IMG/VR virus record: IMGVR_UViG_3300035515_000418
DNA length: 20,000 bases
Strand: one strand, 5' to 3'
Source of the DNA: an uncultured virus (IMG/VR IMGVR_UViG_3300035515_000418)
Taxonomy: Duplodnaviria > Heunggongvirae > Uroviricota > Caudoviricetes
The translations under genes were made by a program, and so were the position numbers. This document shows, in pieces, positions 1-20,000 of the stretch (position 1 is its first letter; each line of letters begins with the position of its first letter). The notes under the pieces were generated by a model that saw nothing but the letters and a program-made list of their open reading frames with translations, searched no databases and was not told the DNA's origin.

Positions 1-1
1 C

Positions 2-1069
2 TTTGTAATAGAGAACCATATAGCTTTAGAATATAATGGTATTGCTTTTCATAAAGAATTGATATCAGATAGGAAAAGTAAGAGTATAAGGGAATATGGA
101 ATAGATACAATCATAATAATAAATGAATGCATAGGGACATATGTTGATATTGAAAAGATAAACAATATAATAGTGATAAATCATGATATAAAATCTAAAA
201 ATTCATCTCTAAATAACTTTGACATACTTTTATCAAATTTAAGCAAAGTATTAGATGATTTAGGGGTAAAGGTGACTAAGATCACTGATAATGTGGATAT
301 AAAAGAGCTTGAAAAGAAAGCAATATTAAACAAAGGTATAGCACATAATAGTATAAATGAACTAGGGGATTATATTATGCAGGAATACTGTTATGAAAGT
401 AATCCAGACCCATTAACAGTTTCTAAAGGATCTAATAGTATAAAGATTAAATGGAAATGCAGAGATTGTGGATACATATATGAAGCTACACCACTAAATA
501 AAAAACGTGGTGACATGTGTCCAGTATGTTCAGGCAGAAGATTTGAGTCAGGATACAATGACTTATTGACAAAGTGTCCTGAAATAGCTACAGAGATTAA
601 AAATGATAATCCTAGGCTTATAAGATATAACTCAGCTGAAAAAGTGACATGGCTGTGTAGAAATTGTGGTTGTGAATGGGAAAGCAGAGTAGTAGATAGA
701 ACAGTATTAGATATGGCGTGCAGAAATTGTGGCTACGTAAAGATGTATAGGGATACACATAGAGAGTACAAATTTAAGGATATTAGCACTAAATATGAAG
801 TGCAATACTTTAAGTATAGAGATAGGGTAATTAATGAGGTATATGATGAAAAAGAGCTGCTCATACATATTATAAATAGTATACAGTCAGAATACTTAGA
901 CATACTATTATGTAATGAATATTTGATTACTGATGATTCTGGACAGCCAGTGATAAATTATAAGTTTCTGGCTAGTAGATATAAGGCAAAACAAAAAATA
1001 TATAAACTATTTGAATTACTAGGTTACAATGTGAATGATATTCTAGTGAAACCAGTTGAGATTATATAG
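2..1069 (+). CDS. 5'-truncated Vsr/DUF559-like endonuclease fused to two treble-clef zinc-ribbon (DUF4379-like) repeats; homing-endonuclease-like protein
   Basis: The frame is open from base 2 (FVIENHIALEYNGIAFHKELISDRKSKSIREYGIDTIIINE), resembling the EYxG..H / G+..+.+.E motif of Vsr-like nucleases. Two repeats follow: WKCRDCGYIYEA...CPVC and WLCRNCGCEWES...CRNC. The true start lies upstream of the window. Confidence 0.7.
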   Translation, partial: FVIENHIALEYNGIAFHKELISDRKSKSIREYGIDTIIIINECIGTYVDIEKINNIIVINHDIKSKNSSLNNFDILLSNLSKVLDDLGVKVTKITDNVDIKELEKKAILNKGIAHNSINELGDYIMQEYCYESNPDPLTVSKGSNSIKIKWKCRDCGYIYEATPLNKKRGDMCPVCSGRRFESGYNDLLTKCPEIATEIKNDNPRLIRYNSAEKVTWLCRNCGCEWESRVVDRTVLDMACRNCGYVKMYRDTHREYKFKDISTKYEVQYFKYRDRVINEVYDEKELLIHIINSIQSEYLDILLCNEYLITDDSGQPVINYKFLASRYKAKQKIYKLFELLGYNVNDILVKPVEII

Positions 1070-1083
1070 GAAGGTGAATAAAG

Positions 1084-1992
1084 ATGCCAATAGCAAAGAA
1101 AGAGGATTTACCAAATAATTTACAAGACATATGGGATAGAATGATAATGCCAGTGGATACAAACATAAGCTTTGATCAGGTAATATTGAGTCCAGAAAAT
1201 AAAGAGAAATATAGGCAGTTTATAAAAGAGCAGGAATATAGAGATAAATTGTACTCATATGGTTTGGAACCAGCTAACAGATTACTTTTATACGGCGCTT
1301 CTGGAACGGGAAAGACCTTTAGCTTAAAGGCTCTAAGCAACCTTCTTCAATATACAATGGTATATGTTGATATAGCACAATCACTCACTGATAATACAGT
1401 ATCAAAGAATATTTCAGATATATTTAAACTTGGAAACTATATAGCAGATAATTATGATGGTTGTATCATATTTTTCGATGAAGTTGACAGTATCGTGTGG
1501 AATAGAGATGCTTCGAGTGGTGAGGGAGGTGTTGCAAGAAGGGCAACAAATGCAGTATTTCAAGGACTTGACCAAATGTCTCACAAGGCTATATTTGCAA
1601 GTGCTACTAATCTATTGCACAGAATAGACCCCGCCTTTGAAAGACGATTTAATATGAAAATGATGTTTAAGCGACCAGATATGGATATGGACGAGTGTAT
1701 AAGGCATTTTATCTTCCCAAAGTTTATAATAGATGATGATGTAGATGATACTACACGAGAGATAGTAAAGAGGCGTGCAAAAGCTAATGCCAAGCTTAGT
1801 TATTATGAGATAGAAGAACTTGTAAAAAGAGCTATGAAAAATGCTGTGCTGAATGATACAAATATAGTAAGCACAGCTGAAATATATAAGGACCTTGCAA
1901 CCAATATGAATTTCAAGATAAAAGTGGGGACAGGAACAGATAATCCAGAAATATTTCAGAACAATTTGAGCTATGAGCCACACTATAATTAA
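1084..1992 (+). CDS. AAA+ family ATPase
   Basis: Walker A GASGTGKT, Walker B IIFFDEVD, sensor-1/SRH SATNLLHRIDPAFERRF; RBS GGAAGGTG upstream. Confidence 0.92.
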   Translation: MPIAKKEDLPNNLQDIWDRMIMPVDTNISFDQVILSPENKEKYRQFIKEQEYRDKLYSYGLEPANRLLLYGASGTGKTFSLKALSNLLQYTMVYVDIAQSLTDNTVSKNISDIFKLGNYIADNYDGCIIFFDEVDSIVWNRDASSGEGGVARRATNAVFQGLDQMSHKAIFASATNLLHRIDPAFERRFNMKMMFKRPDMDMDECIRHFIFPKFIIDDDVDDTTREIVKRRAKANAKLSYYEIEELVKRAMKNAVLNDTNIVSTAEIYKDLATNMNFKIKVGTGTDNPEIFQNNLSYEPHYN

Positions 1993-2029
1993 GAGTTCAA
2001 AAATATTTTAAATGATAAAGGTCATTGAT

Positions 2030-2058
2030 TTGACATTGTCTAGAATATATGTTATAAT
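2030..2058 (+). promoter_or_regulatory. sigma-A/sigma-70 promoter with extended -10
   Basis: TTGACA (2030-2035), 17-nt spacer, TGn-TATAAT (2053-2058). Confidence 0.85.
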
Positions 2059-2104
2059 ATATTTATGAATTTTAATTAAAGAGAATAGTTAGGAGAGATA
2101 CATT

Positions 2105-2746
2105 ATGAGTAGCATTATGCAAGACCAAATGACAGAGCAGGATATTATGGCAGCAATTATAAGAGCACAGATGCAAGGTGAAGTAACACCATCTGCTGAA
2201 GAAATGTACACATTGTTCAATGATGATACATCTAAAAAGAAAACTAAGAGTAGCAGTGGTACAAAAAAGACAAGACAGGCTACAGCTAAGCAGGAAGAAA
2301 AGCTAGTAGTAAGGCAGAGAATGGAAAAGGCGAATTGCTATAGAAATTTACCCTATACATTTCCAGTGAGAGTAGTGTTCAATAACCATGATATAAAGTA
2401 CAAAGAGCAAAGATGGAAAATACATGAGAGACAGGTAGTATACAACATAGAGCTTGTGGATAATGCTAAGATAGCTAGAGATATATCACTAAAGTTTGAT
2501 GGTGGTTCAGAGAAGGCTGCTGAGAGAGCTTATAAAGGTGAAACAAGATACTATAAGATAGTAACCTATGAATCAGTACCAAATGGTTGGGAAGTAATTG
2601 GATATGTGAAAGTATCATTCAATAGTAAAGAGAATAGATTGGTGACAAGGACAAAGCTATTTGATAGTATATTGAAACAGGCTAATTGTGATACAGAGCA
2701 GGCAAAGAAAGTAATAGTAAGCACAGTAAAAGAGAACATAGGTTAA
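2105..2746 (+). CDS. hypothetical protein
   Basis: 213-aa ORF with AGGAG RBS directly after the promoter; no family recognised. Confidence 0.8.
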   Translation: MSSIMQDQMTEQDIMAAIIRAQMQGEVTPSAEEMYTLFNDDTSKKKTKSSSGTKKTRQATAKQEEKLVVRQRMEKANCYRNLPYTFPVRVVFNNHDIKYKEQRWKIHERQVVYNIELVDNAKIARDISLKFDGGSEKAAERAYKGETRYYKIVTYESVPNGWEVIGYVKVSFNSKENRLVTRTKLFDSILKQANCDTEQAKKVIVSTVKENIG

Positions 2747-2773
2747 GAAAATTAAATCAAGAGGTTATACATA

Positions 2774-3685
2774 ATGGAAACTAATAGGTCACCTTTTGGA
2801 ACAAAGTTAATGACTATATTAATAATATTAGTAATACTTACAGCCTTGTTGTTTGTAAAGGGGTACATCAGTGGTTTTAACACAGCTTCTGGTGAAACCT
2901 CTAGTAAGGCGGTACAAGATTTTAATTCAATAGCAAATGTACAGAATAGATATAACTTGATACTTCCTGATTTTGTGACTAGCTATACAAATGAAAATGA
3001 TGACTTGAATATAGAAGTTACAATGAATCAGATTATAGAGATATACACTGATGAATTTGTAGTAAAAGTAATGCCATTTGTAAATAACAATGCAGACCCT
3101 TTGGGGTTATATGAGAGTGACTCAAATACAGTTGATTTAATGTATTTAGTTAAGAGTGACAGCAATGAGAACAGTATAAATTTTGTAAGATACAGGACAG
3201 GAATACCAAGTTATGAGCATTGTACAGCAATTAATTATTGTACAGAGTCAATGGCATATGGCATATTAATAGGAAACATTATAAGTGAACAAGAGGTATT
3301 TGATTTAATTAATATAGACAAAGACAATTTAGAACAGACAGACAAGATAAGTAATGACGGAATAGTTGAAAGTGAAACAGACACAGATACAGAGAATAGC
3401 ATAATAAAAGTAAATAATACAGAAATAAGTTTACCAGTTACAAAGTCAAAAATTGAGAGAGTTGACCTTGACGGTGTAACATCATTATTTATAGATGATA
3501 CAATGATTATAAGTATAGTGTACAACGATTATGATATAAAGAACAATACATATGGTGGACAATCAGAGATAACAATAGATACAAATATGAAAATATATTA
3601 CATGAGTGATAATCCATTTGAAATAGGTACATATGCATATAACGATTATAATAACATAAAAGAATACTTGGATAGTTTTAATTAA
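2774..3685 (+). CDS. membrane-anchored/secreted acidic protein, function unknown
   Basis: N-terminal hydrophobic segment LMTILIILVILTALLFV followed by an acidic Asn/Asp-rich domain; GAGG RBS. Confidence 0.75.
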   Translation: METNRSPFGTKLMTILIILVILTALLFVKGYISGFNTASGETSSKAVQDFNSIANVQNRYNLILPDFVTSYTNENDDLNIEVTMNQIIEIYTDEFVVKVMPFVNNNADPLGLYESDSNTVDLMYLVKSDSNENSINFVRYRTGIPSYEHCTAINYCTESMAYGILIGNIISEQEVFDLINIDKDNLEQTDKISNDGIVESETDTDTENSIIKVNNTEISLPVTKSKIERVDLDGVTSLFIDDTMIISIVYNDYDIKNNTYGGQSEITIDTNMKIYYMSDNPFEIGTYAYNDYNNIKEYLDSFN

Positions 3686-3702
3686 ATTGAGAGGATATAT
3701 AA

Positions 3703-4875
3703 ATGAAAGCTGAAATCAAAGACCTTGTAAGGGTAGTTTATGATAGTATAGTTGAGGAAAAAGAAAATTGCATGATATGTAAGTCAGGTGACCAAAAAGT
3801 TTTACTGAATGACTCTGGTAACGAGGTAATGAGAATAAGGAGTACAGATAGGTTAATTGATATAGACTCAAATAACATAATAGGTGTAGAATTGCACTAT
3901 GAGGAAGAAATAATACTGATAAACATGCTTAATAAAGTGCAATGCAAGTTAAAAATACCAAGTAGAGTAAGACATTTTCATGTTATAAGTATTAAAGATA
4001 AAGTAATATTTGTAGTATTTGACGATGCAGGTTTAGTAATACTAAATTCTAGGTTTGATATAATAGGTGAACTTACAAATGATCTTGCACTAGCTGGATA
4101 TAATGTGAGACATTATAAATTAACTAATAACATATATAATATATATGTACACTCATATTTATATGCAATATCATCAGATTATGGCAATTATGAAATAAAA
4201 GTTGACATAGACAAGGAAAGTGTACTTTATTATAACAGAAAGGACATACTAAATTCAGATTATGCGGCAGTAGCTACAGAGCAGGATGAATATTCAAAAT
4301 ATCTTAAGTATAGATTAGAAATACATGGTAGAGTAATCAATTCAAAATATGGCTATCATAGAATAGAAAAACCAATGCAGTTGAAAAATACAGATATGTT
4401 TCAAGTCTATGATATACAAGATAATACCAAGGGTAAGTTTCTGACAGGCATTATAGATGAACAAGGAACAGAAATAATAAAACCAGTGTACAGAGATATA
4501 GAGTTCATTGGCAAGGACGTGTTTTTACTAAAGAGAATTGACCATAATGAGAATAGTAAATACTCAGTATACAGTAGGGAAAAAGGTGTAATACTAAATG
4601 AAAATGATGTACAAAATGCAGTTATACACCCGTCTTTACCAATGGCTATGATGTGGCTTAACAATGGAACATTCCACTTAGTAAATAAAAGTGGTGAAAT
4701 ATTCGGAACAGACCAGTTGAATAAGAAATTTAAGTGTAGTTATAATAGTGAGTACAATGATATAATAAAGGTTGACCTAGGATATAAGACTGTATACATA
4801 ACAAATAGATTGGTACCTGTGACTAAGTGTGATATTATAGAAAAGTTAAATAGTAATACTTGGATAAAAATGTAA
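3703..4875 (+). CDS. beta-rich protein with a WG-repeat-like segment
   Basis: TGIIDEQGTEIIKPVYRDIEF resembles a WG/KWG beta-repeat; GAGG RBS. Confidence 0.6.
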   Translation: MKAEIKDLVRVVYDSIVEEKENCMICKSGDQKVLLNDSGNEVMRIRSTDRLIDIDSNNIIGVELHYEEEIILINMLNKVQCKLKIPSRVRHFHVISIKDKVIFVVFDDAGLVILNSRFDIIGELTNDLALAGYNVRHYKLTNNIYNIYVHSYLYAISSDYGNYEIKVDIDKESVLYYNRKDILNSDYAAVATEQDEYSKYLKYRLEIHGRVINSKYGYHRIEKPMQLKNTDMFQVYDIQDNTKGKFLTGIIDEQGTEIIKPVYRDIEFIGKDVFLLKRIDHNENSKYSVYSREKGVILNENDVQNAVIHPSLPMAMMWLNNGTFHLVNKSGEIFGTDQLNKKFKCSYNSEYNDIIKVDLGYKTVYITNRLVPVTKCDIIEKLNSNTWIKM

Positions 4876-5072
4876 ATAACTTGAAAAATATAAAAATATA
4901 CAGTTTTAAAAGAAGTAAGAAGAATTTTTGACATGTTGTTATAAATGAGAACCTGTTGTTAAATAATAGATATACAGCATAATCTCAAAGATGTCTTTGA
5001 AAGATACATTGTAATTAAAAGTGGGTATATTTATTAAATGAAATAGCCAATAACTTTAATAGGAGATTAACA

Positions 5073-5501
5073 ATGAGAACAATTAAAGAACAGCTAAGAG
5101 AACAATTATTACATGTATACTTAAGACAGATTGAACAGATTAACAACAATAAGCAAGCAGAAGGGGGACTGTACATGATAATAGCACAGGAACTTGTAGA
5201 TGAAAGATTGAACAATGCAAACATAGTAGTAGACAATGAGATAAGGGTAGAAGTTATGGACTTAATTGAGGATAAGAATACAGTTGAAGAAAACGGAGCT
5301 TGGATTTATTCAGATGGTACAGTGGATAAATGGGAGTTTAGAAGATGTAATACAATAGCTGAGGCTGTTCGGGCAGCTATACATATGATAAATGCAAAGG
5401 TGCTTTGCAATGGTGAAGAAATAGTATATGACAGTTTGAATGAGAATACTGCATATTACATAGATAAAAGAACAAATGAGGCTAAAATGGTTGCAATTTA
5501 A
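5073..5501 (+). CDS. hypothetical protein
   Basis: 142-aa ORF with AGGAG RBS. Confidence 0.8.
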   Translation: MRTIKEQLREQLLHVYLRQIEQINNNKQAEGGLYMIIAQELVDERLNNANIVVDNEIRVEVMDLIEDKNTVEENGAWIYSDGTVDKWEFRRCNTIAEAVRAAIHMINAKVLCNGEEIVYDSLNENTAYYIDKRTNEAKMVAI

Positions 5502-5518
5502 AGTTAGAGGAAATGCAT

Positions 5519-5923
5519 ATGTCAGCATGTAAAGAAAATGATAAAGCAGTAACAATTAAAAATGATAAAGTGTACAGTAGTTATTATGCTAGAGCGTGCA
5601 AAATATTTCCTGACTGGCGTCTTGTAGGCATAAGTAGAAAAATACCAGACAATTTCAATGGTGAAATACTCAAAGAATTGGCACCATCAAGTAGCCTGTT
5701 ATACAATTATAAAAATGATAGTATTTCTGATAAAGAATACTGTGAGACATATAAATTAGAAACCTTAGACATGTTAAATCCAGTGGAAGTCTATGAAAAA
5801 TTAAAGGGAAAAGTGATACTGTGTTATTGTGGCAGTGAAAGTTTTTGCCACAGACATTTAGTAATAAATTGGTTGAGAGAGAATTTAGATGATAACATAA
5901 TTGGTGGTGAGATAGAAAAGTGA
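5519..5923 (+). CDS. DUF488-like protein (rhodanese-phosphatase superfamily)
   Basis: YSSYY...VGISR...ELAPS...ILCYCGSESFCHRHLVINWL matches the DUF488 C-x5/7-CHR pattern. Start placed at ATG 5519, 8 nt after GAGG. Confidence 0.72.
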   Translation: MSACKENDKAVTIKNDKVYSSYYARACKIFPDWRLVGISRKIPDNFNGEILKELAPSSSLLYNYKNDSISDKEYCETYKLETLDMLNPVEVYEKLKGKVILCYCGSESFCHRHLVINWLRENLDDNIIGGEIEK

Positions 5924-5945
5924 GTTTAGAAAGGAATGACATAAG

Positions 5946-6608
5946 TTGAAATTTAAACAACACTTAAGAGTAGGCAGATATATATTGGACAATCTGCATA
6001 GCAATAAGATAATAGAGGATAATATAAATGGCGTAGAGATAAATAAAATAGTATTTCTATTTGGAAATGTAGCACCTGATTTGAATTGTGTTTATCCAGC
6101 ACATAGATTAAAGACTACAGAGCATAGGTTTTATAACAGACTAATGATAGCTGACAGAACAGACTCAAAATTGATAAAATCATTTACATTAGGTATAATT
6201 ACTCATTATATATGTGATTATTTCTGTTATGCACATAACATAGAATCATTAGGTGTAAAGCATAAATCATATGAAACAAATTTATATGAATATTATAATA
6301 AGCACCTAGCAGAAATAGAGAAAGATAAAACAGATTTAGTTAAGATGTGGCATAATGTAGTAGTCAAGAGTCATGATGATAATATTGAAAATGATGAATT
6401 AACCAATGAAACACATTGCAAGATGATAATTGATACAATTAAATTGATGAATGAGTCATATATGAAAAATACAGGTGACAAGAAAGATAAAGATAAAGAT
6501 TGGTTTGAAAGAAAGAGCCAGATGAAAATAGATTTAGAATATGCTCAGTTTGTAATAGAGCAGGTAATATACTTATTGACAGAGCCAGAGAGATGTTTAG
6601 AGATTTAA
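5946..6608 (+). CDS. zinc-dependent phospholipase C family protein
   Basis: N-terminal His, FLFGNVAPDL, PAH, LGIITHYICDYFCYAHN and H..YE metal-ligand motifs; TTG start with AAAGGA RBS. Confidence 0.8.
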   Translation: MKFKQHLRVGRYILDNLHSNKIIEDNINGVEINKIVFLFGNVAPDLNCVYPAHRLKTTEHRFYNRLMIADRTDSKLIKSFTLGIITHYICDYFCYAHNIESLGVKHKSYETNLYEYYNKHLAEIEKDKTDLVKMWHNVVVKSHDDNIENDELTNETHCKMIIDTIKLMNESYMKNTGDKKDKDKDWFERKSQMKIDLEYAQFVIEQVIYLLTEPERCLEI

Positions 6609-6631
6609 GAATTATACAGGAGGGAAATATT

Positions 6632-6847
6632 ATGGTACAGATAGGTATGGAAGTGTACATTCATAACGAATTAGGACAGAAGGCAAAAGTAGGTGACAAG
6701 GTATATCTTGAGCTCATGGTTCAAGGTTGGATAGACAAAGATAGACCATATACGATAACAGAAATAAGACCTGATGGAACAGTTGTGCTTAATGATTGTA
6801 TTTGTCAACATTCAATGGGCATAGTAAATTTCAAGAAAGTAAAGTAA
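6632..6847 (+). CDS. small hypothetical protein (possible SH3/KOW-like barrel)
   Basis: AGGAGG at 6618-6623 precedes ATG 6632; the KVGDKV...YTITEIRPDGTVVL pattern suggests a small beta-barrel. Confidence 0.7.
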   Translation: MVQIGMEVYIHNELGQKAKVGDKVYLELMVQGWIDKDRPYTITEIRPDGTVVLNDCICQHSMGIVNFKKVK

Positions 6848-6881
6848 AAATCATTAGAGCATAAGATTGGAGAGAAATACT

Positions 6882-7586
6882 ATGAGAGCCACAGTGTTTG
6901 GTCGTGAAGTAAAATATAATAATCAGGGTGTACTAATGGGAATTAATCTAGGGTTTAACTTTTATGCAGAGCATGAAGCAGGTACTCTTGAAATGGTACA
7001 CAATATAAATTCAGATAACTCAGTAAATATTGATAAAGTACAAAGTGAAAACTTGGGAAAAGTTAAGTCAAATTTAAAGTACAATAAGTTAGTAAATAAA
7101 GACATTCAGGAAGTAAGTAAATGGAAAAATACACCATTTGCTGAATACGTATTAAAACCAAGTGCACCAATGTATTACAGACCAGTAACAATTGATAATA
7201 CAGAGATACAGAAAGAATATACAAATTTCCTGTTAGATAAAGGTGATTACTTTTTATTTATGGTGTCTAAGCAGAGTAACATAGATAGACTTAAGGAAAG
7301 ACTTGGTAATAAGAGGAAATTCAGTGAAAAGGATATGTTCTACATGTTAGATTATCAACCAAACACAGGAACAAGTAGTGTAAGTAATTTTTATTTTGCA
7401 GCTGCATGGGACTCAAGTGGATTTGAACTTCTAATAAAGAGGGGCATAAGGGGCGAGCAGGTAATAGGACTATTGGAATCTGCAATAAAAGGTGGAAATC
7501 TTGCAATAATTCCAGAAGCAGAAGCAATGTTCAATACTGGTAAGGGATGCTTCCTGGTATTATTGAACACAGTATGTAATTCATAA
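6882..7586 (+). CDS. hypothetical protein
   Basis: GGAG RBS before ATG 6882; long ORF with no recognised family. Confidence 0.78.
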   Translation: MRATVFGREVKYNNQGVLMGINLGFNFYAEHEAGTLEMVHNINSDNSVNIDKVQSENLGKVKSNLKYNKLVNKDIQEVSKWKNTPFAEYVLKPSAPMYYRPVTIDNTEIQKEYTNFLLDKGDYFLFMVSKQSNIDRLKERLGNKRKFSEKDMFYMLDYQPNTGTSSVSNFYFAAAWDSSGFELLIKRGIRGEQVIGLLESAIKGGNLAIIPEAEAMFNTGKGCFLVLLNTVCNS

Positions 7587-7893
7587 AGTGCTTCAGGTTA
7601 AAGAAGATAACCAGTTTATGTAGTAGATAAACATATGAATTAAAATAATTAATACATATGGGTTAAAAATGTGATATACCTAAAACTAAAATTTTTTGAA
7701 TTTTTGAAAAAGTATGCATTGGGGTTAAAAATTGGGATGCATTCAACCATACAGTACCAATTTTCAATATCAAAATATTTCAAAAAATTGATAAATGAAG
7801 TGAACTAGGTCAATATTTGTAATATAGTATTACATCAAAATAAATAGCCAAACTAGTGAGAAAAATAAAATAAAAGAAAGTGAAAAAGAGAAT

Positions 7894-8646
7894 ATGTTTA
7901 ATTGGAATCCATGGCATGGATGTCATAAATACTCAGAGGGGTGTAAGAACTGTTACATGTTTGTACTTGATGAGAGACGTGGTGGAAATCCTAATACAGT
8001 AGTACAATCAGCCACAATGTTTGATTATCCAGTACAAAGATGCAAGAATGGAACATACAAGTTCAAAGGTCATTATTTACAGTGCTGTTTCACTTCGGAC
8101 TTCTTTATAGAGGAGGCTGACCAGTGGAGAAATGAAATATGGGCAATGTTGAGAGAACGTAGTGACGTTAAGTTCTTAATATATACAAAGAGAGTAGAAA
8201 GAATGACACAATGTCTTCCACCAGACTGGGGTGAAGGTTGGGACAATGTATTATTTGTTGTAACAACAGAAAATCAGAGACAGGCAGACCATAGAATACC
8301 AATATTTCTGAGTATACCCTGTAAATGGAGAGGTATAGCAGTATCACCAATGCTAGAACATATAGATATATCAAAATACCTTGAAACAGGTGAAATAGAT
8401 GAGGTATTTGTCTGTGGTGAGGGGTATAGTAATACATCAGTAGTTCTTGAATATGACTGGGTGACAGATTTAAGAGAACAGTGTATAAATAATAAGGTCA
8501 GTTTCTTGTTTAAGGAAACTGGTAACTTCTTAAGAATGAATGGAAAGGTATATAAAATACCTTATGCTAAACAGATAGAACAAGCTGAAAAAGCAAATAT
8601 CAATAAAAAATTTGCAAAGAAATTAAGGCAGAAAAGGAACAATTAA
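7894..8646 (+). CDS. DUF5131 / phage Gp37-Gp68 family radical-SAM-like protein
   Basis: WNPWHGCHKYSEGCKNCY (CX6CX2C), FTSDFF, YTKR, TTENQ, SPMLE, WV..LREQC and FLFKETG family motifs. Confidence 0.88.
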   Translation: MFNWNPWHGCHKYSEGCKNCYMFVLDERRGGNPNTVVQSATMFDYPVQRCKNGTYKFKGHYLQCCFTSDFFIEEADQWRNEIWAMLRERSDVKFLIYTKRVERMTQCLPPDWGEGWDNVLFVVTTENQRQADHRIPIFLSIPCKWRGIAVSPMLEHIDISKYLETGEIDEVFVCGEGYSNTSVVLEYDWVTDLREQCINNKVSFLFKETGNFLRMNGKVYKIPYAKQIEQAEKANINKKFAKKLRQKRNN

Positions 8647-8664
8647 AACCAAAGGATAGAATTT

Positions 8665-9186
8665 ATGCTAATTATAAGTAACATATTGGGTGCCTTGTCA
8701 GACGGGCTTTGTGGTGTGTCTGGGCTAGCAAAGACAAAAAGACAAATAATATTAATAAATACAGTATCAAATATATTGGGAATCCTATGTGACTTAATAA
8801 TAGGTGGATATACAGCAGTAACTACACTGGTAATGTCATGTATAGGTGAGTTGCTGAACTATAAGAAAGAAAGAGGTAAGCTTTATAGTACAGTGTATGT
8901 CATAGTATTAATTATAATAAGTACAATATTTAGTACCAATGGCTTAATAGATGCGCTTCCAGTAATAGCAAATGCAGAGTATATAGTTGTAGTGTCATGT
9001 ACAAAAGAAACAATACATACAAAAATGGCTTTATTAGTTAATACAATGCTATGGTGTATATTTAATATATCATTTAGATTATATGCTTCAGCAATAATAG
9101 AAATAATATGTATCATAATAATTTTCAGTAAGATAGTCATGTATTATAAGAGTAAGTCATATACAGAAAACTCAGAACTTGATTAA
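8665..9186 (+). CDS. YgjV-like inner membrane protein
   Basis: About six hydrophobic helices; K.KRQII, IGGYTA and LWCIFNI...YAS pattern resembles the YgjV family. Confidence 0.65.
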   Translation: MLIISNILGALSDGLCGVSGLAKTKRQIILINTVSNILGILCDLIIGGYTAVTTLVMSCIGELLNYKKERGKLYSTVYVIVLIIISTIFSTNGLIDALPVIANAEYIVVVSCTKETIHTKMALLVNTMLWCIFNISFRLYASAIIEIICIIIIFSKIVMYYKSKSYTENSELD

Positions 9187-9214
9187 TGATTTTTCGATTA
9201 AAATAAAAATCAAA

Positions 9215-9247
9215 AGAATTTTTGTCCAATAGGTTGACAAAAATTCT
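9215..9247. repeat. perfect 12-bp inverted repeat overlapping a -35 box
   Basis: AGAATTTTTGTC (9215-9226), 9-nt spacer, GACAAAAATTCT (9236-9247). Confidence 0.85.
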
Positions 9248-9262
9248 GGAATGTGTTAGAAT
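9234..9262 (+). promoter_or_regulatory. sigma-A promoter
   Basis: TTGACA (9234-9239), 17 nt, TGn-TAGAAT (9257-9262). Confidence 0.75.
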
Positions 9263-9295
9263 AGATTTAGAAATTAAGGAAGGAAAGTTGATGAA

Positions 9296-9406
9296 ATGGA
9301 TACAGTAGTAATAAATTGTAATACATTTGAATATAGCACATATAAAGAAGGTTCATCTTTTAGAAAAGAAGATGAGCTCGTTTTTGTGCAATTAAATAAA
9401 GTGTGA
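9296..9406 (+). CDS. 36-aa small protein (MDTVVINCNTFEYSTYKEGSSFRKEDELVFVQLNKV)
   Basis: Lies between the 9234 promoter with an AAGGAAGG RBS-like tract and the 9448 terminator; below the ORF-track cutoff. Confidence 0.5.
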   Translation: MDTVVINCNTFEYSTYKEGSSFRKEDELVFVQLNKV

Positions 9407-9447
9407 TACAATGAACTATTAAACTAAAATCAACTAATATTATAAGA

Positions 9448-9487
9448 GGCTGATAAGAATAATTTAGTTCTTGTCAGCTTTTATTTT
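9448..9487 (+). terminator. intrinsic terminator
   Basis: GGCTGATAAGAA / TTCTTGTCAGCT stem followed by TTTATTTT. Confidence 0.75.
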
Positions 9488-9507
9488 ATGCAGTGGAGGA
9501 TAACATA

Positions 9508-9576
9508 TTGAAAGAATCTAAAAACAGTGATGAAAGTGAGTATGCAGAGAAATTTATAACTCAATACAATTTGTAA
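9508..9576 (+). CDS. possible 22-aa micropeptide (MKESKNSDESEYAEKFITQYNL)
   Basis: GGAGG followed by a TTG start; very short and may be a relic. Confidence 0.3.
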   Translation: MKESKNSDESEYAEKFITQYNL

Positions 9577-9665
9577 AGTAGGCTGCCAAAGGTGGTCTAT
9601 TAAGGTACACTAAAAATCAAGAGGTCATCATTTGAAAAATTTTTAATATTTTTTGGAAAAATGTG

Positions 9666-9694
9666 TTGACGAATAGTAAGAAATATGTTATAAT
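9666..9694 (+). promoter_or_regulatory. sigma-A promoter of the tRNA cluster
   Basis: TTGACG (9666-9671), 17 nt, TGn-TATAAT (9689-9694); A/T tracts upstream (UP-like). Confidence 0.85.
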
Positions 9695-9730
9695 ATATTT
9701 AAAGTTAATAAAAAGAGGAAAATACATTAG

Positions 9731-9803
9731 GTGTCATTAGCTCAGATGGTAGAGCACTTGACTTTTAATCAAGGCGTCGAGGGTTCAAGTCCCTCATGAC
9801 ACA
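9731..9803 (+). tRNA. tRNA-Lys(UUU)
   Basis: Acceptor GTGTCAT/ATGACAC, D-stem GCTC/GAGC, anticodon arm CTTGA-CTTTTAA-TCAAG, T-arm GAGGG-TTCAAGT-CCCTC; no encoded CCA. Confidence 0.96.
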
Positions 9804-9819
9804 CTAGGTAGTTTAATAT

Positions 9820-9890
9820 CACTCCTTAGTCTAATGAATAAGACACCACCCTTTCAGTAGAAGTGCTGGGTTCAATTCCCGCAGGAGTGG
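9820..9890 (+). pseudogene. degenerate tRNA-Glu(UUC)
   Basis: Acceptor CACTCCT/AGGAGTG and D-stem GTCT/AGAC are intact and CTTTCA is present. The 3' anticodon stem no longer pairs with CCACC, the D-loop GG is lost, and the T-stem is bulged. Confidence 0.75.
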
Positions 9891-9893
9891 CTA

Positions 9894-9971
9894 TGATACT
9901 GGTATACAAACAGCAATTACACTTATTATGAAACTTTTAACTTCTGAATAATTAAGTATACTGTAGTATCA
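9894..9971 (+). ncRNA. unnamed structured RNA, copy 1 (bulged terminal helix + ACAGCAA + Lys-type anticodon loop CUUUUAA)
   Basis: TGATACT-GGTATAC pairs with GTATACT-[GT bulge]-AGTATCA; internal hairpin TTATT..GAA-A-CTTTTAA-C-TTC..AATAA; homologous to 10111-10198. Confidence 0.7.
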
Positions 9972-10038
9972 AAAATAATCAAATAAGAAAGGAAGTAATC
10001 ATATGGAATCAGACTTTAAGCCACGATTTAAGAACAAA

Positions 10039-10111
10039 GGCATGTAAGCTAACTCGGTAGAAGCGACGGATTGAAGCTCCGTAGGAATTGGTTCGACACC
10101 AATACATGCCA
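10039..10111 (+). tRNA. tRNA-Phe(GAA), non-canonical (A8, G37)
   Basis: Acceptor GGCATGT/ACATGCC, anticodon arm ACGGA-TTGAAGC-TCCGT, T-arm ATTGG-TTCGACA-CCAAT; no CCA. Confidence 0.9.
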
Positions 10112-10198
10112 TTAACACTGGTATACAAACAGCAACATTTAAAATAATGAATTAGTCTGATAAACTAAAAATCATAACAGTATACTGTAGTGATTAAT
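10111..10198 (+). ncRNA. unnamed structured RNA, copy 2 (bulged terminal helix + ACAGCAA + Ile-type anticodon arm CUGAUAA)
   Basis: ATTAA-CACT-GGTATAC pairs with GTATACT-[GT bulge]-AGTG-A-TTAAT; internal perfect 5-bp stem/7-nt loop TTAGT-CTGATAA-ACTAA. Confidence 0.72.
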
Positions 10199-10261
10199 AA
10201 TGAAAATAAAGTAATTGGTCTAATTATAAGGCTTGGTTACGAAAGGAAAGTGAAATTTTTT

Positions 10262-10672
10262 ATGAAATATTTGACAGGTGTTTTTGCACTGAACATTGAA
10301 GATAATCTTGAGACATGTGGTGACTGGCATACCAGTGCATTAGATTGGAATAAGATTAAACTAGTAGAAAGTGATGACAGTATATTTAAAGATTATGGCA
10401 TTGAGTCAAATAAGAGTATACCAGAGCATGATGAGCTATACAATGTAGCAAATACACTTAGAGCTGTATTAGATTTAATGGTAAATAAGCAAACACGGTA
10501 TTTGAAAGGGTTCAGAAATGATTTCTTTTGTACAGACAAATATAATGATGAGTTCTTTTCAAAAGTAATTCAGCTAAGAAATTTGGATAATTGGGAAGAA
10601 ATAAATCATTTAATGAAATATGAGTTCTTTTTCAAATGGGATGATTACATTAAGGAGTATGATTCAAAATGA
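10262..10672 (+). CDS. putative antitoxin/partner of the AbiEii-type nucleotidyltransferase
   Basis: AAAGGA RBS-like tract before ATG 10262 (MKYLTGVFALN...TCGDWH). Its stop overlaps the toxin start (ATGA), the usual type IV TA layout. The antitoxin role is inferred from position. Confidence 0.65.
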   Translation: MKYLTGVFALNIEDNLETCGDWHTSALDWNKIKLVESDDSIFKDYGIESNKSIPEHDELYNVANTLRAVLDLMVNKQTRYLKGFRNDFFCTDKYNDEFFSKVIQLRNLDNWEEINHLMKYEFFFKWDDYIKEYDSK

Positions 10673-11303
10673 CTGAATGGAGAATAATGCATGGTGAAAT
10701 AATAAAGAATTTTCTGTTATGGTTAAATCAGCATAGTAGCAAATTTGTATTAAAAGGTGGTACATCTTGATGATGTGTTACGGATTGACACGATTTTCAG
10801 AGGACATATATTTAGATGGATTTGACAAATCATCTTTCTCTAAAATAATAGATACTTTTGTAAATGTTTTTCACAAAAGTATTCTGAAATAACTTACAGA
10901 AAGGTCAAAGATACAGATACTGTAAAAAGAGCCTTCATTCATTAGGGGGGGTGAAAAACCTCTAAAGATAGAAGTCTCTTATAGAAAAAGAGAGCTAAAT
11001 CCAGCAGAGTGTTGCATGATGAAAGGAATATTAGTCTATAGCATAAACGAAATATTTTTAATGAAATTAAATGCTTTCAGTGGTAGAGATAAAATAAGAG
11101 ACTTATATGATGTAAAGTTTATATATTTGCATTATAAGCAAAATTTGAATCCACAGTCTATATCAGTTTTAAGAAATGCTCTAGCTTATAAGGGTGTGGA
11201 ACAATTTGATTACTTAGTAAAAAATCAACATGATGAATTGACAGATAATGAACAACTTTCTGAAAATTTCTTAACAATGTATTTTGATATAGGGCTATGT
11301 TAG
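10669..11303 (+). pseudogene. AbiEii/AbiGii (DUF1814) nucleotidyltransferase toxin pseudogene
   Basis: Reassembles across frames to MTEWR...FVLKGGTS / LMMCYGLTRFSEDIYLDG... / ...KDTDTVKRAFIH* / EKPLKIEVSYR...MKLNAFSGRDKIRDLYD. Frameshifts at ~10767, ~10870 and ~10945-10951 (G7), plus TAG at 10943. Confidence 0.88.
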
Positions 11304-11319
11304 ACAAGATAGTGATAAA

Positions 11320-11400
11320 GGGTGGATAGGTAAGTGGTTAAAACGGGCAGACTGTAAATCTGTTGCTTCGGCTTCGTTGGTTCGAATCCAACTCCACCCA
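11320..11400 (+). tRNA. tRNA-Tyr(GUA)
   Basis: Acceptor GGGTGGA/TCCACCC, anticodon arm GCAGA-CTGTAAA-TCTGT, long variable arm GC-TTCG-GC, T-arm GTTGG-TTCGAAT-CCAAC; no CCA. Confidence 0.95.
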
Positions 11401-11428
11401 TTAATTAAAAGAGTGAGGAGTAAGAGTT

Positions 11429-11587
11429 ATGCAGGTTATTATGGAAAAGACAATAAATAATAAATTGGCTCAGTTGATATTGTGTGATGATAACATTACT
11501 GTTAAGACACTTTATGATGGTAAATGTATAGACTCAAGTGCCGGTAACACTTACAATAATATCAAGGATGAGAAAATGGTCAATTAA
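11429..11587 (+). CDS. 52-aa hypothetical protein
   Basis: GAGGAG RBS, ATG 11429, MQVIMEKTINNKLAQLILCDD...; fills the gap between tRNA-Tyr and the next gene. Confidence 0.55.
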   Translation: MQVIMEKTINNKLAQLILCDDNITVKTLYDGKCIDSSAGNTYNNIKDEKMVN

Positions 11588-11606
11588 TAAAATAGAGGGA
11601 TAGCTT

Positions 11607-12131
11607 ATGAATAAGGAACAATTACAAGCATACATAGATAATTCTTATTTAGAGCAGTATAATTTTGCACTAGATAAGTTTACAACAGCTTACTATACTA
11701 CAGGTTATGCCCATGACGAAAATGGTTACTACATATATGATGTTGATGAAAGACAAAACGTACATAAGCATTACAAGGCATCAGAACAAGAGTGCATAGA
11801 TGAAGTATTCGAGGATTTAAAGTTTACATTAACAAATCTTCATCAGTCTTTACCAGACTTAGATAATATAAAAGATACTTCAAGTAATAGTTCAGAGGAA
11901 TATTTTGTAAAATTGTTTAATAGTCGCAAGTCAGAGATTGAAAAATATATCTGTGATGAGTTACCAGAGTACAGAGACTCCTTTGATATATCAGAGTTAG
12001 GTGACTTGCACATAAATATGGATGCAGAGTACATATATTTTGAAAATCCTATACCTGATACGGATATGTATATAACAATAGAGTTTAATACTGAAACCAA
12101 TGAACTTTTATATATCAGCGTAGACGGTTAA
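11607..12131 (+). CDS. acidic two-domain protein, possibly immunity-protein-like (Imm59-like N-terminal half)
   Basis: GYYIYDVDERQ...SEQECIDEVFEDL resembles the Imm59 YxTDER..SEEEA pattern; linker DTSSNSS; second acidic domain ending ISVDG. Confidence 0.5.
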   Translation: MNKEQLQAYIDNSYLEQYNFALDKFTTAYYTTGYAHDENGYYIYDVDERQNVHKHYKASEQECIDEVFEDLKFTLTNLHQSLPDLDNIKDTSSNSSEEYFVKLFNSRKSEIEKYICDELPEYRDSFDISELGDLHINMDAEYIYFENPIPDTDMYITIEFNTETNELLYISVDG

Positions 12132-12174
12132 TAGAAAGATTAAAGAAATTATAAAGCATGGAGGATAATAAAAA

Positions 12175-12609
12175 ATGGCAGTATGTCTTGAATTATACAA
12201 TTACCATATCAGAGAGGCTCAGAAATTTAATAGAAAGCTTGAATCAGAATCCTATGAACATGAAGCATTTCTACAGATAGAAGCCTTTCACATAGCAAGT
12301 GCATATAATTTTATTCTAAAATCCATTTGTATTATAGAGGGCTTTGGGTTGCAATCGCGTGACACTAGTAAATTATTAGATTTCCTGAAAGAGCATAGTA
12401 AGAATAAGAACATATTAAATATAGATTTTCTACAGCAACTAGATTATGATACACAGAATTGGATTTCCGATTATAATAAGTATGGAAAAATAAGTAATGT
12501 ATGTGCTTCACAGTGCAAGTTTTATTTGCAGAGCTTAGAGGGAATAGCAGAAGCTTATAATAAAGAATACATACTTAATGAGGTTGTTATCACTGATAAA
12601 GTAGTATAA
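12175..12609 (+). CDS. degenerate HEPN-like helical protein
   Basis: AFHIASAYNFILKSICIIEGFGLQSRDTSKLL parallels the HEPN F/YHxQQAxEKxLKA...THD+..L segment, but with the conserved residues substituted; GGAGG RBS. Confidence 0.45.
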   Translation: MAVCLELYNYHIREAQKFNRKLESESYEHEAFLQIEAFHIASAYNFILKSICIIEGFGLQSRDTSKLLDFLKEHSKNKNILNIDFLQQLDYDTQNWISDYNKYGKISNVCASQCKFYLQSLEGIAEAYNKEYILNEVVITDKVV

Positions 12610-12695
12610 TACAATATCTATGATAAGAAAGGCAGTTGATTAATTTATGAAAAATATTATACAATATATAATAACATCTAATTAGTATTTAGATT

Positions 12696-12786
12696 GCAGT
12701 GGTAATGTCTAATTGGTAAGACGGCGGATTGCTAATCCGAGGAATCCAGCCAGACTGGTGTGCAGGTTCAAGTCCTGTCCACTGCG
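12696..12786 (+). tRNA. tRNA-Ser(GCU)
   Basis: Acceptor GCAGTGG/CCACTGC with G73, anticodon CGGA-TTGCTAA-TCCG, long variable arm CCAG/CTGG, T-arm GCAGG-TTCAAGT-CCTGT; two extra nt before the D-stem; no CCA. Confidence 0.88.
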
Positions 12787-12818
12787 TTACAATAAAAATG
12801 AAAGGAAGGCATAGAGCA

Positions 12819-12935
12819 ATGAAGAAAATGAATGGGAATTTAATAGCTGTACTGGCATCAGGTGTAATAATATCAGCTATTTACGGGATAGTTGTTTGTA
12901 TCAAGACACTATTCAACGAGGAAAACTTTGAATAA
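12819..12935 (+). CDS. 38-aa single-pass membrane protein
   Basis: AAAGGAAGG RBS, ATG 12819, hydrophobic LIAVLASGVIISAIYGIVVCI. The longer ORF-track start overlaps tRNA-Ser. Confidence 0.65.
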   Translation: MKKMNGNLIAVLASGVIISAIYGIVVCIKTLFNEENFE

Positions 12936-12965
12936 CAATAGGAGTTAGCAAAGTTTAATTAACTA

Positions 12966-13075
12966 CATATTTGTGAGTCGACGAACTCACCAGTAAGTTA
13001 TGATGTGTCATAACAGAGCATACTGATACTTTAGAAAGCTTGTGGGGCTCTAGAGGTAGAAATGCTCATTTTTTA
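12966..13075 (+). ncRNA. candidate multi-hairpin ncRNA / terminator region
   Basis: GTGAGT/ACTCAC, GTTATGA/TCATAAC, CAGTA/TACTG and GAGCAT/ATGCTC helices followed by a T6 run, in a non-coding gap. Confidence 0.45.
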
Positions 13076-13094
13076 ATTTCAAGAATCAGTGCTA

Positions 13095-13123
13095 TTGACA
13101 AATAAGAAAAAGTATGTTATAAT
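13095..13123 (+). promoter_or_regulatory. sigma-A promoter with extended -10
   Basis: TTGACA (13095-13100), 17 nt, TGn-TATAAT (13118-13123). Confidence 0.85.
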
Positions 13124-13158
13124 AAGGGTAATAAATAAATAGAAAAGGAATAAAGTCA

Positions 13159-13470
13159 ATGGGCATTGATAGTTTGATGAAAATCATTAATAAATCAAAT
13201 AGTAACAATTTCAAGGTAGTAAATATAAGAAAGCCACATAAATGTGGTCACTGTGGAAAACAACTAACAGTTGGAACAGAGTGTATAACAGTGAATAAAA
13301 AGTCATTACCTAGAAAGTGGTATTGTAAAGATTGTGTGGAATTACAATTAGAAATAATTGATGCACAGTGCAGATTAAACAATACAGTATTTAATGATGA
13401 AGGTGGAGCACTGGCAAATATGCAATACCTTGATGAACTGGAATCAGACTTTATAAGTAAACAAAGATAA
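13159..13470 (+). CDS. small zinc-finger protein
   Basis: RKPHKCGHC...WYCKDC, two CxxC pairs; AAAGGA RBS. Confidence 0.72.
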   Translation: MGIDSLMKIINKSNSNNFKVVNIRKPHKCGHCGKQLTVGTECITVNKKSLPRKWYCKDCVELQLEIIDAQCRLNNTVFNDEGGALANMQYLDELESDFISKQR

Positions 13471-13506
13471 GTATGGAGGTGTAGATAAACGACAAGAGGA
13501 AGAAAA

Positions 13507-13662
13507 ATGTTCAACATAGTATATATTATAATATTCACATTAGCAATAATAGTATGTATTAAAGGTTATATTGAAAGACCAGAGTTTATGATGCTATTAA
13601 TAATAGCATGGTTAATAACAAGTACAATAAAAGCAATAGTAGAACTTGTAGAAAGAAAATAA
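13507..13662 (+). CDS. 51-aa two-helix membrane protein
   Basis: AGAGGA RBS; MFNIVYIIIFTLAIIVCIKGYIERPEFMMLLIIAWLITSTIKAIVELVERK; below the ORF-track cutoff. Confidence 0.65.
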   Translation: MFNIVYIIIFTLAIIVCIKGYIERPEFMMLLIIAWLITSTIKAIVELVERK

Positions 13663-13731
13663 AGGGTGATTAGCAAAGGCTAGAATACATTTAATAAAAA
13701 GTGTTTAATGGTTCAAATCATTATTATCCTC
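13663..13731 (+). pseudogene. tRNA-like relic, identity undetermined
   Basis: Cloverleaf AGGGTGA/TTATCCT, TAGC/GCTA, AATAC/GTGTT, TAATG-GTTCAAAT-CATTA; loop sizes are non-canonical. Confidence 0.55.
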
Positions 13732-13734
13732 TGT

Positions 13735-13903
13735 ATACATTTACAGATAGTTCAAAGAAAGAATACTTTCTTGTTAGATACAGGAAAGAGACACGGATGC
13801 ACCAAATTGCTTTAATAAACTTAGTAAGTAATTGATTGATGCAGAATCAATTAAAACTCAAGCATAGTTAAAGTGAGAGTCAAGGTAATGCCTGTAAATG
13901 TAT
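13735..13903 (+). ncRNA. candidate ~170-nt structured RNA with a tRNA-like 5' half
   Basis: Closed by a perfect 12-bp helix ATACATTTACAG/CTGTAAATGTAT. Internal TA-GTTC..GAAT-A D-arm-like element, CTTTCTTG/CAGGAAAG hairpin and TAATTGATT/AATCAATTA hairpin. Confidence 0.55.
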
Positions 13904-13906
13904 CAT

Positions 13907-13980
13907 GGAGTTGGTAGCTCAATTGGCAGAGCAATGGATTGTGGTTCCATAGGTTGTGAGTTCGAGGCTCATCCAACTCC
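13907..13980 (+). tRNA. tRNA-His(GUG)
   Basis: Encoded G-1:C73, acceptor GAGTTGG/CCAACTC, anticodon arm ATGGA-TTGTGGT-TCCAT, T-arm GTGAG-TTCGAGG-CTCAT; no CCA. Confidence 0.95.
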
Positions 13981-14007
13981 CTAATAAATCAAAGGAGGCA
14001 TATAGAA

Positions 14008-14595
14008 ATGTTATACCTGTCAAAGGTGGATAAAGAAAATCATACAATAAGTATACTAGATACAAGTAAGGGAATTGAAAATCAATATAAAATGTCAGAT
14101 ATACCAAGAATAAAGAAGAGTGGAAAGCCAGTAGTAGGTATTAGTACACTGGAACCTTGCCTACCAGCTCTGACATATGGTAGAACTATACAATTATATG
14201 CAGATAAATACAATTTATTTAATAGAGATACAGCTATATTAGTTATAGAAGGTAAGTGGTATGAAAGTGACACACATCAATTTTGCTTGGAAGATTATTT
14301 AGTTGATAAAGGAACTTCTCTTAAAGAGAAATATAACTTAAGCTTAGATGATGAGTCAATTGATGGTGATATGATGAAAGTAGCAGAAATAACACATCAG
14401 ATGTTTAATGATAATGAAGCATTTGGATTTGATATATACAGTGATATGCATGGAAATAGATACCTAGCAGCTCATTTTGTAGAAAACTTAATAGCCTGTT
14501 ATGACATGATGAAACAATATGCTACAGAGAATAATTTAACATTATGCATTCATGAAGGTAATGGTAACGAGGTATTAAGGGAAGTAGTATTTTAA
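14008..14595 (+). CDS. hypothetical protein
   Basis: Perfect AAAGGAGG RBS; 195 aa. Confidence 0.82.
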   Translation: MLYLSKVDKENHTISILDTSKGIENQYKMSDIPRIKKSGKPVVGISTLEPCLPALTYGRTIQLYADKYNLFNRDTAILVIEGKWYESDTHQFCLEDYLVDKGTSLKEKYNLSLDDESIDGDMMKVAEITHQMFNDNEAFGFDIYSDMHGNRYLAAHFVENLIACYDMMKQYATENNLTLCIHEGNGNEVLREVVF

Positions 14596-14614
14596 GTTTG
14601 GAAGGTGATACAAA

Positions 14615-14953
14615 GTGGCAAGTAAGGATAACAAGAATTATCTAAAAGTAAGAACAGAATTATCTAAGATGTACAAACCATCTCAATATCAGACACTATA
14701 CAATAATCTAGTTACAGTAGCAAATAATACAGAGGATAAGGAATTAATAAGGTTTATACAGAGCTATTGTGATTCAATTAGTGAAATTCCATCTTTAGCA
14801 ATTAGAAAATTACCACAATCATTACAAAAGGCTATGAACAATTCATTAAGTGCTAGAACAGACTTAGATAATTATTGTGCAGAGATAATAACTTGCTACA
14901 AGCCAGAGTGGCAGATAATAGCAGAAAGAAAAGGTTGGGGACCTATAAATTAA
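14615..14953 (+). CDS. hypothetical helical protein
   Basis: GGAAGGTG RBS, GTG start; 112 aa. Confidence 0.75.
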   Translation: MASKDNKNYLKVRTELSKMYKPSQYQTLYNNLVTVANNTEDKELIRFIQSYCDSISEIPSLAIRKLPQSLQKAMNNSLSARTDLDNYCAEIITCYKPEWQIIAERKGWGPIN

Positions 14954-14975
14954 ATTGAAAGGTAGGAAATTTAAA

Positions 14976-15527
14976 ATGACTAGCAGTAAAAATAGAGGAA
15001 AATATTTAAGCTATTTGTTAAGGCATCATCCAGAGGAAGTTGGGTGTACATTAGATGAATATGGTTGGTGTGACGTAAATACACTGATTAGTAATTCAGA
15101 CTTTACAATTGGTGAGCTAGAAACTCTTGTATCAGAAGGTACACGATATGAATTATCAAATGACAAATCAAAAATAAGGTCATTTCATGGGCACTCAGTA
15201 CCAGGCATTATATATCAAGATGAATTAACAGAGTCAATTCCATTATATCATGGTACATCAAGAGATACATTGGAAGAAATAAAGAGAGTTGGTGCAATAT
15301 TACCAATGTCACGAGTGCAGGTACATTTATCAAAAGATATGAACAAGGCAAAAGAGGTGGGAGGCAGACATGGAAGTCCAGTGATAATAGTAATAGATAC
15401 AGAAAAAATGTTGAAAGACAATCTAAAGATATATAGTTCAGGTGATGGTGTTTATTTGACAGATTCAGTTCCAGTAGAATACTTTAAAGAAATATTAAAT
15501 AAACACTTTGAAACAGAAATAAATTAG
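14976..15527 (+). CDS. kptA: RNA:NAD 2'-phosphotransferase (KptA/Tpt1)
   Basis: LSYLLRHHP, LDEYGW, TRYEL, KIRSFHGHS, LYHGTS, LPMSRVQVHLS, VGGRHG and VYLTDSVP motifs; the R-H-R-R catalytic set appears intact. Confidence 0.93.
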   Translation: MTSSKNRGKYLSYLLRHHPEEVGCTLDEYGWCDVNTLISNSDFTIGELETLVSEGTRYELSNDKSKIRSFHGHSVPGIIYQDELTESIPLYHGTSRDTLEEIKRVGAILPMSRVQVHLSKDMNKAKEVGGRHGSPVIIVIDTEKMLKDNLKIYSSGDGVYLTDSVPVEYFKEILNKHFETEIN

Positions 15528-15546
15528 AAAAAAGAGGAAAATAATC

Positions 15547-15963
15547 ATGGAAGAGGCATTAAGAAATTTAATCAAGCAGTCAATGTTAGCAAAGGACAAG
15601 AGTAAAAACACACTATACAAGAATATTCTTGAAAGTGCTCAGAAATCAGCCAAAGAGAAAAGGCAAGAATTAAGTGATACTTATATAATTTTAGCAGTTA
15701 AGAAAGAAATAAAGCAGATGCAGGATTTATTAAGTTATTGCAAAGAAGGAACAGACAGATACACTGAAACTTCTGAAAATATCAAGCTTGCAAGTGAATT
15801 ATTACCAAGGGCAGTAGATAATGATACAGTAAGGAAATTCTTAGTAGAGGAAAATTTAGATAAGAACATGGGTGTTTGTATGAAAGCTCTTAAGACTAAA
15901 TTTGATGACACACTTGATAGTAAATCAGCTAGTCAAATAGTAAAAGATTACATTTCAAAGTAA
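15547..15963 (+). CDS. GatB/YqeY domain protein
   Basis: IKQSMLAKDK...VKKEIKQMQD...ELLP...KNMGVCMKALK...DSKSASQIVK, the typical YqeY pattern. Confidence 0.85.
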   Translation: MEEALRNLIKQSMLAKDKSKNTLYKNILESAQKSAKEKRQELSDTYIILAVKKEIKQMQDLLSYCKEGTDRYTETSENIKLASELLPRAVDNDTVRKFLVEENLDKNMGVCMKALKTKFDDTLDSKSASQIVKDYISK

Positions 15964-15989
15964 AAATGGTTAAAGGGATAGATAGATAG

Positions 15990-16193
15990 GTGTAGATTTT
16001 ACTTACAGATATAACATATGACACCAAGTATATCTACACTACAGTAACAGGTGAAGTGAGACAGGCTAGAATATCTAGAGATGATGAGGACTACTGATAC
16101 AGTGGAGCAGTAGTGGAACATGACAGGATATTTTATGTAGGAGCAGTTGAACTTCACTTTGTACTTAGTAAAAATGGTAAGTTACCAAAGTAA
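15990..16193 (+). pseudogene. probable small pseudogene with two in-frame stops
   Basis: One frame reads V*ILLTDITYDTKYIYTTVTGEVRQARISRDDEDY*YSGAVVEHDRIFYVGAVELHFVLSKNGKLPK* (TAG 15993, TGA 16095) and looks protein-like. Confidence 0.45.
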
Positions 16194-16240
16194 AAATGCT
16201 GTACATGGACTTAAGGAGGAAATGGTTAGGTGCTAGTCAT

Positions 16241-16396
16241 ATGATAATAATTCTATTAACATTAGTAATAATGTTAAGTTTCTTATCATGGCTTCTTGTC
16301 TTTGTAGCAAGTTTATTTGTCACAGAGGATATAAGGGTGTCATGGCAAGAGTTTAATCCAAAGGAATTAATAAAATACATAAAAAATAAGAGTTAA
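16241..16396 (+). CDS. 51-aa single-pass membrane protein
   Basis: MIIILLTLVIMLSFLSWLLVFVASLFV hydrophobic run; AGGTG RBS before ATG 16241. Confidence 0.6.
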   Translation: MIIILLTLVIMLSFLSWLLVFVASLFVTEDIRVSWQEFNPKELIKYIKNKS

Positions 16397-16524
16397 TAGA
16401 TAGAAAAAGTGCATTACATAGTCATAATAAGTAAGTAAACTTATAATAAATATAGAAGGCTATGAATATATCACTAAAATTAAAAAGTGATGTAATTTTT
16501 TAAAGTAGAGTGGGTGAACAATAA

Positions 16525-17352
16525 ATGTTAATAGTACAATACAAAATAACATATAATAATAAAATAATAGCTGTGATAGCAGTTGATAGCACTGGAATTA
16601 GGCACATCATATTAAAAGAGGACTTAAATAAGTATCAATATATGAATGCAAAAATAACCTCTGACAATAGAATAATGGGTAGTATACCAGTAGTAAATCA
16701 GGATGACTTATTAAAAATTGGAATGCTTCATATGTATCATGCATCTCATAGTGGTATCAATTTTCCAATAAATCCAGACCTATCTCGAGGAGCATGTGAT
16801 TTTGGCAGAGGATTTTACACTGGGCAACTTGAAAGCCAGGTAAAGACATTAGTAGTAGAGGATAGTCAACCAGTATTTTATAATATGTATGCTGACCTAT
16901 CGGGGTTAAAAGTGTATGCATTTAAAAGTGCAATAGAGTGGGTATTATTTGTGGCTGTGAATAGAGACAGAGTAGATTGTAAGAAATATCCTAAACTAAC
17001 CAAACTTGTAAGTTACATAAACTCACATGACGTTGTGTATGGACTTATAGCGGATGATAGAATGAACTACGTGTTTTCAGAGTTTGTGAACTACAGATTA
17101 AATATTGACACTCTTACAAAAGCTCTGAGTTATGTAAATTATGGTAATCAATACACATTTAAAACACAAAGGGCTTGTCAAAGAATACAGGTAGTAAGTA
17201 GGAGTATACTAGAGACAGCAGAAATTAAGCAATGGAAAAAAGTTAAATCAAGAACAATAGGTAAGTTGCAAAATGAAATAGATGAGTTGATTGTTAAAAA
17301 CAGACACAATAATAGTAAATACTTTGATGAATTATTGGAGGAATATAAATAA
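16525..17352 (+). CDS. DUF3990 family protein (ADP-ribosyltransferase-like fold, putative toxin) with N-terminal extension
   Basis: MYHAS...DFGRGFYTG, EWVLFVAVNR, DVVYGLIADDRM and GNQYTFKTQRA motifs, starting after ~65 extra residues. Confidence 0.82.
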   Translation: MLIVQYKITYNNKIIAVIAVDSTGIRHIILKEDLNKYQYMNAKITSDNRIMGSIPVVNQDDLLKIGMLHMYHASHSGINFPINPDLSRGACDFGRGFYTGQLESQVKTLVVEDSQPVFYNMYADLSGLKVYAFKSAIEWVLFVAVNRDRVDCKKYPKLTKLVSYINSHDVVYGLIADDRMNYVFSEFVNYRLNIDTLTKALSYVNYGNQYTFKTQRACQRIQVVSRSILETAEIKQWKKVKSRTIGKLQNEIDELIVKNRHNNSKYFDELLEEYK

Positions 17353-17353
17353 A

Positions 17354-17791
17354 ATGAGCGAATTTCCAATGGGATATATACATTTTCAATCCAAGTGCAT
17401 AGCAGAGTGTTTTGTAAGATCTTCTGTGTTTGGTATAGATTCAGACGATTTCTGCAAGAAGTTTTTGACCTCTGAATGGGGAAAGAGTATATTTAATGAT
17501 GGTAGGCTATATGAATATAGTGATGCTAACTATATGTTTGAAGGATTGCAAATAAATTTAGATCTGATACAAGGTGAATTTTATGATAGAGATGTATTAT
17601 GGACCTCTGGATACTTATACAAATATTGGGCAAGCACTAGGAATATTCCTTCGGATGAAATGTATAAGTTAGCACCAATTCAATGTATAGCTAATAGATA
17701 TGCCTTTTATCATACTCAAGATTGGGATTACGTTATAAATGATATAATAGCATCTCCATATAAATGGGATAAGGAGGATAATACACTATGA
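17354..17791 (+). CDS. putative antitoxin partner of DUF3990 (DUF3791-like)
   Basis: GGAGG RBS before ATG 17354; DSDDFCKKFLTS, LWTSGYLYKYW and YAFYHTQD pattern typical of genes coupled to DUF3990. Confidence 0.7.
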   Translation: MSEFPMGYIHFQSKCIAECFVRSSVFGIDSDDFCKKFLTSEWGKSIFNDGRLYEYSDANYMFEGLQINLDLIQGEFYDRDVLWTSGYLYKYWASTRNIPSDEMYKLAPIQCIANRYAFYHTQDWDYVINDIIASPYKWDKEDNTL

Positions 17792-18186
17792 TTCATTTAG
17801 AAACAATTTATATGGGTAAAAAGTTACTGATAAATAAAAATAATGGCATATATGGATTTATACCAGACAGTGGTAAGGGGAAGACATATGTCTATTACTT
17901 GTTAGAAAAGCTTGGAATAAATGATATGGCTCTGGTAACTTACCACAATGATACAGAGAAAATAGCTAGAGAGATAGAATTAGCCACTGATGATACCAAG
18001 CAGTATAGACTAATCTATTTAGATAGAGCAGATATGTACATGACAGAGGAGTTATATAATAAATTACTTAAACTAAGTAAACATACTACCATAATGATGA
18101 ACTTAAAGGGCATACCAGAGTATGCAGAACACACCTTATCAGTAGTAACAGTATATTGTGATGATACAGAAATAAGAGTATTTTGA
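17788..18186 (+). CDS. small P-loop NTPase
   Basis: Walker A-like PDSGKGKT, Walker B-like LIYLDRAD; only 132 aa; AAGGAGG RBS and ATGA overlap with the upstream gene. Confidence 0.72.
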   Translation: MIHLETIYMGKKLLINKNNGIYGFIPDSGKGKTYVYYLLEKLGINDMALVTYHNDTEKIAREIELATDDTKQYRLIYLDRADMYMTEELYNKLLKLSKHTTIMMNLKGIPEYAEHTLSVVTVYCDDTEIRVF

Positions 18187-18203
18187 AAAAGAGGCGAAAT
18201 CAT

Positions 18204-18629
18204 ATGATTAACATTTATACAGACAAATCAAAAATACCAAGCAATTTAGAATATGTGCATGACAATGATTTGTTCTTTCTAGAACATGGTATACAAGACA
18301 TTCCAGTAAATAAGAGAATTATAGAGGAAATAGATAAAGCAAGGTATTATAGTAGGGATAAATTTATTGATAGATATAATACTTCTGTATTTATAACCTG
18401 TCTAAGTACAAGTTCAAAAATACTGATAAATGCAGTGAACAATCCAGATAAGATATTTAATGCAGTTGAGCTTGGCAGGAATGCTTATGAATATATGATA
18501 TATTGTTTAGATAATTGTAACCTGTACTTTAGAGATAATGTTCAATATGATGCACCAGAGAATGATACAGATATATCAAGAATAGTACTAAACGGAAAGC
18601 CAATAGAATCTATATATGATCTAGAATAA
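18204..18629 (+). CDS. DUF4869-like protein
   Basis: DNDLFF...IIEEIDK...LSTSSKILI...PDKIFNAVELGRNA resembles DUF4869 (LSxGxKxL...FNA..CGxN); GAGG RBS before ATG 18204. Confidence 0.65.
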   Translation: MINIYTDKSKIPSNLEYVHDNDLFFLEHGIQDIPVNKRIIEEIDKARYYSRDKFIDRYNTSVFITCLSTSSKILINAVNNPDKIFNAVELGRNAYEYMIYCLDNCNLYFRDNVQYDAPENDTDISRIVLNGKPIESIYDLE

Positions 18630-18643
18630 GTGAGGTAAGTAAC

Positions 18644-18742
18644 ATGATAAAAATAGAGAAAGAGTGTGGAGGAAAGATATTATCTATAAGAAAGGATAAT
18701 GGGATACATGTATTTTGACAGTAGAAGAAAGGAAAATCAATA
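18644..18742 (+). pseudogene. truncated paralog of the small P-loop NTPase gene
   Basis: GAGGT RBS. MIKIEKECGGKILSIRKDNGIHVF* shares 12/24 residues with MIHLETIYMGKKLLINKNNGIYGF, and the frame continues *Q*KKGKS (Walker A relic). Confidence 0.7.
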
Positions 18743-19639
18743 ATGCTAATAACAAATTACACCCTATTGGATAATCCAAACAGTTATAAAGATGACATAT
18801 TCAATGGAACACTAGATTTAACAAAGTCTGAATGGGTTTTATCCAAGGATACACCTGGAACAGCAGGAATGTTCCTAAAGAGCAGACTAGAGGTTAATAA
18901 CAATCAGTGGTTTTTAAAATTGTCAGCTTATAATTCAGAGGACAAAGTTTATGGGTATGAATCAATATTTGAACTAGTAGCTAGTAGAGTAGCAGAAGCA
19001 CTTCACATTAAACACTTACACTATTACTTAATACCTGTACTGGTCAGGATAGATAATGCAGAATTTGAAACAGTAATATCAGCTTCAAAAGATTATAGAT
19101 TAAGGAATGACGTAAGAGTAAGCTTTGAGTCATTTTACAATATGTATAATACAGCTAACCAAAATCCAAGTGACTTTGTGTTTAATTGGTTAACTAGAAT
19201 ATCTTCAATGAACGAGTATATAGACCATGAGCAATTATCAACTTATATGAGACAAATGATATTATTTGATTACATTATATTTAATAGAGACAGACATGGG
19301 AACAATATAGAGTTACTATATAACATAGATAAAGAGGCTTATAAAATAGTACCACTCTTTGACCAAGGTTGTTGTCTAACAGCTCCATTATATGATGATT
19401 ACTCACAAGTAACCACAAAGTACATGCTAAATTCTTCACCAGTTAATAATTTCATAGGGTGTAGGGATTTGGAACAAAATCTAGTTACATTTTGTAAAGG
19501 AAAGTTACATTTACAAAAATTGAGTAATTATAATTTTACATGCGGGTTGGATAAGTATATGTCATCAAACAAGTTAGAAATAATAAATAAGATGATAGAA
19601 TTAAGGTGGAATCATGCAGTTGATATACTAGATCAATGA
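18743..19639 (+). CDS. HipA-like Ser/Thr kinase (catalytic domain only)
   Basis: GTAGMFLK, FLKLS, ESIFELVASRVA, FDYIIFNRDRHGNN (catalytic loop) and PLFDQG (metal-binding). Confidence 0.87.
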   Translation: MLITNYTLLDNPNSYKDDIFNGTLDLTKSEWVLSKDTPGTAGMFLKSRLEVNNNQWFLKLSAYNSEDKVYGYESIFELVASRVAEALHIKHLHYYLIPVLVRIDNAEFETVISASKDYRLRNDVRVSFESFYNMYNTANQNPSDFVFNWLTRISSMNEYIDHEQLSTYMRQMILFDYIIFNRDRHGNNIELLYNIDKEAYKIVPLFDQGCCLTAPLYDDYSQVTTKYMLNSSPVNNFIGCRDLEQNLVTFCKGKLHLQKLSNYNFTCGLDKYMSSNKLEIINKMIELRWNHAVDILDQ

Positions 19640-19655
19640 AAAAGGAGGAAAAATC

Positions 19656-20000
19656 ATGATATGGGTGTTTTCAATCCATGAAGATAATAAGTCATCAGTA
19701 GCAACAATGACCTATGACTGGGATAAAGATGAGTGGCACATTAGTATAAATAAAGAGAAAAATACAAAAGATATGCCAGTAATTTTAATGATAGCCTCAC
19801 AGCAAGGAAGATTTGAATTAGAGGATAAAGTTTGCAGGTGGTTTATAAGGGATAGAGTGGTACCGGCAAACCGACAAAACATCGGACAGATATTAAGAAA
19901 AATTGGAGCACCATATTACAATGAAGCCTTCATATTCAAATATGCACCAAGAAGTTGTATGGATGACTTTCTGATAGATTTCCAACAAGAGATAAAATAG
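19656..20000 (+). CDS. HipA N-terminal/HipS-like partner protein
   Basis: AAAGGAGG RBS; WFIRDRVVPANRQNIGQIL...SCMDDF resembles the N-terminal coupling domain of Firmicute HipA-like proteins; ends at TAG 19998-20000. Confidence 0.6.
   Translation: MIWVFSIHEDNKSSVATMTYDWDKDEWHISINKEKNTKDMPVILMIASQQGRFELEDKVCRWFIRDRVVPANRQNIGQILRKIGAPYYNEAFIFKYAPRSCMDDFLIDFQQEIK

Follow-up and report, generated by a model that had tools for sequence, protein, structure and literature searches.

In a phage tRNA operon within the stretch of DNA analysed here (20,000 nucleotides, hereafter the window), two segments, E1 and E2, are tentatively interpreted as paralogous copies of one structured RNA module of about 78-86 nt. 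Both are located directly 3′ of tRNA genes and on the tRNA strand, and the source resembles a gut phage. Our preferred, still provisional reading is that of a lineage-restricted structured RNA, which is freed by tRNA 3′ processing and probably binds a protein. The arrangement initially predicted, i.e., a pair of homologous non-tRNA RNA structures on the tRNA strand whose bulged terminal helix is constant and whose middle varies, is recovered, and no tRNA is called within 9891-9975 or 10112-10200 by ARAGORN or by Rfam (RF00005, E ≤ 10). The two copies with their constituent parts and surroundings are as follows.

9666..9694, + strand: sigma-70-like promoter (TTGACG, 17 nt, TG-TATAAT), 11 of 12 hexamer matches, extended -10
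9731..9803, + strand: tRNA-Lys(UUU), first gene of the operon, 72.2 bits (Rfam)
9820..9890, + strand: aberrant tRNA-like gene in which acceptor, D and T arms are present and the anticodon stem is unpaired; Rfam tRNA 31.1 bits with mismatched anticodon-stem pairs flagged, missed by ARAGORN
9894-9971, + strand: E1, copy 1, candidate element based on repeats, folding and variation in relatives; 95.1 bits with the covariance model built from both copies
9894-9900 with 9965-9971, + strand: outer helix of E1
9901-9907 with 9956-9962, + strand: inner helix of E1, GGTATAC/GTATACT
9908-9916, + strand: conserved AAACAGCAA of E1
9923-9927 with 9947-9951, + strand: basal stem of E1
9930-9932 with 9942-9944, + strand: apical stem of E1
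9933-9941, + strand: loop region of E1, containing CTTTTAA at 9934-9940
9963-9964, + strand: GU bulge of E1 (GT in DNA)
9972..10038, + strand: fast-evolving spacer from E1 to tRNA-Phe, differing from the relative in run X3 by no fewer than 15 substitutions and 14 indel letters
10039..10111, + strand: tRNA-Phe(GAA), no encoded CCA, 54.6 bits (Rfam)
10112-10197, + strand: E2, copy 2, candidate element based on repeats and folding; 106.6 bits with the covariance model built from both copies
10112-10119 with 10189-10197, + strand: outer helix of E2, A10193 bulged
10120-10126 with 10180-10186, + strand: inner helix of E2, GGTATAC/GTATACT
10127-10135, + strand: conserved AAACAGCAA of E2
10147-10150 with 10172-10175, + strand: basal stem of E2
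10152-10156 with 10164-10168, + strand: apical stem of E2, perfect 5 bp
10157-10163, + strand: loop of E2, CTGATAA
10187-10188, + strand: GU bulge of E2 (GT in DNA)
10262..10672, + strand: first gene downstream of E2, conserved protein without Pfam match, 96 homologues

Judging by its sequence, the promoter at 9666..9694 would drive the tRNA operon containing both E1 and E2, and two terminator-like hairpins (9350-9378 and 9445-9482) close the unit upstream of it. Six tRNAs are detected in the window by Rfam and five by ARAGORN; all six are without encoded CCA and have T-rich trailers behind. Since tRNA-Tyr, tRNA-Ser and tRNA-His of the window are not accompanied by such an element, it does not represent a general part of tRNA expression. 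The spacer separating E1 from tRNA-Phe bears a 14-codon remnant ORF (ATG at 10004) resembling the 3′ end of ORF 13159-13470, as well as the repeat D2 (9980-10018 versus 13415-13453, 72%), and the gene 10262..10672 overlaps (ATGA) a decayed AbiEii-like gene. Regarding the neighbours that had been proposed for inspection, a KptA/Tpt1 gene is present at 14955-15527, and neither TROVE nor RtcB appeared among the 26 window ORFs scanned. The DUF5131 protein of the window has relatives in IMG/VR at 29-47% only.

As originally reported, the 19-mer ACTGGTATACAAACAGCAA is found twice in the window (9898-9916 and 10117-10135) and so is the 13-mer AGTATACTGTAGT (9955-9967 and 10179-10191). Allowing for up to three mismatches, the 18-mer core gives two matches in the window against a shuffle expectation of 0.01, and none of 200 shuffles reaches two. 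In agreement with the distance claimed before, a gap of 0-3 nt separates the start of each copy from the discriminator of the tRNA that ends a tRNA run: the E1 helix begins at 9894, 3 nt past discriminator G9890 of the tRNA-like gene, and the E2 helix at 10112, 0 nt past discriminator A10111 of tRNA-Phe. Both copies are placed where tRNA 3′ processing would free them.

The predicted fold of E1 and E2 is a rod composed of a terminal helix of 14-15 bp with a conserved GU bulge, followed by an upper hairpin. The internal loop is large and asymmetric, its 5′ strand being the conserved single-stranded AAACAGCAA(C), while the upper hairpin is two-step, with helices of 8-10 bp broken by internal loops, and is tipped by a 7-nt loop with the consensus CUGAUAA. 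The GGTATAC/GTATACT helix and the GT bulge are present in both copies, as described at the outset. The outer helix, as read from the sequence, is unlike between E1 and E2 with pairing kept, and this part of the earlier description is substantiated by compensated pairs: T9897-A9968 of E1 corresponds to C10116-G10192 of E2, G9895-C9970 to A10114-T10195, and two of the four variable outer-helix pairs have both sides changed. Apical stems are likewise dissimilar (GAA/TTC in E1, GAAA/TTTC in E1 of the relatives and TTAGT/ACTAA in E2), with the 7-nt loop aligned. The helices therefore appear to covary over a small set of sequences, comprising the two copies and one or two relatives. G9901·T9962 is a wobble pair in E1, and the only module change listed in a relative, A9906>G, converts A-U into G·U; as these combinations pair only in + strand RNA, they point to RNA of this strand as the folded entity. 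Thermodynamic support for the whole-element folds appears modest, given z = -1.91 for E1 (8 of 200 shuffles at least as good) and z = -1.26 for E2 (27 of 200); in the minimum-free-energy fold of E2, the long-range helix gives way to a local 3′ hairpin, and the middle regions alone are not more stable than shuffles, 40 and 44 of 200 folding at least as well. Apart from the nested helices, the sequence suggests, without covariation, a possible pseudoknot between ACAG (9910-9913) and CUGU (9961-9964).

Diverged relatives of the element were found in contigs from two metatranscriptome libraries belonging to different studies (runs X3 and X4). Their conserved modules are near-identical to those of the window and the adjacent spacer is heavily altered; maintenance of the modules against the changing spacer argues for selection. 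Between the window and the X3 relative, substitutions affect 1 of 41 module positions versus 15 of 67 spacer positions (Fisher p = 0.004), this contrast falling to p = 0.12 if the unlisted substitutions, which number at most three for X3 and at most one for X4, were all in modules. In the middle of the element, 8 of 37 positions are substituted in the same comparison. Compared with each other, the X3 and X4 relatives are identical over 9921-9971, whereas 20 of 67 spacer positions are unlike (p = 3e-6). A relative also has about 75 nt of unlike sequence inserted between tRNA-Phe and the 5′ part of E2; this insert is flanked by TTAAC on both sides, and its start is tRNA-like by eye. The loops available from the relatives are those of E1 only, parts such as 10154-10216 being without cover, and the share of the sampled words of the stretch in sequencing runs was 0.11 at the largest, no run reaching half. 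Presence of the relatives in metatranscriptome contigs gives a weak hint that the element is expressed, weak because DNA can occur in such libraries; no transcript ends are visible in these contigs, which do not report strand, start or end.

The search for known families and distant homologues delineated a narrow distribution. Rfam (segments 9700-10300, 9891-9975 and 10110-10200, E ≤ 10) gave no family for the element and no match to either copy, which upholds its supposed position outside named RNA families; among the models that returned no match at this threshold are those of hammerhead, hatchet, pistol, twister, twister-sister and hairpin ribozymes, for each of which Rfam 15 presumably holds a model. 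The scan of IMG/VR with a 14-mer yielded 119 loci, 0 of them with the 3′ partner, two-module patterns produced either 0 loci or 4 chance loci, the latter in coding DNA, and a gapped pattern independent of the helix (AAACAGCAA, CTGATAA, TGTAGT) gave 9 chance loci. Metagenome contigs contained 0 matches, blastn against 50,697 GenBank phage records had its best E = 3, and the two-copy covariance model, run over the window and 17 related loci (together 197 kb), revealed no third copy. In a class-level draw from GTDB with 5 named genomes added, 4 of 406 matched the 19-mer with 1 mismatch, all unrelated, and a genome (G299) carries a 252-bp tandem repeat with an 18/19 match, without the 3′ module and without a tRNA; the two-module pattern was found in 0 of 401 genomes of a family-level draw. 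None of the retrieved loci encoding homologues of the 10262-10672 protein in MAGs and metagenomes has the element. As known so far, the element is therefore lineage-restricted, one narrow lineage carrying it in the data searched, 807 GTDB genomes included. Two other candidate identities were tried. A small peptide can be translated from an in-frame ATG through LVYKQQ in both copies; it was rejected given that a relative has Y>C, H>Y and a lost stop and that the 3′ module is left unexplained. T-box, K-turn, attC and Cas12a-repeat-like elements were discarded on account of defining motifs absent by eye and no Rfam match.

The best look-alike in Rfam is Class I RNA (RF01414), with 18.1 bits for E1 and 14.8 bits for E2 against a gathering score of 41.5, neither score being significant after testing 4227 families. 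Class I RNAs are reported as unique to dictyostelid amoebae; their 5′ and 3′ ends are joined by a short stem starting with G (Kjellin et al. 2021, PMC7919456), as is the case for E1 and E2. The likeness extends to a conserved single-stranded motif next to the 5′ stem strand, with ACAGCAA common to both, to the variable remainder, to CUGU behind the 3′ stem strand and to a core of about 60-68 nt; in the RF01414 alignment, 8 of 11 positions of the motif consensus are matched by the element. E1 and E2 differ from Class I in the extra outer helix, the bulge and the conserved apical loop. Coincidence or convergence is the most likely origin of this likeness.

For the provisionally favoured protein-binding RNA, the following route may be envisaged. 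RNase Z would cut the precursor at the discriminator of the CCA-less tRNA and thereby generate the element's 5′ terminus; pairing between its two ends would shield the RNA against exonuclease attack, so that a small stable RNA of discrete size would result, and together with the apical loop and the single-stranded AAACAGCAA the invariant bulged helix may then constitute a recognition surface for a putative phage or host protein, via which the RNA would act. Non-tRNA stable RNAs are familiar from phage T4, where species 1 and 2 (rnaC, rnaD; ~120-140 nt) reside in the tRNA cluster and are co-processed with it. They share with E1 and E2 the position among phage tRNA genes, the T4 RNAs being longer. 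The release by RNase Z would follow the same logic as in murine gammaherpesvirus 68 (MHV68), whose tRNA-miRNA-encoded RNAs (TMERs) consist of a viral tRNA-like gene and then hairpins cut free by tRNase Z (PMC4838037), so that the proposed 5′-end route for E1 and E2 is drawn by analogy from a hairpin immediately behind a viral tRNA-like gene. TMERs are otherwise dissimilar, belonging to a eukaryotic virus, being transcribed by Pol III and serving as Dicer substrates that give miRNAs, none of which holds for bacteria.

Among the competing explanations, one implies a cis-acting processing or stability signal, that is an RNase III-type site or a 5′ protective hairpin parting the tRNA transcript from the rest and devoid of own function once cut; we regard it as unlikely, albeit deserving serious attention. 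RNase III sites of phages T7 and SP82 comprise about two helix turns broken by an internal loop, and the shape of the modelled rod, with 14-15 bp lower and 8-10 bp upper helices and internal loops between, may recall them. The predicted RNase Z cut also lies 0-3 nt away from the start of the helix, where a 5′ stabiliser must sit, and plain hairpins are seen at +1/+2 behind several tRNAs in related large contigs. However, the rule "tRNA then hairpin" is not significantly enriched in these contigs (4 of 18 tRNA ends versus 10.5% of background windows), E1 is followed only by the decaying spacer and by another tRNA, which needs no protection, and three tRNAs standing directly before real ORFs are without the element. 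Moreover, a generic hairpin needs no sequence-conserved 9-nt single-stranded motif, bulge or apical loop.

Another interpretation, which we find distinctly improbable, assumes an apical hairpin that passes for the anticodon arm of a tRNA of the ANN-reading kind (Ile GAU; Lys UUU in one copy) and titrates or senses an anticodon-loop nuclease or modification enzyme. The original prediction attributed an anticodon-like 7-nt loop to each copy, and the loop sequences as well as the 5-bp stem of E2 stand, CTTTTAA of E1 (9934-9940) being the same as the anticodon loop of tRNA-Lys (9762-9768); the stem of E1 is weaker than claimed. The E1 loop is closed in the window by only 3 bp and an A·C mismatch, for which reason the fold predicts a 9-nt loop. 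In the relatives from runs X3 and X4, 9936 T>G and 9937 T>A turn the E1 loop into CTGATAA, and 9941 C>T creates a loop-closing pair extending the stem to 4 bp. Hence CTGATAA accounts for three of the four loops seen (E2 of the window, E1 of both relatives) and CTTTTAA for one, and the Lys-like version amounts to two substitutions in one copy, with the closing pair also lost. Neither a different anticodon per copy nor a swappable anticodon, both of which had been proposed from the window, is supported by this comparison, in which loop positions 3-5 do not cycle through real anticodons: E1 of the relatives has the same Ile-type loop as E2, and the Lys type is a variant of one copy. At 5 of its 8 middle differences (9917, 9936, 9937, 9952, 9953), the window E1 departs from the state common to E2 and to E1 of the relatives. 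Under the favoured protein-binding reading, its Lys-like loop would most simply be drift in the less constrained copy. A single Ile-type anticodon-loop mimic is a possible description of the consensus.

This consensus fits Y-U-NNN-R-A on a stem of 4-5 bp and is the same in E2 and in E1 of the relatives despite unlike stems; a comparable 5-bp hairpin with such a loop is found in only 1.7% of the 40-nt windows of this sequence, and genes of tRNA-related conflict abound in the window (five tRNAs, KptA/Tpt1, the AbiEii-like remnant and a HipA-like kinase). Against imitation stand the sameness of three of the four loops, the lost closing pair of the Lys-type copy, the stability of the middle hairpins not exceeding that of shuffles and the 9 occurrences of CTGATAA on the + strand in 20 kb. 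In addition, an anticodon decoy leaves unexplained why conservation is strongest in AAACAGCAA and the terminal helix, and a full-text literature search returned, among the matches listed, none on such phage decoys. The thrS operator of E. coli does offer a non-tRNA hairpin that a tRNA-binding protein recognises and whose 7-nt loop is anticodon-like, but this operator is an mRNA leader by which its own synthetase gene is controlled, whereas E1 and E2 lie in a tRNA trailer, without a synthetase gene here. Bacterial Y RNAs, some of which are phage-encoded, combine a bulged terminal helix with a tRNA-like module that, in the known members, mimics the acceptor, T and D part and not the anticodon arm. 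E1 and E2 resemble the YrlA type, bound by Ro/Rsr, in the bulged terminal helix and the candidate mimic of a tRNA part; their suggested designation as Y-like RNAs is disfavoured by no Y RNA match in Rfam (E ≤ 10) and no TROVE among the 26 window ORFs scanned. The composite model, in which a phage small RNA excised by host tRNA-processing enzymes displays an Ile GAU-type mimic in most copies and Lys UUU here, has a conserved protein-binding scaffold and baits or senses a nuclease or modification enzyme directed at anticodon loops, is rated slightly lower still than imitation as such.

The niche of the element is shared by theta ribozymes, HDV-like RNAs of gut phages with the cleavage site within 5 nt of phage tRNAs (Kienbeck et al. 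2024, PMC10879173). Both are small structured RNAs directly 3′ of phage tRNAs on the same strand, theta ribozymes being proposed there to shape the tRNA 3′ end (PMC10879173), and the distances of 3 nt and 0 nt place the 5′ ends of E1 and E2 within the ~5 nt given for theta. A new self-cleaving ribozyme class, cutting at or near its own 5′ end to form the tRNA 3′ end, is nevertheless very unlikely. Invariant nucleotides do cluster in the bulge and the internal loop, and the ACAG/CUGU pairing mentioned above, a sequence reading without covariation, would supply a candidate pseudoknot. However, neither a nested double pseudoknot nor a J4/2 cytosine arrangement can be drawn for E1 and E2, their helices being nested and not knotted as in theta ribozymes; neither HDV-type nor any other ribozyme family of Rfam matches at E ≤ 10, and a descriptor of the HDV-like double pseudoknot has 0 solutions per copy, although a solution is obtained for 26 of 300 and 9 of 300 shuffles. 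The unequal discriminator-to-helix distance (3 nt vs 0 nt) and the sufficiency of RNase Z for CCA-less tRNAs argue in the same direction.

The least probable candidate, a selfish or recombinational DNA element (either a MITE- or REP-like palindrome at tRNA 3′ ends or direct repeats mediating gain and loss of tRNA cassettes), accommodates the inverted-repeat ends with GTAG inside, the two direct copies on either side of the tRNA-Phe cassette and the ~75-nt extra stretch of the relative bounded by TTAAC at the E2 junction, but it is at variance with compensatory pairing past the conserved sequence, which a transposon end does not need, with G·U pairs, which a DNA hairpin formed by the other strand would contain as mismatches, with modules staying in place while flanks decay, with no target-site duplications or flanking direct repeats, with 2 copies only in 20 kb and none in IMG/VR, metagenome contigs, GenBank phages and 807 GTDB genomes, and, as far as REP is concerned, with GTAG on the 3′ side instead of 5′ of the hairpin and an outer helix that covaries and is not identical.

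Phage tRNA clusters are now viewed as counter-measures against host defences targeting tRNAs. If the improbable anticodon-arm bait were true, it would represent an RNA-based counter-defence alongside phage tRNAs and the KptA/Tpt1 repair enzyme. Theta ribozymes are, to our knowledge, the only well-described RNA partners of phage tRNAs, and the element described here would be a second RNA behind them, structurally unlike theta ribozymes, showing clear signs of selection and belonging to no database family. Conversion of tRNA processing to the production of non-tRNA RNAs is so far known to us from a herpesvirus and is hinted at by the stable RNAs of T4; if E1 and E2 do give a stable small RNA with a protein partner, as we tentatively prefer to think, bacterial viruses would also use tRNA processing for this purpose.

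The 19-mer and 13-mer repeats from which a pair of homologous RNAs had been proposed each occur twice, exactly at the predicted places, and none of 200 shuffled sequences contained two matches to the 18-mer core. They belong to two paralogous hairpin-shaped elements, E1 and E2, lying directly 3' of tRNA genes in an AT-rich window (31% G+C), whose plus strand holds nearly all long ORFs. The five tRNA genes listed without comment are those called by both ARAGORN and Rfam.

Features of the window
9731-9803, tRNA-Lys
9820-9890, weak, sixth tRNA-like gene (Rfam only, 31.1 bits; no ARAGORN call)
9894-9971, plus strand, E1; helix starts three bases after the discriminator of the 9820-9890 gene
10039-10111, tRNA-Phe
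10112-10197, plus strand, E2; helix starts at the base right after the tRNA-Phe discriminator
10262-10672, gene of 136 aa after E2; no Pfam match, 96 homologues, mostly in gut Clostridia assemblies
11320-11400, tRNA-Tyr
12695-12787, tRNA-Ser
13908-13981, tRNA-His
14955-15527, KptA/Tpt1 RNA 2'-phosphotransferase (Pfam E = 1.7e-33)

The gene preceding E1 has good acceptor, D and T arms, while its positions 27-31 and 39-43 are unpairable, leaving no paired anticodon stem around a loop region that reads like CU-UUC-AG; relatives in the public sequencing runs X1 and X2 have changes at 9841, 9846-9848 and 9861.

Each element forms a rod. At its base, a GU bulge in the 3' strand separates an outer helix (7-8 bp) from an inner one in which GGUAUAC pairs with GUAUACU, one G·U pair included. 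Above lies an asymmetric internal loop with the invariant AAACAGCAA as its 5' strand, then a basal stem (4-5 bp); a second, small internal loop divides this from the apical stem, which carries a 7-nt loop. Folding energies provide moderate support (E1, z = -1.91, with 8/200 shuffles folding as well; E2, z = -1.26, with 27/200), the minimum-free-energy fold of E2 favours a local hairpin, and the middles folded alone do no better than shuffles. Comparative evidence is the stronger: as had been anticipated, the two outer helices have different sequences and both remain paired, 2 of the 4 variable pairs beyond the conserved ACU/AGU being changed on both sides, and the apical stems, GAA/UUC in E1 versus UUAGU/ACUAA in E2, flank loops aligned by MAFFT. 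The G·U pair of the inner helix, like the G·U that replaces an A-U pair in a relative (9906 A>G), forms in plus-strand RNA only, the other-strand counterparts being C·A mismatches; this favours a tRNA-strand RNA over a double-stranded DNA site.

No further copies came to light in IMG/VR, metagenome contigs, GenBank phages, 807 GTDB genomes or related loci, whether by exact-pattern scans, by blastn or with a covariance model. An 18/19 match to the 5' module in a 252-bp tandem repeat of a Clostridia-class genome (GTDB G299, contig 2, about 124.6 and 136.4-136.9 kb; loci L189 and L193-L195) has neither the 3' module nor a nearby tRNA, so it was judged unrelated. Matching runs in a public sequencing-run index contain small shares of the window only, and four of them (X1-X4) were compared in detail; the element is known from one narrow lineage and few sequences. 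In the RNA library X3, a 351-nt contig spans 9862-10116, from which it differs by 27 substitutions and 14 indel letters, and in X4, an RNA library from another study, a 245-nt contig spans 9921-10116. Changes listed for E1 in the relatives are 9906 A>G, 9917 T>C, 9920 C>T, 9929 T>A, 9936 T>G, 9937 T>A, 9941 C>T, 9952 T>A and 9953 T>C.

Divergence of the window from the X3 relative
9894-9916 and 9954-9971, conserved modules of E1, 41 nt: 1 substitution, wobble-compatible
Middle of E1, 37 nt: 8 substitutions
9972-10038, spacer, 67 nt: 15 listed substitutions and all 14 indel letters

The contrast between modules and spacer has a Fisher p of 0.004, becoming p = 0.12 if the 3 unlisted substitutions were all in the modules. 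Over 9921-9971 the X3 and X4 relatives do not differ, yet 20 of the 67 positions of their spacers do (p = 3e-6, or 0.005 in the worst case). E1 is thus under purifying selection in place.

A promoter with an extended -10 element at 9666-9694 is preceded by two terminator-like hairpins just upstream, so tRNA-Lys, the odd tRNA, E1, tRNA-Phe, E2 and the downstream genes are probably one transcription unit. A second strong promoter (9234-9262; 11/12 hexamer matches, extended -10) lies about 100-220 nt 5' of these two hairpins (9350-9378 and 9445-9482), with no sizeable plus-strand ORF between, and 9234-9482 may represent a short non-coding transcript. Beyond 10116, the X3 contig has 75 nt without likeness to the window, after which it is identical to 10112-10134. 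This insert between tRNA-Phe and E2 is flanked by TTAAC on either side (10112-10116 in the window), a hint that recombination at the 5-nt repeat has added or removed a tRNA cassette; its first 30 letters resemble by eye the 5' part of a tRNA, and if it is one, E2 would follow a different tRNA there, still ending a tRNA run. A 39-nt repeat (9980-10018 versus 13415-13453, 72% identity) and a 14-codon ORF after E1 (start 10004), whose first residues are common to the C-terminal end of ORF 13159-13470, were also seen; the small ORF looks like a gene remnant from rearrangement around tRNA cassettes.

Pfam matches in the window include several phage-typical or conflict-related genes (DUF5131, AAA ATPase, KptA/Tpt1, YqeY, AbiEii fragment and HipA-like kinase). 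Genes for KptA/Tpt1, a YqeY-like protein and the HipA-like kinase (14955-15963 and 18743-19639) are interspersed with tRNA genes as a cluster of tRNA- or RNA-repair-related or toxin-like functions. The 10262-10672 gene overlaps (ATGA) a decayed AbiEii-like nucleotidyltransferase gene, whose frame runs from 10669 to a frameshift near 10765-10770; two in-frame stops follow, and the part 3' of them (11016-11303) is intact; the pair 10262-11303 looks like a phage-kept partner gene beside a dead toxin gene. Large metagenome contigs encoding the 10262-10672 protein (59-66% identity) carry dispersed tRNAs and, in two of them, a tmRNA, from which we infer that the window belongs to a large phage infecting Clostridia-like hosts in the gut. 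ARAGORN places tmRNA genes at 6523-6887 of contig L144 and 6984-7310 of L175, both large and phage-like, and a tRNA whose anticodon has four bases (attt) at L144 3595-3684.

With position, strand, fold, covariation and constraint established, the reading that we tentatively favour, at somewhat under an even chance, is a small, stable RNA that has a protein as its partner. RNase Z, cutting after the discriminator of CCA-less tRNAs, would generate the 5' end; the paired ends would shield a discrete RNA of ~65-86 nt; a protein may recognise the surface made up of the loop, the invariant bulge and AAACAGCAA. The nearest phage parallel is found in the unexplained stable RNAs of T4. In herpesvirus TMERs, tRNase Z can release hairpins behind viral tRNA-like genes (PMC4838037).

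A cis-acting processing or stability signal within the tRNA transcript is considered unlikely; hairpin enrichment after tRNAs in related contigs is not significant in a 45-nt test (4/18 versus 10.5% background). Several tRNAs of L143, L144 and L175 are followed by hairpins at +1 to +4 (L144 2926-2947 and 3685-3704; L175 1135-1157; L143 7661-7742 and 7886-7913), two of those in L144 containing GCAGTAGC, and a very stable 80-nt rod (z = -3.84) lies 3' of tRNA-Met in L143.

The original prediction saw a different, swappable anticodon in each copy, and this did not hold. In the relatives, two substitutions convert the E1 loop from CTTTTAA to CTGATAA, the loop of E2, so that 3 of the 4 loops seen are alike, and 9941 C>T adds a closing A-U pair, giving a 4-bp apical stem. 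The same loop in paralogues with differing stems indicates that the apical hairpin is a real, conserved feature. At 5 of the 8 middle differences (9917, 9936, 9937, 9952 and 9953) E1 of the relatives matches E2 and the E1 of this window is the outlier. Sequence comparison thus explains the Lys-like loop best by change within a single copy, from which the closing pair has gone as well, and the loop is no sign of a designed anticodon set. Mimicry of one anticodon arm, of Ile GAU type, is possible. Of the 40-nt windows of this sequence, 1.7% contain a Y-T-NNN-R-A loop on a 5-bp stem and 7.4% the relaxed, E1-type form, CTGATAA appearing 9 times on the plus strand; as an account of the elements the anticodon-arm mimic is regarded as doubtful.

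A new ribozyme is a good deal less probable: the double-pseudoknot descriptor for HDV-like and theta ribozymes gave 0 solutions in E1 or E2 (shuffles, 26/300 and 9/300), and no ribozyme, Y RNA or T-box was found at E <= 10 by Rfam in 9700-10300 or in each copy alone. The Rfam search advised at the outset likewise returned no family for either copy at this threshold, neither was called as a tRNA by ARAGORN or Rfam, and a small coding gene was rejected, the in-frame peptide not being kept in the relative. The best Rfam match of both is Class I RNA of Dictyostelium, at 18.1 and 14.8 bits against a gathering threshold of 41.5 and not significant after 4227 families tested. Class I RNAs are reported from dictyostelids only. 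Going by the Rfam alignment and the family description in PMC7919456, they resemble E1 and E2 in architecture: a short end-joining stem starting with G, a conserved single-stranded motif right after its 5' strand (ACAGCAA common, 8/11 consensus positions matching), a variable remainder and CUGU after the 3' strand. We treat the likeness as coincidence or convergence; ACAG and CUGU are complementary in both and could point to a small tertiary motif common to the two. A selfish or recombination element acting as DNA has the slightest chance of the five readings, a mobile palindrome being probably excluded by lack of target duplications, covarying flanks and conservation in place, and some other explanation takes the remaining probability.

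Structured RNAs on tRNA transcripts are already a known kind; what is new in E1 and E2 is an element matching no described family that occupies the same niche as theta ribozymes with a different fold.
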